A DNA stretch of 64,000 nucleotides, from positions 864,001 through 928,000 of the forward strand of contig CAWEZH010000002.1 of assembly GCA_963813535.1 (NCBI GenBank), written 5' to 3'. Position 1 is the stretch's first letter. The number at the start of each line of letters is the position of its first letter. The stretch is from an uncultured Chloroflexia bacterium. Its GTDB lineage: Bacteria > Chloroflexota > Limnocylindria > Limnocylindrales > CSP1-4. Shown here in pieces: positions 1 to 64,000 of the stretch. The notes under the pieces were generated by a model. The model was not told the DNA's origin. It saw nothing but the letters and a program-made list of their open reading frames with translations, and searched no databases. The translations under genes were made by a program, and so were the position numbers.

Positions 1-1922
1 AGGAACCGGTACCACTCGCGGATCGACGGCCCGTCGGCACCCGGCGTCAGGGCCTGCATCTCCACGGCGTCGATCCGCCCGGAGACGATATCGGCGGCGA
101 CCTCCGCATAGGGCAGCGGGAAATGGACCGCCACGGCCAGCCCGCCCTGGGCATGGACCGCGTCGGCCCAGTCGGCCATGAGCCACTCGAGCGCATCGCC
201 CATCCTGGCCTCCGGCGGACCGGCGTTGGCCATGGGGAGCACCGCGTCCGGGGCCCCCAGGAGGCCGATGTGACCGAGCATGTTCTGCCGGTTCTCGCTG
301 CCCATGACGACGAGGTGCTCGCCGGAGGGATCGCCCACCACGGCGACCGGGAGGTCGGTGACGCTCGTGTGGTGATCGCCCCACTGGGTCGCGAGCAGGT
401 TGACGATGGCAACGCCTTCCGCCCGTGCCTGGAGCAGCGCCGACGTCGGCGAGATGAAGTGGACATGGCAGTCGACGGCTGTCCATCCGGCATCGTCCGC
501 GTCGACGCGCTCGATCGGCAGGACCACCGGCGCTCGGTCGCCTCCGACCTCGATCGTGCGCCGCAGCGGCCGGTGGCCGAAGCCATGGACGACCTCGACG
601 TCGACGGTCCCGATTGGCAGCAGGATCGGGAACCGTCCCGGGACGTACGCGTAGGTGTCATCGCCGAGGACCACGTCGGCGCCGAGATCCTCGTTGAGGC
701 CGGGATTGACCTCGTCGCGATGTCCGAGCGGCGGGAGGTAGCGTCCATCCGGCGAAAGGAAACGGATCCGGGCGGGCATCGACCGGCCGCTGACGGCATC
801 CACGATCTCGACCTCGATGCGCTGCGTCGGGGTCGGCAAGGCCTCGATCGTGATGCGGTCGAATCGCTTGCGCTTGCCCTCCGACGGGAGGCGATCGGCC
901 GGCACCCGCGTCCGACCGACGGTCAGGGTCGCGTCCGGTGCCAGCGCGAGGTCGACATCGACCGCGCCGGCCTCGCTGGGCTCGGGGTCCATACCCCAAC
1001 CGATCACGCGCCGGTCACCGTGCACCCGCGGTCGCGGCGACGGTCGGCGCCGGAAGACCTGGCCGAGGTCGATCGCGACCGACGGCGCGGTGCGGCTGGG
1101 CCGATCGATGCGCAAGGTCCTCCGGGGCTCGACGGCGAGTGGTGAGGCGCTGCCGCGGAACGCGGTGACCGCACCGACCACGACACCCCCGCCCGCGCCG
1201 ACGTCGCCGAGCGGCGACATCCGGAGGCGGCGGGCGCTGTCGCCGCTCCCCGCCGGATCGCGCGGGATCTCCATCGTCATCAGCCAGAACGCGATGTCGC
1301 CCGTCGGGCTCGGCACCGAGTCGGAGACCCCGGTCTGGTCCGGACCCCAGCTCCCCGGCAGGATCCCGAGCAGACCGGCGTTACCCGGCTCGGCGTAGCC
1401 CGCCGGTCCGGGCACCGGGTGTGGCCCTCGCCAGTCGAGCGGCGTGTCCATCGGATGGGGCACCGCGGCGAAGGCCCCTTGGCCCCACCCGACGATCCCG
1501 TCGTTGATCTCGAACCGGCGCCGCACGTCCCGCTCGATGGTGCGTCCCGATGCGAGCTCGACCGTGTACCGCCCCAGTGGTTGCCCGACCGGCGTCACCC
1601 ACCCGACGGGCAGGTCGTCGGGACGGCCGGCGACCGGGTCCCGCCACGCGTCGCAGAAGTGAGCCACGACGACATGCGTTGCGTCCCGTGCGCCACGCAG
1701 GTCGATGACGACCTCGCGATCCAGCAGGAGCCAGGGCCGACGGGCGGTCGACGCGGCGAACGCGAACGGGATCCCGCGGAAGACCTGCCGTCCTCGGGGC
1801 AGGCGGCCGACGGGTCCGCCATAGACGGGATGGAGCGTCGACGCCAGGCTCTTCTCGCTCGTCCGGCGGGATCCTCGAAGGTCGATCGGCGTCGCGCGGG
1901 CGGTCACCCGGCGTGCCGTCAT
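1..1922 (-). CDS. CehA/McbA-family (PHP-like) metallohydrolase, 3' end runs off the window
   Basis: Not in the ORF track because it has no stop in the window. Manual translation from ATG 1922 gives GRQVFRGIPF...RRRFEINDG...PARIRFLSPDGRYLPP...AVDCHVHFISP...GSENRQNMLGHIGLLG...AVHFPLPYAE...IDAVE...REWYRF, with a DxHxH metal motif. Confidence 0.75.
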   Translation of the reverse strand, partial: MTARRVTARATPIDLRGSRRTSEKSLASTLHPVYGGPVGRLPRGRQVFRGIPFAFAASTARRPWLLLDREVVIDLRGARDATHVVVAHFCDAWRDPVAGRPDDLPVGWVTPVGQPLGRYTVELASGRTIERDVRRRFEINDGIVGWGQGAFAAVPHPMDTPLDWRGPHPVPGPAGYAEPGNAGLLGILPGSWGPDQTGVSDSVPSPTGDIAFWLMTMEIPRDPAGSGDSARRLRMSPLGDVGAGGGVVVGAVTAFRGSASPLAVEPRRTLRIDRPSRTAPSVAIDLGQVFRRRPSPRPRVHGDRRVIGWGMDPEPSEAGAVDVDLALAPDATLTVGRTRVPADRLPSEGKRKRFDRITIEALPTPTQRIEVEIVDAVSGRSMPARIRFLSPDGRYLPPLGHRDEVNPGLNEDLGADVVLGDDTYAYVPGRFPILLPIGTVDVEVVHGFGHRPLRRTIEVGGDRAPVVLPIERVDADDAGWTAVDCHVHFISPTSALLQARAEGVAIVNLLATQWGDHHTSVTDLPVAVVGDPSGEHLVVMGSENRQNMLGHIGLLGAPDAVLPMANAGPPEARMGDALEWLMADWADAVHAQGGLAVAVHFPLPYAEVAADIVSGRIDAVEMQALTPGADGPSIREWYRF

Positions 1923-1988
1923 CGGGATCCGCCGGCGGTCAGATCGATCGTCCGCACCAACCGCTGACCCTCCCGGCGACGCGTTTCG

Positions 1989-2017
1989 TTGACCCTCCAG
2001 CATGGGTATGCTAGCGT
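1989..2017 (+). promoter_or_regulatory. sigma70-type promoter for the LacI/ABC operon
   Basis: TTGACC (1989-1994), 17 nt spacer, TAGCGT (2012-2017) preceded by TGn. Confidence 0.55.
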
Positions 2018-2021
2018 CCGC

Positions 2022-2033
2022 GCAACCGATTGC
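2022..2033. promoter_or_regulatory. LacI-family operator
   Basis: GCAACCGATTGC, near-palindrome with central CG, lying over the predicted transcription start upstream of a LacI gene. Confidence 0.6.
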
Positions 2034-2167
2034 ACAAGCCTCTGGATGCATCGCCAGCGCGGAGGGGCATCGCTCAGTTGCGTGCGTGTGGACGCCGGTC
2101 CGGCGGCAGGCCACGAGTGGCCGACGCCACGGCCGTGACCCGGCGAGATCCGAGCTAGCCCGACAGG

Positions 2168-3241
2168 ATGCGCCGTCCCCCAGAGCGTCGCGTCGTGCTG
2201 GCCGATGTCGCCCGCCAAGCGGGCACCTCGGAGGCCACCGCGTCGCGTGCGCTCAAGGACGATCCCCGCATCGGCGAGGCGACTCGCGCCGCCGTTCGCG
2301 CCGCCGCCCACAAGCTCGGGTACGTGCCGAACGCAGCCGCACGCAGCCTGCGCGCACAGCGGACGCATATCCTCGGTCTGCTGCTCGACGACCTCGCCGA
2401 CCCCGTTCACGGCAAGGTGGCAGCTGGCTTCGAGGAAGCTGCCGCAAGCCTCGGCTACGCCGTGTTCATGATGACCGGCCTCCACGACGAGGTTCGCGAG
2501 CAGCGCGCATTGCGGGCATTCGTCGAGCACCGAGCCGACGGTGTGGCCGTGACGTCATGCGTCACCGACCCGGCCGATGTGTACAGGCTGGTCCCCAGGG
2601 AGCGGGTGGTCTTCGTGCAGCCCGACTATCCGGCCCTCGCCGACGGCGCCGAGGTCCCGCCTCGGGGCGTCCTGCGGAGCGATGACGCAGGCGGGTTCAC
2701 GGCGGCTGTCGACCACCTCGTCGAGCAAGGCTACCGGCGGATCGTGTACGTCGGACCGGGCAGCGGGGCATCGGATGCGCTTCGGCGAGCCGCCGCAAGC
2801 GAAGCGTTGGATCGATCCGGGCTCGGGTCGATGTCCTTCGTCGACTCCGGTCCGAACGGATGGCGTGACGCGTCGGCGATCGCCGAGCAGATCGCCGCCG
2901 ATCCCCCGGAGGCGGTCATCTGCTACGACGACAAGCTGGCGCTGAGCATCCTCGATGCCCTGCGATCGACGGCGATCGAGGTTCCGGGGGACCTCGCCCT
3001 GGTCGGCTTCGACGGTATCCCGGCCGCGCGCCAGTCGCGCCCGCGACTCACCACCGTCGCCGTGCCGTCGGTCGAGATCGGGCGCCGAGCCGTGGAGATG
3101 CTGGTCGGCTCGCGCCGGGACGGCGGACCGCCGCCCTCCGAGGTGATGCCGGTACGCCTCGTCGTCGGCGAGAGCACACCGTCCGCCAGCACGAAGGTCG
3201 AGGTGACGCCTGTCGGACCGCGCCGCGTGGCCGCCGGATGA
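2168..3241 (+). CDS. LacI-family transcriptional regulator
   Basis: LADVARQAGTSEATASRAL HTH, YVPNAAARSL hinge, VGFDG, LTTV. Confidence 0.95.
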   Translation: MRRPPERRVVLADVARQAGTSEATASRALKDDPRIGEATRAAVRAAAHKLGYVPNAAARSLRAQRTHILGLLLDDLADPVHGKVAAGFEEAAASLGYAVFMMTGLHDEVREQRALRAFVEHRADGVAVTSCVTDPADVYRLVPRERVVFVQPDYPALADGAEVPPRGVLRSDDAGGFTAAVDHLVEQGYRRIVYVGPGSGASDALRRAAASEALDRSGLGSMSFVDSGPNGWRDASAIAEQIAADPPEAVICYDDKLALSILDALRSTAIEVPGDLALVGFDGIPAARQSRPRLTTVAVPSVEIGRRAVEMLVGSRRDGGPPPSEVMPVRLVVGESTPSASTKVEVTPVGPRRVAAG

Positions 3242-4383
3242 CCGACGTGGCCGGTGCCCCCGCGATCGAGCTGGTCGACGTGACCAAGCGCTACGGCGAT
3301 GCCGTCGCGCTCGACGGTATCTCGTTGCGCATCGAGTCCGGCGAGTTCTTCTGTCTCCTCGGACCGTCGGGTTGCGGCAAGACGACCACCCTCAACCTGA
3401 TCGGCGGCTTCATCCCGTTGACGTCCGGCGAGCTGCGTATCGAGGGACGTCGGGTGAACGACCTTCCGCCCCACCGCCGCAATGTCAATACCGTCTTCCA
3501 GAACTACGCGTTGTTCCCGCACATGTCGGTGGCCGACAACGTGGCGTTCGGCCTGCGCATGGAGAACCTCGACGCCCGCGAGGTCGACAGCCGCGTCGGT
3601 GAGTACCTCGAGCTCGTCGGGCTGGCCCCGTACCACGACCGCTACCCGACGCAGCTGTCGGGCGGCCAGGCACAGCGCGTCGCCCTGGCCCGGGCGCTCG
3701 CCAAGCGCCCGGCGGTGCTGCTGCTCGACGAGCCCCTGGGCGCCCTCGATCTCAAGTTGCGCAAGCAGATGCAGGTCGAACTGTCGCGCATCCACCGCCA
3801 GGTCGGCACGACCTTCGTGTTCGTCACCCACGACCAGGAAGAAGCCCTGTCGATGGCGACCCGCATCGCCGTCATGGCCGGTGGGCAGGTACGTCAGATC
3901 GGCTCGCCGCGCGAGATCTACCTCGGGCCGGTCGACCGCTTCGTGGCCGACTTCATCGGCGAATCGAATTTCCTCGCGGGCCGCGTCGCCGTCGATGCAG
4001 ACCGGACGACATTCGAGCTACGGGACGGCACCGTCGTCCCGGCACCAACGCCCGCGACGGCGGAGCGGAACGGCCATCTCTCGCTGATGGTCCGGCCGGA
4101 ATCGCTGGGCGTCGGGCGGCGCGCACCGGAAGGTCCCGTGGCCATCAAGGGCCGGGCGACGAACATCGCGTTCATGGGCAATCACACCAGGATCACGGTC
4201 CAGACCGACGCCGGGGTCCTCGTCGCACTTCGGTTCCATAGCGAGTCGGACGAACACGCTGCTGAGGAGGAGATGCTGGATCGAGAGGTGCATGTTTGGT
4301 GGGATCCCCGCGAGTCGACGGTGGTCGCCAGCGGTGACCTGTCCGAGACGGAGCAAGACCCTGGAGGAGGTGTCGAGGGATGA
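3238..4383 (+). CDS. ABC transporter ATP-binding protein, PotA/polyamine type
   Basis: GPSGCGKTT, FQNYALFPH, LSGGQAQR, LLLDEP, VTHDQEEA, C-terminal TOBE-like region; ATGA overlap. Confidence 0.93.
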   Translation: MTDVAGAPAIELVDVTKRYGDAVALDGISLRIESGEFFCLLGPSGCGKTTTLNLIGGFIPLTSGELRIEGRRVNDLPPHRRNVNTVFQNYALFPHMSVADNVAFGLRMENLDAREVDSRVGEYLELVGLAPYHDRYPTQLSGGQAQRVALARALAKRPAVLLLDEPLGALDLKLRKQMQVELSRIHRQVGTTFVFVTHDQEEALSMATRIAVMAGGQVRQIGSPREIYLGPVDRFVADFIGESNFLAGRVAVDADRTTFELRDGTVVPAPTPATAERNGHLSLMVRPESLGVGRRAPEGPVAIKGRATNIAFMGNHTRITVQTDAGVLVALRFHSESDEHAAEEEMLDREVHVWWDPRESTVVASGDLSETEQDPGGGVEG

Positions 4384-5498
4384 ACGTGAACGACAGCTAC
4401 CTGTCACGGCGACGCTTTTTGCAAGCGTCCGCCGCGGCCGGTGTCGTGGTGGGCCTGGGGGGCATCACGGCAGCCTGCAACGCGATCGGTGGTGGCGGTA
4501 GCGCACAGACCGGGACATTCAACTGGATGACCTGGGGCGACCACTACATCGATACGCAGCTCAAGGCAATCGAGACGGCCGACAAGATCACCGCCAACAT
4601 CACCGAGCTCGCCGGCAACGCCGAGGGATTCGCCAAGCTCAAGGAAGTCAAGGGCGAGCTCGACATGATCTCGGGCGACGCGTTGTGGGTACCCGATGCC
4701 TACAACTCCGAGGGGCTGATCCAGCCGTTCGACATCAAGGAACTGAAGGTCTCCTCGCAGCTGTACCCGTTCGCGCGCGAGTTCCCGATCTGGACCACGC
4801 CCGAAGGCTATCTGGGCTATCCATTCGGCTGGTCCCCGATCAGCATCTACTACAACCCGGCGCAGGTCAGCCCGGAACCAGACTCCTGGTCGGTATTGCT
4901 CGACCCGAAGTACAAGGGCCGCATCGTCATCGAGAACCAACCCGAAGAGATCGTCGCGTACATGGGCAAGGCGGCCGGTTTCGAAGACGTCTACAACATG
5001 ACCGACGATCAGCTCGCGACCGTCAAGGGTCTGCTCGAACAGCTCAAGCCGAATGTCCTCAAGTTCGCCCAGCAGGCCACTGACAGCGTCAACTCCATGA
5101 TCAGCGAGGAAGCCTGGCTCATCACCGGTAACTTCGGGAACGAGGACCGCGTGAAGGACGGCGGCGGCCCCGAGATCAAGGGCTTCATCCCCAAGGAGGG
5201 CACCGTCGGCTGGATGGACGCCGAGATGATCGTCAAGGGAGGCGCCAACACCTCGTTGCTCTTCCCGTACCTCGAGAAGGCGGAGGTCGCCGAGAACATC
5301 GCCGCCAACTTCATCCAGCACGGACGTCCGCTGTTCAACGAGCAGGCCTACAAGGTGCTCGTGGACCAGGGCGAGAAGGATCGGGCGGACCGCTACCGGT
5401 ACAACGAGTCGGAGACCGTCCTGTCCCAGACGACGCTGAAGGGACCGGGCACCTCGACGGAGAAGTCGATCCAGCTCTTCAACGAGGTCTTCGGCTAG
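4380..5498 (+). CDS. ABC substrate-binding lipoprotein, PotD/PotF-like, Tat-exported
   Basis: SRRRFLQ twin-arginine motif, ITAAC lipobox, PFGWSP, PDSWSVLLDPKYKGRI, IPKEGTVGWMD. Confidence 0.9.
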   Translation: MNVNDSYLSRRRFLQASAAAGVVVGLGGITAACNAIGGGGSAQTGTFNWMTWGDHYIDTQLKAIETADKITANITELAGNAEGFAKLKEVKGELDMISGDALWVPDAYNSEGLIQPFDIKELKVSSQLYPFAREFPIWTTPEGYLGYPFGWSPISIYYNPAQVSPEPDSWSVLLDPKYKGRIVIENQPEEIVAYMGKAAGFEDVYNMTDDQLATVKGLLEQLKPNVLKFAQQATDSVNSMISEEAWLITGNFGNEDRVKDGGGPEIKGFIPKEGTVGWMDAEMIVKGGANTSLLFPYLEKAEVAENIAANFIQHGRPLFNEQAYKVLVDQGEKDRADRYRYNESETVLSQTTLKGPGTSTEKSIQLFNEVFG

Positions 5499-5506
5499 TC
5501 CGGCCG

Positions 5507-6424
5507 ATGGCCAGCGAGATCGTCGGCGGGGTGAGCATCACCCCGCCGACACCCGTCGACCCCGGTCGCGGGGGGCTCCTGGGCCGGTTGGCGCCGTTCG
5601 TCCCGGCCGGGATCATCCTGATCGGCCTGTTCTTCGTGCCCCTCGCGGTGATGTTCGTCTTCTCGCTGTGGTCGACCGACGCGAACCTCGACATCATCCC
5701 GGTCTGGAGCCTCGAGAACTACGCGAACTTCTTCGCCAACGCGACGTATGTCCGATCGCTCTTCAAGACGATGGTCATCGGCGTGGCCGTCACGATCGCC
5801 TGCCTGGTGATCGCGTTCGCGGTCGCCTACTTCCTGGCTCGCTACGTCTCGCGCCGCTGGGCGAGGATCGCCCTGCTGATCATCATCGTGCCGTTCTGGA
5901 CGAGCTATCTGCTGCGGGTCTACTCGTGGCAGGCGATCCTCGGTGAGCGTGGCGCCCTCAACCAGGTGCTCATGGCACTCGGACTCATCGACGAACCGTC
6001 ACTCCTGTTCGTCTACAACGACTTCGGGACCTTCATCGTCCTCGTGTACGTCTATGTGCCGTTCGCGGCGCTGGTGCTGTATGCCTCGCTCGAACGATTC
6101 GACTTCACCCAGCTGACCGCCGCGCAGGACCTCGGTGCCCGCCCGATCCAGGCGTTTCGGCACATCCTGATGCCGCAGATCCGGCCGGGTCTGATCACCG
6201 CCTGCATCTTCGTCTTCATCCCGATCCTGGGCGAGTTCCTGACGCCATCGATGGTCGGCGGGGCGTCCGGCCTGCTCATCGCGAATCTCGTCGCCAACTT
6301 CTTCAAGAACGCCCTCATCCCCGAGGGCGCGGCGGTGGGCTTCCTGATCGCGGCCTTCGTGCTCGTGCTGCTCATCGTGTTCCGGCGCTACCTCCGGGTC
6401 GAGGACGTCTACGCCCGTGGCTGA
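5507..6424 (+). CDS. ABC permease, PotB-like
   Basis: PFWTSYLLRVYSW, AAQDLGA EAA-like loop, TM helices. Confidence 0.93.
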   Translation: MASEIVGGVSITPPTPVDPGRGGLLGRLAPFVPAGIILIGLFFVPLAVMFVFSLWSTDANLDIIPVWSLENYANFFANATYVRSLFKTMVIGVAVTIACLVIAFAVAYFLARYVSRRWARIALLIIIVPFWTSYLLRVYSWQAILGERGALNQVLMALGLIDEPSLLFVYNDFGTFIVLVYVYVPFAALVLYASLERFDFTQLTAAQDLGARPIQAFRHILMPQIRPGLITACIFVFIPILGEFLTPSMVGGASGLLIANLVANFFKNALIPEGAAVGFLIAAFVLVLLIVFRRYLRVEDVYARG

Positions 6425-7280
6425 CCGCGTCGATCCGCTCGAGACGATGCCCGTCAGTCCCCACGCGGGGGCGACCCGCTGGAGCCTCCGGATCGTGTTC
6501 GGGGCACTCATCGTCTTCCTCTATCTGCCCATCGCCTTCATGGTCATCTTCTCGTTCGATGAGGGGGCCACGCCAGGACTCCCGATCACCGGCTTCACGC
6601 TCCAGTGGTACCAGGAGATGCTCGAGAACCGACAGCTCCTCCGGGCCGTCGGCAACTCGGTCACCGTGGCGGCTGTCGTGGCGGTCGCGGCGACGGTCAT
6701 CGGGACCATGGCCGCCTTCGTCCTCGTTCGCGGCGGCGTTCGCTACCCCAACGCCGCGCGGATCGCCTTCACGCTGCCGATCATGGTTCCCGGCGTGCTC
6801 ATCGGCGTGTCGCTGCTGATCTTCTTCGCCCGGGCGATGGACCTGCCCCTGTCGCTCGGCACGGTGATCGCGGGACAACTCGTGGTGACGGTGCCGTTCG
6901 TCGTCCTGATCGTCGCGAGCCGTCTGCAGAGCTTCGACCGATCGCTCGAGTGGGCGGCCGCCGACCTTGGGGCGTCGCCCCGGAAGACGATCCGCCACAT
7001 CGTGCTGCCCCTGATCGCCCCGGCGATCCTGGCGGGCGCCCTGATCAGCGTGACCCTGTCGATCGACGAGTTCGTCATCACCTGGTTCACCGTCGGAAAC
7101 CAGCCGACGCTGCCGACCTACATCTACACGCGCGTGAAGTTCGGGGTCACGCCCGAGGTGAACGCCGTGGCGACGGTCATGCTCGTCGTCACCCTCGGCA
7201 CGCTCGGACTGGCGGCGCTGGCCCTCGGACGCTTCCGCCGAGCCAGCGGTCGGATGCGCCGCCGGCGCACGACCGGCTGA
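6417..7280 (+). CDS. ABC permease, PotC-like
   Basis: FLYLPI, FTLQWY, AAADLGAS, SIDEFVIT, TPEVNA. Confidence 0.93.
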   Translation: MADRVDPLETMPVSPHAGATRWSLRIVFGALIVFLYLPIAFMVIFSFDEGATPGLPITGFTLQWYQEMLENRQLLRAVGNSVTVAAVVAVAATVIGTMAAFVLVRGGVRYPNAARIAFTLPIMVPGVLIGVSLLIFFARAMDLPLSLGTVIAGQLVVTVPFVVLIVASRLQSFDRSLEWAAADLGASPRKTIRHIVLPLIAPAILAGALISVTLSIDEFVITWFTVGNQPTLPTYIYTRVKFGVTPEVNAVATVMLVVTLGTLGLAALALGRFRRASGRMRRRRTTG

Positions 7281-8302
7281 TGCTGGCAGCGGTCTTCAAG
7301 GGCGGCGGGGTCGTCGAGCTCGAGGAGGTCCCCGAGCCGGTCGTCGAGCGCGGCGACGACGTCATCATCGACGTCGAGGCCTGCGGCATCTGCGGCAGCG
7401 ACCTCCAGATCCTCAACGTCCCGCCTGGGCATCCGGCGGACGCCGGCGTGGTCATGGGGCACGAGTTCATCGGGCGCGTCAGGGCTCTCGGCGCAGACGT
7501 CGACGGCCTGCGCGTCGGGCAGCGCGTGACGGCCGACCCGGATCCGAAGTGCGGGGTGTGCGGCCCGTGCCGGGCGGGGCGCCCGGCCAGCTGCGAGAAC
7601 GTGCGCGCCCTGGGCATCTTCCGCGACGGCGCGCTCGCCCGGTTCGTGAAGGCGCCGGCCGACGCCGTCTTCCCGCTGTCCGACGCGCCGTCCACCCGGG
7701 TCGCGGCACTGATCGAGCCGCTGGCGTGCGTCGTCAACGGCGTCAACAAGGCCAACCCACGGCCGGGCGAGAGTGCGGTCATCTTCGGGGCCGGGGCGAT
7801 CGGCTGCCTGTTCCTCGCGATGTTCAAGGCGGCCGGCGCCACGCCGGTCATCGTGGTGGAGCCGCAGGAGGCGCGGGCTGCGGTCGCCTCGGCCGTCGGC
7901 GCCGACGCGGTCGCCCATCCGGACGAGCTCGCCGAGCGACGCCGCGAGCTCCTGGCGTTCGGTGCGGACATCGTGGTCGACGCGGTCGGGAGCCAGTTCG
8001 GAGCGGCCGTCGAGCATGCGGCCCTGGGCGGTCGGATCGTGCTGTTCGGGCAGAACCAGACGGCCCGACCACCGATCCACCAGTACACCATCACCGAGCG
8101 GTCCCTCACGGTGCTCGGCTCCTACGTGACCGCCTTCACGTTCCCGACGGCGATCCGCCTGGTCGAGAGCGACGCGCTGCGGCTCGATCCGATCGTGACC
8201 CATGTCCTGCCGCTCGAGCAGCTCGCCGACGGCCTCGACCTGCTGCGCTCCGGTGCGGCCACCAAGGTCGTCATGACGCCCGCCGGCGGCGCGCAGGTCT
8301 GA
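7280..8302 (+). CDS. Zn-dependent (MDR) polyol/cyclitol dehydrogenase
   Basis: ATG overlaps upstream TGA; CGICGSD, GHEF, CGVCGPC..C structural Zn site, EPLAC, GAGAIG. Confidence 0.92.
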   Translation: MLAAVFKGGGVVELEEVPEPVVERGDDVIIDVEACGICGSDLQILNVPPGHPADAGVVMGHEFIGRVRALGADVDGLRVGQRVTADPDPKCGVCGPCRAGRPASCENVRALGIFRDGALARFVKAPADAVFPLSDAPSTRVAALIEPLACVVNGVNKANPRPGESAVIFGAGAIGCLFLAMFKAAGATPVIVVEPQEARAAVASAVGADAVAHPDELAERRRELLAFGADIVVDAVGSQFGAAVEHAALGGRIVLFGQNQTARPPIHQYTITERSLTVLGSYVTAFTFPTAIRLVESDALRLDPIVTHVLPLEQLADGLDLLRSGAATKVVMTPAGGAQV

Positions 8303-8310
8303 TCCACCCC

Positions 8311-9273
8311 ATGGAGCTCGGTCTCTACACGGACTCGTTGCCCGACCACACGCTGGAGGGCGTGCTCGATGTCGCTGCTCGGATCGGCGCGACCGGCATC
8401 GAGATCGCGACGGGCGGACAGTCAGCCGCCCCGCACCTCCGGATGGATGAGCTGCTCGGCGACGCCGGGCGGCGGGCCACCTTCGCCTCGGCGTTCACGA
8501 GCCGGGGCCTGCGTATCGCGGCGCTGAACTGCTCGGCTTGGCCACTCCACCCCGCCGTCGGCGACCGGCATGTGGCCATCGTCCGATCGACCATCCGGCT
8601 CGCCGCGGAGCTCGGCGTGCGGCGCATCGTGACGATGTCCGGCAACCCGGGGGACGGCCCGGGCGGAACGGCCGTCAACTTCACCTGGTATCCCTGGCCG
8701 CCCGAATCGATGGCGCTGCTCGAGCGCCAGTGGGACGCCGCGATCGAACTGTGGCGGGACCTGGGTGCCGAGGCCGAGGCGGCCGGGGTGGAGCGGCTCG
8801 CCTTCGAGCTCCACCCGCTGCACCTGGTCTACAACGTCCCGACGCTGCAGCGGATGCAGGCCGCCGTCGGCCCGATCATCGGCGCGAACCTCGACCCGTC
8901 GCACCTGTTCTGGCAGGGCATGGATCCGCTCGCGGTCATCCGGGCGATCGGTCCCAGCATCGCGCACGTCCACCTCAAGGACACGCAGGTCGTGCCGGCG
9001 CAGGTCGCGATCGCCGGCGTGCTGGACCAGCGACCGTTCGAGGATCCGGCGCAGCGAGCCTGGGTGTTCCGGACCGTGGGTGCGGTCCACGACGGGGCCT
9101 TCTGGTCGGCGTTCGTCGCGGCCCTGCGCGACGTCGGCTATGACGGCGTGCTGTCGATCGAGAACGAGGATGCGAGCCTCGCCCCGGAGGCATCGGTCGA
9201 GCAGGGCGCCGCGTTCATGCGGGACATCCTCGAGCGGTCGGCGGACCGCTCGGAGGTCGGAGCCCTCCCCTAG
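8311..9273 (+). CDS. Sugar phosphate isomerase/epimerase (xylose-isomerase-like TIM barrel)
   Basis: FELHP, NLDPSHLFWQGMDP, HVHLKD, GYDGVLSIENED. Confidence 0.9.
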   Translation: MELGLYTDSLPDHTLEGVLDVAARIGATGIEIATGGQSAAPHLRMDELLGDAGRRATFASAFTSRGLRIAALNCSAWPLHPAVGDRHVAIVRSTIRLAAELGVRRIVTMSGNPGDGPGGTAVNFTWYPWPPESMALLERQWDAAIELWRDLGAEAEAAGVERLAFELHPLHLVYNVPTLQRMQAAVGPIIGANLDPSHLFWQGMDPLAVIRAIGPSIAHVHLKDTQVVPAQVAIAGVLDQRPFEDPAQRAWVFRTVGAVHDGAFWSAFVAALRDVGYDGVLSIENEDASLAPEASVEQGAAFMRDILERSADRSEVGALP

Positions 9274-10655
9274 TCCGCCGCCGAGCCCGCGGCGAGCTGT
9301 TCGCGGTGCGCGGCCAGGAACTCCGCGGTGGCATCGACCAGCCGGTCGACATCGGCCTCGGTGTGGGCGCCCGTCAGGAAGCCGCGGATCATGTAGTGCG
9401 GGTGGACGTAGATCCCGCGCTCCAGCAGCCAGCCGCGGTAGGCCCGCTGGATCGGATGGTCCTTGTCCATCGCGAACCGCGCGAAATCGCGGAAGCGCCG
9501 GATGGGCGCATCGGTGAAGTACATCGTCCAGACGCCCGCCGATTCACGCACCTGGACGCGCGCTCCGGTCTCGTCGATCGCGGCCTGGATCCCGTCCGTG
9601 AGCCGCCGACCCAGGGCACCGATGTGTCGGTGGATGGCGCCTTCGCGCACGATCCCCGTCACCGCCAGCGCGACCGCGACATCGAGGGTATGCCCGGCGA
9701 ACGTCCCCGCGAACAGGACGTCGCCCTTGGGGCCGAGCCGGTCCATGATGTCGCCCCGACCGCAGAGCACCGAGATCGGGAAGCCGTTGCCGATGGCCTT
9801 CCCGAGCGTCGTCAGGTCGGGCGTCACGCCGAACCGTTCCTGGGCGCCGCCGGGCGCATGCCGGAACCCGGTGATGACCTCGTCGAAGATCAGCACGACG
9901 CCCGCGTCCGTGCAGGCGGCACGGATCGTCTCCAGGAACCCTGGCTCGGGCAGGACGACGCCCGCGTTGTGGAAGACCGGCTCGAGGATGACGGCAGCGA
10001 TCGAATCCCCCTCGCGCGCCAACGTGTCGCGGACACCCGCCGCGTCGTTGTACTCGCGGACCACGACGAGATCGCGGACCAGCGACGGGATACCGGCCGA
10101 CGCGGCGACGGGGGTCGGTTCCTCGCCGTCGGTCGCGAAGTGATGGCTCCACGCGACGTAGTCATGCCAGCCGTGGTAATTGCCCTCGAACTTGAGGATC
10201 CGCTCGCGCCCGGTGAACGCGCGGGCGAGCCTGATCGCGTGATACGTCGCCTCCGTCCCGGTGCAGCTGAAGACGACGCGCTCCGCGGACGGGACCATCT
10301 CGACGAGTCGCTCGGCGAGCGCCACCTCGAGCGGGTTGGCAGTCGAGAACGACACGCCGTGCTCGTCCATCGCCCGCATCACGGCCTCGTTGATCCGCGG
10401 GTCGTTGTGGCCGAGCAGGACGGCCCCGAATGACGCGTGGAAGTCCACGTACTCGTTCCCGTCCACGTCCCAGATGCGCGACCCCTGCGCCCGGGTCATG
10501 AACAGCGGATACGGCCGGGCACCTCGGCCCTCGCCCTGGACGCCGCCGGGCGAGACGCGGCTGGCGCGCTCGTACAGGCGGGCCGACTCGTTCGTCGTGA
10601 TCGGCCAGTCGTAGGCCTCGGCGCCGCTCTGTCTGGTCCGGTCGGTAGCCGTCAT
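9270..10655 (-). CDS. Class III PLP aminotransferase, GSA-aminomutase-like
   Basis: WDVDGNEYVD, FEGNYHG, IFDEVITGFR, TLGKAIGNG, AGTF; ATG overlaps upstream stop. Confidence 0.9.
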   Translation of the reverse strand: MTATDRTRQSGAEAYDWPITTNESARLYERASRVSPGGVQGEGRGARPYPLFMTRAQGSRIWDVDGNEYVDFHASFGAVLLGHNDPRINEAVMRAMDEHGVSFSTANPLEVALAERLVEMVPSAERVVFSCTGTEATYHAIRLARAFTGRERILKFEGNYHGWHDYVAWSHHFATDGEEPTPVAASAGIPSLVRDLVVVREYNDAAGVRDTLAREGDSIAAVILEPVFHNAGVVLPEPGFLETIRAACTDAGVVLIFDEVITGFRHAPGGAQERFGVTPDLTTLGKAIGNGFPISVLCGRGDIMDRLGPKGDVLFAGTFAGHTLDVAVALAVTGIVREGAIHRHIGALGRRLTDGIQAAIDETGARVQVRESAGVWTMYFTDAPIRRFRDFARFAMDKDHPIQRAYRGWLLERGIYVHPHYMIRGFLTGAHTEADVDRLVDATAEFLAAHREQLAAGSAAD

Positions 10656-11869
10656 CGGGCCAGAGCTGGTGCGAGATCGGCTAGCGGATCCGCCACCGCG
10701 GTCCGTGAGCCACTGAGCGCCGATGCGTAGATGGCATCGACCACGGCGTTGGCCCGGACGCCGTCCTCGAAGTTCGCGCGGGCCGGTCGCCCTTCGGCGA
10801 TAGCGGTCAGGAACTCGGCCCACATCGCGCACTCCTGTCCCAGGAACCCGATCGACGTGCCGTCAGTGCCCCCGATCAGCAGCTCGACCGCTCCCGGGTG
10901 GGTCGGGTTCACGAGCACGCGACGGTAGCCGAACGTCGAGACATCACCCGGCAGGCAGACCTGGAACTCGTCAGGTCGCTCGAAGTCCCAGGCGGCGGAC
11001 CCGGCCGAACCGAAGACGTCGATGCGCAGCGACACGCGCCGCCCGATCGCCGCCCGGTTCGTCTCGAGCACGCCATACGCGCCGCCGGCGAACGTCAGCA
11101 AGGCGGCCGCGGCATCTTCGACATCGACCCCGCCCAGCGGCGCGTCCGTCGACCGCTTGCCGCCACCGCGGTTCCCGATCGCATCCGCGTCCGGGATCGG
11201 TCGCTCGGTCACGAAGGTCGTCGTGAGTGCCTGGACCGTCTCGATCTCGCCGACCAGGAACCGAGCGCAATCGATGAGGTGGTAGCCGGTATCGATCGCG
11301 ATGCCGCCTCCAGACAGCTCCCGGCGGAAGCGCCACAGGAGCGGCACGTCAGGATCGGCACCGTAGTCGAGCATGAACGACGCCTGCAGGCTGCGGATCG
11401 CCCCGAGCTCCCCGGATCCGATGAGGTCGCGGATCGCGCGCAGCGCCGGCGTCCAGCGATACGCCGCGCCGAGGCCATGGAAGACCCCGGCCGCGCGGCA
11501 CGCGTCCAGGAGGTCCAGCGCGCCGCCGGCGGTCGCCGCGAGCGGCTTCTCGCAGACGATGGCCTTCCCGGCGGCCGCGGTCGCGAGGACGACGTCCGCG
11601 TTCAGGACCGGCGGCAGGCAGGCGACGACCAGGTCGACATCTGGCGCCTCGATCATCCGCCGCCAGTCGGAGTCGACGCGGTCGTAGCCGAATCGATCGC
11701 CCAGCCGCGTCGCGAGACCCTCGTTGACGTCGGCGACCGCGACGAGCCGCGGTCGGAGGGCCAGGTCCGGATAGAGCCCGCGAACCATCGTGAGCGCCGC
11801 GCTGTGGCAGGCGGCCATGGTCCCGGCGCCGACCATGGCGATCCCGATCGATCGGACTCGGTCGGTCAC
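10652..11869 (-). CDS. Gfo/Idh/MocA oxidoreductase
   Basis: VGAGTM, CEKPLA, WRF..GGG..DTGYHLID; GTGA coupling. Confidence 0.9.
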   Translation of the reverse strand: MTDRVRSIGIAMVGAGTMAACHSAALTMVRGLYPDLALRPRLVAVADVNEGLATRLGDRFGYDRVDSDWRRMIEAPDVDLVVACLPPVLNADVVLATAAAGKAIVCEKPLAATAGGALDLLDACRAAGVFHGLGAAYRWTPALRAIRDLIGSGELGAIRSLQASFMLDYGADPDVPLLWRFRRELSGGGIAIDTGYHLIDCARFLVGEIETVQALTTTFVTERPIPDADAIGNRGGGKRSTDAPLGGVDVEDAAAALLTFAGGAYGVLETNRAAIGRRVSLRIDVFGSAGSAAWDFERPDEFQVCLPGDVSTFGYRRVLVNPTHPGAVELLIGGTDGTSIGFLGQECAMWAEFLTAIAEGRPARANFEDGVRANAVVDAIYASALSGSRTAVADPLADLAPALAR

Positions 11870-12999
11870 GAGACGCCTGCGATCGGGGCCGAGGTCGGAG
11901 CGAGCATCTCGTCGACCGTTACGCGCCGGCCCTCGGCGGCCGAGGCGATGATCGCGTCGCACAGGACGGCCGCCTGGTAGCCGTCCTCGAAGCTGGCTTG
12001 TTCGGGTGGCAGCGGCCGGTCCTCGATGACCGCCGACAGGAAGTCCCGCCACTCATGGGCGAAGCTGTGCTCCCAGCCGATGGTGTGGCCGGGTGGCCAC
12101 CACATGTCGAGGAATGGATGATCCGCCTGGGTGACGAGGATGTCGCGGAAGCCACCCGTACCATCGGCCTCGTCGCTCGCGTAGAACACGTGGAGGCGGT
12201 TGAGGTCCTCCATGTCCCACCAGAGCGAGCCCTCCGTCCCGTTGAACTCGACGACCTGGCGGCCCTTCCAGCCCCGCGCGACACGCGACGCCTCGAGCGA
12301 GGCGATGCCGCCACCCCGCAGGTCGATCGCGGCGACATACGCGTCCTCGACATCCACGCCGACGTCGGCACTCGTCAGCTTGGCCGATACCGCCTGGACC
12401 GCCTGCGCTTCATTACCGAGATAGCGGAGGAAGTCGACGATGTGGGCGTAGTCGGTGATGGCCCGGGAGACGTTCGGCCGGCGGCTCGGCACGTGCCCGG
12501 CGGCGTGGTCCTGGAGATACACGGCGCGGAATTGGAGGCAGGTCCCCAGGCGGCCGCTCTCGACGATCCGTCGAGCGAGCCGCATGGCGGGCATGTAGCG
12601 GTAGTTGAAGCCGCATGCGGCCTGGACGCCCGCACGCTGCGCCGCCTCGAGCATCAGTCGGGCCTCGGTCCGCTCCCTCGCCAGCGGCTTTTCGCACAGG
12701 ACCGGCTTGCCGAGAGCCAGCGCGGCTTCGGTGGCTTCACGGTGGGCGGTCTCGCCAAGCAGCACGGCGACGACGTCGACGTTCGGATCCTCGACGACAT
12801 CCGCCCACTCGGTGGTGGATCGCTCGATCTCGAGGTCGCGGGCCATCGCCTCGCCGCGTTCGGCGTTGCGCGCCGCGAGCGCGGTCAGCCGGATGGATCG
12901 TCCGAGCGGGCTGACATGGTTGAGCGTGTGGAGCGCGTGGCCATGCGCACGGGTGATCCACCCGGCTCCGAGGAGCCCGACGCGGATCGGGCGATCCAT
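11866..12999 (-). CDS. Gfo/Idh/MocA oxidoreductase
   Basis: LGAGWI, CEKPLA, GFNYRYMPA, WWPPGHTIGWEH. Confidence 0.9.
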   Translation of the reverse strand: MDRPIRVGLLGAGWITRAHGHALHTLNHVSPLGRSIRLTALAARNAERGEAMARDLEIERSTTEWADVVEDPNVDVVAVLLGETAHREATEAALALGKPVLCEKPLARERTEARLMLEAAQRAGVQAACGFNYRYMPAMRLARRIVESGRLGTCLQFRAVYLQDHAAGHVPSRRPNVSRAITDYAHIVDFLRYLGNEAQAVQAVSAKLTSADVGVDVEDAYVAAIDLRGGGIASLEASRVARGWKGRQVVEFNGTEGSLWWDMEDLNRLHVFYASDEADGTGGFRDILVTQADHPFLDMWWPPGHTIGWEHSFAHEWRDFLSAVIEDRPLPPEQASFEDGYQAAVLCDAIIASAAEGRRVTVDEMLAPTSAPIAGVS

Positions 13000-13010
13000 C
13001 CGCGGCGCCG

Positions 13011-14324
13011 TCAGGCAGGCACGGCCGGCGGCGCCGCCACGCCGCCCAGGATGCGCTCCGGGTCGGCGATGACACGGCGGATCGTGTCGGCGTACAGCTC
13101 GATCAGCTCGAGCGGCTGGACGAAGATCGGGTGACGCGCATCGCAGATCACGAGCGACGAGTCGAGCATCGCCGTGGCCTCGGGATAGTCGGCGACGTCG
13201 TACGTGACGTCGCGACCGGCCGGTGGCTGGGTCCACGGGAACGTGCCGCCGAACCCGACCCGATCCTGGAAGACCGGGAATGCCGGGGCCGGCTGGGAGT
13301 GCCACAGCTCGACGCCGACGCCCTCGGCCATGAGCGCCTGCCCGAGGGCGTCCCGGAAGACCGTCGGCGGGACGTGCCCGAGACCGAGCGCCGCCGGCTC
13401 GAGGCGAACGCGGTACTGGTAGTACGACGACGTCCGATCGGAGGGGACGTGCGGCGTCACGATCCCCGGCACGCCGGCGAACTCCGCATCCAGGTAGGCG
13501 GCGTTCCGCTGGCCGGTCGCGATGTAGTCGGGCAGCCGCTGCAGCTGGGAACGCGCCAGGGCTGCCGGCATCTCTTGGTGGCGGTAGTTCCACCCGACCG
13601 AGTGGGACGTGTACGGTCGGAAGTTCCAGCCGGTCAGTCGTGCCAGCTCGGGGATGTCCTCGCCGAAGGTCCGCAACCGCCGGGCACGGGCGATGACGTC
13701 TGGATCGTCCGCGACGAACAGGCCGCCCTCACCACCCGACAGGATCTTGCTCGAGTTGAGGCTGTAGCAGCCGACGACGCCGTACGAGCCGACCCGGCGA
13801 CCGCGGTACGTCGCGCCATGGGCCTGGCAGGCGTCCTCGATGACCTTGAGACCGTGCCGGTCCGCGATGGCGATGATCTCGTCCAGGTCTGCCGGGAGCC
13901 CGCCGATGTGGACGGCGATGATGGCCCGCGTCCGCGGCGTGATCTTCGCCTCGATCTGGCTCGCATCGAGGTTGAACGTGCGGGGATCGATATCGACGAA
14001 GACCGGGATCGCCAGCTGTTGCAGGATCGGCTGCCACGTGCCGGCGAAGGTGTAGGACGTGGTGATCACCTCGTCCCCAGGCTCGATCCCGATGGCGTAG
14101 AGGGCGGCGTGGATGGCTGCCGTCCCCGAGTTGAACAGCAGACCGGTCGACCGGCCGACGAAGGCTGCCCACTCGTTCTCGAGGGCCGTCATCTCGGGGG
14201 CGCCGACGCCGCCGAGGATGCCTCGCTCGAGCACGGCCGCGACCGCGGCCCGGTCCTCGGGCCGGATGTCCGGCCAGCGTCGCTTGAGCCCCTCTGGGAC
14301 GCGGCTACCTTCGGGAGATCCCAT
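13011..14324 (-). CDS. DegT/DnrJ/EryC1/StrS sugar or cyclitol aminotransferase
   Basis: NSGTAA, IEDACQAHGA, SLNSSKILSGGEGG (PLP lysine), GWNYR. Confidence 0.92.
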   Translation of the reverse strand: MGSPEGSRVPEGLKRRWPDIRPEDRAAVAAVLERGILGGVGAPEMTALENEWAAFVGRSTGLLFNSGTAAIHAALYAIGIEPGDEVITTSYTFAGTWQPILQQLAIPVFVDIDPRTFNLDASQIEAKITPRTRAIIAVHIGGLPADLDEIIAIADRHGLKVIEDACQAHGATYRGRRVGSYGVVGCYSLNSSKILSGGEGGLFVADDPDVIARARRLRTFGEDIPELARLTGWNFRPYTSHSVGWNYRHQEMPAALARSQLQRLPDYIATGQRNAAYLDAEFAGVPGIVTPHVPSDRTSSYYQYRVRLEPAALGLGHVPPTVFRDALGQALMAEGVGVELWHSQPAPAFPVFQDRVGFGGTFPWTQPPAGRDVTYDVADYPEATAMLDSSLVICDARHPIFVQPLELIELYADTIRRVIADPERILGGVAAPPAVPA

Positions 14325-14401
14325 CGGATCACGTCCGTTCTTCGTGCGGCCTTGACGGTCGCCCGATCGTACCGTACGTGGTCGTCGCCGATACGGCGGT
14401 C

Positions 14402-15283
14402 CTAGCGCATGGGCCGTCGTCCGAACGGCAGCCGAGGATCGAGCGCCCCCTCGGTCCAGGCCTCGCGCACCCAGGCGTGCGACGGGTCGTCGCACGCATG
14501 CCAGGCGCGCTCGCCGGGTCCGCCCATCACGTTGAGGTAGTACAGGTCGTACCCCGGCGCGGCCATCGCGGGTCCGTGCCAGCCGTGTGGGACGAGGACG
14601 ACATCGCCGGTCGCGACCGTCGTCAGCAGCTCGATCGGCCGCTCCGGGGTGCCATAGACGTGCTGGTACGCCAGGCCGGGTCCGGCCGGGCCATCGCCCA
14701 CGACGTAGTGATAGATCTCCTCGAGCTCGGTCTCGCCCGGACGGACCTCGTCGTGCTTGTGCGGCGGATACGAGCCCCAGTTACCGCCCGGCGAGAGGAC
14801 CTCGACGGCGATGAGCCGGTCAGCCTCGAAGCGATGCGCGGCCGCGAAGTTGCGGACCTCGCGCGACGAGGCGCCCGCCCCGCGCATCTCGACCGCGACG
14901 TCGGACGCCGCGACGTACCTGACCGGGAAGCGCCGTTCGCCTCGGGCGGTGGCGACGGCGAACCGACCACCACCGGCGCTGGCGACCTCGACCGATGAGC
15001 CCGGCGGTGCATACAGGAAGTCGGTGGGACCCGCCCACACGTCGGGGCGCCCTCCGAGCTCGTATCGCGCGCCGTCCACGGTCACGCCGAAGGCACCTTC
15101 GAGCGGCAACACGGCGACCTCATCGCCGGCGCTCTCGAAAGCGATCGTCGCCCCCGGCGCGAGCGTCGCAGCCCGCAGCCCGCAGTACCGCCAACCGGCC
15201 GCTTCCGGCGTCAGGACGACCGACCACGCTCCGTCGGCCAGCGACCCGGCCGGCCGGTAGAGCTCCGCCGCGTTGTCGGTCAC
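14402..15283 (-). CDS. iolB: 5-deoxy-glucuronate isomerase
   Basis: TPEAAGWRY, EVLSPGGNWGSYPPHKHDE, LEEIYHY, VPHGWHGP, YYLNVMGGP. Confidence 0.93.
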   Translation of the reverse strand: MTDNAAELYRPAGSLADGAWSVVLTPEAAGWRYCGLRAATLAPGATIAFESAGDEVAVLPLEGAFGVTVDGARYELGGRPDVWAGPTDFLYAPPGSSVEVASAGGGRFAVATARGERRFPVRYVAASDVAVEMRGAGASSREVRNFAAAHRFEADRLIAVEVLSPGGNWGSYPPHKHDEVRPGETELEEIYHYVVGDGPAGPGLAYQHVYGTPERPIELLTTVATGDVVLVPHGWHGPAMAAPGYDLYYLNVMGGPGERAWHACDDPSHAWVREAWTEGALDPRLPFGRRPMR

Positions 15284-16410
15284 GCGGACGGCTTGAGGTC
15301 CGGGTTCGGGACGAGCGCGTCGCCCACCTGGTGCTGCAGGTCGTGATACGACGCGATGAAGGCGCGCAGGGTCCGTGCGCTCGGTCCGAACGCATCGAAC
15401 TCGGACGGGCCGAGACCATCGGGCTCGTACGCCCTGGCGAAGTCCGGGAAATGCCGGCGAAGCTCGTCGACGATGACCGGGTCCACCGGGTCGTCCATCC
15501 GGGGACGCACCTCGATGTCGGACGCGTTGAACCGGCGCTGCCAGGCAGACGGCATCGTGATGATCACGTCGCCACCGATCAGCTCGGACCAGTGCAGGTG
15601 GTGGCGGATCGCTGCGGCGAGCGGGCGCGCCCGGAGCCCGCGCGCACGGAACTCGTCGACGGTCCGCTTGAAGACCGCGACGCCGGACCAGGGCAACGCG
15701 GCCGGATCGGCGACGATCCCGTCGCGCTCGGTCTGCAGCCGGAGCCAGTCCTCCAGGCGACCCATCATGACGGTGATCACCGGGCCCATGTCGTCGACCT
15801 GCAGGCCATCCGCCTCGCGGCGGTGCAACCCACGCTCGACGGCTTCGCCCGCGGCGATCGCCTGGGCCACCGAGAACGACACGGTGGCGTTCACGTTCAC
15901 GCCACGGTAGGTCGCCTCCTCCATGACCCGGACGCCGACCTCGGTGGCGGGGAACTTGACGATGATGTTCGGCGCGAGACCGGCGAAGTGCTCGCCCTGG
16001 GCGAGCATCCGATCGAACGACCGAAAGAGCGTGGGGTCGGTCTGCACCGACAGGCGACCCTGACGCCCGCCGCTGGCCTCGAATGCGGGCCGCAGCAACG
16101 GCGCGGCCCGGAGCGACATCTCCTCGACGATCGCCCATGCCAGGTCGACCTCGGTCGCGGCAGGCAGGTCACCGGCACGGGTCCGGACCCGATCCCGCCA
16201 GTAGGCCGGATCCTGCTTCCAGACATCGGTGACGATCGTCGGATTCGCCGTCGCGCCGACGGCGCCGTAGGAGATGGCGTACTCGAGCTCCGGCACCGAA
16301 CAGGAGTCGTTCCAGACATCGGTCGGAGTCGTGGCGATCGTCCGGCCGAGCGGCGAATCCGCCAGCGGCAACGTCGTCGAGCGGCCGATCGTGTCCGTAG
16401 CGCTACCCAC
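15280..16410 (-). CDS. Transaldolase-family protein with atypical active site
   Basis: WNDSCS, ATANPTIV, IIVKFPAT (Schiff-base Lys), NVNATVSFS, MGRLEDW; AGGAGG before GTG 16410. Confidence 0.88.
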   Translation of the reverse strand: MGSATDTIGRSTTLPLADSPLGRTIATTPTDVWNDSCSVPELEYAISYGAVGATANPTIVTDVWKQDPAYWRDRVRTRAGDLPAATEVDLAWAIVEEMSLRAAPLLRPAFEASGGRQGRLSVQTDPTLFRSFDRMLAQGEHFAGLAPNIIVKFPATEVGVRVMEEATYRGVNVNATVSFSVAQAIAAGEAVERGLHRREADGLQVDDMGPVITVMMGRLEDWLRLQTERDGIVADPAALPWSGVAVFKRTVDEFRARGLRARPLAAAIRHHLHWSELIGGDVIITMPSAWQRRFNASDIEVRPRMDDPVDPVIVDELRRHFPDFARAYEPDGLGPSEFDAFGPSARTLRAFIASYHDLQHQVGDALVPNPDLKPSA

Positions 16411-16433
16411 CTGGGATCCTCCTGCGAGCCGCA

Positions 16434-16462
16434 TTGACACCGGGTCGACACCGCGATACCGT
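16434..16462 (+). promoter_or_regulatory. sigma70-type promoter for the iolE-like/iolG/ABC operon
   Basis: TTGACA (16434-16439), 17 nt spacer, TACCGT (16457-16462). Confidence 0.6.
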
Positions 16463-16477
16463 CCGACCGGTCTCAGG

Positions 16478-16489
16478 GTAATCGATTAC
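16478..16489. promoter_or_regulatory. LacI-family operator
   Basis: Perfect palindrome GTAATCGATTAC with central CG in the divergent intergenic region. Confidence 0.7.
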
Positions 16490-16608
16490 GCGGGATGTTC
16501 TAGGAGGGGACGTTGCCCGTCACGCCCGCGGACGCCCACGATACGCCACGTCGCCGAGATACCATCGCGACTGCGCGCGAGCTCGAGGGGGCCGGTCGAG
16601 GAGCATCG

Positions 16609-17583
16609 ATGACCACCGTCACGGCCGTCCGAGGCACGGCGCCCGACCTGCGGCGCGCTGGTGATGCCCTCCCCAATGCCCCGATCGGGACGGTCCCCAT
16701 CCTCTGGTACAACGCCGACCCTGAGGTGGGCCGGTGGGACGCCCCGGCGATCCTCGACGAGATCGCCCGTCTCGGGTACGAGGGAACCCAGCTCGGCACG
16801 GACTTCCCGACCGGAGAGACGCTGCGGGTCGAGCTGTCCCGACGCGATCTCCGACTGGCGGAGGTGTACGTGCCGATCCCGACGACCGTCGACGGACCGA
16901 CCTCGGGGGCGATGGCGGTCGCCGTCGAGTGCCTGACCCGGCTGAACGAAGCGGGCGGCGACGTCCTGTGCGTGGCTGTCGACGGCTCGGCCGACCGAGA
17001 CGCGCGGGGCGGCCGCGCCGTCGAGCCCGGCACGCCGGCCCTCACCGATGCCGGCTGGGAGGCGCTGATCGAGCTCCTTCACGCGGTCGCGGACGCCGCT
17101 ACGGAGCTCGGCCACACGACGGTCTTCCATCCGCACGCCGCGACCTACGTCGAGACTCTTGACGAGATCGACCGGCTGGTGCGATCGACGGCTCCGGAGC
17201 GCATCGGCGTCTGCCTCGACACTGGGCATCACCTGGTCGCCGGTGGCGATCCGGTCGCCGACCTGCGGGCACTTGGCGAGCGGGTCCGCCACGTGCACCT
17301 CAAGGACGTCGATCCGGATGTCCTGGCGGGTCTGCGCGCGGGAGCCTACGACGGCATGGCCGATGCGGTCCGCCAGGGCCTGTTCACCGAGCTCGGTGCC
17401 GGCTCGCTGGACCTCGATGGGGTCCTCGCCGCTCTCGCGGCACGGTCCTATGACGGCTGGCTCATGGTCGAGCAGGATCGGGGCCTCGGTCCCCCATCCG
17501 AGAGCGCGGCGATCGGCCGGCGTGTGCTGGCCGCGTCGCTGCGACGGCTCGGTGCGGACCAGGCAGGAGCGGGTACGCCGTGA
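16609..17583 (+). CDS. IolE/MocC-like TIM barrel (putative inosose dehydratase)
   Basis: APIGTVPILWYN, GYEGTQLG, FHPHAATYVE, CLDTGH, HVHLKDVD, FTELGAG, WLMVEQD; alternative in-frame TTG start at 16513 also has an SD. Confidence 0.8.
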   Translation: MTTVTAVRGTAPDLRRAGDALPNAPIGTVPILWYNADPEVGRWDAPAILDEIARLGYEGTQLGTDFPTGETLRVELSRRDLRLAEVYVPIPTTVDGPTSGAMAVAVECLTRLNEAGGDVLCVAVDGSADRDARGGRAVEPGTPALTDAGWEALIELLHAVADAATELGHTTVFHPHAATYVETLDEIDRLVRSTAPERIGVCLDTGHHLVAGGDPVADLRALGERVRHVHLKDVDPDVLAGLRAGAYDGMADAVRQGLFTELGAGSLDLDGVLAALAARSYDGWLMVEQDRGLGPPSESAAIGRRVLAASLRRLGADQAGAGTP

Positions 17584-18578
17584 GGATCGCTCTGCTCGGT
17601 GCCGGCCGGATCGGGCGGCTCCATGCCCGCCTGTTGAAGGCGACGCCCGGCGTCGACGGCGTCGTCGTCGGCGACGTCGATGCGGACCGCGCCCTCGACG
17701 TTGCAAAGACCGTCGGGATCGAGTCGGCGCCCACCATCGACGCGGCCCTGGACGGCGCTGGCGCCGTGGTCATCGCAGCCGCGACGACGGCGCATCCGGA
17801 GCTCATCCGCGAGTCGATCGGCCGGGGACTGCCGACGTTCTGCGAGAAGCCGCTCGCCGCCACCCTCGACGACACCATCGCACTCGCGGCCGATATCGAC
17901 CGCTCCGGGATCCCGTTCCAGCTCGGCTTCCAGCGGCGTTTCGATCCTGCCTACCGGGAGGTCCACCGGCTCATCCGGAACGGGTCGCTCGGCACGCTCT
18001 ACGCCATCCGCCTGGCCGGCCACGACCCGGCTCCGGCGCACGAGGCGTACATCGCCCAATCGGGTGGCCTGTTCCGGGACTTCTCGATCCACGACTTCGA
18101 CATCCTGCGCTGGATGACCGGCTGCGAGGTCGAGGAGGTCTACGCCGACGGCGGCGTCCGGGGGTTCCCGGTCTTCGAGAAATACGGCGATGTCGATACC
18201 GCGGTCGTCACTCTCCGCCTCACCGACGGACCGTTCACCGTGATGACCGTCGCTCGCCATGATCCGCTCGGCTACGACATCCGCGCCGAGATCTTCGGCT
18301 CGGGCGACAGCGTCGCGGTCGGGCTCGGTCCCAGAACGCCCTTGCGCTCGGTCGAACCGGGCGTGCCCCCGCCGGCCGGGCCGGCGTGGAAGGACTTCCT
18401 CGTGCGCTTCGAATCGGCCTACGCGGCCGAGTTCGCGGCCTTCGTCGCGCTCGCCCGCGGCGATGCTCCCAGTCCCTGTACGGCCCGAGACGGTGTCGCG
18501 GCTCTCCGCGTCGCCGAAGCGGCCGATCGCTCGCTCCACGAACACCGACCAGTGCGGCTCGCGGAGATCCCCGGCTGA
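17580..18578 (+). CDS. iolG: Inositol 2-dehydrogenase-like Gfo/Idh/MocA enzyme
   Basis: LGAGRIG, FCEKP, GFQRRFD, SGGLFRDFSIHDFD, GYDIRAEIFGS. Confidence 0.85.
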   Translation: MRIALLGAGRIGRLHARLLKATPGVDGVVVGDVDADRALDVAKTVGIESAPTIDAALDGAGAVVIAAATTAHPELIRESIGRGLPTFCEKPLAATLDDTIALAADIDRSGIPFQLGFQRRFDPAYREVHRLIRNGSLGTLYAIRLAGHDPAPAHEAYIAQSGGLFRDFSIHDFDILRWMTGCEVEEVYADGGVRGFPVFEKYGDVDTAVVTLRLTDGPFTVMTVARHDPLGYDIRAEIFGSGDSVAVGLGPRTPLRSVEPGVPPPAGPAWKDFLVRFESAYAAEFAAFVALARGDAPSPCTARDGVAALRVAEAADRSLHEHRPVRLAEIPG

Positions 18579-18737
18579 GAACGGGTCACGGCCGCCCTCG
18601 GGACGGCCTGACGAAAGGAGGTGTCCATGGCGGCCACGTCGGCCGCGGATCGACAGTCATCCCTCGGCTCCACCCTTCGGGTGGATGACATCTGGACCGT
18701 GGCGCCTGCCGCGGCACATCGGAGGAGAACGAACGGT

Positions 18738-19748
18738 ATGAACCTACGGAAAGTGCTCGTCGGCCTCGCTGGCGCGGCGATCATCGTCGGAGCCTGCTCG
18801 ACCGGGACCCCGACCGGGTCGGGAGCCACGACGGGCAGCGGCCCGGACGGTGCGCTCGTCAAGCGCAGCGACATCAAGATCGAGTATGTGACCCACGGCC
18901 AGGCCCAGGACGGGTTCTGGGGCGTGGTCCGCAACGGCGTCAAGGCCGGCGCGGCCGACATGGGCGTGACGGCGAACTACAGCGCGCCGGGCCAGGAAAG
19001 TGACATGCCCGGCATGGTGTCGCTCATCGATGCCGCCATCGCCAAGAAGCCGACCGGGCTCGTCGTCTCGATCCCCAACCCCGACGCACTCGGGCCTGCC
19101 ATCAAGAAGGCCGTCGACGCCGGGATCCCAGTCGTGTCGATGAACTCCGGGTCGGACGTCTTCAAGGAACTGGGTGTCCTGGCACACGTCGGCCAGACCG
19201 AATACGAGGCTGGCCTCGGGGCCGGTCAGCGGTTCAAGGACGCCGGCGTGAAGAACGCCGTCTGCTTCAACCAGGAGGTCGGCAACCAGGCGCTGACCCT
19301 TCGCTGCAACGGCTTCTTCATGGGCCTGACCGGCTCCGAGGATGGTGAGGTCCTGACGGGCAACATCTCCGACCCGGCCGGCATGCAGGCGACGATCGCG
19401 GCCGCGCTCCAGTCGGACGCGACGATCGACGGTCTCCTCACCCTGGGCCCGTCCGTGGCCAAGCCGGCGCTCGACGCCGTCGCCGCGTCGGGCAAGACCA
19501 TCCATCTCGCCACCTTCGACCTCAGCGCTGACGTGCTGACGGCGATCAAGGACGGGAAGATGGACTTCGCCATCGATCAGCAGCAGTTCCTGCAGGGCTA
19601 CCTGCCGATCGTGATCCTCACGAACTATGCCGAGACCAGGAACCTCCCGACCGGCAACGGCCAGGGCCTGATCATGACCGGCCCCGGGTTCGTGACCAAG
19701 GAGTCCGCAGCGGACGTCATCGCGCTCGCCGCGAAGGGCCTTCGCTAG
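18738..19748 (+). CDS. Sugar (inositol-type) ABC substrate-binding lipoprotein
   Basis: IVGAC lipobox, [31 protein letters not shown]; GGAGG SD. Confidence 0.9.
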
Positions 19749-19760
19749 CACCACGCTCGC

Positions 19761-19809
19761 GCGCCGGCTCCGCCGGCGCTTGGGAGGGACCGGCGTCTGC
19801 CGGTCCCTC
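19761..19809 (+). terminator. Tandem GC hairpins after the SBP gene (mRNA stabiliser or attenuator)
   Basis: GCGCCGGC-TCC-GCCGGCGC (19761-19779) and GAGGGACCGGC-GTCT-GCCGGTCCCTC (19784-19809); no U-tract. Confidence 0.5.
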
Positions 19810-19831
19810 ACCACCACATCGGAGGAGACGG

Positions 19832-20914
19832 ATGGCGAGCACGACGACCGCGGCTCCAGCCGCACCCGGATCGGACCGACTCCGGCAGCTCTCCCTGGCC
19901 CAGCGCCTCCTGTCACGTCCCGCCACCGGGGCGCTGATCATCGTGGTGTTCGTCTGGGTCGTGTTCGCGGCGATCACGCTCGCGCGGGGAAGCACGGCCT
20001 TCATCAGCCTCGCCGGTACGCTCAACTACCTGGACGTGGCGGCCCAGGTGGGCATCATCGCCACGGCCGTCGCCCTGCTGATGATCGCGGGGGAGTTCGA
20101 CCTGTCGATCGGCTCGATGGTCGGGTTCGCCGGGATCATCATGGGCATCGGCGTCACCATCTGGCATCTGCCGGTCTGGCTCTCGATCCTGATGGCGATG
20201 GCGCTCGCGACGGTCTTCGGCGCCGTCAACGGGATCATCGTGGTGCGGACCGGTCTGCCCTCGTTCATCGTGACGCTGGCCACGTTGTTCATCATCCGGG
20301 GCGCGTCGTCAGTGCTCACCTCGATCGTGAGCCCGATCACTTACATCCCGATCGACCCCGTGCTGATCGCCAGCGACCCGCTGGCGTCGATCTTCGCGTG
20401 GAACTTCCCGATCCGGCTCGAGGATGGGGCGACGACCAGCATCCAGGTGTCGATCATCTTCTGGATCCTCATCGCGGTCGTCGGCATCTACGTGCTCGGC
20501 CGGACACGGTTCGGCAACTGGATCGCCGGCGTCGGCGGATCCGGAGCTGCGGCCCGCAACCTCGGCGTGCCCGTCGCGCGGGTCAAGATCGCGCTGTTCG
20601 CCCTGACCGGCCTCTCGGCAGCGATCCTCGCCGCCATACAAACGACGCGCTTCACATCGGCCGACATCCTGCGCGGCACCGGCTACGAGCTCGACGCGAT
20701 CACGACGGCGGTCATCGGCGGCTCGCTCCTGACCGGTGGGTATGGGTCCGTCGCCGGCACGGCACTCGGAGCCCTGGCCCTCGGCATGGCGCGCCAGGGC
20801 ATCGTCTTCGCTGACATCAACGCCGACTGGTACAAGATCGCGATCGGCACGCTGCTGCTCATCGCGGTCGTCCTCAACAACTGGATCCGGCGCAAGTTCG
20901 CCGGCCTGACGTAG
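19832..20914 (+). CDS. Sugar ABC permease, RbsC-like
   Basis: [33 protein letters not shown]. Confidence 0.93.
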
Positions 20915-20927
20915 GAGGGCCGACCCC

Positions 20928-21842
<915 letters not shown>

Positions 21843-21894
21843 CGAGCGATCCGAGCGCCGGAGCCGTCCGGCATCGGAACGAAGGACCATAGCG

Positions 21895-22893
21895 ATGACG
21901 GCAACGATCGCCGATGTCGCAGCGAAGGCCGGGGTGTCGACGGCCACGGTCAGTCGCGTCCTGGCCGGTCTCGGCCACGCGCGACCGGAGACGCGGGCGC
22001 GCGTCCTCGAGGCCGCTCGCGATCTCGATTACCGGCCGTCGGAGGTCGCCCGCTCGCTCAAGCGTCGTTCGACGCAGACGCTCGGGCTGATCATCACGGA
22101 CATCGAGAACCCGTATTTCCCGCAGCTCGTGCGGTCGGTCGAGGACGCCGCACGAGCCGCCGGCTATTCGGTCCTGCTGTGTAACGCCGCGGACGACCCC
22201 GAGCGAGAGGCGTCGTACCTCGACCTGCTGGTCGACCGGCGCGTGGACGGCCTGGTCATCGCCGCGAGCAGCCTCGGCGTCCGTCAGGGCGACTGGCTCA
22301 CCGCCCCACCGATCCCGGTCGTGCTCGTGAACACGGCCGCCCCCGAGTCCGGACTGCCGACGATCATGTCGGACAACGAGCAAGGCGGCCGCATCGCCGC
22401 CGACCACCTGCTGGGTCGCGGGCACCGGCTGTTCGGCTACCTCATGCCGCCGCCACGGAACGTCGACGCACCCGATCGTCTCGCCGGTGTGCGCAGCGCT
22501 CTGGCCGACGCCGGCTGTCCGGGGGATGCCCTGACGATCACCCATGGTGAGGCGCTGGTCGGGGGCGGTGAGGCAGCGACCGAGGAGCTGCTCGACCTGG
22601 CACCGGGCACGACGGCGATCGTGGCCTACAACGACCTGATGGCGATCGGCGCGATCAGGGCGCTTCGACGGCGTGGCCGACGGGTGCCCGTCGATACGAG
22701 CGTGGTCGGCTTCGACGACGTGCCCCTCGCCACGTACGTCGATCCGGCGCTGACCACGATCTCGCAACGCACGGACGAGATGGGCCGCTGGGCCGTGGAA
22801 CGCCTCATCGGTGAGAACGGCGTCGGGCCATCGTCGGTGCGGCTGCCGGTCGATCTCCAGGTCCGCGACTCGACGGGACCAGTGCCCGGCTGA
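21895..22893 (+). CDS. LacI-family transcriptional regulator
   Basis: TIADVAAKAGVSTATVSRVL, NPYF, NDLMAIG, VVGFDD. Confidence 0.95.
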   Translation: MTATIADVAAKAGVSTATVSRVLAGLGHARPETRARVLEAARDLDYRPSEVARSLKRRSTQTLGLIITDIENPYFPQLVRSVEDAARAAGYSVLLCNAADDPEREASYLDLLVDRRVDGLVIAASSLGVRQGDWLTAPPIPVVLVNTAAPESGLPTIMSDNEQGGRIAADHLLGRGHRLFGYLMPPPRNVDAPDRLAGVRSALADAGCPGDALTITHGEALVGGGEAATEELLDLAPGTTAIVAYNDLMAIGAIRALRRRGRRVPVDTSVVGFDDVPLATYVDPALTTISQRTDEMGRWAVERLIGENGVGPSSVRLPVDLQVRDSTGPVPG

Positions 22894-22899
22894 AGGCCA

Positions 22900-23868
22900 C
22901 TACTGGCGCCTGTCCTCCACGCCGACCTGGGCGGTCAGGCTGGGCACGACCGCGCGGCGGACCCGTTCGCGCGCTCGCCGGACGAGCACCGACGTGCGGT
23001 CCGGGACACCGGCCAGGCCGACGTCCTCGACCGCGAGCGATCCGGCAGCAGCGGCGAAGCGCAGGGCTCGGGCCGGCGATGTGCCCGGCGAAGCGGCGAC
23101 TCTCGGCCGCACGAACACGGCGAGCAACGCGGCCAGGAACGTGTCCCCTGCCCCGGTCGGATCGACCTCGCCTTCGGTCGGGGTCGGCAGATAGCGGAGC
23201 ACCTCGACCGGACCGTCATCGCCGGTCGTGACGAGCAAGCCACCGTGACCACCCTGTGTGACCAGCAGGCGCGCACCGGGATGGAGGAACCGCGAGAGGT
23301 CGCCGAGCGACGTGTCCCGCGCCACGTCGAGGTGGCTGAGACCGACGAGGTCGGCGCGGCGGAGGATAGCCCGATCGCTCGGCGCCACCCGCTCGACATG
23401 GGCGCCGGCAACGAGCCGGCGAAGCATGCCCTGCCACGCGACGGCGACGATCGCGTCGGGTCCGATCGCCTCGACCCAGTCGTCGTGCACCTCGTCGGCG
23501 ACCGGCACCAGCGACCACGACCGACTGGCCAGCCACGACGACGGCAGCGACACCGGCCGGACCGGCACGCCGACCGCCATGGACGTCTGACGTCGACCCT
23601 GCGGCGTCTCCTGGTTGTGGAAGATCGGCCCCTCGGGCAGGTCGACCGCGAGCACGTCGACGCCGGCATCGCGCATCTCATCGAGCTCGTGAGCGGTCGA
23701 CGCCTCGCGGTCGACACCGACCACCGCTGCCGTCCGGAGACCGAGCCGGGCGGTGGTCAACGCCGCGTACGTCACGCCGCCGCCCAGACGCCAGCCGCGC
23801 GGATCATCCGGCGCGATATCGCGCGCGGCCGACCCGACATGGACGACCTCGACGTGCGGTGACGGCAT
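22900..23868 (-). CDS. PfkB-family carbohydrate kinase
   Basis: GGGVTYAA..ARLG, DPTGAGDTF; GGAGG SD. Confidence 0.88.
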   Translation of the reverse strand: MPSPHVEVVHVGSAARDIAPDDPRGWRLGGGVTYAALTTARLGLRTAAVVGVDREASTAHELDEMRDAGVDVLAVDLPEGPIFHNQETPQGRRQTSMAVGVPVRPVSLPSSWLASRSWSLVPVADEVHDDWVEAIGPDAIVAVAWQGMLRRLVAGAHVERVAPSDRAILRRADLVGLSHLDVARDTSLGDLSRFLHPGARLLVTQGGHGGLLVTTGDDGPVEVLRYLPTPTEGEVDPTGAGDTFLAALLAVFVRPRVAASPGTSPARALRFAAAAGSLAVEDVGLAGVPDRTSVLVRRARERVRRAVVPSLTAQVGVEDRRQ

Positions 23869-23965
23869 CGGACCTCCCTCGTGCTCGAGCGGGCGCCTGA
23901 GCTCAGGGCCACCGAGCGGTGCGGCGTATACTGCCGCACCCGAACGCAACGATGAGGCTGCCCAC

Positions 23966-24352
23966 GTGTTCTTCTACGAGCTCCACGAAGGCGACGACGA
24001 GGTCTATTCGGACGTCCTCGTGGTCAGCGAGTCGGAGTGGGAGCCGCAGGAGTTCTTCGACCTCGTGCAGCGCATCCGGCACGACGTCCAGGACGGCTAT
24101 GAGCAGGAGAGCCTGATCGAAGCCATCGCCACGGTCCTCGAGCGTGACTACGGGTTCATCTTCGTCAGCGACGATCGGCTCGGCGCCGCGGTCAACGTCT
24201 CGAAGCAGGAAGACGACAACTTCCTCGCCGAGCTCGAGACCGACGAAGACGATGACGACGATGACGACGACGAGATCGACGAGGGCAAGCCACGGGGTGA
24301 CTTCCGCACGGTCCTCGCCGACTTCGACCCCGACCTCGGGCCGTTGAACTGA
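23966..24352 (+). CDS. Hypothetical acidic protein
   Basis: GTG start (VFFYELHEGD...), typical coding codon usage, poly-Asp tract. Confidence 0.7.
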   Translation: MFFYELHEGDDEVYSDVLVVSESEWEPQEFFDLVQRIRHDVQDGYEQESLIEAIATVLERDYGFIFVSDDRLGAAVNVSKQEDDNFLAELETDEDDDDDDDDEIDEGKPRGDFRTVLADFDPDLGPLN

Positions 24353-24355
24353 GCC

Positions 24356-25459
24356 TCAGCGGCTGAAGAGGATCTCCACCACGTCGCCGTCCTTCACCCG
24401 GTAGGTCTTCCCCTCCGAGCGAAGGCGGCCGGCCTTCCTGGCCTCGGCCAGTGACCCGAGCGTCACGAGGTCGTCGTATGCCACGGTCTCCGCCCGGATG
24501 AAGCCCTTGGCCAGGTCGGTGTGGATCGTTCCAGCGGCGTCGACCGCGGTGGAGCCGTCGGGGATCGGCCAGGCACGGACCTCGTCGGGTCCGGCGGTCA
24601 GGAACGACACGAGGCCGAGCAGGCGATACGACAGGGCGATGACCCGGTCCAGGCCGGACTCGCTGATCCCGAGCTCCTCCATGAACACCCCGGCCTCGTC
24701 GGGCTCGAGCTCGCCGAGCTCCATCTCGATCTTCGCCGAGAGCGCGTCGACCAGGGCGTGTCGATGCGGGTAGCCGGTGGTGATGCGGTCGACGAGCGAC
24801 GGTGCGGTCGCCAGGTCGCTCTCTCCGATGTTGAGCAGCACCAACACCGGCTTCTCGGTGAGGAACCGGAAGCCGCGGATGGCCTTCGACTCGTCCGGAT
24901 CCAGCCCGAGGTCGCGGATCGGCGTGCCCGCCTCGAGGCCCTCGTGGATGCGACGCAGCACGACCTCTTCGCGCTCGGCCGCCTCGCGCTCGGCCTGCGT
25001 GCCGTGGCGACCGCTGCCCTGTAGCCGTTCGAGGCGGCGCTCGGTCATCGCCAGGTCGGCCAGGGTGAACTCCAGGTCGAGCTGCTCGAGGTCGCGCCCC
25101 GGGTCCACGCTGCCGGCCACGTGCGGGTTCGACGGGTCCTCGAACGCGCGGACCACGTGGAGCAACGCATCGGAGTCACGGAGCCGCGCGAGGTGGTCGG
25201 CCGGCAGCTCCTCGGTCCCCACGCGACCCTCGGATGACGCGGGCGGTGCCGGCAGGTCGACGTACGTGACGTCGGCCTGGACGACCTTCTTGGGCTTGAA
25301 GATCTCCGCCAGGCGGTCGAGGCGGTCGTCGGGGACCTTGACGACCCCCACATTGAGGGTGACCCCGCCATAGCCGCCCGTCTCGGCGTGCCCGCGGGTC
25401 AGCGTGTTGAAGACGGTGGTCTTGCCGCTGCCGGCAAGCCCGACGATGGCGATCTGCAT
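24356..25459 (-). CDS. ychF: Redox-regulated ATPase YchF
   Basis: IAIVGLAGSGKTT, VPDDRLD, FLTAGPDEVRAW, AAGTIHTDLAKGFIRAE, EGKTYRVKDGD. Confidence 0.93.
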   Translation of the reverse strand: MQIAIVGLAGSGKTTVFNTLTRGHAETGGYGGVTLNVGVVKVPDDRLDRLAEIFKPKKVVQADVTYVDLPAPPASSEGRVGTEELPADHLARLRDSDALLHVVRAFEDPSNPHVAGSVDPGRDLEQLDLEFTLADLAMTERRLERLQGSGRHGTQAEREAAEREEVVLRRIHEGLEAGTPIRDLGLDPDESKAIRGFRFLTEKPVLVLLNIGESDLATAPSLVDRITTGYPHRHALVDALSAKIEMELGELEPDEAGVFMEELGISESGLDRVIALSYRLLGLVSFLTAGPDEVRAWPIPDGSTAVDAAGTIHTDLAKGFIRAETVAYDDLVTLGSLAEARKAGRLRSEGKTYRVKDGDVVEILFSR

Positions 25460-25460
25460 G

Positions 25461-26516
25461 TCAGTAGCCCGCGGCTGGATCGACGACGTTGAGCAGCGGC
25501 TCGCCTTTCGAGAACCGGCGCAGGTTGTCGCAGAACAGCTCCACGCTGCGGTCCAGGACCCGCCCGCTCGACCACGCCGTGTGCGGTGTGACGATGACGT
25601 TGGGCAGGTCGTAGAACGACGACATCGGCGGCAGCGGCTCGTCGCGGAACGTGTCGAGCACCGCACCCCCCAGCGGACCATCGCGCAACGCTCGGAGCAG
25701 CGCTCGGTCGTCGATCAGACGGCCGCGCGCGACGTTGATGAGCCACGCGCCGGGCTTGACCATCGCGAGCGTCTCGGCGTTGATCATGTCTTCGGTCTCG
25801 GGTGTCAGCGGGGCCGCCAGCACGATGAAATCGGACTCCCCGAGGAGCTCGGCCAGGGTGTCCGGCCCGCCGACACGATCGAGCACCACCTCACCGAACG
25901 AGCCGTCATCCGCGGCTTCCGCCGTCGCATCGGCGCCAGCTGCGCTGTCCGGTCTGCGCCGGACCGCGACGACCCGGCAGCCGAAGGCTGTCGCGAGCGC
26001 CCCGACCGCCCGGCCGATCGAGCCCAGCCCGACGATCCCGACGGTCACGTCGCGCAGCTCGGCGCCCTCGAGCGGCTGCCACGTGCGCTCCCGCTGCAGC
26101 TCGAGCAGCTGTGGCAGTCGACGGCTGACTGCCAGGATCATCATCAGGACGTACTCGGCGATCGGCCGGCTGAACACGCCGCGGGCGTTGGTGACGATCA
26201 GCCCGCGCTCGCGCGACGCCGGCGTGAGCGCGCGTTCCACGCCCGACGTGGCGGAATGGACCCAGGCGAGCCTTGGTGCCCGGGCGAGCAGCCGATCGAA
26301 CGCATCGGAGCTGAGCCAGCCCCGAAGCATGACCTCGACGTCGTCGAGCGGGCCATCGGCCAGCCCTTCCACCGACACGGTCACGAGACGGGCACCGGGT
26401 GCCGCCGCGCGGATCCGCTCCAGATCGCGTGACCGATAGCGTGCGGAGAGGATCGGGCTGAGGGCAACGGCGGTCGGCGCACCGCCGGGACCGCTTCCCG
26501 GACCCGCCGCCGTCAC
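25461..26516 (-). CDS. D-2-hydroxyacid dehydrogenase
   Basis: TNARG, GLGSIG, PLTPET, INVARG, EPLP, TPH. Confidence 0.9.
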   Translation of the reverse strand: MTAAGPGSGPGGAPTAVALSPILSARYRSRDLERIRAAAPGARLVTVSVEGLADGPLDDVEVMLRGWLSSDAFDRLLARAPRLAWVHSATSGVERALTPASRERGLIVTNARGVFSRPIAEYVLMMILAVSRRLPQLLELQRERTWQPLEGAELRDVTVGIVGLGSIGRAVGALATAFGCRVVAVRRRPDSAAGADATAEAADDGSFGEVVLDRVGGPDTLAELLGESDFIVLAAPLTPETEDMINAETLAMVKPGAWLINVARGRLIDDRALLRALRDGPLGGAVLDTFRDEPLPPMSSFYDLPNVIVTPHTAWSSGRVLDRSVELFCDNLRRFSKGEPLLNVVDPAAGY

Positions 26517-27736
26517 GTGGCCCGGCCGGGCGCGGGCAGGGCCGGTACCCCGTCCAGCACCCTGGCGATCCACCGTTCGGGCGCCTCGATCTCACCGTCT
26601 CGCGGGAGGCTCTCGGGCCCAGCCCACAACCTGGTCAGCGCCTCCGGACCGCGTGCCGACGCGACCGCGCGCACGAACGTCTCGCCCTTCTTGTACTGCT
26701 CGAGCTTGAGGTCCATCCCGGTCAGACGGAGCATCGCCCGCTCGAACGGCGTGCGCTTGGCGCGACGCTCGTCGAACTTCGCGCGGATCCGCTCGACATC
26801 GGGGACGAGCTCGTGACCGACCTCGTCCATCACGTAGTCGCTGAAGCCCTCGAGCAGGCTCATGACGGCCTGCGTCTCGCGGAACACGGCCTTCTGCTCC
26901 TCGCCCATCAGCCGCTCGAGCCAATGCTCACCGCCACCCTCGCCGCGCAGCGCGCGACCCAACCCGCGGATGGCCTCGCGACCCATGCCCCGGACGTCAC
27001 GCCCGAACAGGCTTAGCTGTCGCTCGAGGCGGGACGCAAGATACGGACGCAGCCACGGGTGCGCCTCGAACTCGAAGGCATGGGTCGTCTCGTGCAGCGC
27101 GATCCAGGTCCGGAACGAGTCGAGCGGCACACCGAGGCCCCGGGCGGTCTGGCGGATGTTCTCCTCGACGAACAGGAGCCGGCCCGGCGCCGCCTCGGCC
27201 GACAACAGTGCGAGGTCGTACTGACCGAGCACCCGCTGGCCCATGAAGCCCAGGAGCATGCCCAGCTGGCGGGTCGTGATCCAGCGGTTGGCGAGGGCCA
27301 TCGCGGCAACGGTCAGCCCGCCGCCCACCGGCACGACCTGGTCGAGCAGATCGTGCTCGAGCTTGCCGATCAGCGACGCGAACGACGCGGTATTGGCACG
27401 GACCCATCCGGCCCGATCGACGACGCCCGAACGCTCGACGACGCCCGGGAGCTGCGTCCCGAGCGCCGCCGACAGGGCCGGCACGATGCGGGCCATCGCG
27501 TCGGCATAGTCCGTCTCCGTGCGGCGCAGCTCGTCCGGGCTCAGGGCGCCGGGCGCCCGCTCGAGCCGACCGATGGCCAGCCGCTCGACGGTCGCCCAGT
27601 CGACGAGCCCCTCGCGCGCGCGTCGCTCCATCTGGCGTCCGACGACCGTGGCCGCAGCCCCGAGCGCCGAGCCGATGAGGAGCCCGGCCTGCCACGCCCG
27701 GTCGTCGCGCCATGAGGTCGACGGTCGCTTGGTCAT
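26513..27736 (-). CDS. Zinc-dependent metalloprotease (zincin, DUF2342-like)
   Basis: VLGQYD, WIALHETTHAFEF, MSLLEGFSDYVMD, KLEQY. Confidence 0.85.
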   Translation of the reverse strand: MTKRPSTSWRDDRAWQAGLLIGSALGAAATVVGRQMERRAREGLVDWATVERLAIGRLERAPGALSPDELRRTETDYADAMARIVPALSAALGTQLPGVVERSGVVDRAGWVRANTASFASLIGKLEHDLLDQVVPVGGGLTVAAMALANRWITTRQLGMLLGFMGQRVLGQYDLALLSAEAAPGRLLFVEENIRQTARGLGVPLDSFRTWIALHETTHAFEFEAHPWLRPYLASRLERQLSLFGRDVRGMGREAIRGLGRALRGEGGGEHWLERLMGEEQKAVFRETQAVMSLLEGFSDYVMDEVGHELVPDVERIRAKFDERRAKRTPFERAMLRLTGMDLKLEQYKKGETFVRAVASARGPEALTRLWAGPESLPRDGEIEAPERWIARVLDGVPALPAPGRAT

Positions 27737-28593
27737 CGCGCGAGCGCCCCGAGCTCGACTGCCTCGACCGATACGAAGTCCGGCCCGAACAGGCGCCCCG
27801 CGAGCGCTTCGAAGTGCGCTGGATCGCCCGTCGTCAGCTGCGCGTGGACCGGTGAACCCCCGACCGGTGCATCCAATCCGTTGACGCTCAGCAGCTCCGA
27901 GAGCGCCGACGCCGTCGCCGTCGCGGAGTCGACGATCGCGACGCCCTCTCCGACCACGCCGGCGATGACCGGGCCGAGGAGCGGGTAGTGGGTGCAGCCG
28001 AGGAGGAGCGTGTCGATCGTGGCGCCCGGGGGCCGCGGGAAGATCGACTCGCCGTCGCCGTCCCGCTCACCCACCAGTGGGGTCAGGGCTTCGGCCACCG
28101 TCCGCTCCGCGACCTCGCCGCTGAGCGTCCCCGCCTCGACCATCGGCACGAGTGCCGGGGTGGCGTGCTCGTAGACCTCGACGGCCGGGTTCTCGTCCTT
28201 GATCGCGTTGAAGTAGGCATGCGAGCGGATCGTCGCCGGCGTGGCGATCACCCCGACTCGACGGTTGCGCGTCGCCAGCGCCGCCGCCGCCGCACCCGGA
28301 CGGATCACGCCCAGCACGGGCAGGGCGTAGCGTCGCCGAAAGGCCGCCAGACCGACAGCGGTGGAGGTGTTGCAGGCGACGACCAGCGCCTTGACGTCGC
28401 GCTCGACCAGCGCGTCCAACGACTGGGTCGAGAACGCGAGGACCTCATCGTCGGTCCGTGTGCCGTACGGCGCCCGGTCGTTGTCGCCCAGGTAGACAGT
28501 CGGTTCCGACGGAGAGCGACGGATGATCTCGCGCAGGACGGTCAGGCCGCCGACTCCGGAGTCGAACACACCGATCGCTCGTGCGTCGGTCAC
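27733..28593 (-). CDS. murI: Glutamate racemase
   Basis: IGVFDSGVGGLTV, PYG, VACNT, LGCTHYP. Confidence 0.95.
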   Translation of the reverse strand: MTDARAIGVFDSGVGGLTVLREIIRRSPSEPTVYLGDNDRAPYGTRTDDEVLAFSTQSLDALVERDVKALVVACNTSTAVGLAAFRRRYALPVLGVIRPGAAAAALATRNRRVGVIATPATIRSHAYFNAIKDENPAVEVYEHATPALVPMVEAGTLSGEVAERTVAEALTPLVGERDGDGESIFPRPPGATIDTLLLGCTHYPLLGPVIAGVVGEGVAIVDSATATASALSELLSVNGLDAPVGGSPVHAQLTTGDPAHFEALAGRLFGPDFVSVEAVELGALAR

Positions 28594-28600
28594 GGCGCTC

Positions 28601-29761
28601 CTAGCGGCGACCGGCGGCGACCGGGACACGGGCCGCCCCGAGCAGCTCGGTGGCGACCCGGACCACGTCCTGGCTGATGGCTGCGCTGGGATCGGCAAGG
28701 ATGAACGGCACGCCCTCGTTGTTGGAGCGGACCACGAGCTGGCCGTCCGAGACCACGCGATGCTCCGGCACGCGACCCAGGGCGCGCTGGAGGTCGTCGG
28801 CCTCGATGCCACCGTGGCTGTCCGCCCGGTTCACGAGGTAGTGGACCTTGGTCGCCGGATAGCCGATCGAACGGAACGTGTCGGCCATGGCGATCGTGTT
28901 GTGGATCGTCGTCGAGTCGTATGTGACGATCTCGACGATCGTGTCGCTCGAGTCCATGAAGCCGAGATTGATGTCGTTGATCGAGCTCGACATGTCGATG
29001 ACGATCACCGAATAGACGCGGCGCAGCAGCGAGAGGACCTTCTCGATGTCGCGCGGGGTGATCATCTCCGCCATCTCGATCCGCGGCGGGGCGAGCAGGA
29101 TGTCGATGCCGGAGGGGTCGCGCCAGAGGACGTCGGTCAGATCCGCTTCCGAGATGCGGTCCGTCGGCAGGTCGAGGATCGATGGCGCGTCGATGGGGAC
29201 CTTCAGCAGCGCCCGAAGGTCGCCGAACTGGACGCTGCCGTCGATGACCACGGTCCGCAGCTCCATCTGGGCCATCGCGACGGCGAGGTTGAACGCGATC
29301 GTGGTCTTGCCGACGCCGCCCTTCGGGGCGAAGACGGAGATCACGCGCGTGTGACCCACCGGGGACGTCTCGGCGAACGCCTTCTTGACGCCGGAGATCT
29401 TGTTCATCAACTCGAAGCCGGAGAACGGCATCGACAGGACGGCATGGACGCCCTTCGCCGGATCGACCTCGATCGGGTTCTGGGGCACGGTCAGCACGAT
29501 GACTGGCACGTTCAGGCCGGCGGCGTGGATCTGCTCGACGAGCTTGGGTCCCTTGATGCGGCCCTGGAGCAGCGCATCGACCATCACCACGTCCGGTCGG
29601 AGCTGCGCGATCTGCTCGACCGCACGCCCGCCGTCGGACAGGACATCGAGCAACTTCACCACCTGCTGGGCGTTCAGCAGCCCGCGGATGTACTGGGCGA
29701 CTTGAGGCACGTCCTCGACGATCAGGAGGCGCGTCTGGTCGCTGCTCGAACCACTCGACAT
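28601..29761 (-). CDS. Receiver domain plus MinD/ParA ATPase (CpaE/TadZ-like)
   Basis: N-terminal LIVED...VMVD receiver; PKGGVGKTT deviant Walker A; QFGD; NEGVPF. Confidence 0.85.
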   Translation of the reverse strand: MSSGSSSDQTRLLIVEDVPQVAQYIRGLLNAQQVVKLLDVLSDGGRAVEQIAQLRPDVVMVDALLQGRIKGPKLVEQIHAAGLNVPVIVLTVPQNPIEVDPAKGVHAVLSMPFSGFELMNKISGVKKAFAETSPVGHTRVISVFAPKGGVGKTTIAFNLAVAMAQMELRTVVIDGSVQFGDLRALLKVPIDAPSILDLPTDRISEADLTDVLWRDPSGIDILLAPPRIEMAEMITPRDIEKVLSLLRRVYSVIVIDMSSSINDINLGFMDSSDTIVEIVTYDSTTIHNTIAMADTFRSIGYPATKVHYLVNRADSHGGIEADDLQRALGRVPEHRVVSDGQLVVRSNNEGVPFILADPSAAISQDVVRVATELLGAARVPVAAGRR

Positions 29762-29815
29762 GGGGCTCGACGATACCACGGGGCTACCTGAACGACGCGG
29801 ACCGCGCCGGGGTCA

Positions 29816-30604
29816 TCACGGCCGCTCCGCGATGACGACCGCGCGCTCCGAGCCGGGCCCGATCGGTGTCAGGTCGTAGCCGCCCGCGACGATCTCGACG
29901 CGCAGGCCGGCGTCCTCCGCGAACCACGCGAGCTCCTCGGCCGAGACGAGTCGCAATCGGTCCTGGCGGATCCAGCGGCGCGGCGTGCCACCGTGCGCTG
30001 CCTCGTCGAAGAACGCGGTCAGCACCATCGTCGCCGTGGCCGCGTCGTGCACCGCCGAGCCGGTCTTCGTGACCAACGTCCCGCTCGCCGGATCCTCGCG
30101 GATCCACTCGAGGATCAGCCGGCCGTCGTATCGCCCGAGGTCATCGCCGTCGGGCAGCCACGCGTCGACCACGGCGATGCCACCCGGGCGCAGGTGGGCG
30201 GCCAGCGTGCGGAACGCCTCGCGTTGCGCGTCCCTGGTAGGCAGCAGCATGATCGAGTTCAGCGCGAGGACCGCGAGGGCATGACGGGGCGTGCCCGCCG
30301 GTCGGAGGCCGACGAGGTCCGCCTCGACGAGCTCGAGCTGCCCGTCGGCAAGCCCCGCGTCCGACGAGCGGCGACGCGCCCTCGCGAGCATCTGCGGGTC
30401 GACGTCGACGGCCGTGACCTCGTGGCCGGCGAGGGCGAGCGGGACGGCGAGCCGACCACTCCCCGCGGCGAGCTCGAGGATCGGGCCGTCGGCCCGGTCG
30501 GCCAGCGCCCGGTACAGGTCCAGGTCGCCCGGGTCGTCCTGGAGGTCGAGGTCGTAGAACCGAGCGAGCTCGCTGGCGGTGGCAGGATCGGGCGGCTCGA
30601 TCAA
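29816..30604 (-). CDS. Class I SAM-dependent methyltransferase
   Basis: ARFYD, ILELAAGSGR, AVDVDPQML, HLRPGG. Confidence 0.88.
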   Translation of the reverse strand: MIEPPDPATASELARFYDLDLQDDPGDLDLYRALADRADGPILELAAGSGRLAVPLALAGHEVTAVDVDPQMLARARRRSSDAGLADGQLELVEADLVGLRPAGTPRHALAVLALNSIMLLPTRDAQREAFRTLAAHLRPGGIAVVDAWLPDGDDLGRYDGRLILEWIREDPASGTLVTKTGSAVHDAATATMVLTAFFDEAAHGGTPRRWIRQDRLRLVSAEELAWFAEDAGLRVEIVAGGYDLTPIGPGSERAVVIAERP

Positions 30605-31659
30605 CCCGCGCTCGGCTCCCAGCGCACGGGCCGCCCGGCTGCCTTGCGGACCGCGAGCGCGCTGATGGCCTCGAGTGCCGCGCGGTTCGCCGCCATGGCG
30701 GTCGCCTCAGCGTGGTCGTACGGTGGCGACACCTCCACGATGTCCATCCCCGCGAGGTCGACCGCACCGACGATCTGGCGGACGGCCCGAAGGACCTCTC
30801 GCGTCAGCATGCCGCCGGGTTCCGGTGTCCCCGTGCCCGGCGCCATCCCCGGGTCGATCACGTCGATGTCGAGGCTCAGGTAGACGTAGTCCGGGCCGTC
30901 GAGCGCCTCCTCGATCGCCTGGGCGATGACCGACTCGGCGCCGCGTTCCTCGATCTCGCGCATGAAGTGGTAGCGCAGGCCGTTCGACTTCATCCATTCG
31001 AACGTCTCGACCGGCGGCCAGTAGCCACGGAGCCCGACCTGGACGAAGTTCCGGCCGGCCACCGCGCCAGACTCGACCAGTCGGCGCATCGGGGTGCCGT
31101 GCCCGGCCAGCACGCCCCAGTCGTCGTTCGCGGTATCCGCGTGGGCATCGAAATGGACGATGCCGATGCTGCCCGGGCGGCGCACCTCGGCGACGGCCGT
31201 CGCGGACGGCCAGGTGATCGAATGATCGCCACCCAGGACGATCGGGATCGCGCCGGTATCGGCCACCTCGCGGACCTTCCGATAGATGAGGGCATGGGCG
31301 CGCTCGATCCAGGCCGGGATGATGTTCGCGTCGCCCGCGTCGACGACGTCGAGGATCTCGAACGGCTCGACGTCGAGCTGTAGCGAGTTGATGGAGCCGG
31401 AGGTGTACTGCGCCTGGCGGATCGCGCGCGGCCCGAACCGTGCCCCCGAGCGATGACTCACCGCGTCGTCGAACGGCGCGCCGATGATCGCCACGTCGGC
31501 CTTGCGTGCCGCAAGCTCGGCGGCGTCGGTGATCCACGGCAGCTTCATGAAGCTCACGCCGCCGACGTAGGTCGGCAGCTCGAAGTCGGTGAACGTCTCG
31601 AATTCGCGATCCCAGCCGTTCATGGCCGCGAAGTCGGGGTCGTGGGGGCGCTCGGCCAC
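30601..31659 (-). CDS. speB: Agmatinase / ureohydrolase
   Basis: GARFGPRAIR, GGDHS, DAHAD, SLDIDVIDP, GTGTPEPGG, EVSPPYD; GGAGG SD. Confidence 0.88.
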   Translation of the reverse strand: MAERPHDPDFAAMNGWDREFETFTDFELPTYVGGVSFMKLPWITDAAELAARKADVAIIGAPFDDAVSHRSGARFGPRAIRQAQYTSGSINSLQLDVEPFEILDVVDAGDANIIPAWIERAHALIYRKVREVADTGAIPIVLGGDHSITWPSATAVAEVRRPGSIGIVHFDAHADTANDDWGVLAGHGTPMRRLVESGAVAGRNFVQVGLRGYWPPVETFEWMKSNGLRYHFMREIEERGAESVIAQAIEEALDGPDYVYLSLDIDVIDPGMAPGTGTPEPGGMLTREVLRAVRQIVGAVDLAGMDIVEVSPPYDHAEATAMAANRAALEAISALAVRKAAGRPVRWEPSAG

Positions 31660-31804
31660 GTGGTCCTCCCGGAGACGGGCGCGGTCCGCTGTGGGGCCGC
31701 GGGATGGACGGATCCGTCTCGTTCGGGGCGCCGCCGGTTCGCGATCGAGCGTCCAGCGGGGCGCGCCGGCGCGATGGTACACCCCGGCGTGCGCCCGGCC
31801 CGCC

Positions 31805-33007
31805 TCAGTCGTCCCGGAACGCGGCCCATGCGGCGTCGACCAGAGACGCGTCCAGGAACAGGTCGACCGCCGTCTGCGCGACGAGCGTGGCGGCGAGCAG
31901 CGTCGTCTCGTCGGCACGCCGCGAGACCGAAGCGTCGCGGAATGCCGTCGAATGTCCGGCCACGCCCTCGTCGCAGATGGCGAGGTCGGGATGGATGGTC
32001 GGGCAGACCCAGCTGACGTTGGCCATGTCGGTGCTGCCCGCGTTCGGGTCGTCGCCCATGTCCTCGACGCCGTATGCAGCCATGTTGGCTCGGAAGCGTT
32101 CGACCAGCGGGCGGTTGTTGCGCATCGTCGTCGCGCCGCCCGAGTATGTGACATCGACGGTCGTGCCGGTGGCCAGCGCCGCGCCCTCGGCGATCCGCGT
32201 GAATTGCGCCTTCATCTCCTCGTAGTACCCGCTGTCGGTGCTTCGCAGCATGAACCACGCCGAGGTCCGGTCCGGGATGATGTTGGCAGCCGTCCCGCCC
32301 TCGCTGATGATCCCGTGGACCCGAGCGTCCGGATGCAGCTGCTGGCGCCACAGGCCGACCGACGAGAAGAGCTGGATCATCGCGTCCAGCGCGTTCTTGC
32401 CCTTCCACGGGTCGGAGGAAGCGTGGGCCTGCAGCCCGTGGAACACGACCTCGACGTCCTCCGAGGCGAGCGGATAGCTCTCGACGTGGGTCCGGTCGCA
32501 CGGGTGGTAGAGCAGTGCCGCATCGATGCCTTCGAAGAGGCCGTCGTCGATCATGATCTGCTTGCCGCTGCCCCGCTCCTCGGCCGGCGTGCCGAGGAAG
32601 ACGATCTCGCCCGGCAGTTCGTCGGCGATGGAGGCGAGGGCGATCGCGGCCCCGACCCCCGACGCCGCCATGGTGTTGTGACCACAACCGTGGCCGAGAC
32701 CCGGTAACGCGTCGTACTCGGCGAGGATGCCGACCCTCGGGCCATCTCCGCCACGGGACCCGCGGCGGACCGCTCGGACCGCGGTCGCAAGGCTGCCGGC
32801 GGGATGCTCGACCTCGAACCCGTGCCGCCTGAGGACCTCCGCCACCCAGGCCGAGGCGTGATGTTCCTCGAAGGCCGGTTCGGGATCCGCATGGATCCGA
32901 TGCGAGAGGTCGATGATCTCGTCCCGGGCGGCCTCGACAGCGGCGGCGACGCGAGCCTTGACGTCGGTGAAGGGTTCGGCGGGGCGTACGGCGGTTCGGT
33001 CGGGCAC
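31805..33007 (-). CDS. M20-family amidohydrolase (ACY1L2/AbgB-like)
   Basis: PEPAFEE, AEYDALPGLGHGCGHN, GTPAEE, GKNALD, GSTDMANVS. Confidence 0.9.
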   Translation of the reverse strand: MPDRTAVRPAEPFTDVKARVAAAVEAARDEIIDLSHRIHADPEPAFEEHHASAWVAEVLRRHGFEVEHPAGSLATAVRAVRRGSRGGDGPRVGILAEYDALPGLGHGCGHNTMAASGVGAAIALASIADELPGEIVFLGTPAEERGSGKQIMIDDGLFEGIDAALLYHPCDRTHVESYPLASEDVEVVFHGLQAHASSDPWKGKNALDAMIQLFSSVGLWRQQLHPDARVHGIISEGGTAANIIPDRTSAWFMLRSTDSGYYEEMKAQFTRIAEGAALATGTTVDVTYSGGATTMRNNRPLVERFRANMAAYGVEDMGDDPNAGSTDMANVSWVCPTIHPDLAICDEGVAGHSTAFRDASVSRRADETTLLAATLVAQTAVDLFLDASLVDAAWAAFRDD

Positions 33008-33087
33008 TGGTCCTCCTGGCAAGCTGGGCATCGGACCGACTGGGACTGGTCCGACGGCGGATGGTACGGCGGCTCGCCGCACCGTGC

Positions 33088-33462
33088 TCAGCGCTCGGCG
33101 GACAGGGTGGCCTCGGCGACCGCCGCCAGGGCCAGGATGAACAGGGCGATCGGCAGCTCGAGCGCCGACTGGAGCCTGAGCACGATGAAGATCGCGACGA
33201 TCAGGCCGATCCAGCCTCCTCGACGTGCGGCGCGGACCCAGTCGCCGCGGTAAGCGATCCGGCGATGCCGGCCGAACACCAGCAGCCACGCGATGGGGGT
33301 CATCGTCAGCGCGATCGCGAGACCGATGAGCGCCGCCCCGACGAACCCGGCAACGGGCTCGGCGACCGGGTCGCGGGTCGTCACGATCAGCGCGACGAGA
33401 CCCCAGACGATGACGGCCGCGCCGAAGATCGCCAGGTTCACCAGTCGGTCGCGGGGCTCCAT
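33088..33462 (-). CDS. Hypothetical four-TM membrane protein
   Basis: Hydrophobic helices, AARRG; TAGACT box 8 nt upstream of ATG. Confidence 0.75.
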   Translation of the reverse strand: MEPRDRLVNLAIFGAAVIVWGLVALIVTTRDPVAEPVAGFVGAALIGLAIALTMTPIAWLLVFGRHRRIAYRGDWVRAARRGGWIGLIVAIFIVLRLQSALELPIALFILALAAVAEATLSAER

Positions 33463-33501
33463 GACGAGCGAGTCTAGGGCGCTGCCGCCCCCGCCACGGT
33501 C

Positions 33502-36500
33502 CTATCTCGGCCGGGCCACGCTCGATGGACAGATATCGCGGAACGGGCAGTAACTGCACGCCATCGGGTCCGGCGTGGCATCGAAGCGTCCTGCGCGGAT
33601 GCCACTCGCCACCGTCGAGATCTGCGTCCGCGCCTTGGCCACCCGCTTCGGATCGACGTCGACCTTGCCGACGAGCCCCGAGTCGAGGAAGTGGAGGGCG
33701 ACCTGGTCGGGCAGGCGGCCGGTCATGGCCTCGTAGCCCATCGCATAGATCTGGAGTTGGAGCGAGTCCCGCGCGCGCTGGCGGGCCTTGGCCGGGTCGC
33801 GCACGTCGGACGTCTTGTAATCGGTGATCGTCACTCGTTCGCGACCCATGATCCCGAGCGTCGGTGTCACGACATCGGCCGTCTGGGCGAGCACTTCCGT
33901 GGCGGAGGGCTGGCTCGTGGCAGCAGGCTCGTCTGCATCGGCAGCGACCTGTTCGATGTCCACCCGGTCCCACCTGCCACGGATCCGGTCGCCATCGAGA
34001 TCGAACGCGAACTCGCGCTCGACGTAGGTCGGGATCACCGCCTCCGGCCGTAGTTGCTCCTCGCGGAAGCGCCGAAGGGCCGAACGCGCCGCCTCGAGCC
34101 GTGCCTCTTCGTGCTCGCGGCTGACGAAGCCCTCGTTGGTCCACGCCGCGTCGAGCACCTCGTCGAGCTCGGCCTCGGACATGACCTGGCCACGTGCATG
34201 GCGGTGGTGGAAGACCTGGACGACCTTGTGCAGAGCCGCGCCATAGATGAGCGCGTGATGCGGCGCCACCGGGATGCGCAGCACATGCGCGTACTTGTAG
34301 CGAAGCGGACAGCTGAGGTACGCGTCGACCTGACCGAAGCTCAGCATCAGCGGCTCGTCACGTCGGACACGAGGAGCCGGCGCCGGGAGATCGACGGTCG
34401 CGAACGTGGCAAGCCGTTCCTCGGGCGCCGGCGCGACCGCCCCGAGACCCGGCGCGACCTCCGCGGCCGGCAGATCGAGGGCCTCGAGCACGAACGGCGA
34501 GACGCGTCGCGCGCGGGCGCCGCCGTAGTCGGCCGCGTGGCTCAGAATCAACTCGTCCCGTGCCCGGGTCATCGCCACGTAGCAGAGGCGTCGCTCCTCG
34601 GCGACCGCCCGCTCGGGCGTCATCGGTTCGCCACGGCCCAGCCCGGCCGGGAGCGGCAGCGGTTCGCCGCGGCCATTGCCCGGGAAACGGCCCGCCACCA
34701 GACCCGGCAGGTAGACGACCGGGAATTCCAGGCCCTTCGCCTTGTGGATCGTGAGGACGGCCACCGCGTCGGCGTCAGGGTCGAGATCAGCTGTCGCGGG
34801 ATCGTCGCCCGCGTCGATCAGGGTCTGGAGATGCTGCGCGACGAAGACCGCCCGGTCGTCGGCGAGGACCGCGGACTGGGCCCGGATCAGGTCGAAGAAC
34901 CGGGCGATGTTGCCGAGCCCCTCATCGGCCGCCGTGGTCGCGGTCGCTGCGAGCCGGGCGAGCAGCCCGCTGTCACGCAGGAAGGCGTACAGCACTTCGC
35001 CGGCGGGCCGCTCCTGGGCCATGACGGCGAACCGGGTGATGTCCGCCACCAGTCGGCGGATGGCCGCGCGTGAGGGCTCGGCCAGCCGCAGGATGCCGGG
35101 CTGCTGCTCGAGCTCCACCACCACGTCCCACGTCGACCGGTTGCGCCGGCGCGCCATGTTGACGATGGCGGAGAGATCCTCGGCGCCGACCGCATATACC
35201 TCGGACGACGCAAGGGCATACAGATCCACGCTCGAGTGCGGGTCGGCGACCGACCGAAGGAAGGCCAGGAGCAACCGGACTTCGGGCCGGGTGTAGAGGC
35301 CGGACGAACCGGAGAACCGCCACGGGACGCCGGCGACGTTGAGGGCGCGCAGGACCGGATCGGCGTGACCGTTCGCCCTGACGAGGACCGCGTGATCGCG
35401 CGGCGGGGCACCCTCGGCGACCCGACGTGCGATGTCCGCGGCGATCCAGTCGGCCTCCTCCGATCCCGTGACGAAGGCCTCCAGTCGCACCCGCGCCGGC
35501 GAGGGCTCGCGGCGCTCCGCCTTGAGACGTTTGGTCAGGCCGGTACGTACCTCCAACCGATCCGGGTCGTTGAACCGGACCAGCCGGTACGCCGCATCGA
35601 GGATCGGTGCCAGGGATCGATAGTTGCGGCGGAGGACGACCGTCCGTGCATCCGGGTAGCGGAGACCGAACCCGAGGATGTTGTCGATCGCCGCACCCCG
35701 GAACGCGTAGATCGCCTGGTCGTCATCGCCGACGACCGTCACGTTCCGGTGCGCCTCCGCGAGCAAGGTGACCAACTCGGCCTGGGCGCGGTTCGTGTCC
35801 TGGAACTCGTCCACGAGGATGTAGCGGAACCGGCCGGCGATCGCGCTCCGGGCGGCCGCTGACTCGCGCACCAGCTGCAGCGCCTGCGCGACCTGGTCCC
35901 CGAAGTCGATGAACCCGTTCGCCGCTAGAAGCTCCTGGTAGCGCGCATAGGCGCGCGCGAGCTCGCCCTGCCGGGCGGCCTCCTCGGCTGGTCCGGCGGC
36001 GGCATCGATCCCGGCTGTCTCGGCGAGCGCCGCCGCCTCCGCCGTCAGCCGGCTCGCATGGTCGATGTACGCGTCCGGGGTGACGTCCTCGTCCTTGCAG
36101 CGGCTGAACAACGTCACGAGGGCAGCCAGGAATCGGGTCGGGTCGCCGAGCGGCCGATAGGCGTCGAGCTCGAATTCGAACAGGTGCTCGCGGAGGAAGA
36201 TGACGCATTCGGCGCGCGACAGCACGCGCACGTCGGGCGGCAGGCCCAGCTCGAGGGCGTGCTCGCGGATCAGCCGGTCTCCGAACGCATGGAAGGTCGA
36301 GATCGCGGTGTCCGTGTAGCCGTATGGCGCCAGCTGGTCGACGCGAACGGTCATCTCGTCGGCCGCCTTGTCGGTGAACGTGAGGGCCAGGATCTCCGAG
36401 GGCTTGGCGCGTCGGGTGGCGATGAGCCAGGCGATCCGGCGGGTGATGACCTGGGTCTTCCCCGTGCCAGCGCCTGCCACGACGAGCAGCGGCCCATCCT

Positions 36501-36723
36501 CGTGTGTCACCGCGCGACGCTGGTCGGGATCGAGCCCGCCCAGCAGGCCATCCATGCCGTCGGGCACCGCAGCGCCCGCGACAGCGGGGTCCATGACGGG
36601 GACGAGCTCCCGCCATGCGGGGATCTGCTCCAGCGGCACCGGTCCGCGGCGACGAGCCCGGACCGTCGGCCGTGTCACGGTGCGGGGCGCGGGAGGTGCT
36701 GTCGGGTCGACGGTGGGGGCCAT
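33502..36723 (-). CDS. UvrD/PcrA-type SF1 helicase fused to a PD-(D/E)XK RecB-like nuclease
   Basis: AGAGTGKT, TFTDKAA, DEFQD, VGDDDQAIYAFRGA, NYRS, TIHKAKGLEF, EERRLCYVAMTRA; C-terminal CPLRY...DRVD...DYK...QLQIY...CSYCPFRDIC. Confidence 0.92.
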   Translation of the reverse strand: MAPTVDPTAPPAPRTVTRPTVRARRRGPVPLEQIPAWRELVPVMDPAVAGAAVPDGMDGLLGGLDPDQRRAVTHEDGPLLVVAGAGTGKTQVITRRIAWLIATRRAKPSEILALTFTDKAADEMTVRVDQLAPYGYTDTAISTFHAFGDRLIREHALELGLPPDVRVLSRAECVIFLREHLFEFELDAYRPLGDPTRFLAALVTLFSRCKDEDVTPDAYIDHASRLTAEAAALAETAGIDAAAGPAEEAARQGELARAYARYQELLAANGFIDFGDQVAQALQLVRESAAARSAIAGRFRYILVDEFQDTNRAQAELVTLLAEAHRNVTVVGDDDQAIYAFRGAAIDNILGFGLRYPDARTVVLRRNYRSLAPILDAAYRLVRFNDPDRLEVRTGLTKRLKAERREPSPARVRLEAFVTGSEEADWIAADIARRVAEGAPPRDHAVLVRANGHADPVLRALNVAGVPWRFSGSSGLYTRPEVRLLLAFLRSVADPHSSVDLYALASSEVYAVGAEDLSAIVNMARRRNRSTWDVVVELEQQPGILRLAEPSRAAIRRLVADITRFAVMAQERPAGEVLYAFLRDSGLLARLAATATTAADEGLGNIARFFDLIRAQSAVLADDRAVFVAQHLQTLIDAGDDPATADLDPDADAVAVLTIHKAKGLEFPVVYLPGLVAGRFPGNGRGEPLPLPAGLGRGEPMTPERAVAEERRLCYVAMTRARDELILSHAADYGGARARRVSPFVLEALDLPAAEVAPGLGAVAPAPEERLATFATVDLPAPAPRVRRDEPLMLSFGQVDAYLSCPLRYKYAHVLRIPVAPHHALIYGAALHKVVQVFHHRHARGQVMSEAELDEVLDAAWTNEGFVSREHEEARLEAARSALRRFREEQLRPEAVIPTYVEREFAFDLDGDRIRGRWDRVDIEQVAADADEPAATSQPSATEVLAQTADVVTPTLGIMGRERVTITDYKTSDVRDPAKARQRARDSLQLQIYAMGYEAMTGRLPDQVALHFLDSGLVGKVDVDPKRVAKARTQISTVASGIRAGRFDATPDPMACSYCPFRDICPSSVARPR

Positions 36724-36760
36724 GTGCGGACCATCGCCGACCGCCGTGACACCTAGGCTG

Positions 36761-37231
36761 TCAGGCCGTCGCCTGCTTGATCGCCGCGGTCTCCTCGTCC
36801 GACAGCGCGCCATCCGAGCGGCCCGCCCGGATGGCCTTGGCGTAGACGCGCGTGCCCGTGCGCGCGTGCAGGCTCGACAGGACCCAGCCGTTGCCCTCGG
36901 CGTCGAGCAGCGCCAGCGCGAAGCTCTGGTTGCCGCCGGTGTCCTCGAACGGATTGAACCGCACGAGGCCGACACGTTGGAAGGCCCGAGGTGCCGCCGC
37001 CTCCAACCGGCTCGTCCGCGTGTCCAGCCGATCGACGACCTGGCCGAGCACGTGGACGCGTTCGAGGTGCGCGCCCAGTACGTCGCCGAGGTCGCCGTCC
37101 TCGCCTCGCGTCAGCCCCGTCAGCCTCGTCCGGAGGGTGCTCACTTGCCGGCCGAGCCAGGCCACCAGCACGAGGAGGATCAGGACGACGACGACAAGCC
37201 CGATGACGATCGTTTCGATGTTCGAGGACAC
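36761..37231 (-). CDS. DUF4446-family protein
   Basis: N-terminal TM; VGLVRFNPFEDTGGNQSFALALLD..G, RVYAK, LSDEE. Confidence 0.85.
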   Translation of the reverse strand: MSSNIETIVIGLVVVVLILLVLVAWLGRQVSTLRTRLTGLTRGEDGDLGDVLGAHLERVHVLGQVVDRLDTRTSRLEAAAPRAFQRVGLVRFNPFEDTGGNQSFALALLDAEGNGWVLSSLHARTGTRVYAKAIRAGRSDGALSDEETAAIKQATA

Positions 37232-37421
37232 CTGTGAGGTCAGGTCGATCGGTCGATCCTCCGAGGGCTGGGGGTCGGCGCGAGTCTAGCAGTCGACCCT
37301 GCACGGCCACCCATCGGAGCGCCCACAGCGGCGGTGCTATCCTCTGCCGCTGGGCAGGCAGGCCGCATCGACCGCGACGCCACCGCCGATCCACGACCGT
37401 CCCGGAGGATCACTCGCGACC

Positions 37422-37820
37422 ATGGCGAAGCGTCTACGCGGCAGCTCGACCCGCCCCGGCCAACGGGCACGACTGCAGCGCCGCGCGCCGAGCTCGCGCC
37501 CTTCGGCCCAGCCCACGTCGCCCGCTCCGACCTCGCTCACCGAGGCCGAGGAAGCGCGTGCAGCCGAGCTCGAAGCCGCGATCGTCGCATCCGAACGCAC
37601 AGCCGAGGCGACGGTCGCGCGCACTCGCGAGCGCTCACGTCGGCAGATGCACGCCGAGTCGACCGGTCCGCGAAGCGGATCGATCGCGCTCCGCGCGAGC
37701 CAGGAATACGCGTACGTCAGTCGCGACGTCCGGCGCATCGTCATCATCGGTGGGTCGTTGATCGGCCTGCTGCTGGGTATCTGGGTCGTCGTCGAGGCGA
37801 CCGGCGTGGGTCCGTTCTGA
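37422..37820 (+). CDS. Hypothetical protein with C-terminal TM helix
   Basis: GGAGG SD; EYAYVSRDVRRI followed by a hydrophobic helix. Confidence 0.7.
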   Translation: MAKRLRGSSTRPGQRARLQRRAPSSRPSAQPTSPAPTSLTEAEEARAAELEAAIVASERTAEATVARTRERSRRQMHAESTGPRSGSIALRASQEYAYVSRDVRRIVIIGGSLIGLLLGIWVVVEATGVGPF

Positions 37821-37835
37821 CCGACGCCCTGGAAC

Positions 37836-38402
37836 TCAACCCCGGATCGGCTCGTAACCAAGGTGCAGGGCGCCGCTCGCGAACGTGTGCGTGGCGACGA
37901 GCCGGAGGCGGAGCGGCGTGTCGAGCTTCGGGAAGAACGGCGTGCCCGCGCCGAGCGCGACGGGGTGGACGACCAGGTCGTAGCGGTCGATCAGGCCGCG
38001 CTCGATGAACGCCCGGGCGAGGGTCGCGCCGCTGATGTCCAGGTCTCCCGAGAACTCGTCGCGGATGCGAGTCAGCTCTTCGACGGCGTCGCCGCGCACG
38101 AGCCGGCAGTTCGAGACCACCTCAGCCAGCGTGGATGAGAAGACGATCTTCGGCTTCGCGTTCCAGCTCCTGGCGTAGTCGAGCATGAAGTCGGTGGCGG
38201 CCGGGTCCGACTCGGCCGTCGGCCAGTACGCCGCCATGCCCTCGTAGAGCCGCCGACCATAGACCAGGGCGTCCGCGTCACGGACGCGGTCCCCGAACCA
38301 GCGATGGATCTCCTCGTTCACGGTCGTCCAATCGAGTGCGTGGTCGGGGGTCTCGACGAAGCCGTCGAGCGAGACATTCATCAGGTATACGAGCCGGCCC
38401 AT
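37836..38402 (-). CDS. Dihydrofolate reductase / RibD C-terminal family protein
   Basis: MNVSLDGF, YGRRLYE, YWPT, KIVFSSTL, HPVALGAG. Confidence 0.9.
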   Translation of the reverse strand: MGRLVYLMNVSLDGFVETPDHALDWTTVNEEIHRWFGDRVRDADALVYGRRLYEGMAAYWPTAESDPAATDFMLDYARSWNAKPKIVFSSTLAEVVSNCRLVRGDAVEELTRIRDEFSGDLDISGATLARAFIERGLIDRYDLVVHPVALGAGTPFFPKLDTPLRLRLVATHTFASGALHLGYEPIRG

Positions 38403-38536
38403 GGGCACCTCCACCGCTTGTTGATACGACGTGTCGACTCGGCCGTTCGCGACTCGCGGGCACGAATCCCATCGCCTGCGTGGATTCGATCCGGGCCTGA
38501 CACTGGCTCCACCAAGGAATGTGATCGGAGGTCATC

Positions 38537-38890
38537 ATGGGTGAGTTGATCGGGATCGCTCGATTTCGGTTCCATCCCGGCAAGGTCGAGGAGTACAAGC
38601 GGCTGTCCGCGCAGGCGATGGACATCGTCCGAGCGAAGGAGAGCGGCACCCTGGAGTATGCGATCTACTTCAACGAGGACGAAACCGAGGCAGTCGTGAT
38701 CGAGCGCTTCGCGAGCTCCGAGGCGCTGATCGAGCACGGCGCGAACATGAGCGAGATATCGCCGGCGGTCCTCGCGACGGGGACCGTCGAGGGCGAGCTC
38801 CTCGGTGAGCCGAACGCGGAGCTTCGCGCGAATCTCACGGGACCTGAGCCGGAGCTGTTCACGCCGTTCATGTCGCTGAAACCTAGATAG
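38537..38890 (+). CDS. Antibiotic biosynthesis monooxygenase-like (dimeric alpha/beta barrel) protein
   Basis: GGAGG SD; VRAKESGTLEY, VIERFASSEALIEH. Confidence 0.75.
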   Translation: MGELIGIARFRFHPGKVEEYKRLSAQAMDIVRAKESGTLEYAIYFNEDETEAVVIERFASSEALIEHGANMSEISPAVLATGTVEGELLGEPNAELRANLTGPEPELFTPFMSLKPR

Positions 38891-38940
38891 GCGTCCTACA
38901 CCTTAACTTCGGTACCCACGGTCGGCCCTAGACTGGCCAC

Positions 38941-40443
38941 ATGCCGACCACCCGTCCCAAGGCAGGCGGCGTCAGACCTCAACCGCTGTTCCAACCGCCC
39001 CCGGGCGCGCAGCCGCTCGCAGCGCGCATGCGACCGCGCGATCTGGACGAGTTCGTCGGGCAGGAGCACCTGGTCGGCGAACGGGGACCGTTGCGCCGTT
39101 CACTCGCTCGGGGACACCTTGCGTCGATCGTCCTGTGGGGCCCGCCCGGCACCGGCAAGACGACGCTCGCACGGCTGCTGGCGGATGCGATCGGCGCCGA
39201 GATGATCGCCATTTCCGCTGTCTCGTCCGGCGTCGCCGAGGTCCGGGGAGCGGTCGCGCAGGCCCAGGACCGGTTGTCGATGAACGGCCAGCGCACCGTC
39301 CTGTTCATCGACGAGATCCACCGCTTCAACAAGGCCCAGCAGGACGCCCTTCTCCCCTACGTGGAGGACGGCACCATCACCCTGACCGGAACGACCACCG
39401 AGAACCCGTATTTCGAGGTGAATTCGGCGCTCCTGTCGCGGATGCGCGTCTGGCGACTCGAAGCGCTGACCGACGAGGACGTCGGGACGGTCGTCCACCG
39501 CGCACTCGAGGACGACCAGCGCGGCCTCGCCGGTTCGCTCGGCCCGGAGGGCGGGGTCGCCCTGGCAGAGGATGCCTTCGATCACCTGGTCGGGCTGGCC
39601 GGAGGCGACGCACGATCGGCGTTGAACGTCCTCGAGGGGGCCGTCGCGCTCGCGGAATCGGAGGGTGTCCGCGACACGGACGGCAAGGTCACGCCTCGAC
39701 TCGAGGACGTCGAGGCGGCGGCACAGCAGCGCGTGCTGGCGTACGACCGGGCGGGTGACGGTCACTACGACACCGTCTCGGCGTTCATCAAGAGCCTGCG
39801 GGGCAACGATCCGGATGCGGCGCTGTACTGGCTGGCCTCGATGGTCGCTGCCGGCGAGGACCCGCAATTCATCGCCCGACGGCTGATCATCTCCGCGTCG
39901 GAGGACGTCGGCAACGCCGATCCGCGGGCGCTCCAGGTTGCGGTGGCAGCGGCTCAGGCGCTCGACCACGTCGGGCTCCCGGAGGCGCAGTACGCACTGG
40001 CGCAGGCGACGACGTACATCGCCACCGCCCCGAAGTCGAACCGGTCGGGCTCGGCGTATTGGGCGGCCGTGAGCGACGTCGAAGGGCGAGGCTCGCTACC
40101 GGTGCCGCTCCACCTCCGCCAGGCGCCGCATCGGCTGATGCGGCAACACGGCATGGGGGTCGGCTATCAGTTCCCGCACGACTTCGAAGAGGCCGATGTC
40201 GCACAGCAATATCTGCCGGACGAGCTTGCGGACCGGCGCTATTACCTGCCGATCGAGCAGGGCTACGAGGCCACCATCGCGGACCGGATGACGGCACGGG
40301 CGGAGAACCGAGCGAGCGGAAAGCCGAAGCGCTCGACGGCGCCCAAGCCGGACGTTGCCAAGGGCGCCGGTGGCGACCTCATGCGGACGCGGGAGGCGAA
40401 CCGCAAGAAGCTGGCCGAGACCGAGAAGCGCGACGCCACTTGA
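38941..40443 (+). CDS. rarA: Replication-associated recombination protein A
   Basis: PLAARMRP, GPPGTGKTT, FIDEIHRFNKAQQD, TTENPYF, SAFIKSLRG, SEDVGNADP, PKSN. Confidence 0.95.
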   Translation: MPTTRPKAGGVRPQPLFQPPPGAQPLAARMRPRDLDEFVGQEHLVGERGPLRRSLARGHLASIVLWGPPGTGKTTLARLLADAIGAEMIAISAVSSGVAEVRGAVAQAQDRLSMNGQRTVLFIDEIHRFNKAQQDALLPYVEDGTITLTGTTTENPYFEVNSALLSRMRVWRLEALTDEDVGTVVHRALEDDQRGLAGSLGPEGGVALAEDAFDHLVGLAGGDARSALNVLEGAVALAESEGVRDTDGKVTPRLEDVEAAAQQRVLAYDRAGDGHYDTVSAFIKSLRGNDPDAALYWLASMVAAGEDPQFIARRLIISASEDVGNADPRALQVAVAAAQALDHVGLPEAQYALAQATTYIATAPKSNRSGSAYWAAVSDVEGRGSLPVPLHLRQAPHRLMRQHGMGVGYQFPHDFEEADVAQQYLPDELADRRYYLPIEQGYEATIADRMTARAENRASGKPKRSTAPKPDVAKGAGGDLMRTREANRKKLAETEKRDAT

Positions 40444-40473
40444 GCCGGCGACGAGCCGCGGCCCAGCCATAGG

Positions 40474-40848
40474 TCAGAGCGGGGTGAGCCGAAGCGTGGA
40501 CTCGACCGAGGATGGGGATGTGACCGACCCAACGACCCTCGGGCCATAGCGGTCGTACTTGGCGTGGTACGCAGCCGTCACGGCGTCTTGCACCTCGTCG
40601 CCCGGCACCTCGAAGGCGACGTCCCGTTCGACGCCGCCCGCTCGGATCCGCCCTCTGCCCGTCGCGACGGTGCCCTGGTACCAGGCCCCTTCGCGACCCT
40701 TGACGGACCGCACGTAGAGATCGTCGCCGGAGCGAACGACCCAGATGGTCACGAACGGGCGGAAGCTGCCGTCGGGGCGTCGCGCGGCGATGTCGATTTC
40801 CTCGGCATCGCCGACACGCGTCAGTTCTTCGGGGGTCCAGGTAGGCAT
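40474..40848 (-). CDS. DUF2255-family protein
   Basis: WTPEEL..EEIDIAARRPDG, TIWVV, LYVRS, AYHAKY. Confidence 0.85.
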   Translation of the reverse strand: MPTWTPEELTRVGDAEEIDIAARRPDGSFRPFVTIWVVRSGDDLYVRSVKGREGAWYQGTVATGRGRIRAGGVERDVAFEVPGDEVQDAVTAAYHAKYDRYGPRVVGSVTSPSSVESTLRLTPL

Positions 40849-40852
40849 TCGA

Positions 40853-41692
40853 TCAGTCCTCGATGTCCAGCGAGATGAAGCGCGCACGGTTGAGATCGAT
40901 GTCGGCCTGGAGCTCTGCGACCTTCTGCTCCGTCCCGCCGATGGAGTCAGCACCGGCGATGAAGCGACGCCGAGGCGGCTCCTCGTTGGCGACGATGACG
41001 AGCGCCTCGGCAAGCTTGGCAGGATCACCCGACTGCCTGCCGTCTTGGGCGGTCCATCCGGCCATGAGCGCGGCACGTCGCTCGGCGTAATCCTCGATCA
41101 AGGGCGACGCGTAGTTGGTCGACTGCGGCGTGAGTAGCTCGGTGCGGAAGTAGCCCGGGTTGACGATGGTCGTGTGGATGCCGAACGGCGCAACCTCCGG
41201 TCGCAGCGACTCCATCCAGCCCTCGATGCCGAACTTGGACGCGGCGTACGCCGTCCCGAACTCGAAGCCAGCGAGGCCGGCGCTCGACGAGATGGTGATC
41301 ACGTGACCCGAACGCTGCTTCCGCATGACGGGTAGGACGGCGCGCGTGACATTCATCGGACCGACGAGGGTCGTCGCGAGCTGGCGCTCCATCTGCTCCT
41401 CGGTGAGCTCCTCGAAGAAGCCGGCGTAGAAGTTGCCCGCGTTGTTGACGAGTACGTCGATGCGATCGAAGCGGTCGACCGCGGCCGCGACCGCCGCCTC
41501 GGCGTCCGGCTGGCTCGTGACGTCGAGCTTGACCGCGAGCAGGTAGTCGGTCTCGCCGACGGCGTTCGACACGGCATCGGGGTCGCGCCCGGTCGCGACC
41601 ACCGCGTTTCCTGCCGCGAGCGCAGACTTGGCGATGTCGACGCCCATGCCGCGCCCGGCGCCGGTGATGAACCAGACCTTCTTGTCAGCCAT
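40853..41692 (-). CDS. SDR-family oxidoreductase
   Basis: WFITGAGRGMG, VNNAG, YAASK, NPGYFRT; AAGGAG SD. Confidence 0.93.
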   Translation of the reverse strand: MADKKVWFITGAGRGMGVDIAKSALAAGNAVVATGRDPDAVSNAVGETDYLLAVKLDVTSQPDAEAAVAAAVDRFDRIDVLVNNAGNFYAGFFEELTEEQMERQLATTLVGPMNVTRAVLPVMRKQRSGHVITISSSAGLAGFEFGTAYAASKFGIEGWMESLRPEVAPFGIHTTIVNPGYFRTELLTPQSTNYASPLIEDYAERRAALMAGWTAQDGRQSGDPAKLAEALVIVANEEPPRRRFIAGADSIGGTEQKVAELQADIDLNRARFISLDIED

Positions 41693-41794
41693 CTGTCTCT
41701 CCTTGATCGAGGTTGGCCGCTTCTTCGTTGGTGCGCCAGTTGGCAAGCTCGAATGCGAGGCGGCCACAGCCCCACCCGACCATGAAGGACCCGC

Positions 41795-41911
41795 ATGACA
41801 ACCACGCAACCCACGATCACCCTCAACAACGGCGTCGAACTATCGGCTCTCGGGTTCGGCGTCTTCCAGACGATCGACTTCCTGCCGTGGGGCCGCTCCA
41901 TCCCGGAGTGA
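41795..41911 (+). pseudogene. Aldo/keto reductase remnant (38 aa, probable internal deletion)
   Basis: MTTTQPTITLNNGVELSALGFGVFQTIDFLPWGRSIPE*; the first part matches the canonical AKR N-terminus; SD GAAGGA. Confidence 0.7.
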
Positions 41912-41932
41912 CCCACGGTGTTCGTGGCACCG

Positions 41933-43078
41933 TCAGGCGCGGGCCAGCTCAACGTACGCCGACGCCACCAGGGCGTCGATCTCGGCCGGCACCGGCACGA
42001 CGCAGGCGCTCTTCGGGACCGCGGCACGTGCGACGGCCTCCAAGCAGCGCGCCTGGAGCGTGAAGCCGAGGTCCATCGACTCGATCGAGTTGCCGAGCGG
42101 CCGCGGCCCGGCCAGGTTCACCATGTGGCCGCGCGTGAGGACGTGGACGGCCTTGCCGTCGCGGAGTCGCAGGGTCGTGATGCCGTCGGTGACGTCGTCG
42201 GTCGACTCGACCGAGGGATCGGCGATCAGCGACGGGACGTCGAGCTCCCACGGCAGATGCCCGGCGCTGATCAGGACGACGCCATCGCGCACCCGGGCGA
42301 GATCGGCAGCCTCGATCACGTGGGGCGCGCCGGTGACGGTCACGACCACGTCAGCGGTGGCGACCGCGTCGTCCCGGTCGGGCACGTCGAAGCCGTCGAG
42401 GAGCGCTCGCATCCGGAGCACCGGCTGCGGCTCGACGACCGATACGACGCTGTTGAAGCTCCGGAAGTACGCGGCCACCCCACGACCCACGGAGCCGTAG
42501 CCGAAGACGGCGACTCGGCGGCCGTTGGTGATTCGGTTGGTGATCCGGATGAACGATTCCACCGTCCCGGCGCCGACGGCGTGCGTGTTCTCGGCGAACT
42601 GCTTGATCGGGCTGTCGTTGATGACCAGGAGCGGCATGTCGAGCCGGTCGCGCAACGGCAGCAGTCGATCGCGACCGGACGTGGTCTCCTCCGTCCCGCC
42701 GCGGAGTCCCTCCCACGGGTCGTCCAGGTATCGCGTGAAGAGGTCGCCGCCGTTATCGAGGAGCAGGTCCGGCTTCGTCGCGAGGACGCCGCGCAGGAAG
42801 CGGTCGTGCTCGACCGGGTCGGCGGTCGGGCCGCCGACGACCTCGAGGCCGCGCTCGCGCAGGTAGTCGACGGTCTCCTGCTGCGTGGAGTTGAGGTTGC
42901 CGGTCGAGACGACCGCCGCGCCGCCGCGTTGGAGTGTCAACAGGAGCGCCGCGGTCTTCGGCTCGAGGTGGATCCCGGTCCCGATGCGCAGCCCCTCGAA
43001 CGGGCGGGTCCGCTCGAATTCGTCGCCCGTCTGCTGTAGCAACCGCGCGCTGCCGGCCACCCATTCGAACCGCGACAC
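41933..43078 (-). CDS. ahcY: Adenosylhomocysteinase-like protein (divergent)
   Basis: HLEPKTA, NSTQ, LDNGGD, TEETTSG, INDS..K, GYGSVGRG, VNLA; GAGGAGG SD before GTG. Confidence 0.8.
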   Translation of the reverse strand: MSRFEWVAGSARLLQQTGDEFERTRPFEGLRIGTGIHLEPKTAALLLTLQRGGAAVVSTGNLNSTQQETVDYLRERGLEVVGGPTADPVEHDRFLRGVLATKPDLLLDNGGDLFTRYLDDPWEGLRGGTEETTSGRDRLLPLRDRLDMPLLVINDSPIKQFAENTHAVGAGTVESFIRITNRITNGRRVAVFGYGSVGRGVAAYFRSFNSVVSVVEPQPVLRMRALLDGFDVPDRDDAVATADVVVTVTGAPHVIEAADLARVRDGVVLISAGHLPWELDVPSLIADPSVESTDDVTDGITTLRLRDGKAVHVLTRGHMVNLAGPRPLGNSIESMDLGFTLQARCLEAVARAAVPKSACVVPVPAEIDALVASAYVELARA

Positions 43079-43218
43079 GGACTCCTCCTCCTGCCGCAGC
43101 GCGGCGTCGATCGATCGTCCTGCCAGCGTAGCGGTCACGGGCGGCGTCGCGCCGGGCCCCGTCGGGCCGTCACACTTGGCAGGACGCGGCGCGGGCCGCG
43201 CTGAGTGGGAGGCCTGCC

Positions 43219-44604
43219 GTGTCGCGATCGCCCGTCGCCGTGGCACGCTCCCCGGTCGACCTGATCCGCTCGCTGATCGACAGGATCTTCCCGCGCGGCG
43301 CGCTGATCCTGTCCGTCCTGAGCTTCAGCTACTTCATCGCCGGGATCATCCGCAACCGGATCTTCGCGAACACGTACGGCGCAGGCCCCGAGCTCGATGC
43401 GTACAACGCCGCGTTCCGCATCCCGGAGATCGCCCTCGACGTCCTGGTGGCGGCGGGTCTGACCGCCCCGTTCGTGCCGATCTTCACCAGCCTCCGCCAC
43501 GACGACGAGCGCTCGGCGAACGATTTCGGCCGGACGGTGCTCACGGTCGCAGTCCTCGTGATGGCGATCGCATCGGTCGGCATCTTCCTCGCCGCCCCGT
43601 GGCTGTCGACCCAGATCGGTGCCGGCTTCGACGCTCCGACCCGCGAGCTGTACGTGACCCTGGTGCGCGTCAACTGCCTCGCCCAGATCCTGTTCGCGGC
43701 GTCCATCTGCCTCGGCGAGATCCTCGTCGCGAATCGGCGATTCCTGTTCTATGCCCTCGCCCCGATCATGTACACGGGCGGGATCATCGCCGGGACGGTG
43801 CTCGGCGCGGAACGGTTCGGCATCGTTGCGACCGCGTGGGGCGCCGTCCTCGGCGCGGCCCTCCACCTGGGCATCCGATCGATCGGGATCCTGCGGACGA
43901 GCTTCCGACCGCGAGTGTCATTTCACGTCCGGACCGGGGCGTTCAAGGAGTTCATCCGGCTGATGATCCCGCGGATGATCAGCCACCCGATCGAACCGGC
44001 GATCTTCACGTTCTTCACGGCGTTGGCGTCGACCATCGTTGTGGGCGGTGTGTCGTCGATCAACTTCGCGCTCGACTACCAGGTCGTCCCGGTCAGCCTG
44101 ATCGGCATCTCGTTCTCGCTCGCGGTGTTCCCGACGCTGTCCACGGCCTACGCCGACCGGGACGGCTCGGCGTTCCGCCAGGTCCTGACGCGCAACGTGG
44201 TGACGATCGGCGCGCTGACGACGATCGCCGCGATCGTGCTGTTCATCGGCTCGGGCATCCTCGTCGAGGTCCTGCTCGGCGGTGGCGAATTCGGCCCGGA
44301 GGACGTCGCCGTCACGTCGGCGATCGTCGCCGCATTCGCGATCTCGGTGCCCTTCGACGCGCTCGCCTATCCCCTCTCCCGCGGCCTGTACGCCACGCAC
44401 GACACGATCCGCCAGGTCGCGGCGTCGTTCGCGGGGTTCGGCGTCGTGCTGGTCGCCTCGACAGCGCTCGCGCCGAACCTGGGTCTGCTGGCGATCCCGC
44501 TCGGATACGCCTCGGGGATGGTGGTCAAGGACGCACTCCTCGTGGCGTTCCTGCTCCCGCGGGTACGGGCGATCGGTCGGGCACCGAGCGCCGCGATCGG
44601 CTAG
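43219..44604 (+). CDS. murJ: Lipid II flippase MurJ/MviN
   Basis: YGAGPELDAYNAAFRIPE, FVPIF, AVFPTLS, RGLYATHDT; many TM helices. Confidence 0.88.
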   Translation: MSRSPVAVARSPVDLIRSLIDRIFPRGALILSVLSFSYFIAGIIRNRIFANTYGAGPELDAYNAAFRIPEIALDVLVAAGLTAPFVPIFTSLRHDDERSANDFGRTVLTVAVLVMAIASVGIFLAAPWLSTQIGAGFDAPTRELYVTLVRVNCLAQILFAASICLGEILVANRRFLFYALAPIMYTGGIIAGTVLGAERFGIVATAWGAVLGAALHLGIRSIGILRTSFRPRVSFHVRTGAFKEFIRLMIPRMISHPIEPAIFTFFTALASTIVVGGVSSINFALDYQVVPVSLIGISFSLAVFPTLSTAYADRDGSAFRQVLTRNVVTIGALTTIAAIVLFIGSGILVEVLLGGGEFGPEDVAVTSAIVAAFAISVPFDALAYPLSRGLYATHDTIRQVAASFAGFGVVLVASTALAPNLGLLAIPLGYASGMVVKDALLVAFLLPRVRAIGRAPSAAIG

Positions 44605-44608
44605 GTGC

Positions 44609-45568
44609 CTAGCCGGTGCCGGCGCGCGCCTTCGTCGGGACGACCGTGATGAACAGACCGTCACGATCCGGGTACTGGCCCTCGGGTCGCTTCCAGCGCA
44701 GGAAGTTGTCCTGGAGCTCGGCGAACTTCGTGAACGTGCCCGGCGGGTTCGAGGCGCCCCAGATCGACGAGATGCGGGGGAACCACGGGTCGAGGATGTA
44801 GGCACCCTCGATCTTGGTGTCCCTGAAGGTCGCCGGGTCGGCGTCGGCGCGGTAGCCGGTCATGACCCAGGTGTGGGCGCCTCGCCACGCGAGCAGGATG
44901 GCCGGCGAGTGGGTCTTCTTGATCGCGACCGCCGCGTCGCGCAGGGCGTACGTCATCGTTTCGAACGCCCGGACCTCGTAGCCCGGCGCGCCGTACGCGT
45001 CGAGGGCGAGCGCCATGGCGCCCGGGCCCCATTCGCCGTTGTGGCTGTCGGAATAGGCTTCCCACGAATGGACCCGGCCGGCGATCTCGCGCTGGGTCGC
45101 ATTCGAGGTGTCGGCGAGACCCATCACGGCGAGCGCCATCTGGACGCCGGCCGGGGCGCACCAGTCGTTGCGGAGCTCGGAGGCGAACACCTTGTCCGGA
45201 TCGCCCCGCACGATGTCCACATCGACGGGCTTCGGCTTCGGCTTTGGGGTCGGGGTGGGCGTCGGGTCGGGTGTGGGGCTCGCGCTCTCGCCCGGTGCAG
45301 GCGTCGCTGGCACCGGCGTGGGCGTGGGTGGCTCGCTCTCGAGCGGCGGCTCCGTGACCCGTACGGTCTCGACCGTTTCCCGATGCGGCACCGGCCCGGC
45401 CATGAAACGCTCGATCCTGCCGACCACCGCCAGCCACTTCTCCCCCGCCCCGAACGCATCGGTGGCGATGGCGAGGGATGTGAGGGTCGCGCCCACGATG
45501 GCGATGCCCACCGCGCCCACCAGGAAGCGCCGGAAGCGGCTGGGGGCGCGGCGGGACGATCGATTCAC
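44609..45568 (-). CDS. Membrane-anchored or secreted papain-like (C39-like) peptidase with Pro/Thr linker
   Basis: N-terminal RR plus hydrophobic helix, PTPTP linker, WCAPA...AHTWVMTGY...ILDPW (Cys-His-Asp). Confidence 0.65.
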   Translation of the reverse strand: MNRSSRRAPSRFRRFLVGAVGIAIVGATLTSLAIATDAFGAGEKWLAVVGRIERFMAGPVPHRETVETVRVTEPPLESEPPTPTPVPATPAPGESASPTPDPTPTPTPKPKPKPVDVDIVRGDPDKVFASELRNDWCAPAGVQMALAVMGLADTSNATQREIAGRVHSWEAYSDSHNGEWGPGAMALALDAYGAPGYEVRAFETMTYALRDAAVAIKKTHSPAILLAWRGAHTWVMTGYRADADPATFRDTKIEGAYILDPWFPRISSIWGASNPPGTFTKFAELQDNFLRWKRPEGQYPDRDGLFITVVPTKARAGTG

Positions 45569-45602
45569 GCGGGATGGGCTCCTGGGGTGCGGGCTGTCAG
45601 GT

Positions 45603-46304
45603 TCAAGACGCTTGGGACCGCCGAGTTGCTACAGCCCGCGGCGCGGCAAGCGCGGCCAGCCGTGCCAGGCGTTCTCTCCATGCGGTCCGATGACTGGCGA
45701 CGTCCGCGGCGTCGGCCAGCTTGACGTGCGTGACCGTCACGACGGCGCGATCGTCGCCCTTCGGGTCGAAGACGACGTTCACGCGCGTGCCCTCGGACGG
45801 GACGTCGAACCGGGCTGCGCGACCCATCGTCCGCGTCCCGGTCCGCATCCGCAGCCCGAGATCCAGCCACGACGCCCGGCGCTTCGGCTCGACGAACGCG
45901 CGCCACGCGTCCATCGATGGCATGTCGATGGTCTTCGAGACGCTGACTTCGAACCCTTCCGGGCGCTGGTTCGGCGCGCGCATGCCGCGCGCGCGCTCGT
46001 AACCGACGGTGACCGACTGCGACCACCAGCCGTCGATGCCGTGTTCGCCGTTCACGTACCTGGCGATCTCCGTGTGGGTGTGCGAGGTGGCGTCCCAGGC
46101 GTCGAGGATCCGGAACCAGTCGTCCCATCCTCGGCCGGTGCCCTTGACGATCGCCTCTTCGGACACGGGTGGTTCGGCAAGCCGGGGTGGCAAAGGGGGC
46201 GGTGCGGGATCACGCATGAGGTTGCGCCGGGCGGCGGCATAGCGCTCGCCGGTCTTCTCCATCCGGGAGCGGACGGCCCGCTTGCGGGCCTTGTCGGTGG
46301 TCAT
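45603..46304 (-). CDS. Basic N-terminal helical domain plus DUF4287-like and SRPBCC-like domains
   Basis: MTTDKARKRAVRSRMEKTGERYAAARR; TGRGWDDWFRILD, GWWSQSVTVGYE, VSVSKT; AGGAG SD. Confidence 0.75.
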   Translation of the reverse strand: MTTDKARKRAVRSRMEKTGERYAAARRNLMRDPAPPPLPPRLAEPPVSEEAIVKGTGRGWDDWFRILDAWDATSHTHTEIARYVNGEHGIDGWWSQSVTVGYERARGMRAPNQRPEGFEVSVSKTIDMPSMDAWRAFVEPKRRASWLDLGLRMRTGTRTMGRAARFDVPSEGTRVNVVFDPKGDDRAVVTVTHVKLADAADVASHRTAWRERLARLAALAAPRAVATRRSQAS

Positions 46305-46463
46305 CTCGTGTGTCTCCTGACCGGCCGTCGGCCCGGACCCACGCTCCGGAGCCACCGACCGTGGCCAGGCACGAACCGACGACCTCGAGGCGGAGCCCCT
46401 TTGCCTCCACGAGGTCGACAGCGTGAGTGCCGACGACGGAGGTGCGGCGCGAGGTGGCGCCGC
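46305..46463 (-). ncRNA. Candidate structured cis-regulatory 5' leader
   Basis: Downstream of TGGACG-N18-TATCCT; helices of 7, 9, 9, 7+5 and 5 bp (a 5' hairpin, then a nested multibranch structure) ending at the SD. Confidence 0.5.
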
Positions 46464-46576
46464 CGAGAGGATACGCCGAGGTTCGAAATGGCGTCCAGCA
46501 CGGGTCGACCACGGCCCGAGCGGCTGCCTGTGGCACCATCGACCCCACCGCCACGCCGTCACCAGGAGCACCACCC

Positions 46577-47767
46577 GTGGACCGTTTCGAGCCCAACCTC
46601 CGCATCCCCGGCCCGACGTCCCTGCCGCCCAGCGTGCGCACCGCCGGCGCGCGCCAGATGATCAACCACCGCGGTCCGGAGTTCGCGGCGATGCTCGGCC
46701 GGATCCTCGACGGCATCAAGCCCTACTTCGGGACGACCTCGGACGTGGCGATGCTCACCACCGCCGGCTCGGGCGGGCTCGAGGCCGCGATCGTCAACAC
46801 GCTCTCGCCGGGCGATCGGGTGCTCGGCGTGAGCATCGGCTCGTTCGGCGACCGGTTCGCCAAGATCGCCGGGATCTATGGCGCCGACGTGACGAAGCTC
46901 GACGCGGAATGGGGCTATGCGGCGGCCGCCGATGAGATCCGTGAGCGACTGCGCGGGATGCCCGACACCAGGGCCGTCCTGCTCACCCACAACGAGACGT
47001 CGACCGGCGTCATGAACCCGATCGGCGAGCTGGCGGCGGCCATCCGCGCCGAGACGCCCGACGCGCTGATCCTGGTCGACAGCGTGTCCGGTCTCGGTGC
47101 CGTGCCGTTCGAGATGGACGCGTGGGGCGTCGACGTGGTCGTGACCGGATCGCAGAAGGCCTGGATGGCGGCGCCCGGACTATCGATGATCGCGGCCTCA
47201 CCTCGGGCGTGGGCCGCCATGGAACACGCGAGGATGCCGCGGTTCTATCTGGACCTGCGGTCCCACCGCGAGGCGGCGACGGGCGGAGAGACGCCCTTCA
47301 CTCCGGCGATCGCGGTCGTGTACCAGGTCGACGAGGGCCTGCGCCTCATGCAGCAGGAAGGCGCGGAGGCGATCTTCGCCCGCCACGAGACGTGTGCCGC
47401 AGCAGCCCGGGCCGGGCTGGCCGCCCTCGGCTTCGAGTTGTTCGCCGATGCGCGCCACTACTCGCGGACCGTCACGGCCGCGTCCGTCCCCGACGGCCTC
47501 GACTGGAAGGCCTTCAACGGCGCACTCAAGAAGCGCGGCCTCGTGCTGGCCGGCGGCCAGGGCAAGCTCACGGGCCGTATCTTCCGCCTTGGGCATCTGG
47601 GGTCGGTCACGCTCGAGGAGATCCTCGGGGCTATCGGCACGCTCGAGTCCGTGTCGCTCGACCATGGCCTGCCGATCGACCCGGGCACGGCCGTGGCCGC
47701 CGCCCAGCGGGCTGCCCTCGCCAGCCAGGGCGTCGCACGCCTGTCGGTCGCCGGGACCACCGCGTGA
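46577..47767 (+). CDS. Class V aminotransferase (alanine-glyoxylate/serine-pyruvate type, probable phosphoserine aminotransferase)
   Basis: RIPGPT, HNETSTG, VDSVS, TGSQKAW, TPFTP, FRLGHLG. Confidence 0.9.
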   Translation: MDRFEPNLRIPGPTSLPPSVRTAGARQMINHRGPEFAAMLGRILDGIKPYFGTTSDVAMLTTAGSGGLEAAIVNTLSPGDRVLGVSIGSFGDRFAKIAGIYGADVTKLDAEWGYAAAADEIRERLRGMPDTRAVLLTHNETSTGVMNPIGELAAAIRAETPDALILVDSVSGLGAVPFEMDAWGVDVVVTGSQKAWMAAPGLSMIAASPRAWAAMEHARMPRFYLDLRSHREAATGGETPFTPAIAVVYQVDEGLRLMQQEGAEAIFARHETCAAAARAGLAALGFELFADARHYSRTVTAASVPDGLDWKAFNGALKKRGLVLAGGQGKLTGRIFRLGHLGSVTLEEILGAIGTLESVSLDHGLPIDPGTAVAAAQRAALASQGVARLSVAGTTA

Positions 47768-49353
47768 AGGTCCTCGTCGCCGAGGAGGTGGCGCGCGAGG
47801 GCATCGATGTCCTGGCGGGGCAGCACGAGGTCGACGAGCGTTTCGGCTGCACGCGCGAGGAGCTCGCGGCGATCCTGCCCGAGTACGACGCATTGATCGT
47901 CCGGAGTCAGGTCCAGGTCGACGCCGGACTCATCTCGGCGGGGGCCAAGCTGATCGTCATCGGGCGAGCCGGTGTCGGCGTCGACAACGTCGACCTCGAC
48001 GCCGCGACGCGCGCCGGCATCACGGTCGTCAACGCGCCGACCGGCAACACGATCGCCGCCGCCGAGCACACGCTCGCTCTGCTCTACGGTGTGGCCCGCC
48101 GGACTGCCGCCGCCGACGCCAGCCTCCGCCGCGGGGAGTGGAAGCGGAGCGAGTTCACCGGGCTCGAGCTCCGCGGCCGCACGATCGGGATCATCGGTCT
48201 CGGCAAGATCGGCCAGGCCATCGCGCTGCGTGCCCGCGCGATGGAGATGGTCGTGCTCGGCAGCGACCCGTACGTCACGGCGGAGCAGGCCGAGAACCAC
48301 GGCGTCGAGCTCATCGACATTCGGACGCTGCTCGAACGCTCGGACGTCATCACGGTCCACGTGCCGCTGACGCGGGCGACCCGTGGCCTGATCGGCAAGG
48401 CCGAGATCGCACGGCTCAGACCGGGATCGATCGTCCTGAACGTCGCACGCGGCGGGATCGTCGATGAGGCGGCAGTCGCGGCGGCACTCGAGTCGGGCCA
48501 CCTCGCCGGCGCCGGGTTCGACGTGTTCGAGACCGAGCCACCGACCGATTCACCCCTCCTGGCGGCGCCGAACACACTGCTGACCCCCCACCTCGGCGCC
48601 TCGACCGCCGAGGCCCAGGTGCTCGTCGCCGAGGAGGTCGCGTCCCAGGTCCTCGACGTGCTCGAGGGGCGTAGCGCGCGCTATGCCGTCAATGCTCCGC
48701 TGCTCACCCCGGAGACCGCGCGAGCCATCGCCCCGTACCTGCCGCTCGCCGAGATCCTCGGTCGGTTCTTCGCCCAGTTCTCGCGTGGCGGTGTCCGGAC
48801 CCTGACGCTGGAGATCGCCGGCGAGCTCGCGGAGCACGACGGCTCACCGCTCACTGCCGCTGTGCTCCGCGGCCTACTGGAGACCGTGACGACCGAGCGC
48901 GTGAACCTCGTCAACGCCGGAGCCCTGGCGAAGGCCCGGGGCATCACGCTGGTCGAGCGCAAGACACGTGACGCAGGCGCCTACGCCGCCCAGCTGACGC
49001 TCTCGAGCGACGGTTTACCAGGCGGCCGCGGCATCACGGTGGGTGGCACGGTCGCGGCCGGCGAGGCGCGCATCACCCGGCTCGGTGCCTACCGGCTCGA
49101 CATGGAGCCGTCCGACGTGATGCTCATCACCCGTCACACAGACAAGCCGGGCATGGTCGGCCGGGTCGGGGCGATGCTCGGCGAGGCCGACGTCAACATC
49201 AGCGCGATGCACCTCGCCCGTACCCGGCCGCGCGAGGACGCCCTGATGATCCTGGCGCTCGACGACGACGTGCCGCCCGGCGTCGAGGCGGCGATCCGCG
49301 ACCTGGACGCGGTGCTCGACCTTTGGACGATCCGGCTCGGCCACGAGCAGTGA
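47764..49353 (+). CDS. serA: D-3-phosphoglycerate dehydrogenase
   Basis: GRAGVGVDNVD, NAPTGN, GLGKIG, NVARGG, TPHLGAST, ASB and ACT (DKPGMVG) domains. Confidence 0.95.
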   Translation: MKVLVAEEVAREGIDVLAGQHEVDERFGCTREELAAILPEYDALIVRSQVQVDAGLISAGAKLIVIGRAGVGVDNVDLDAATRAGITVVNAPTGNTIAAAEHTLALLYGVARRTAAADASLRRGEWKRSEFTGLELRGRTIGIIGLGKIGQAIALRARAMEMVVLGSDPYVTAEQAENHGVELIDIRTLLERSDVITVHVPLTRATRGLIGKAEIARLRPGSIVLNVARGGIVDEAAVAAALESGHLAGAGFDVFETEPPTDSPLLAAPNTLLTPHLGASTAEAQVLVAEEVASQVLDVLEGRSARYAVNAPLLTPETARAIAPYLPLAEILGRFFAQFSRGGVRTLTLEIAGELAEHDGSPLTAAVLRGLLETVTTERVNLVNAGALAKARGITLVERKTRDAGAYAAQLTLSSDGLPGGRGITVGGTVAAGEARITRLGAYRLDMEPSDVMLITRHTDKPGMVGRVGAMLGEADVNISAMHLARTRPREDALMILALDDDVPPGVEAAIRDLDAVLDLWTIRLGHEQ

Positions 49354-50171
49354 GCGGTCCGCCTGGCGAACCAACCCCACCGCTCATCCCGGACAGGCTC
49401 GACGCGACGCTCGTGCTGGTTCGCCACGGCGAGTCCGAGTTCATCGTCGAGGGACGGTTCCAGGGGCAGGCCGAGACGCCGCTCTCGCCGATCGGGCTGC
49501 GCCAGGCCGCGTTGCTCGCCGAGCGCCTTGCCCATCCCCACGATCCGCCGGCGCTGCCGTTGCCGACCGGGCCACTCCGCGAGATCGTCCATTCGCCGTT
49601 GCGGCGGACGGCACAGACCGCCGAGGCGATCCTCGCGCAGCTCGATGGCGCGCCGCCCTCACGACCCGAGTCGGGTCTCCTCGAGATCGGGCAGGGCGAA
49701 TGGGAGGGCCTGCACCGCGACGAGATCTCCGCACGGTACGGCGACATCCTGGCGGCCTGGCGGCGGACGCCGACCACGACCTGGGCGCCCGGCGGCGAAT
49801 CGATCGCCGAGGTCCAAGCGCGGCTCCGTCCGGCACTCGGTGAGATGCTCGCGACACTGGCGGAAGGCGGCGTCCCGGGCACGCTGGACCGATCGCAGGT
49901 CGCCGGCTACATGGACGAGCTGCCGAGCCACCCCTGGTCGATCGCCGTCGGCCACGACGGGGTGTTCAAGGTCGCGCTGCTCACGCTGTTCGACCTGCCC
50001 CTCGAGCGGTTCTGGATGTGGACGATGGATCTCGCCGCGATCACCGTCGTCGAATTCCGGGCCGGGCGGCCCGTCCTCCGCGCCCACAACCTCACGGGCC
50101 ACCTCGCCGCACTGCTCGACGAGGCGGCCCAGGAGGAGCAGGAACGCCGCAGCCGTAGCGGGGCGCTATAG
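49350..50171 (+). CDS. Histidine phosphatase family (probable phosphoserine phosphatase)
   Basis: LVRHGES, SPLRR, EIGQGEWEG, PGGES, VGHDG; GTGA coupling to serA. Confidence 0.88.
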   Translation: MSGPPGEPTPPLIPDRLDATLVLVRHGESEFIVEGRFQGQAETPLSPIGLRQAALLAERLAHPHDPPALPLPTGPLREIVHSPLRRTAQTAEAILAQLDGAPPSRPESGLLEIGQGEWEGLHRDEISARYGDILAAWRRTPTTTWAPGGESIAEVQARLRPALGEMLATLAEGGVPGTLDRSQVAGYMDELPSHPWSIAVGHDGVFKVALLTLFDLPLERFWMWTMDLAAITVVEFRAGRPVLRAHNLTGHLAALLDEAAQEEQERRSRSGAL

Positions 50172-51218
50172 GGCAGTCGGCGCGGACGCCTCGCTGGCGG
50201 TGGCGTCGGCGAGGATCGCCTCGACCGCGGCGTGGCCGGGCGTATCGCTGCCCCCGGCGCGGCTCCTCCGGCACAGCTCGAGTGGTGTGAGCCCGGATCC
50301 CGGGTCGCGGAGGTTCGGATCAGCGCCATGGTCCAGCAGGCGCCGGACGCCGGCCGGGCGCCCCTCGCTCGCCGCGGTCCGCAGCGGATGGCCACCGAAG
50401 GCCGGGTCGGTGTCGTCGACCGGCACCCCGACACCGATCAGCCGATCGATGACCTCGAGACGCTGATGGTGCGCCGCCATCACGAGGGCACGAACACGGG
50501 CATCCGGAGGTGTCGTGTCGTCCAACCAGGCGCTGACGTCGCCGGCCGCGGCCGCTTCCTCGATCCCGTGGACCTGCGCCCCCGACGCGATGAGCACGTC
50601 GACGACGGCCGTCATGCCGAACACCGCGGCGTGCAGAAGGGCGGTCCCGCCTGGGATCCCGCCGGCGTCATCGGCCGCCCGAGCCTCGATGTCGGCACCG
50701 GCGCCGATCAGGACGCGGGCGACGTCGGGGTCGCCATAGCTCGCGGCGGTGATCAGCGGCGTCTCGGGGTCACCCGGCTGCCCGTCGACCGGCGCCCCCG
50801 CCGCGAGCAGGGCCGAAGCCATGGCCCCGGTGCGATCGACGTCGCGCCAGGCGCCGCTCGCCGTGTCGAGGCGGAGCATCGCGACGTAGCCCAGTGGTGA
50901 GGCACCCTTGGGATGGTCGCCCCAGTGCTCCATCGTCGTCCACGACAGGTCGGGCTCCTCCGACAGCATCGCCTGCAGCCGTCCGACGTCACCGGCGTCG
51001 AGGATCTCCCGCCGCTCGACGTCGCGCTTGAGGCGAGCCCAGCTCGGGAAGCCGTACTCGCGCGCGATCGCGAGCTGTGCACCGGCGAGCGTCGTCGGGG
51101 CGGAGACGGATCGCAACCGCTCGAGCGCTGGTTGCTCGCCCCCCTTGGCGGCACGGACGAGATCCTTCGCCAGCCGCCGAAGCTGGTCGAGATCAGGACG
51201 GGGTGGCAGCGCCGGCAT
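50166..51218 (-). CDS. Ankyrin-repeat protein with N-terminal helical domain
   Basis: LPPRPDLDQLRRLAKDL...AQLAIAREYGFPSWARL; repeats ETPLITAA, TALLHAA, HPLRTAA, TPLELC. Confidence 0.88.
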   Translation of the reverse strand: MPALPPRPDLDQLRRLAKDLVRAAKGGEQPALERLRSVSAPTTLAGAQLAIAREYGFPSWARLKRDVERREILDAGDVGRLQAMLSEEPDLSWTTMEHWGDHPKGASPLGYVAMLRLDTASGAWRDVDRTGAMASALLAAGAPVDGQPGDPETPLITAASYGDPDVARVLIGAGADIEARAADDAGGIPGGTALLHAAVFGMTAVVDVLIASGAQVHGIEEAAAAGDVSAWLDDTTPPDARVRALVMAAHHQRLEVIDRLIGVGVPVDDTDPAFGGHPLRTAASEGRPAGVRRLLDHGADPNLRDPGSGLTPLELCRRSRAGGSDTPGHAAVEAILADATASEASAPTAL

Positions 51219-51343
51219 CGGACGACTCCTTTCGGCGGCCCGTGGTCCGCGAGCAGGGCTCAAGGAGATCGTCGAGCGCGGTCAACGCGATGGGAGGTGG
51301 ACTCGGTCCTGTCCGCGGACCCGGCGGCGCCCTCCCGAACGCC
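51219..51343 (-). ncRNA. Candidate translational-switch 5' leader
   Basis: Extended -10 TGGTAGGAT (51350-51358); 5' hairpin, 8-bp closing stem, and an 11-bp anti-SD segment complementary to the SD. Confidence 0.55.
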
Positions 51344-51373
51344 GGGCCGATCCTACCACTGGGCGGACGGGCC

Positions 51374-53689
51374 TCAGCGCCGCCTCACGCCGCGCCGCCG
51401 GCGCCGGCGCGGGATCAACCGCAGCAGTTGGACGCGAAGCCGTCGGTGAGCATGGCGGAGGGAGGCGAGCTGCTCGTCGGGCAGCAGGCGTCCGCCGTAG
51501 GCCACGTCGACCTTGGCCTGGGCCACGGTCTCGAGCTCGGGCCGGACCATGGGTAGCTCATCGGCCAGCGCGCCCGCGTACTCGTACACGGTCTGGGTGG
51601 GGCGCGGCCCGAACCCGAGGCGGCTGGCCAACCGGGCGACCGAGCCATAGGCGTCGTCCGCCGAGATGGGTCCGCGCGGCCCACGGCGCCAGGCGACGGC
51701 CGCCAACGAACCGACGATGACAGCCAGCATGATCGTGATCCCGATGAACAGACCGATCGGCGCCTGGTTCTGCGGCCTCGGGCCGACGGAGCCACCTGGG
51801 CCCGCGTCGGCTTCGTCGCGCGGGATGGTCGGGATCGCGGCCCCGGCGGCGCTGCCCGACGGGCCGGGCGAGCCACTCGCGACCGGCTCGCCCGACGGGA
51901 TCGGCGCCAGCTCAGGCCGCGCCGGTCCACCCGTGGGATCGAAGTCGATCCAGCCGTAGCCCGGGAAGTAGGCCTGGACCCACGCATGGGCGTCCGCACT
52001 CTTGACGGTCCGGCCGTTCCCGATCGGGTCGGGTGTGCCGGGCAAGAAACCCTCGACGAAGCGCGCCGGGATGCCGAGTTCGCGCAGGAAGACCGTCATC
52101 GTCGAGGCGTAGTACTGGCAGAAGCCGGCGCGCGTCTGGACGAAGCACTCGACGATAGACGCGTCGTTGCATTGCCGGGCCTCGTCGGTCAGGTCGGTGT
52201 CGTAGGTGAACTCGCTCGGATCGCGAAGGGTCGTCTCGATCGTGTCCGCAAGGTCGTACGGGTTGTCGCTGGGCGCGGCGGCCTGGATCTCCGCCAGGAG
52301 CGCGCGCGCCGCCGGACCGAGGGCGCCTTCGGGCAGCGCCGCCTTGCCATAGAGCGCCTCGACAGCGGCGGGATAGTCCCGCCCGGCTGCCCGCAGACGT
52401 TCCTGCGTCCAGCCGCCTTGGGCCTCCGACGCGCGGACGAGCGCCGTCACCGTGTAGGTCGCGTCGCTCGCGTCGCGCACGATCCCGCTCAGGAACCCGG
52501 CATCACCGGTGAGGTGCAGCCGCGTCGTCGAGCTGAAGGAGGTCGGCGGACCGGGCACGAAGACCTCCCGCCGCGAATAGGCCGGGCTGATCGTGACAGC
52601 GAGCGACCGCCGCCCATCCGCGGTGACCGCCTCGGCGGTGTCGGCGAGGACGTCGCTGCCTGCTTCACGGACGACCTCGGGACCCTCCGCCCGCCGCCAG
52701 CCTCGGAGCTGGAACGCGTCGTAATAGACCGCGGCGAGGAACGGCGGCGATGGCTCGCCCGACGGGAACTCGACATGGAGCTGCGTCTGGTCGCCGGTCG
52801 ACCAGACGTTCTGGATCACCGACGAGTCGCCGAACGTCGGGCCGAACGATCGACCCGAACGCGACGCCGGCAGGAAGCGCTCGAGGAACTGGCCCCACTC
52901 CACGACGCGGGCCCCGACGTCGGTCCACGCTCCCGCAAGTGGCGCGGACGACGCGACGCCGGTCAGCAGGAGCGACCCGGTGATGGCCGCGATGATGAAC
53001 ACCGTCCCACCCCGGAGATACAACGCCGAGATCGCGGTCGGATCGCCGATCCGTCGGCGCAACCAATCGGCCTGCTCGTCGAGCGTGTGGAACCGGACGA
53101 GCAGGAACAGACTCGCGATCGAGAAGATCACCAGATAGGTCAGCTGGTCGCGGACGGTCAGGGCCATGTTGGCGAGCAGCAGCAGCCCGATGATCACGAC
53201 GGCATTGATCGGCCGGCGATGGCCGAAGGCGGCGTAGCTCGCGAACTGCGACGACCCCCACGTCACGAGACCCAGCACGAGCAGGTGATGCCCGGAGTAC
53301 TGGGTGAAGAGCAGCCCGGCCAGGGCGAGATCGGACCAGGCGCCGACGACCTCGTCCGTCGTCTTCTGGAAGAGGATCGCCGGTGCGGCGCCGGTGGGAA
53401 TCATCGCCCAGCCGACGAGCAGCGGGACCAGCAGCGCGGCGAAGACCGCTCCGACGAGGTGGGTCGTCCAGCGGCCCCATCCCGCGAGCGGGCCGATGAA
53501 CCCGGCGACGACACCGCCGATGGCCGCCCAGAACAGGAAGTCGGTGAGCTCGTCCCGCCCAAGGACCAGCAGCGCGTCGTCGAGCGACCAGGCGAGCGTC
53601 GCGCAGATGAGCAGGACGAGGCCGACCGTGAACCAGCCGTCGAGCCGACGCAGCGAATACATCAGGTCACGTCCGTCGCGGGTGGTCAT
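51374..53689 (-). CDS. Membrane transglutaminase-like (TgpA-type) protein
   Basis: N-terminal TM helices, GFCQYYAS, HAWVQAYFPGYGWIDFDPT, C-terminal DUF4129-like region. Confidence 0.9.
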   Translation of the reverse strand: MTTRDGRDLMYSLRRLDGWFTVGLVLLICATLAWSLDDALLVLGRDELTDFLFWAAIGGVVAGFIGPLAGWGRWTTHLVGAVFAALLVPLLVGWAMIPTGAAPAILFQKTTDEVVGAWSDLALAGLLFTQYSGHHLLVLGLVTWGSSQFASYAAFGHRRPINAVVIIGLLLLANMALTVRDQLTYLVIFSIASLFLLVRFHTLDEQADWLRRRIGDPTAISALYLRGGTVFIIAAITGSLLLTGVASSAPLAGAWTDVGARVVEWGQFLERFLPASRSGRSFGPTFGDSSVIQNVWSTGDQTQLHVEFPSGEPSPPFLAAVYYDAFQLRGWRRAEGPEVVREAGSDVLADTAEAVTADGRRSLAVTISPAYSRREVFVPGPPTSFSSTTRLHLTGDAGFLSGIVRDASDATYTVTALVRASEAQGGWTQERLRAAGRDYPAAVEALYGKAALPEGALGPAARALLAEIQAAAPSDNPYDLADTIETTLRDPSEFTYDTDLTDEARQCNDASIVECFVQTRAGFCQYYASTMTVFLRELGIPARFVEGFLPGTPDPIGNGRTVKSADAHAWVQAYFPGYGWIDFDPTGGPARPELAPIPSGEPVASGSPGPSGSAAGAAIPTIPRDEADAGPGGSVGPRPQNQAPIGLFIGITIMLAVIVGSLAAVAWRRGPRGPISADDAYGSVARLASRLGFGPRPTQTVYEYAGALADELPMVRPELETVAQAKVDVAYGGRLLPDEQLASLRHAHRRLRVQLLRLIPRRRRRRGVRRR

Positions 53690-54942
53690 GAGACCAGGAT
53701 CTCGCCGAGCGGCCTATTGGGCCGGAGGGTGTGCGCCGCGAGCTCGTATTCGGCGAGCGCGTGGTTAAGGGCTCGTCGCCGCTTCGCGACGGCTTCATCG
53801 GCGACCGGATCGGCGTGCAGCTGGACGCCCGTGACCTCCGCCCGTGCCTCCGCCTCCGCCTGTGCATATGCGGCAGCGTCGGCGAGGACGACGACGCAAC
53901 CGATGCCCCGTGTGCGCAGGGACGCGAGCGGCCGGATCCACGATGGATCGCTCGATGCGGTGATGACCACGGCCGTCATCCCGCGCCGGAGTCGGCCGAC
54001 CGACGCGATCAGGGTCTCGACGAGCGCGGTGCTCGAATCGGCGTCCACCGCGGCGAGGAGCTGCATCACCTTCTGGTGCTGGCGACCGCCGCGGTCTGCG
54101 GGGAGGTAGGCGGTCCGGCCGGCGTTGACGGTCATGCCGACCGCGCGGTTCTCGGTGAGCGCCTTGTCGGCGATCGACGCAGCGGCGCGGATCATCGCCT
54201 CCGTGGTCGATTCCTCACCACGGCCGGCCTGGATGCCGCGCTGGAGGTCGAGGATGAGCCACGCGTCGGCGGTCTGCTCGAGGTCGAATTCCTTCACCTG
54301 GATGTCGCCATGACGGGCGGTCGACTTCCAGTGGATGCGGTTCATGCTGTCGCCCGGCGCGTAGGGCCGGACCGTCGTCGCCAGCGGGGTCGTCTGGAGC
54401 GTTCGCTCCGGCGAGGCGTGACTGCCCTCGAGGCTGGCGGCCGGCAGACGCCACATCGGCAGCGGCTCGAGGCGCGGGTAGACGACGACGCTGATCCCCT
54501 GCCCCACCGTCGCGGCCGCCTCGAAGAACCCGAACGGATCGGCGGTCCGGATGTGCAGCGGCTCGATCCGGAAGTGGCCGCGCCGGGTGAGCGGCGCACG
54601 GATGAGCCAGGACCGCTCCGCTCGACCGCCAAGGGTGATCGCCCGGCCCGGCAATCCGCCGGGGAGCGTCGTCGGGTTATGGATCTCGAGCCACGGCTTG
54701 GGGAAGCGACTGCTGTTGCGCAGCGTGTACGTGACCCGCATGCGGTCGCCGACGTGGCCGTGCAGCTGACTGACGGCGTACCCCGCCTCGAGCTCCGACA
54801 ACCCAAGCCGGACCAGCACGTACGACCCGCCGACCACGAGGATGCCGAGGTACAGGAGGTAGAACAGGAAGTCGTACCCGGTCGAGAACGCCGCGACAAC
54901 GAGGATCGTGCCCAGGGCGATGGCCTGGAGTCTCCGGAACAT
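53686..54942 (-). CDS. DUF58 domain protein (VWA-like)
   Basis: RRG, DPFGF, VYP, RPYAPGDSMNRIHWKSTAR, VKEF. Confidence 0.92.
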   Translation of the reverse strand: MFRRLQAIALGTILVVAAFSTGYDFLFYLLYLGILVVGGSYVLVRLGLSELEAGYAVSQLHGHVGDRMRVTYTLRNSSRFPKPWLEIHNPTTLPGGLPGRAITLGGRAERSWLIRAPLTRRGHFRIEPLHIRTADPFGFFEAAATVGQGISVVVYPRLEPLPMWRLPAASLEGSHASPERTLQTTPLATTVRPYAPGDSMNRIHWKSTARHGDIQVKEFDLEQTADAWLILDLQRGIQAGRGEESTTEAMIRAAASIADKALTENRAVGMTVNAGRTAYLPADRGGRQHQKVMQLLAAVDADSSTALVETLIASVGRLRRGMTAVVITASSDPSWIRPLASLRTRGIGCVVVLADAAAYAQAEAEARAEVTGVQLHADPVADEAVAKRRRALNHALAEYELAAHTLRPNRPLGEILVS

Positions 54943-54975
54943 CGGTCGACCGGATGAACGCCGGGTGCCGGAGCG

Positions 54976-55983
54976 CTAGGCGCTCGGGCCGGTCTTGACG
55001 CCCGGCGTCGTCGGACGGATCTCCGTCGGGCCGCCACCCGTCGGACGGATGCCGTCGATCGGTGTGGTGTCGAGGATCTCGCGCACGACTTGCGCCGCCT
55101 GCACGTCGTGGATCGACGAGCTCGTCTTGATGATCAGCCGATGGGCGAGCGCGGACTCGGCGAGCGACTTGATGTCGTCGGGGATGACGTAGTCGCGGCC
55201 GAGCAGGCCCGCCAGCGCCTGGCCCGCGCGGTACAGGGCGATCGAGCCACGCGGCGACGCGCCAAGGTAGACGTCGGGATGGGTGCGCGTCGCGCCGACG
55301 ACGCGGACGATGTAATCGGCCACGGTCGAATCGACATAGATCTCGCGGACGGCGTCCTGCAGACCACGCAGGTCCTCGACCCCGAGGACCTCGTCGAGCT
55401 CCTCGAGCGGGTGCGTCCGCTTCTGCTCGTCGAGGATCACGATCTCCTCGATCGGCTGGGGATAGCCGAGCCGGATCCGCAGCATGAACCGGTCGAGCTG
55501 CGCCTCGGGCAGCGCGAACGTGCCCTCGTACTCGATGGGGTTCTGGGTGGCGATGACCAGGAACGGGTCGGGCATCTGGTGGGTGATGCCGTCGATGGTC
55601 GCCTGCCGCTCCTCCATGCTCTCGAGGAGGCTCGACTGCGTCTTCGGCGTGGCCCGGTTGATCTCGTCGGCGAGGACGACCTGGCTCATGATCGGGCCGG
55701 GCCGGAACTCGAACTCCTGGGTCTTCTGGTTGTAGATCGACAGGCCGGTCACGTCGGACGGGAGCAGGTCAGGCGTGAACTGGATGCGCCGGAACGAGCA
55801 GCCCAGGCTGCGGGCGATCGCCTTCGCGAGGACGGTCTTGCCGGTCCCCGGCACGTCCTCGATGAGGAGATGGCCGCGGCACAGCAGGGCGACGAGCGCG
55901 AGACGGACCTCGTGATGCTTGCCGACGATGACGCGCTCGACATTGGCGAGGACCTTGTCCCCGGTCTCCTGGATCTTCGACAT
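54976..55983 (-). CDS. moxR: MoxR-family AAA+ ATPase
   Basis: [52 protein letters not shown]. Confidence 0.95.
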
Positions 55984-56180
55984 GAGCCTCTCTCAGAGAA
56001 TGGCGGGTGCGGGGAACCAGCCGTTGATCGGGCACTGGGAACGTGACGAGCCCCTCGGGACGGGAGGTGGTGTCACGGCATAGTACGTCGGCTCCGTGTT
56101 TTCGGTTCCGCGCAGGCAGGGATACACCGCCTCTCCGGATAGGCGTCGACACGTGACGAATCGTTCGATTTCGCCCGCCG

Positions 56181-56414
56181 TCAGCCTCGGAGCAGCGTCA
56201 ATCCGCCGACCCACGCCGTCATGACGCAACCGATGGCGCCCATCGCCGCGAGGAACACCTCCCCACCGACCCACGCGGCGACGGCGACACCGCCGAACGC
56301 GAGCGCCATGACGGCAGCGATCAGGGCCAGTCCGATGCGCTCGATCAGCGGTCGGCGTGGACCTGGCTCGGCCGAATCCGATGGATCCTCGTTCGGTGGC
56401 GCCTCGTCGGTCAC
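56181..56414 (-). CDS. Small two-TM membrane protein
   Basis: GTGA coupling to the PBP gene; two hydrophobic helices. Confidence 0.7.
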   Translation of the reverse strand: MTDEAPPNEDPSDSAEPGPRRPLIERIGLALIAAVMALAFGGVAVAAWVGGEVFLAAMGAIGCVMTAWVGGLTLLRG

Positions 56415-57904
56415 TGACTGCCCTCGAGGTACGTCGTCATCAGGTCGCCCGCGATCGGCGCGGCCACCTCTGCGCCACGTCCCGCCTGCTCGACCAGGAC
56501 AGCGATCGCGATCGTCGGCGCCTCAGCGGGGGCGAAGCCGATGAACCACGAATGGGGCTCTCCACTGCCACCCAGCTCGGCCGTACCGGACTTGCCCGCT
56601 GTCGTGACGCCGGGCACGCGAGCGCCTGTGGTGAACCGCCGTCCGAGCGGTCCTTCGACCGCCTGGACCATCGCCCGGTTGATCGCCGCCGCATCCGCAG
56701 GGTCGACGACGTGCGCCAGGGTCGACGGTCCGATCTGCCGCGTCCCACCGCGACCGCTCAACGCCGTGACGAGCCGCGGCTTCATGAGGTCGCCGCCATT
56801 CGCCACGGTCGCCGCGACCAGTGCCATCTGGAACGGCGTCACGAAGGTCTCGCCCTGGCCGTAGGCGGCGTTGGCCAGCTCGACATCGTCGACGAAGCCG
56901 CCCGGTGCCGAGCCGGATCCGTTCGTCACCTGCGACGGTGCCGTCGGCAGGTCGAAGGGGATGGGCGCGCCGAAGCCGAGCCGCTCGGCCTGCTGCACGA
57001 GCTGGTCCCCGCCGGTCTCGAGGCCGGTCAGCGCATACCAGATGTTGCAGGACACCTCTGTCGCATCGACGAAGTCGAGGCGCTTGGTCCCGGTCTCTGG
57101 ATGATGGCCGTCGCGGATCCGGAACCCTTCGACCAGCAGGCCGTTCTTCTCGGCAGGCGGCTGCTTCGCATAGGTCGTGTCGGGCGTGATCGCGCCCGAG
57201 CCGAGCCCGGCGATGGCCGTCACGATCTTGAACACCGATCCAGGGACATAGCGACCGAGGGTCGACCGAGGAAGCAGCGGTTCGGCGGGGTCGTCGCGGA
57301 GCGCCTCGAACGCCTGGTCCGAGGTCGACGGATCGGTGATCGCCGAGGCTTCGTACGTCGGCGTTGAGGCGAGCGCGAGGACCTCGCCATTACGCGGGTC
57401 GATCATCACGACCGCGCCTCGACGGTTGCCGAGCGCTCGGACGGCGGCGCGCTGCAGGTCCCACGACATCGCGAGGTGGAGGTCCTTCGGGTCGTACGGG
57501 TTCGTCCCGAACTTGCGCAGCGCATCGGCGAGCGGGTCGCCGGCCAGGCCTGCCAACTCGGCGTCGTAGGCGAGTTCCAGCCCCGCCCGGCCATACCGGG
57601 GCGAGGCGTAGCCGACGACGTGGCTGATCTCGGGTCCGCTGTAGCGCCGGTACAACTCCCCGTTGGCGTCCTCCTCGTTGTGGGTCAACACGTTGCCCTC
57701 GCGATCGATGATCGCGCCGCGCGGCACGGTCCGGCTGGCGGCGATGACCGCTGGGTCGTACGGCGACCGGGACAACTCCGACGAGCGGATGACCGCCCAG
57801 TACCCGCCGGCGCCGGCCAGGATGCCGAACGCCAGCGCGAGCACGATCGCCACGTGGACGATCGTCCGTCCCAGGGGTCGGCGGCGGGTCGAGGTCGCCA
57901 GCAT
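56411..57904 (-). CDS. pbpA: Class B penicillin-binding protein (PbpA-like)
   Basis: N-terminal TM, RGAIIDR, PGSVFK (SxxK), SCN, GKSGTA. Confidence 0.9.
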   Translation of the reverse strand: MLATSTRRRPLGRTIVHVAIVLALAFGILAGAGGYWAVIRSSELSRSPYDPAVIAASRTVPRGAIIDREGNVLTHNEEDANGELYRRYSGPEISHVVGYASPRYGRAGLELAYDAELAGLAGDPLADALRKFGTNPYDPKDLHLAMSWDLQRAAVRALGNRRGAVVMIDPRNGEVLALASTPTYEASAITDPSTSDQAFEALRDDPAEPLLPRSTLGRYVPGSVFKIVTAIAGLGSGAITPDTTYAKQPPAEKNGLLVEGFRIRDGHHPETGTKRLDFVDATEVSCNIWYALTGLETGGDQLVQQAERLGFGAPIPFDLPTAPSQVTNGSGSAPGGFVDDVELANAAYGQGETFVTPFQMALVAATVANGGDLMKPRLVTALSGRGGTRQIGPSTLAHVVDPADAAAINRAMVQAVEGPLGRRFTTGARVPGVTTAGKSGTAELGGSGEPHSWFIGFAPAEAPTIAIAVLVEQAGRGAEVAAPIAGDLMTTYLEGSQ

Positions 57905-59335
57905 CAGGCGACCCGCCGTCGTCGCAGACGGTCGCGCCAGCGTCGGACGCCGGCTGGTGGTGGCGGCGGTTCGACGCCCTTGTCGGACAACGCCAGCAGG
58001 AGCCCGACGACGATGGCGTTCACGAGCAGCGACGACCCACCGTAACTGACGAACGGCAACGTGACACCGGTGAGCGGCAGCACCTTGAGGTTGCCGGCCG
58101 CGATGATGAATGCCTGGACGCCGATGACGAGCGCGAGGCCCGTGGCGAGGATCGCCCGGAAGTCGTCGGCGGCGGACGCTCCGATCCGGAGCCCGCGTTC
58201 GATGACCACGAAGAAGAGGCCAAGGATGGCGATGACGCCCACCAGCCCGAGCTCCTCGCCGAGGGCGGCGAGCGGGAAATCGGTATGGACTTCGGGGATC
58301 GGCAGCCGTCCGCCCACCATCGGTAACCCCTCGCCCAGACCCGTGCCGACCAGGCCGCCCCGCGCGAAGGCATGGAGCGACTGGACGATCTGGTAGCCCG
58401 CCCCGAGCGGATCGGCGAAGGGGTCGAGCCAGATCTCGACACGCGCGCGGACATGCGGGAACAGGTCGGCCACCAGCACGCTGCCGACGACGAACAGGAT
58501 CGCGCCGATGACGACCAGGCTGATCCTGACCGGTCGCCGCGTACACCAGGGCGAGGAACACCGCGAAGAAGAGCAATGCCGCACCGAGGTCGCGCTGGAT
58601 CACGACGATCCCGAGGGCGATCGCCCACATCGCGACCATCGGCGCGAGGTACGGCAAGGGAGGCAGGCGGATGGGTCCGAGCCTCGTGTCCTGCTCGATC
58701 AGGAGGGGCCGGTTCTCGGACAGGTACCCCGCGAGGAACACGACGAGGATGACCTTCAGCAGCTCCGACGGCTGACCGGCGAACGGCCCGATGCGGAGCG
58801 TCAGCCGCTGACCGGCGACGTCGGTGCCGAACACGAAGGTGAGCAGCAGGAGACCGATGCCGACCGCCGCCCACGTGTACTTGTACCGTCGCAGCCAGCT
58901 GTCGGAACGGACCACGATGCCGAGCGTCGTCGCGATGGCGAGCCCGAGCAGCAGCCAGATCAGTTGCACGTCCCCGAGGCCCAGCGTCGAACCGCCAAGG
59001 TCCATCGTCACGAGGTCCTGCGGGAGCCGCTGCATCAGGAGGAGCGAGATGCCGCCGAGCAACCCGACCACGGGGAGCAACACCTCGTCGGACCGTCGAC
59101 CCGCCAGGACCTGTGCGATGTGCGCGACGGCGAGCGCCGCGAGGTAGATCGCCATGCCCTCAGGGGCATACACCGTGAGCCGGCCGGTGAGTCCGGCACC
59201 GAGCGAGATGCTTCCGACGACCAGCGCGATGGCGACGATCCCAAGGAGGCGCGCCTCGGTCCACCTCGCCCGGGGATGGATGTCACCCAGGACACGTGGT
59301 AGCTGGACCGGCGCGGGCCTACTGGCTCCAGTCAC
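57904..59335 (-). CDS. rodA: FtsW/RodA/SpoVE SEDS protein, frameshifted near 58528
   Basis: 5' frame has QPSELLK and QRDLG; 3' frame has WLDP, GYQ, IPEVHTDF, EELG and LPLTGVTLPFVSYGGSS; junction ACC GGT (C) AGG ATC has one extra base. Confidence 0.85.
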
Positions 59336-59772
59336 GCGGAACGTGCTCGCTCAAGGCGCAGGCGGACCTGCCCGATCGATACCTCGTCGCCGTACCCGAG
59401 GGGCGCGACCGATGCGATGGCCCGGCCGTTGAGGAAGGTGCCATTGGTGCTCCCGAGGTCCTCGACGTACCAGCTCCGACCCCGGTACGTGAGCACGGCG
59501 TGATCGGCCGATGCGAACGGGTCTTCGACGACGATCGCGTTGTTGACGTCTCGGCCGAGCGTCGTGATGGCGTCGAGATCGAAGGACCGGCCGGCTTCCG
59601 GGTCGCCGCTCGGGGACTCGACGACGATCAGCCGTCCCAGCGCCGCGCCAGGCTCTCGGGCTGCCGCTCGGAGGTCGCGCAGCAACGACCGGACCACCCG
59701 AGCGAGGAAGATGTACAGCAGGGCCAGGAACAGGAGCCGGACGACCCACACCATCAGGAGCAGGCCGTCCAT
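59332..59772 (-). CDS. Membrane FHA-domain protein (FhaB/FipA-like)
   Basis: N-terminal TM, LGR, SADHA, DLGSTNGT. Confidence 0.9.
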   Translation of the reverse strand: MDGLLLMVWVVRLLFLALLYIFLARVVRSLLRDLRAAAREPGAALGRLIVVESPSGDPEAGRSFDLDAITTLGRDVNNAIVVEDPFASADHAVLTYRGRSWYVEDLGSTNGTFLNGRAIASVAPLGYGDEVSIGQVRLRLERARSA

Positions 59773-60557
59773 CAGCTCACGTCCCCGGCGACCTCGACCA
59801 TGATCACGGTGTCACCGAGCTCGATCCGGTCGCCCGCACCGAGGACGAGCTCACCGACCTGCACGCCGTTCACGCGCGAACCGTTGGTGCTGCCGAGATC
59901 GGCGTAGACCAGCGTGCCCCGTCGGCCGGCGATCCTGGCGTGGTGGCGCGATACACGGCTGTCGGACAGCACGAGGTCGTTGTCAGCAGCCCGACCGATG
60001 GTCAGGCCGGACCCGTCGAACTCGTGCACGTGTTCCTGGCCGTCGCGGTCGACGACCCGAAGTCGCGCGGCTGGAGCGGTCGGCCGCGGGACGGTGAACA
60101 CCATCGTGTCGCCGTGGACGGCCACGCTCGGCCCCACATCCTGTCCGCTGTCGCCGACCGGGCTCGGGCTGCCGTGGCTGCCCGCGATCGGATCGGCGAA
60201 CCTGGCCGTGACCCGGATGTCGGTACGCTCCACCGTGGAGTCGCTGAACAGGGTGACGCGCGGTCGATCGACCAGCGTGTAGCGACGAGCCCGGGCGAAC
60301 ACGAGCGCCCCGTCGGCGAGCTCCGACGCAAGGGACGCGGTCATATCCCCGAACCCCTCGAGATCGTCGGGGTTGAGGTGGACGACGAACCGATTCGGGA
60401 CGAGCGTCCGGTCGGCCGTAGCCAGGCGTTCCGCCTCCATCGCCCGCTCGATGCGTCGCTGGAGCTGGACCGGCTGCAGTCGTGCTCGGAACAGGCGTGC
60501 CGATGGACGTTCGAAGAGGCGCTCGAAGAACCGCTCGATGGCGGCGAACGGCGGCAT
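59772..60557 (-). CDS. fhaA: DUF3662 plus FHA domain protein (FhaA-like)
   Basis: ERFFERLFE, LQPV, VPNRFVVHL; IGR, SRHHA, DLGSTNG. Confidence 0.88.
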   Translation of the reverse strand: MPPFAAIERFFERLFERPSARLFRARLQPVQLQRRIERAMEAERLATADRTLVPNRFVVHLNPDDLEGFGDMTASLASELADGALVFARARRYTLVDRPRVTLFSDSTVERTDIRVTARFADPIAGSHGSPSPVGDSGQDVGPSVAVHGDTMVFTVPRPTAPAARLRVVDRDGQEHVHEFDGSGLTIGRAADNDLVLSDSRVSRHHARIAGRRGTLVYADLGSTNGSRVNGVQVGELVLGAGDRIELGDTVIMVEVAGDVS

Positions 60558-60731
60558 GGTCGGTCGCAGACTAGCAGAGGGTCACCGAGCGGCCCTTCGA
60601 GCGGGGACCGGACCATCCGCGCGTGCTCTGGGGTACCCCCGGTGGAGGGGCGTCAAGGGCCCTGGGCTATACTCTCGCCCCGTTCGAACCCCGTGTCCGA
60701 GCCTTGTCCAGCGCGCACATCCCGGGGACTG

Positions 60732-62687
60732 ATGCCCGAGCTCCTCACCGAATCCTTCTGCGAACGCTGCGGCACGCGCTACACGTTCGAGTCCGCGGCA
60801 CCGCGGGGCCCCCGGCTCAAGGGCCTCAAGGTCGCTTCGCGCGGGTTGCGCAACTTCGTCATGTCCGACGACACGTCGATGGACGAAGCGATGGCGGCGG
60901 CTCGCAACGATGCCGATCGCGAGCAGACGTCGCAGCAGCTCGAGGCATTCCACAAGACCTTCAACTTCTGCATGGACTGCCGCCAGTACACATGCGCCAA
61001 CTGCTGGAACGAGGGCGAGGGTCGCTGCCTGTCCTGCGCGCCGCTGTTCGGTCTCGAGCCGGCCACGACCTTCGGCAACGTCGCTGCCGGAGGCGCCGTC
61101 ACGGTCAGCGGGTCCGAGGCGATCGGGCTCCAGGAGCGGAACGGGCACGATGGGCAGGCCGCACCAGAGCCGATGGCTTGGCCGACGTCCGATCTCATGC
61201 GTCAGGCCGAAGCCGCCGCCGCACCACCGCCGCTAGAGATCGCTGAGGAGCCGGTCCAGGCCGAGCCGCCGCTGGCACCTGACGAGGCAGACACGCCGGT
61301 GACGCCAGTCGCGGCGGAGCCGCCGTTCGAGGCCGAACTACCGGCAGCGGCGTTCGAGCCCGAGCCGCCGCAGGTGACGCCCGTCGCCGACGTGCCCGCA
61401 GCGCACGTCGAGGCGGAGCCGGTCACCGAGGCGCCATATCTCGATGACCTCAGCGCCCTCGCCGACGACGTCGAGCCGATCGATTTCGCGGCTCGCCTCG
61501 CGGCCGTCTCCGGTCCGGCGGCCGCGGTAGCGGGGCCCTCCACCGACGCGGTGCCCGAGGAGATCACGCCCGAACCGATCACGTTCGACGCCCCGGCCGA
61601 GCCCGACCGTCCGGTCGTCGTCGAGCCGTTCCAGCCGCTTCCCGCGGTCGAAGCGGCACGGCCGCCCGAGGTCGAGGCTCCAGCCCCAGCGGCGGCAGCC
61701 GCCCCGGCGGAACCCACCGACCCGCTCGCGCCGGTCGTCGAGGAGGTCGACGACCGCGCCGCTGCGGCCGCTGCCAACACGTCGGACCTGCTGCAGCGGT
61801 TCCGACCGGGCGAGAGCCTCGACGATGAGATCGAGGCATACGAGCGCTCGCACGTTGACGCCGTGGCGCCAGCGCCCGAACCGGTCGCTGCGTCCGAGCC
61901 ACCCTTCGTGCCGTCCGTACCCGAACCGTCGCCCCAGCCGGAGCCCGTCGTCCCGATCGCGGCAGCGCACGAGCCAGTCGACGTCTACCCGGAGCCCGAG
62001 CCAGAACCGGTGGAGGCGTTCGCACCGCCCGCTCCGATCGCGCCCGCTCCTGGACCGGAGATCGTCGAGGCGGCACCGGAACCGGAGGTTCCACCGGCCG
62101 AGCTGCCGGAGTGGCTGCGCCCAGCGATCGTCCTGGAGTCCGTTGCAGCCGCGCCGGAGCCGGAGCCCGAGCCTGTCGCCGCCGCGCCGGAGCCCGAGCC
62201 TGTCGCCGCCGCGCCGGAGCCGGAGCCCGAGCCTGTCGCCGCCGCGCCGGAGCCGGAGCCCGAGCCTGTCGCCGCCGCGCCGGAACCGGAGCCCGAGCCG
62301 GAGCCACGCGTCGATGTCGTCCCGCAGCCGACGTGGCAGATCGTCGCCCCCGACAGCACCCCCGTCGTCGAGACGCCCATCGCCCCGACGCAGGAGCCCG
62401 TCCAGCCCCCGACCGACGCGGTCGCAGCGAGCGCCGAGCCGCAGTGGCCCGCGCAGCCCGAATGGCCGACGCGCGAACCCGCTGCGGGCCTGCCATTCCT
62501 CAATCGACCGCCGGCTGCGACCGGTGGGATCGAAGCACTGTGGGCCGCATCGGCCCAGGAGGTCGCACAGGTCGGCCAGGCGACCGCGACCCGACCGAGC
62601 ACTGGCGTCCAGCCATGTGTCAGTTGCGGACTATCGCTCTCGGCGAACGCTCGCTTCTGCCGCCGTTGCGGGACTCGCCAGGGCTGA
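60732..62687 (+). CDS. Zinc-finger protein with long Pro/Glu/Ala linker and C-terminal zinc ribbon
   Basis: FCERCG...CMDC..TCANCWN...CLSCAP; about 500 aa low-complexity linker; CVSCG...FCRRCG. Confidence 0.8.
   Translation: MPELLTESFCERCGTRYTFESAAPRGPRLKGLKVASRGLRNFVMSDDTSMDEAMAAARNDADREQTSQQLEAFHKTFNFCMDCRQYTCANCWNEGEGRCLSCAPLFGLEPATTFGNVAAGGAVTVSGSEAIGLQERNGHDGQAAPEPMAWPTSDLMRQAEAAAAPPPLEIAEEPVQAEPPLAPDEADTPVTPVAAEPPFEAELPAAAFEPEPPQVTPVADVPAAHVEAEPVTEAPYLDDLSALADDVEPIDFAARLAAVSGPAAAVAGPSTDAVPEEITPEPITFDAPAEPDRPVVVEPFQPLPAVEAARPPEVEAPAPAAAAAPAEPTDPLAPVVEEVDDRAAAAAANTSDLLQRFRPGESLDDEIEAYERSHVDAVAPAPEPVAASEPPFVPSVPEPSPQPEPVVPIAAAHEPVDVYPEPEPEPVEAFAPPAPIAPAPGPEIVEAAPEPEVPPAELPEWLRPAIVLESVAAAPEPEPEPVAAAPEPEPVAAAPEPEPEPVAAAPEPEPEPVAAAPEPEPEPEPRVDVVPQPTWQIVAPDSTPVVETPIAPTQEPVQPPTDAVAASAEPQWPAQPEWPTREPAAGLPFLNRPPAATGGIEALWAASAQEVAQVGQATATRPSTGVQPCVSCGLSLSANARFCRRCGTRQG
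62145..62306 (+). repeat. Coding tandem repeat, 33-bp unit (AAAPEPEPEPV), about 5 copies
   Basis: GCCGCCGCGCCGGAGCCGGAGCCCGAGCCTGTC; second copy is 27 bp; no spacers. Confidence 0.9.
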
Positions 62688-62710
62688 CCGGCCCCGGCCA
62701 CGCCCGGAGA

Positions 62711-63631
62711 TCAGCCGCCGACCTCCGCGTCCCCAGGCCCTCCACCACGGGACGACCCGTCACCGCCGCTCGATCCTTCGTCTCCGGCCGTCATCTCGTC
62801 GTCGCGGATCCGTACCCAGGCGGCTCCGTACAGCAGGATCTGGAACGAGAACGACAGCCACGCGAGCGCGATGAACGACGTGGCCAGCGGTCCTGCGAGG
62901 GTCGCGACACCGACCACGCGTGGCGCAAGGAACCCGAACAGCTGGGCGAGCACGAAGATCCCGCTGCCCGCGACGATCGCGGGTGGCAGCGCGGCGCGCC
63001 ACGCCGGCGCGCGGGGCGGCACGACCACGTAGATCACCAACATGACACCGACCGTCACGAGGAGGATGACCCCCGGTGACGTGGCGATCCGGCCGAAAGC
63101 CGACAGCGCGGTCGACGAGGTCGGCAGCAGGGCCTCGGCGGCGGCCGCCAGTGACCCGCCGACGATCAGCGCGACGACCACACCGACCAGCCCCGCCACC
63201 CACATGAACCCTCGGGCCGTCCGATGCAGGACGTCGCGCTCGGGCCGGTCCGCGAAGATCCGCGAGAAGGCGATGTCGAGCGTCACGTAGAACTGGCTGA
63301 CCGTCCATATCAGGCCGGCGATACCGATCACGGATGCCAGCGCCGCTCCCTGCGCCATCGACACCAGGGCCTGCTCGATGAGCTCCCGGAGCGGCGGGAT
63401 GACGTCCGTCAGTGCCGTCGCGAGCTGCTCCTGGACCTGTGGATCCTTGACGAGCAATCCGGCGACCCCGAGGGTGACGAGCGCGATCGGGACGGTCGCG
63501 AAGAGCGCCGTGAACGCCAGCCCGTTGGCCAGCAGGCCGCCCGGCGCGTGGGCGTAGACATCGAGGACCTTGCGGATGACCACGACCGCCGGTCGATCGA
63601 GGACGCGCTCCAGGACCGCCGGGATCTGCAT
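62711..63631 (-). CDS. YihY/BrkB-family membrane protein
   Basis: LANGLAFTALFATVP, LAWLSFSFQILLYGA, multiple TM helices. Confidence 0.85.
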   Translation of the reverse strand: MQIPAVLERVLDRPAVVVIRKVLDVYAHAPGGLLANGLAFTALFATVPIALVTLGVAGLLVKDPQVQEQLATALTDVIPPLRELIEQALVSMAQGAALASVIGIAGLIWTVSQFYVTLDIAFSRIFADRPERDVLHRTARGFMWVAGLVGVVVALIVGGSLAAAAEALLPTSSTALSAFGRIATSPGVILLVTVGVMLVIYVVVPPRAPAWRAALPPAIVAGSGIFVLAQLFGFLAPRVVGVATLAGPLATSFIALAWLSFSFQILLYGAAWVRIRDDEMTAGDEGSSGGDGSSRGGGPGDAEVGG

Positions 63632-63694
63632 GCCGGATCGTCAGGCGCGGTCGACGCCCGGTCGACTCCTCGGGACGACGACCAACGACACGGG

Positions 63695-64000
63695 TCAGTC
63701 GCTCGTGGTCGTCGACGACGAGGTCGACGTCTTGGCGGACCCCGCGTCCTTGGCCGGCTTCGAACTATCGCTGGGTGTCGCCTTCCGCTCCTCGGTGGAT
63801 GTCGACTTCCCCTCCTCGCTGGACGTCGACTTCCCCTCGCCGCCGGTCGCCTCGCCGTCGGTGCCCTCGCCCTTCGAGGCGCTCGAGGACTTCACTGCGG
63901 CGCGACGGTCCCTCTTCGCCCAGCCCGAACCCTTGAAATGGACCGCCGGCGCAGCGACCGCCTTCCTGACCGGCCCCGAGCCGCACAACGGGCATCGTGC
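63695..64000 (-). CDS. FmdB-family zinc ribbon protein, 5' end outside the window
   Basis: CPLCG...AVHFKGSGWAKRD followed by a Ser/Lys-rich tail. Confidence 0.85.
   Translation of the reverse strand, partial: ARCPLCGSGPVRKAVAAPAVHFKGSGWAKRDRRAAVKSSSASKGEGTDGEATGGEGKSTSSEEGKSTSTEERKATPSDSSKPAKDAGSAKTSTSSSTTTSD

Follow-up and report, generated by a model that had tools for sequence, protein, structure and literature searches.

A transaldolase-like protein encoded with iolB as a candidate replacement for IolC and IolJ in bacterial inositol breakdown

The transaldolase-like (TAL-like) protein encoded next to iolB in an uncultured Chloroflexia bacterium appears to be a class I Schiff-base enzyme acting on unphosphorylated 5-dehydro-2-deoxy-D-gluconate (DKG, or 2-deoxy-5-keto-D-gluconate, the product of IolB), and would in that case replace both IolC and IolJ, a reading to which we give a probability of about 0.68. 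That DKG is the substrate is probable from the gene context and distribution of the family, taken together with the fold and the conserved catalytic residues. A preliminary description of this DNA had already proposed a kinase-free cleavage of DKG without IolC and IolJ; comparative genomics lends support to that proposal, although one of the residue arguments advanced for it, a Phe in place of a Tyr, proved to be wrong.

The window, by which we mean the whole 64-kb stretch of DNA that was analysed, carries the features listed in Table 1. Initiation at the GTG codon behind the Shine-Dalgarno sequence gives a TAL-like protein of 376 aa, its homologues being 372–384 aa long, and the motifs RLSVQTDP, IVKFPAT, NATVSFS and AAIR are all found in it. 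In public annotation the protein and its homologues are called 'transaldolase (family protein)'. The GTGA overlap with iolB that had been reported earlier is present, and the overlapping gene passes the curated iolB model, being the only iolB match of a profile search in the whole genome. Four genes 3' of iolB form a block on the same strand, the order of which is kept in same-genus relatives. On the divergent side, the binding protein of the ABC transporter has its best match in a rhizopine-catabolism SBP model (NF052284, 291.7 bits vs a cut-off of 420). The kinase-like gene farther along reaches 24.6 bits with the iolC model, has no NCBIfam match and aligns weakly with T. maritima TM0415 over its full length (E 7.7e-5); it is kept only in the closest lineage (3/10 genus loci, 1/80 wider loci).

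Table 1. Features at the locus, in window positions
Feature	Position	Strand	Basis
Class-III aminotransferase	9270-10832	-	Pfam/NCBIfam; ORF bounds, not gene starts
GFO/IDH/MocA oxidoreductase 2	ORF 10652-12052	-	Pfam/NCBIfam; ORF bounds, not gene starts
GFO/IDH/MocA oxidoreductase 1	ORF 11866-13593	-	Pfam/NCBIfam; ORF bounds, not gene starts
DegT-type aminotransferase	ORF 13011-14495	-	Pfam/NCBIfam; ORF bounds, not gene starts
iolB, 5-deoxy-glucuronate isomerase, 293 aa	14402..15283	-	TIGR04378, 275.8 bits vs cut-off 205
GTGA overlap of TAL-like stop (TGA) and iolB start (GTG), translational coupling	15280..15283	-	Read from sequence
TAL_FSA-family gene, 376 aa, proposed DKG transaldolase/aldolase	15280..16410	-	Pfam PF00923, 110.3 bits vs cut-off 27
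Shine-Dalgarno AGGAGG	16418..16423	-	7 nt before GTG start at 16410, read from sequence
IolE-like	16513-17583	+ (divergent)	TIGR04379, 178.6 bits, below cut-off 290
IolG-like	17580-18578	+ (divergent)	TIGR04380, 297.8 bits, below cut-off 355
Sugar-type ABC transporter (substrate-binding protein, permease, ATPase) and LacI-family regulator	18621..22893	+	Pfam
Weak PfkB-family kinase-like gene	22900..23949	-	Pfam PfkB, 50.1 bits, C-terminal part only

The broad TAL_FSA family is the sole Pfam family in the TAL-like protein, and neither a class II aldolase (PF01116) nor a DUF2090 (PF09863) domain was found in it by Pfam. All curated transaldolase models are failed, the best of them being NF002881 (86.5 bits vs 367), with TIGR00876 at 56.2 bits vs 233.75 and TIGR00874 at 26.9 vs 396.2; the FSA model TIGR00875 is failed as well (35 bits vs 245.95), and the protein is longer than FSA (376 vs ~220 aa). 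An AF2 model (pLDDT 93.8) predicts a full TIM-barrel transaldolase fold, for which the top Foldseek match is the type-2 transaldolase of C. glutamicum (3r5e, E 2.2e-18, TMq 0.79), while TalB (1onr) gives a TMq of 0.67. With the classical transaldolases, namely TalB and the type-2 enzymes of C. glutamicum and N. gonorrhoeae (3clm), the protein shares this fold over its full length, the Lys that forms the Schiff base, an Asp, an Asn, a Thr and both Arg at the anion site, and the long architecture with type-2-like insertions is that of the type-2 enzymes. However, identity to the classical enzymes is only ~20%, the protein scores below all curated family cut-offs, the TalB residues E96, F178 and S226 are replaced by Gln, Met and Ala, and the gene sits in an inositol catabolic operon rather than a pentose-phosphate one. 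Because the curated models are failed and a separate, normal transaldolase of 235 aa with the Glu96 and Phe178 equivalents is encoded on contig C3, the TAL-like protein is, judged by its sequence, not the housekeeping transaldolase.

Active-site residues were mapped by alignment with E. coli TalB and FsaA taken from NC_000913.3. Residues D35, N56, K152, N174, T176, R218 and R269 correspond to TalB D17, N35, K132, N154, T156, R181 and R228, so that the Lys of VKFP, read earlier as the Schiff-base Lys, is indeed at the expected position. Two further readings of the preliminary description hold in the alignment, the Gln of SVQTDP at the TalB Glu position (Q123 pairs with E96, and with Q59 of FsaA) and the Ala of AAIR in the phosphate-binding motif. 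In that site, formed in TalB by Arg181, Ser226 and Arg228, both Arg are kept and Ser is replaced by Ala267, and the anion site of the TAL-like protein could hold either phosphate or carboxylate. The Phe of TVSFS, in contrast, had been assigned to the wrong position: F179 pairs with TalB F159 and FsaA Y112, and the column of FSA Tyr131 and TalB Phe178, the latter of which, together with the acid/base E96, we take to be a catalytic position, holds Met215 (VMMGR). Titles of PDB entries name the transaldolase variants E96Q, F178Y, D17A, N35A, T156A and S176A. FsaA itself shares the Lys, the Asp, the Asn, the Thr and the first of the two Arg, but it is a short-type protein of 220 aa with a catalytic Tyr where the TAL-like protein has Met.

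The family is large, spans several phyla and carries an invariant active-site signature. The seven residues matching TalB are invariant or nearly so among 77 members, and at least 90% conserved among 28 representatives at 30–52% identity; the Gln and the Met are present in 77/77 relatives, and N34, K248 and H273 are family-specific and invariant across phyla. Such conservation makes the TAL-like protein a plausible active enzyme, but since the acid/base residues of both TalB (Glu) and FSA (Tyr) are replaced, its activity could be low or different.

DKG has a free CH2OH-CO-CHOH end. In the mechanism we propose, Lys152 would form an imine at C5, the keto carbon of DKG, the carboxylate of which would be held by R218 and R269 where TalB binds phosphate, and cleavage of the C3-C4 bond would then release malonate semialdehyde, to be converted to acetyl-CoA via MmsA/IolA. 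The bound dihydroxyacetone unit may be passed on to glyceraldehyde-3-phosphate (GAP) to give fructose-6-phosphate (F6P), an end that is favoured at roughly 60:40 over hydrolysis of the enzyme-bound unit to free dihydroxyacetone. It is a more tentative suggestion that the enzyme is a glyceronetransferase between the donor DKG and the acceptor GAP that brings inositol carbon to F6P kinase-free and with neither the Glu nor the Tyr, and that abundant Chloroflexota and Acidobacteriota of soils break down inositol mainly in this way; for such an enzyme a new acid/base residue would be sought among N34, K248 and H273, or help might come from the carboxylate of the substrate itself.

The canonical iol pathway achieves the same net step, from DKG to malonate semialdehyde and a C3 unit, through IolC and IolJ, of which the latter cuts the same bond to yield DHAP and malonic semialdehyde (PMC3176187). 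Both are unrelated in sequence to the TAL-like protein, IolC being a PfkB kinase and IolJ a class II aldolase or DUF2090 protein. Whereas the canonical route takes two proteins, ATP and metal chemistry and ends in DHAP, the proposed one would take a single protein, no ATP and a Schiff base, and would give F6P or dihydroxyacetone. Its layout of isomerase, transaldolase and aldehyde dehydrogenase would follow that of the sulfo-TAL pathway, in which the isomerase SftI, the transaldolase SftT (acceptor GAP or E4P) and the aldehyde dehydrogenase SftD act (PMC7491151). The logic with SftT (BmSF-TAL, 8bc3) is alike, in that a ketose carrying an anionic tail at one end and free dihydroxyacetone at the other loses a C3 unit, and the anionic aldehyde is oxidised; the tail is a sulfonate there and would be a carboxylate here. 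SftT belongs to another, short-type branch of the family, with 41.7% identity to the T. acidophilum transaldolase (PMC7491151), and its match to the TAL-like protein is weak and limited to 76 residues (28.1 bits, E 1.4e-5), so any recruitment would have been independent.

As had been noted before, no iolD, iolC or IolJ-type gene lies over its curated cut-off inside the window; iolD is found ~1.5 kb beyond the left edge (834 bits vs a cut-off of 715), and with iolD next door only IolC and IolJ would be replaced. A search of the whole genome, which is 92.9% complete, gives the same picture: mmsA/iolA is encoded elsewhere, no gene reaches the iolC cut-off of 300 (best ~195.9 bits), the DUF2090 aldolase has no match, and PF01116 has a single weak one. 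This last match (C2:975020-975847) was rejected as a candidate: it bears no NCBIfam name, and its neighbours are a GntI-like kinase and a permease rather than iol genes. Likewise set aside was the gene closest to iolC in score (C2:1256193-1257233), which adjoins a two-component system and scores slightly higher with the KDG/KDGal kinase model (218.9 bits) than with iolC. A HpaI/GarL-type aldolase in front of iolD was also considered for the cleavage of DKG and rejected, because such an enzyme would require a substrate from the class of 2-oxo acids, to which DKG would not belong. Two soil RNA-library runs, which contain only 5-6% of the sampled words, gave no evidence of transcription or co-transcription; nine short contigs with 90-99% likeness together match stretches of the two genes, none spans the junction, and DNA carry-over may account for them.

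Gene context across the family points the same way. Within the genus, iolB adjoins the TAL-like gene in 5/10 loci, which are all five with at least 67% identity. The 80 closest TAL-like loci come from Chloroflexota, Acidobacteriota, Acidimicrobiia, Hyphomicrobiales and others, and in 40 of them iolB and/or iolD lies within the flank, with iolE in 34 and an aldehyde dehydrogenase in 19; iolG is also among the neighbours in several phyla. The flanking iolB is over its cut-off in 6/6 tested, and in 6/6 tested the aldehyde dehydrogenase is a CoA-acylating malonate-semialdehyde dehydrogenase (MMSDH/IolA) over its cut-off. Linkage of the TAL-like gene to iol clusters (iolB, iolD, iolE, iolG, iolA) was thus found across lineages, and since many genomes across several phyla repeat its adjacency to iolB, this pairing is more than chance. 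In canonical clusters it is iolC that occupies the place beside iolB held here by the TAL-like gene. Two compact operons, LacI-iolB-TAL-iolD-iolE-iolG (L096) and iolB-TAL-iolD-MMSDH-iolE (L076), exemplify a type in which the sole step absent is that from DKG to malonate semialdehyde, and no recurrent kinase or other aldolase cluster was found across the 80 loci. Fusion proteins join an IolE-like to a TAL-like part (P0138) and a TAL-like to a KduI/IolB part (P0125). The other 40 loci, some of them short contigs, have neither iolB nor iolD in the flank, and paralogues sharing the signature are found next to MMSDH, a split transketolase and GntR at loci where the flank is free of iol genes.

The anticorrelation with iolC that the preliminary description had put forward as a check is borne out in samples of two phyla. 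Among 401 Chloroflexota genomes, 80 have iolB over the cut-off, and these divide into 27 with iolC, 21 with the TAL-like gene, none with both and 32 with neither (Fisher test, p = 3.5e-5 when genomes are counted and 2.9e-3 when genera are, values that overstate the case because related genomes are not independent); the gene lies at most 3 kb from iolB in 16 of the 21 carriers. In the second phylum, 12 iolB genomes (the chosen centre excluded) comprise eight with iolC only and four with the TAL-like gene only, and none with both or neither. Complementarity is not absolute, as 4/36 genomes in a set picked for iol-linked TAL-like genes also have iolC over the cut-off, and in one of these genomes (G064) the pieces with iolC and with the TAL-like gene may derive from a single cluster that is broken up. 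Given the 32 genomes with neither gene, absence of iolC alone does not point to the TAL-like enzyme.

Other readings can be set against this evidence. The strongest, which is contained in the main reading as a variant but is by itself rather unlikely, is that of an FSA-like lyase splitting DKG into malonate semialdehyde and free dihydroxyacetone with no acceptor, the latter then being taken up by a dihydroxyacetone kinase. Gln123, at the position of FsaA Gln59 and unlike TalB Glu96, would suit a lyase, and a DhaK-type kinase subunit (Dak1, 413.6 bits) in the genome would make free dihydroxyacetone usable; however, this gene is on another contig, unlinked to the cluster, the catalytic FSA Tyr is replaced by Met, and the architecture is that of a long type-2 transaldolase rather than a short FSA.

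It is less probable still that the substrate is a different ketose, from a route related to inositol or aminocyclitols, or an intermediate that a non-orthologous kinase has phosphorylated, in which case IolC and IolJ would not be replaced one for one. The operon in the window also contains two aminotransferases and extra GFO/MocA dehydrogenases, the closest lineage keeps the PfkB-like gene, the KDG-kinase-like protein reaches 195.9 bits with the iolC model, and both the paralogues without iol genes and the 32/80 iolB genomes with neither iolC nor the TAL-like family would fit such a substrate. Yet the extra window genes are lineage-specific, other phyla having just iolG, iolE, iolD, iolB and the TAL-like gene, with or without mmsA, and no recurrent kinase was found; retention of iolB alongside argues for DKG as the substrate, and the MMSDH found next to it where iol genes are absent likewise suggests that malonate semialdehyde is the product. 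To our knowledge, a phosphate on the dihydroxyacetone end would not fit known transaldolase or FSA chemistry, which speaks against a phosphorylated intermediate.

An ordinary pentose-phosphate transaldolase isoenzyme (F6P/S7P) co-regulated with the inositol genes is very improbable: the Pfam match, the fold and the public annotation agree with it, and SftT too keeps S7P transaldolase activity (PMC7491151), but every curated transaldolase model is failed by a wide margin, Glu96 and Phe178 are kept only in the other transaldolase of the genome, and the linkage to iolB, iolD and mmsA and the exclusion of iolC would be left unexplained. A catalytically dead or regulatory protein, as the replacement of both the TalB Glu and the FSA Tyr might suggest, is hardly credible, with Lys, Asp, Asn, Thr, both Arg, N34, K248 and H273 invariant across phyla and the gene translationally coupled inside a catabolic operon.

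A search of openly accessible papers, supplements aside, turned up none that connects an enzyme of the transaldolase family with inositol breakdown; the papers retrieved, judged by title and the opening of the abstract, bring up the two subjects apart from each other. The replacement of IolC and IolJ by a TAL-like enzyme would thus give bacteria a widespread way of degrading inositol that has not been described before. If true, the textbook pathway (IolG, E, D, B, C, J, A) would gain a second ending, and the many genomes with iolB and iolD that lack iolC and iolJ and seem 'incomplete' when pathways are reconstructed, 21/80 in Chloroflexota and 4/12 in the second phylum among the iolB-bearing samples, would be explained. 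It would also be the second independently evolved use of the transaldolase fold, after sulfo-TAL, for C-C cleavage in the catabolism of anionic, non-phosphorylated sugars, and an active site without either of the known acid/base residues would be of interest for the mechanism of transaldolases and FSA and for biocatalysis.

2-Deoxy-5-keto-D-gluconate (5-dehydro-2-deoxy-D-gluconate, DKG), the product of IolB, reads CH2OH-CO-CHOH-CHOH-CH2-COO- from C6. It is a look-alike of fructose-6-phosphate (F6P) with a carboxylate at the tail end, and its two carbinol centres are probably D-threo as in fructose. The transaldolase-fold enzyme encoded beside iolB, hereafter the TAL-like protein, would most probably form an imine through Lys152 at C5 of DKG and break the C3-C4 bond, upon which malonate semialdehyde would leave; two retained Arg residues may hold the carboxylate, and the C3 unit would be passed to glyceraldehyde-3-phosphate (GAP) to give F6P, or lost as dihydroxyacetone. 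Such release rather than transfer could occur, as the FSA-like Gln (Q123) and a DhaK gene in the same genome would suggest, but the protein lacks the FSA Tyr and is built like a type-2 transaldolase. In the canonical route, as described in PMC3176187, IolB yields DKG, IolC phosphorylates it at C6, IolJ cleavage gives DHAP and malonic semialdehyde, and IolA converts the latter to acetyl-CoA.

The genome (3.28 Mb, ~70% G+C, 92.9% complete) has a single iolB. The TAL-like gene starts with GTG, 7 nt downstream of AGGAGG (an alternative GTG at 16440 would give 386 aa), and its TGA shares GTGA with the GTG of iolB, an overlap that the preliminary description had already read in the sequence. For the binding protein of the divergent ABC transporter, the top-scoring match is the rhizopine-catabolism SBP model. 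RNA-library contigs from relatives span mere fragments, too little to show expression. The absence of iolC and iolJ, previously noted for the window, appears to extend to the rest of the genome, whereas iolD lies just outside the window. The top iolC match (195.8 bits vs 300) scores higher as KDG kinase and is located away from the iol genes, the DUF2090 domain, which forms the aldolase part of fused IolC proteins, has zero matches, and PF01116 gives a single low-scoring hit (56.7 bits) in an unrelated neighbourhood. A PfkB-like gene without NCBIfam match, kept at the locus end in the nearest lineage only, weakly matches T. maritima TM0415 (PDB 1vk4, 5ysp) over its full length (E 7.7e-5).

Features of the locus and related genes (plain positions, window, which spans C2:864001-928000; C2 and C3, contigs of the own genome G000; L, genomic loci)
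Feature	Position	Strand	Remarks
TAL-like gene	15280-16410	-	376 aa; sole Pfam family TAL_FSA, 110.3 bits
iolB	14402-15283	-	curated equivalog TIGR04378, 275.8 bits (cut-off 205)
DegT-type aminotransferase, two GFO/IDH/MocA oxidoreductases, class-III aminotransferase	downstream of iolB	-	same strand
IolE-like gene, IolG-like gene, ABC transporter, LacI regulator	divergent from TAL-like gene/iolB		
PfkB-like gene	22900-23949	-	
iolD	1.5 kb left of window edge		834 bits (cut-off 715)
mmsA/iolA	C2:1443238		724 bits
Second transaldolase	C3:329657-330298		235 aa
Superlocus, 35 kb	C2:852500-888000 (window about -11500 to 24000)		
HpaI/GarL-type class II aldolase	L026:13653-14693 = C2:859653-860693	+	172 bits (below cut-off); just upstream of iolD, overlapping its start
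Open frame, 972 codons	3-2252, running on to C2:863337	-	coding-like GC3 0.86; 750 aa within window without Pfam family
TPP enzyme in iolD's place	L049:7185-8963	-	Limnocylindria
TPP enzyme in iolD's place	L053:8083-9894	-	Limnocylindria

Within ten 20-kb regions of the same genus, iolB adjoins every orthologue with 67% identity or more (five in all) but none of the five paralogues at 54-57%. A scan of one genome per species yielded 587 relatives; the best 80 loci, from Chloroflexota, Acidobacteriota, Acidimicrobiia, Spirochaetia, Hyphomicrobiales and others, were annotated by tblastn with own-genome proteins and by clustering of all ORFs. iolB and/or iolD is found in the flank of 40 of the 80 (iolB in 32, iolD-like in 38), together with iolE-like (34), GFO/IolG-like (38) and one cluster of aldehyde dehydrogenases (19). 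The last were CoA-acylating (methyl)malonate-semialdehyde dehydrogenases over cut-off in 6/6 members tested; flanking iolB passed its cut-off in 6/6 and iolD in 2/4, the other two being from Limnocylindria. No recurrent kinase or second-aldolase cluster appeared among the ORF clusters of the 80 loci, and compact operons such as L096 (LacI, iolB, TAL-like, iolD, iolE, iolG) and L076 (iolB, TAL-like, iolD, MmsA/IolA-type dehydrogenase (MMSDH), iolE) encode all canonical steps except that from DKG to malonate semialdehyde. Another ketose substrate, or a kinase escaping recognition, is a conceivable but rather improbable account.

In Limnocylindria loci L048-L056, iolD's place is taken by an AHAS-like TPP enzyme, which in the two genes tested scored 392-411 bits on acetolactate-synthase models vs 322-326 on the IolD model (cut-off 715); this could be a diverged or a non-orthologous enzyme for ring opening. 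TAL-like paralogues of 54-57% identity and identical active-site signature occur in four loci of Limnocylindria/Chloroflexia MAGs (L091, L097, L119, L079). Their neighbours include a GntR/FCD regulator and a transketolase split into N-terminal and pyrimidine/C-terminal halves, and iol genes are missing from the flanks; MMSDH follows directly in the first three and an EamA transporter in L079.

The anticorrelation with iolC expected in the preliminary description held in two samples of iolB genomes. Among 401 Chloroflexota genomes sampled, 80 have iolB, with 27 carrying iolC only, 21 TAL-like only, 0 both and 32 neither; by genus (44) the counts are 17, 11, 0 and 16 (Fisher test at genome level p 3.5e-5, at genus level 2.9e-3, values inflated by kinship). 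In the phylum to which L096, titled Bryobacterales, belongs (301 sampled, centre excluded), 12 have iolB, of which 8 carry iolC only, 4 TAL-like only, and 0 both or neither. Of the 21 Chloroflexota carriers, 16 have the TAL-like gene no more than 3 kb from iolB, and in iolC genomes that place is often occupied by iolC (e.g. G663, G681, G708, G411). Exclusivity is nevertheless incomplete, since four of 36 genomes chosen for an iol-linked TAL-like gene also have iolC over cut-off, adjoining iolB and/or iolD homologues. In one of them, G047, the iolC piece has its own iolB and iolD and thus represents a second cluster; a single cluster that was broken up may account for both pieces, iolC and TAL-like, in G064. 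The 32 Chloroflexota genomes with neither (e.g. G221, G248, G304, G452, G151, G204), 11 of them from genus g74 with iolB scores barely above cut-off, point either to yet another solution besides these two or to some other function of their IolB-like proteins.

The TAL-like protein, seven family members and the genome's second transaldolase were aligned with E. coli TalB and FsaA (NC_000913.3), and functional residues of TalB and FSA were mapped onto the 376-aa numbering by script. TalB D17, N35, E96, K132, N154, T156, S176, F178, R181, S226 and R228 correspond to D35, N56, Q123, K152, N174, T176, T213, M215, R218, A267 and R269, and FsaA Q59 and Y131 to Q123 and M215. The fetched TalB and FsaA sequences carry these letters at these numbers, and variants of the same residues are named in the titles of PDB entries. 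The Schiff-base Lys, the Gln replacing the TalB Glu and the Ala in 'ASFR' are all borne out, but the Phe of 'TVSFS' had been misplaced at the FSA Tyr position, where Met stands. The second transaldolase has the normal Glu and Phe. Conservation of D35, Q123, K152 and T176 is 90% or higher across 28 full-length representatives (30-52% identity), and N34, D35, N56, Q123, K152, N174, T176, F179, T213, M215, R218, K248, A267, R269 and H273 show little or no variation among 77 sequences taken from the 80 nearest loci, a conservation independent of gene context.

Judged by sequence, the protein is a member of a large, distinct family. It reaches none of the curated transaldolase/FSA models (best 86.5 bits vs 367), its closest solved structure by sequence is C. 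glutamicum transaldolase 3r5e (56 bits), and 315 clusters (50% identity) match it at E <= 1e-30. The closest 120 database proteins (82-98% identical, 372-384 aa) bear generic names, none more specific than 'transaldolase' or 'transaldolase family protein'. The AlphaFold2 model (28 family sequences; pLDDT 93.8) superposes full-length on type-2 transaldolases (TMq 0.79 for 3r5e, 0.67 for TalB). Fusions join the TAL-like domain to an N-terminal IolE-like xylose-isomerase TIM barrel (P0138, 655 aa) and to KduI/IolB (P0125, possibly a read-through); in P0249 (495 aa) the partner is an M24 metallopeptidase domain. Despite the shared fold, an ordinary pentose-phosphate transaldolase isoenzyme is unlikely because of the active-site, family-model, context and distribution findings, and a catalytically dead enzyme is unlikely because of the residue conservation.

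The iolB/TAL-like pair lies inside a superlocus with three IolE-like TIM-barrel genes, at least five GFO/IDH/MocA dehydrogenases, two DegT-type and one class-III aminotransferase, two ABC transporters (including the one whose binding protein is nearest the rhizopine-catabolism SBP model), two LacI regulators and an F420-type LLM oxidoreductase, so that it looks like a locus for catabolism of amino-inositols or other cyclitols beyond myo-inositol. A 2-hydroxyacid dehydrogenase gene is present ~1 kb upstream of the HpaI/GarL-type aldolase gene, and homologues of both adjoin the iol/TAL-like cluster of L059, an Acidimicrobiia MAG.

The sulfo-TAL pathway, according to PMC7491151, runs from isomerase SftI through transaldolase SftT, for which GAP or E4P is required, to the aldehyde dehydrogenase SftD. 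The proposed series of IolB, TAL-like enzyme and MmsA would resemble this triad, although the TAL-like enzyme probably evolved separately, because sulfofructose transaldolase (8bc3) matches it with only 28 bits. No paper tying a transaldolase-family enzyme to the iol pathway was found in the literature searched. As read from the genomes, what is new would be a function within a known fold and a further ending to an established pathway, with sulfo-TAL as its analogue.

Follow-up and report, generated by a model that had tools for sequence, protein, structure and literature searches.

Our study reports on two genes, A and E, which flank a serine-synthesis operon in an uncultured Chloroflexia bacterium and which each begin with a structured leader RNA followed directly by a small helical N-terminal protein module. 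By comparing both genes with their relatives in several phyla we find that each RNA family is coupled to one module family, and that this coupling is two-way, cognate-specific and independent of the cargo carried behind the module. A and E are two cassette families of analogous layout, and both RNAs and both modules are new to the libraries searched (Rfam 15 and Pfam), in keeping with the preliminary description of this DNA, which could assign the proposed cassette to no named system. Taking genomic context and charge together, we tentatively favor the view that each module binds its own leader and thereby controls translation.

The window, which is the whole stretch of 64,000 nucleotides that was analyzed and to which all positions refer, has 71% G+C. 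The plus-strand operon between the two genes encodes a class-V aminotransferase, SerA and a histidine-phosphatase (Pfam). Gene A is followed 34 nt downstream by a syntenic, co-directional gene (44609-45568), which weakens its earlier labeling as monocistronic; the upstream neighbor of gene E occupies 51374-53689, and the -10-like hexamer of gene E lies 19 nt past the stop codon of that neighbor. The layout originally described for both genes, with a -10-like hexamer, a GGCG...CGCC hairpin, a CACCTCC motif, a stem near the SD and a helical N-terminus, is real (Table 1).

Table 1. Features of genes A and E and of their leader RNAs, with positions in the window.
Feature	Position	Strand	Basis or remark
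Gene A	45603-46304	minus	233 aa; GC3 frame analysis and ORF lists
-10-like hexamer TATCCT, own promoter of gene A	46468-46473	minus	read from sequence and family position
A-type leader 5' domain	46380-46463	minus	model R1 and covariation
A-type P1 (GGCG...CGCC hairpin, 46461-46446)	46461-46457/46450-46446	minus	adjoins -10-like hexamer
CACCTCC motif, leader A	46444-46438	minus	
A-type P2	CCUCC 46442-46438 with GGAGG 46408-46404	minus	covariation
A-type P3	46434-46428/46420-46414	minus	loop CUCACGC 46427-46421
Conserved CAAAGGGG, leader A	46403-46396	minus	junction bases invariant, as is the CYCACGC loop
A-type P4	46399-46396/46390-46387	minus	covariation
Hairpin P7 (CCGGA/UCCGG)	46333-46349	minus	loop GCGUGGG 46344-46338 complementary to P3 loop, giving a pseudoknot
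Closing stem, leader A	46323-46384; GGUCGUCGG 46384-46376 with CCGACGGCC 46331-46323	minus	ends 4 nt before SD
SD AGGAG 46318-46314 and ATG 46304-46302, gene A	46302-46318	minus	GC3 frame; orthologues share ATG
A-type N-terminal module	46215-46304	minus	30 aa, basic, helix-turn-helix-like; alignment A3
Gene A cargo	45603-46214	minus	Pro-rich linker, DUF4287-like helical domain, AHSA1/SRPBCC domain (Pfam)
Gene E	50166-51218	minus	350 aa; GC3 frame analysis and ORF lists
-10-like hexamer TAGGAT, own promoter of gene E	51350-51355	minus	family position
E-type leader RNA	51216-51355	minus	model R2; includes ATG 51218-51216
E-type P1 (GGCG...CGCC hairpin, 51343-51326)	51343-51340/51329-51326	minus	98% pairing
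E-type PK1	GGAGG 51335-51331 with CCUCC 51297-51293	minus	89% pairing
E-type P2	51321-51314 with 51251-51244 (in P4 loop)	minus	95% pairing
E-type P3	51309-51306/51302-51299	minus	100% pairing
CACCTCC motif, leader E	51299-51293	minus	
E-type anti-SD:SD	CUCCUU 51267-51262 with AAGGAG 51231-51226	minus	74% pairing
E-type P4	51259-51256/51241-51238	minus	84.5% pairing
E-type N-terminal domain	50964-51218	minus	about 80 aa; alignment A7
Gene E cargo, ankyrin repeats	50166-50963	minus	Pfam Ank_4 1.5e-19, Ank_2 1.7e-16, others

The A-type leader is an RNA of about 160 nt built from helices P1-P4 and a 7-bp loop-loop pseudoknot. Across 57 sequences 92.5% of the cells in P1-P4 are paired, against 39-57% in slid controls, and 16 pairs show compensatory changes; none of 500 shuffles came as high. 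A full 7-bp complement of the P3 loop lies between positions -60 and -25 in 62 of 72 distinct leaders, compared with 9.5% when other 7-mers are tried and 5.7% in shuffled windows; the pairing of the P3 and P7 loops includes compensatory U-A and G-C variants, seen also by alifold, and the arms flanking P7 reach at least 4 bp in 79% of A-type leaders as opposed to 46% of shuffles. The covariance model of this family, R1, scores 83.1 bits (E 5e-14) on the leader of gene A, its sole strong match in the window with filters off. A long closing stem ending at or near the SD had also been claimed; in the window sequence leader A does form such a stem, with 10 contiguous pairs, but across 34 A-type members it averages 7.1 pairs against 6.6 in shuffled controls and is thus no longer than chance, and no conserved SD-sequestering helix was found in the A-type RNA family.

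The E-type leader is distinct from the A-type, and forms a double pseudoknot of about 135 nt. In 51 aligned sequences its six helices have 89.6% of cells paired, where slid controls reach 38-50%, and there are 23 compensatory pairs, four of which fall in the helix between the anti-SD and SD strands. Model R2 matches the leader of gene E with 83.5 bits (E 8e-16) and matches nothing else in the window. Both families place a hexamer at a fixed position, which supports the proposal that each gene has its own promoter: of 40 diverse A-type leaders, 32 have a TAnnnT sequence ending 4-10 nt 5' of the point where the RNA model begins, as does 1 of 160 control windows, and in 48 of 51 aligned leaders of the E-type TA...T takes up columns one to six of the model. 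A scan with the sigma-70 consensus returned no promoter.

Searching positions 44000-53000 with Rfam 15 (4227 models, E-value mode) yielded nothing on either leader; the lone match, outside both, was a spurious miRNA whose 23.9 bits fall below the gathering score of 96. The same library gave no match on the leader in eight diverse A-type loci, and none at all in eight diverse E-type loci.

The A-type module is predicted to consist of a helix at residues 3-18, a turn with the sequence TGE and a second helix at 22-30, with 10 lysine or arginine residues among its 30 and an AF2 pLDDT of 87-96 over residues 1-30. A profile search recovered 3221 clusters at E<=1e-3, in almost all of which the match begins at residue 1, and no Pfam or NCBIfam family matched. 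The E-type domain has four predicted helices (10-25, 29-36, 44-54 and 60-84) and a pLDDT of 86.8; its search returned 386 proteins (E<=1e-3), whose cargo varies, no Pfam family matched it, and no significant PDB counterpart was found by sequence, Foldseek or VIA-align (best Z 4.6). Codon-position entropies are 0.59/0.38/1.03 bits for the A module, where the third position is the most variable, and 1.07/0.94/1.47 bits for the E domain; because of these entropies and the confident AF2 folds, both modules are proteins under selection.

What follows the modules is diverse. The protein of gene A scores 22.6 bits with Pfam AHSA1, marginally above the cut-off of 22.1 (its relative L075 reaches 30.1), and 17.5 bits with DUF4287, below the cut-off of 27 which the orthologues L108 (31.4) and L085 (32.0) pass. 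Among 58 A-type representatives the cargo comprises BtrH_N (17), DUF4287 (10), DUF4872 (8), AHSA1 (4), HEAT (1) and DnaJ (1), with combinations that include DUF4287+SRPBCC and BtrH_N+DUF4872. In gene E the ankyrin models all score above their cut-offs (Ank_4 70.1, Ank_2 61.0 and Ank 58.3 bits), and E-type relatives carry ankyrin, HEAT, GNAT, DUF5655+DUF5990 or no cargo; in one locus (L186) the lone domain is an 80-aa protein behind its own RNA.

The preliminary description held that the leader travels with the N-terminal domain, and this was borne out in both directions. R1 matches every one of the 80 loci that the A-type peptide retrieved, in each case on the strand of the gene and ending 70-86 nt before the ATG, and R2 matches 57 of the 63 retrieved with the E-type peptide, where the match ends on the start codon; many of these 80 and 63 loci are close relatives rather than independent cases, some may overlap the genomes from which R1 was built, and 19 of the 57 lie outside the R2 training set. 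The position is constant across these 80 and 57 loci from several phyla, with covariance-model scores of 23-120 bits. In the reverse, RNA-first direction, a search of 151 genomes of the phylum found R1 in four and R2 in seven; three of the R1 and six of the R2 matches were new, and all nine are followed by the cognate module. The two families keep apart, with R1 in none of 65 E-type loci and R2 in none of 98 A-type loci, and homologues of the cargo without the module also lack the RNA: a DUF4287/SRPBCC paralogue and nine ankyrin genes all gave at most 15 bits with filters off. The six E-type domains without a complete RNA comprise three with a different upstream sequence (L115-117), two retaining the 3' half only (L140 and L166) and one with none (L172), so that the domain can exist without the leader.

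Both units are present in Chloroflexota, Actinomycetota, Acidobacteriota, Gemmatimonadota, Myxococcota and Planctomycetota (taxa as given in the sequence records), with one or two copies per genome; the source genome has two of R1 and one of R2. The best explanation is that each cassette is inherited and shuffled as a unit onto varied C-terminal cargo in many soil-type phyla. As a point against binding of the leader by the module, the coupling could also be explained by mere contiguity, as a block of about 250-400 bp recombining in one piece.

The original proposal of a single portable cassette common to A and E does not hold, as the covariance models never cross-match and the modules are unrelated: BLASTP gives no alignment at E<=100 and hhalign of A3 against A7 a probability of 0.19%, and a common N-terminal domain family was rejected. 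The CACCTCC motif is not enriched, occurring 16 times in the window where 11.3 +/- 3.4 are expected. That proposal had been staked on kinship of the two domains and on leaders more structured than shuffled sequence, and on the second point the result is divided: the single-sequence fold of leader A has z = -2.19, with 2 of 200 shuffles equally good, while leader E (z = -0.25, 73 of 200) is no more stable than its shuffles. Such single-sequence figures are uninformative. Two outcomes named beforehand as refuting have thus occurred, the domains being unrelated and leader E no stabler than its shuffles; the central idea nonetheless stands, since it rests on covariation and not on fold energy.

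Our preferred model is that each N-terminal module is an RNA-binding domain that would recognize the leader of its own mRNA and so exert translational feedback; the one-component regulatory role first suggested for these genes is putative. Each cassette comprises its own promoter, a pseudoknotted leader that begins at the transcription start and extends as far as the start codon, and the helical module. In the folded state proposed for the E-type leader the anti-SD strand pairs with the SD, and this helix may stack beside a hairpin that has its loop held by the 5' domain; initiation would then be repressed by a protein that stabilizes the structure. For the A-type leader, the loop that the 5' domain would capture belongs to a hairpin some 40 nt before the ATG.

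The nearest parallels are autogenous translational operators, known from the mRNAs of ribosomal proteins (for example the S15, L20 and L10 leaders) and from others, among them the ThrRS operator. These share a structured, often pseudoknotted 5' leader beside the SD and co-occurrence of RNA and protein across taxa, and we find here a structured RNA at the ribosome-binding region which co-occurs with the encoded protein (80/80, 57/63 and 9/9). In contrast to those systems, the putative binder is a small portable N-terminal module on unrelated, non-ribosomal cargo, and neither R1 nor R2 detected a second (primary) RNA target elsewhere in the genome. The antiterminators BglG, SacY and LicT combine an N-terminal CAT RNA-binding domain with sensor PRDs and bind the RAT element that their own operon carries in its leader. 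They resemble genes A and E in joining a short N-terminal RNA binder, putative in our case, to variable domains in one polypeptide with a leader on its own gene, whereas the A and E leaders are far larger and pseudoknotted and the putative E-type platform is one of SD sequestration, not antitermination. An antiterminator of the BglG/SacY kind was rejected: CAT is not among the Pfam matches to the whole proteins or their N-terminal pieces, and there are no terminator-like sites within 45400-51600, neither leader having an intrinsic terminator. Lambda N and HIV Tat bind the boxB and TAR hairpins through arginine-rich N-terminal peptides, and the A module, which is basic, helical, about 30 residues long and placed at the very start of its protein beside a structured RNA, is similar; it differs in that its RNA is a multi-helix structure of about 160 nt, its genes are cellular with their own promoters, and no antitermination signals were found.

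Both leaders might instead be orphan riboswitches which respond to an ion or small molecule and control translation, with the modules traveling along because promoter, leader and an exon-like first segment recombine as a block, or because module and ligand share one physiology. The compact, pseudoknotted and highly conserved leaders, which span the transcription start to the SD or ATG and are backed by covariation (92.5% and 89.6% of cells paired), would fit such a role, as would the E-type anti-SD:SD helix typical of translational expression platforms, the invariant junction bases (for example CAAAGGGG and the CYCACGC loop), the double pseudoknots and the patchy distribution over many phyla that is common among riboswitch classes. 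The 'Downstream-peptide' (glutamine-II) motif, named after the conserved peptide encoded behind it, offers a precedent, as do orphan riboswitch candidates: here too comparative genomics defines a conserved pseudoknotted leader with a conserved peptide encoded downstream, and the E-type leader has a putative platform that sequesters the SD. In our case, however, the peptide opens multi-domain proteins that vary in their cargo, and the downstream genes have the module alone in common and no metabolic or transport theme. Strict cognate coupling to a protein module is no known property of riboswitches, and the account demands an accidental coupling of each of two unrelated RNAs to an unrelated module. 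We therefore regard this as an unlikely account, albeit the strongest competitor to binding by the module.

Scarcely behind it, and unlikely too, is the possibility that the leaders are read by another factor (an sRNA, a protein acting in trans, temperature or the ribosome itself) and that the modules serve in targeting, as degrons or in DNA binding, the two parts staying together because the control of these proteins requires both. The six of 63 E-type domains without a complete RNA are compatible with this, the P1 palindrome at the transcription start could double as a DNA operator, and in Pfam and in structure and sequence comparisons both modules are unlike the known RNA-binding families and folds, which also tells against the binding model. 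Such a scheme requires an extra factor conserved across at least five phyla, and it leaves the pairing of one RNA family with one module family unexplained.

An extension of the binding model, which we offer as a speculative and rather improbable idea, is a portable combination of RNA tag and protein tag, in which the nascent module would capture the leader of the very mRNA under translation; this would be a general design principle not described before. Feedback would be strictly in cis, with a fixed output per mRNA, or alternatively a lasting ribonucleoprotein could form, with the leader as a cofactor of the ankyrin, HEAT, SRPBCC or acyltransferase domains. In evolution the unit would pass from gene to gene in the manner of a promoter or a signal peptide. 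The cargo types overlap, with HEAT in both families, DUF4287 in A-type and DUF5655 in E-type proteins, and two unrelated RNA/domain pairs with the same layout and overlapping cargo types suggest that more such families exist.

Less probable again, and doubtful in our judgment, is a functional RNA partnership, in which the leader would be more than an operator and the module would retain it, during translation or afterwards, in a stable ribonucleoprotein where the RNA localizes, scaffolds or guides the cargo. A recent preprint discusses IS110 bridge RNA and the IscB omega-RNA/HEARO, 5'-encoded partner RNAs of mobile-element proteins (bioRxiv 10.64898/2026.10.21.760802), and the present RNAs likewise lie directly upstream of, and strictly co-occur with, the expected protein binder. 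The cargo is mainly of binding or scaffold type (ankyrin, HEAT, SRPBCC and J-domain), both RNAs have variable hairpins between conserved cores, and the stand-alone unit of L186 is also in keeping with a partnership. Against this, the RNA ends at the start codon and includes the SD, which fits a cis operator; the cargo includes no nuclease, recombinase or other nucleic-acid enzyme, processing or a free RNA species lacks support, and there are merely one or two copies per genome. An RNA-guided mobile element as such was rejected, with no recombinase or nuclease domain and no transposon ends. The same preprint mentions an unnamed cluster, #566,452, in which an RNA motif immediately precedes unannotated proteins whose N-terminal domain is YndB-like (bioRxiv 10.64898/2026.10.21.760802), which may or may not be the A-type RNA; the YndB/SRPBCC domain of gene A is C-terminal.

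Chance pairing in DNA of this base composition, for which the fold energy of leader E, the unenriched CACCTCC and the A-type closing stem might be cited, is refuted by the covariance-model matches at one position throughout both families and by the 16 and 23 compensatory pairs, a level that none of 500 shuffles reached.

We know of no earlier example of an RNA operator that is shuffled onto different proteins together with the domain that binds it, and if the modules bind their leaders, these cassettes would be the first known to us. They would then provide an annotation handle for thousands of 'hypothetical' proteins and a compact, orthogonal RNA-protein pair for use in synthetic biology; if the leaders are riboswitches instead, they would constitute two new and widespread classes with an unexplained protein association. 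The binding model is testable, as cultured carriers exist: Nocardiopsis, Isoptericola and Planobispora for the A-type cassette, and Kibdelosporangium, Rhodococcus rhodnii and Dokdonella for the E-type.

Our analysis identifies two families of genetic cassette, here called A-type and E-type, each of which joins a leader RNA to a small N-terminal protein module, the remaining C-terminal domains of the protein (the cargo) changing from gene to gene. The preliminary description, made from the sequence alone, saw one portable RNA-plus-protein regulatory cassette on gene A and gene E, which flank a serine-pathway-like operon. The layout that it noticed is real, on evidence stronger than could then be known, and leader and N-terminal domain do travel together, but as two families and not as one.

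The window has a G+C content of about 71%, so that lists of open reading frames are useless on their own, and genes were called from third-position GC analysis (GC3) together with their translations. Protein A comprises a basic N-terminus of 30 residues, a Pro-rich linker, a weak match to DUF4287 and an AHSA1/SRPBCC domain; in protein E a region of ~80 residues without a Pfam family precedes ankyrin repeats. Gene A and the aminotransferase gene are separated by a divergent region of about 270 nt (46305-46573). The longest reading frame of the latter, from the GTG at 46427, would run into the A leader; since the rise in GC3 comes only at about 46530 and alignments with homologues begin at residue ~58, the true start probably lies near 46574. 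The top NCBIfam match of the aminotransferase is BhcA-like (328 bits, below cut-off), with serC_3 at 54.7 bits; the His_Phos_1 protein has a PspA-like match (97 bits, below cut-off), and its gene shares 6 nt with the 3' end of gene E, which lies on the opposite strand. Both genes had been called monocistronic, which may not hold for gene A, because the co-directional gene that starts 34 nt downstream of it is syntenic with it in 18 related loci. A functional link to the serine operon was considered and rejected: within flanks of ~1.2-1.5 kb, synteny with the aminotransferase, histidine-phosphatase or transglutaminase-like genes is limited to close relatives (17/99 A-type and 3/71 E-type loci). 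Membership of a defence system was also discarded, the PADLOC matches being to ankyrin repeats only.

Genes around the two cassettes in the window, and a locus outside it with a stand-alone E-type domain
Feature	Position	Strand	Basis or remark
Pro/Thr-rich-linker protein gene	44609-45568	-	Weak Peptidase_C39_2 match (20 bits, below cut-off)
Gene A	45603-46304	-	GC3 and translation
Class-V aminotransferase	46427 or more likely ~46574 to 47767	+	Serine-pathway-like operon (46427-50171)
SerA-type phosphoglycerate dehydrogenase	47782-49353	+	Same operon; PGDH_inter and ACT domains
Histidine-phosphatase (His_Phos_1)	49323-50171	+	Last gene of the operon
Gene E	50166-51218	-	GC3 and translation
Transglutaminase-like/DUF4129 gene	51374-53689	-	Upstream of gene E; Pfam, NCBIfam
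Locus L186 (G113:C2:40533-43662)	RNA 1501-1630, ORF 1261-1503	-	Complete E-type leader and 80-aa E-type domain without cargo

Single-sequence evidence, taken by itself, would have led us to dismiss the finding. The fold energy of leader A is marginal (z = -2.19; 2/200 shuffles as stable) and that of leader E is not above its shuffles (z = -0.25; 73/200), so that the expected excess of structure over shuffled controls was seen marginally for A and failed for E; because such energies are uninformative at 71% G+C, we count them neither for nor against. The proposed motif CACCTCC shows no enrichment in the window, with 16 occurrences against 11.3 +/- 3.4 expected; a consensus scan of the leader region returned 0 promoters and 0 terminators, and an Rfam scan gave no match within either leader. 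The consensus promoter scan was replaced by a comparative analysis of the -10 element. In 32/40 A-type leaders, against 1/160 controls, the hexamer TAnnnT precedes the start of the model by 4-10 nt; in 48/51 E-type leaders it forms the first six columns of the model. This placement, in agreement with the promoter first ascribed to each gene, suggests that each cassette carries its own promoter and that the RNA would begin at the 5' end of the transcript.

Among 41 related genomes, orthologues of protein A occur in 11, and residues 1-32 alone also match further genes, one of them at a second locus of its own genome; translations of the short matches place the same ~30-aa start on proteins of ~450 aa and others. 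About 170 nt upstream of the ATG are kept together with this start across the differing genes. The 5' domain of the A-type RNA (alignments A1 and A2) opens with a -10-like hexamer and hairpin P1 (GGCGC/GCGCC); helix P2 (CCUCC/GGAGG) has the covarying forms CCCC/GGGG and CUGCC/GGCGG, hairpin P3 has the loop CYCACGC, CAAAGGGG is invariant, and P4 is a further hairpin. The structure given by RNAalifold from the raw MAFFT alignment A1 mixed up the P3 hairpin with a pseudoknot and was rejected; the helices were set by hand and then tested against controls. They are paired in 92.1% of cells in 16 sequences of the genus, against 34-54% with slid partners, and in 92.5% (39-57% slid) in 57 sequences from several phyla, where 16 pairs changed on both sides and 0/500 shuffles were as high, this alignment being fitted to the A-type covariance model R1 and hence biased towards it. 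RNAalifold also showed the P3 loop to be complementary to GCGUGRG about 40 nt upstream of the ATG, and a script finds its full 7-bp complement there in 62/72 distinct leaders, the controls being 9.5% (other 7-mers) and 5.7% (shuffled windows), with the compensatory variants CUCACGC/GCGUGAG and CUCGCGC/GCGCGAG. The partner strand usually lies within the loop of a hairpin of its own, whose flanking P7 arms have only moderate support, and this argues for a loop-loop pseudoknot. The long closing stem of the preliminary description is, as a family-wide A-type feature, no better than shuffles and was abandoned.

When 185,579 species genomes were scanned for a degenerate pattern from the peptide alignment A3, at least 503 stretches were confirmed, the best 80 of which belong, by record titles, to Chloroflexia/Limnocylindrales, Gemmatimonadales, Myxococcota, Acidobacteriota and others, among them Actinomycetota (Nocardiopsis, Isoptericola, Planobispora, Solirubrobacteraceae). 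R1 matches 80/80 of these best loci on the strand of the gene, at 23-87.5 bits, and its match ends 70-86 nt upstream of the ATG in all 80; many of them are close relatives and a few are possibly R1 training genomes, the cross-phylum loci being independent. R1 has one strong match in the window (83.1 bits) and two in the whole genome; the runner-up in the window (20.5 bits; 40902-40981, minus strand) lies inside a coding frame and was taken as chance. A profile of the A-type module matches 3221 clusters among 1.84 billion representatives at E<=1e-3, almost always from residue 1. The cargo of 58 longer representatives is BtrH_N (17), DUF4287 (10), DUF4872 (8), AHSA1 (4), HEAT (1) or a J-domain (1), the others having no family; BtrH_N proteins are, to go by the title of one paper, reportedly papain-like proteinases. 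L012, a DUF4287/SRPBCC paralogue without the module, has no A-type RNA. Two matched stretches of the module were reported in one protein of 205 aa (P0142), which may be a tandem duplication. In a Gemmatimonadales record, a long inverted repeat (L099:2193-2369) lies ~700 nt downstream of the A-type start; plant miRNA precursor models match both of its strands (MIR831, 54.8 bits; gathering score 100), and it is probably no more than a long hairpin.

Only 1/40 related genomes contains a full-length orthologue of protein E; the first 85 residues of the protein, searched separately, retrieve 386 proteins whose other domains are ankyrin, GNAT, DUF5990+DUF5655 or none known. A second conserved leader was revealed by blastn of the E leader against upstream regions and by sequence inspection, and six helices were tested in two alignments, A6 from MAFFT (39 sequences) and A9 fitted to the model (51 sequences). 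P1 adjoins the -10 box, and its loop GGAGG pairs with CCUCC 3' of P3 to form PK1, which takes the forms CAGG/CCUG, CAAG/CUUG and CGAG/CUCG; the CACCUCC first noticed in the E leader is the CCUCC strand of this helix. In P2, GGUCCGCG pairs with the loop of hairpin P4, and directly 5' of P4 an anti-SD strand is paired with the Shine-Dalgarno sequence (SD). The paired share of cells is 89.0% in A6, with 14 compensatory pairs, and 89.6% in A9, with 23; slid partners give 32-50%. By helix, pairing reaches 98% (P1), 89% (PK1), 95% (P2), 100% (P3), 74% (anti-SD:SD) and 84.5% (P4). A hairpin with the SD in its loop (P5) was dropped (64% of cells paired; 38/500 shuffles as high).

Scanning the genome collection with the E-type peptide gave 63 loci, in Chloroflexota, Actinomycetota (Kibdelosporangium, Rhodococcus rhodnii), Acidobacteriota, Planctomycetota, Myxococcota and Gemmatimonadota, plus a Dokdonella. 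The E-type covariance model R2 matches 57/63, 19 of them outside its training set, and ends exactly at the start codon; it matches once in the window and once in the whole genome, with a weak further match at G000:C2:525102 (20.6 bits, E 0.35). The six domains without the RNA (L115-117, L140, L166, L172) indicate that the E-type domain can exist alone. L115, L116 and L117 share identical upstream sequences of ~180 nt, with a long perfect hairpin in place of the E-type RNA, and are a natural 'RNA-less' variant; their record titles differ in taxon (Limnocylindrales, Chloroflexia, Solirubrobacterales), and the identity could reflect recent transfer or mis-binning. At L140 and L166 the leader is reduced to its 3' half (P4, the 3' strand of P2 and the SD), P1-P3 being lost, and these may be decaying or variant forms. 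L165 and L173 keep the RNA and have only the first half of the E domain in common (LPPRPDLDQ..AK.L), the second half, AQLAIAREYGF.SW in other E-type domains, having diverged; they may help to show which half of the domain matters for the RNA.

The coupling is also seen when the search begins from the RNA. Of 151 genomes sampled evenly across the phylum, 4 have R1 matches and 7 have R2 matches, a patchy distribution, and in 9/9 of the new matches the cognate domain comes next (A-type 3/3, E-type 6/6), with ankyrin, HEAT or DUF5655 as cargo, or none at L186, which is followed by a convergent, membrane-like gene. Each RNA keeps to its own module: R1 matches 0/65 E-type loci and, with filters off, has no match to the gene E leader; R2 matches 0/98 A-type loci, and in nine ankyrin genes without the E-type domain no R2 match exceeds 15 bits with filters off.

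In both modules the third codon position varies most, which argues that both are under protein-level selection. AF2 models the A module as helices 3-18 and 22-30 joined by a turn (pLDDT of the whole-protein model 93.7) and the E domain as four helices (pLDDT 86.8). The shared N-terminal domain proposed earlier did not survive comparison: BLASTP finds nothing in common between the two N-termini, and profile-profile comparison gives a 0.19% probability of relationship. A PDB sequence search found no relative of either module. For the E-domain model, which the PDB structure search covered, Foldseek gave no match at E<=1e-3 and VIA-align wide a best Z of 4.6 (none >=5), and this absence of a match does not make the fold new.

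Two unrelated RNA folds are thus each strictly and specifically tied to one unrelated N-terminal module, and each cassette spans the region from its own promoter to the start codon and is kept across phyla while the cargo changes. From this pattern we tentatively propose, as the simplest reading, that each module binds its own mRNA leader, the cassette being an autogenous translational operator that moves as a unit. As the E-type fold sequesters the SD, its stabilization would repress translation. Among rival readings, it seems unlikely that the leaders are riboswitches, and quite unlikely that the RNA is read by another factor while the module has a different role; a lasting ribonucleoprotein with the RNA as its cofactor is very doubtful. 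CACCUCC resembles the 16S anti-SD core; mimicry of rRNA was nevertheless rejected, as R1 and R2 find no further sites in their own genome and CACCUCC is a strand of a covarying helix in both RNAs.

The autogenous-operator design is like that of ribosomal-protein operators and of BglG/SacY-type one-polypeptide RNA-binding regulators, although the defining features of the latter, the CAT domain and the terminator, are absent from the cassettes. The partner RNAs encoded 5' of IS110 and IscB are similarly arranged, but the cassettes have no enzyme of that kind. The initial failure to assign a named system was borne out: neither RNA has a match among the Rfam 15 families, and neither module is covered by a family in Pfam or NCBIfam. 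A literature search by peptide strings and domain names, partly at the level of titles and abstracts, found nothing on A-type or E-type elements. An October 2026 preprint (10.64898/2026.10.21.760802) refers briefly to an unnamed RNA cluster (#566,452) that lies upstream of YndB-like-domain proteins and may overlap the A-type RNA. To our knowledge, the coupling of RNA and domain is undescribed. HEAT-repeat cargo is common to A-type and E-type cassettes, and DUF4287 stands behind A-type and DUF5655 behind E-type leaders. These two domains co-occur in some proteins, and the overlap in cargo hints that both cassettes serve one physiology.
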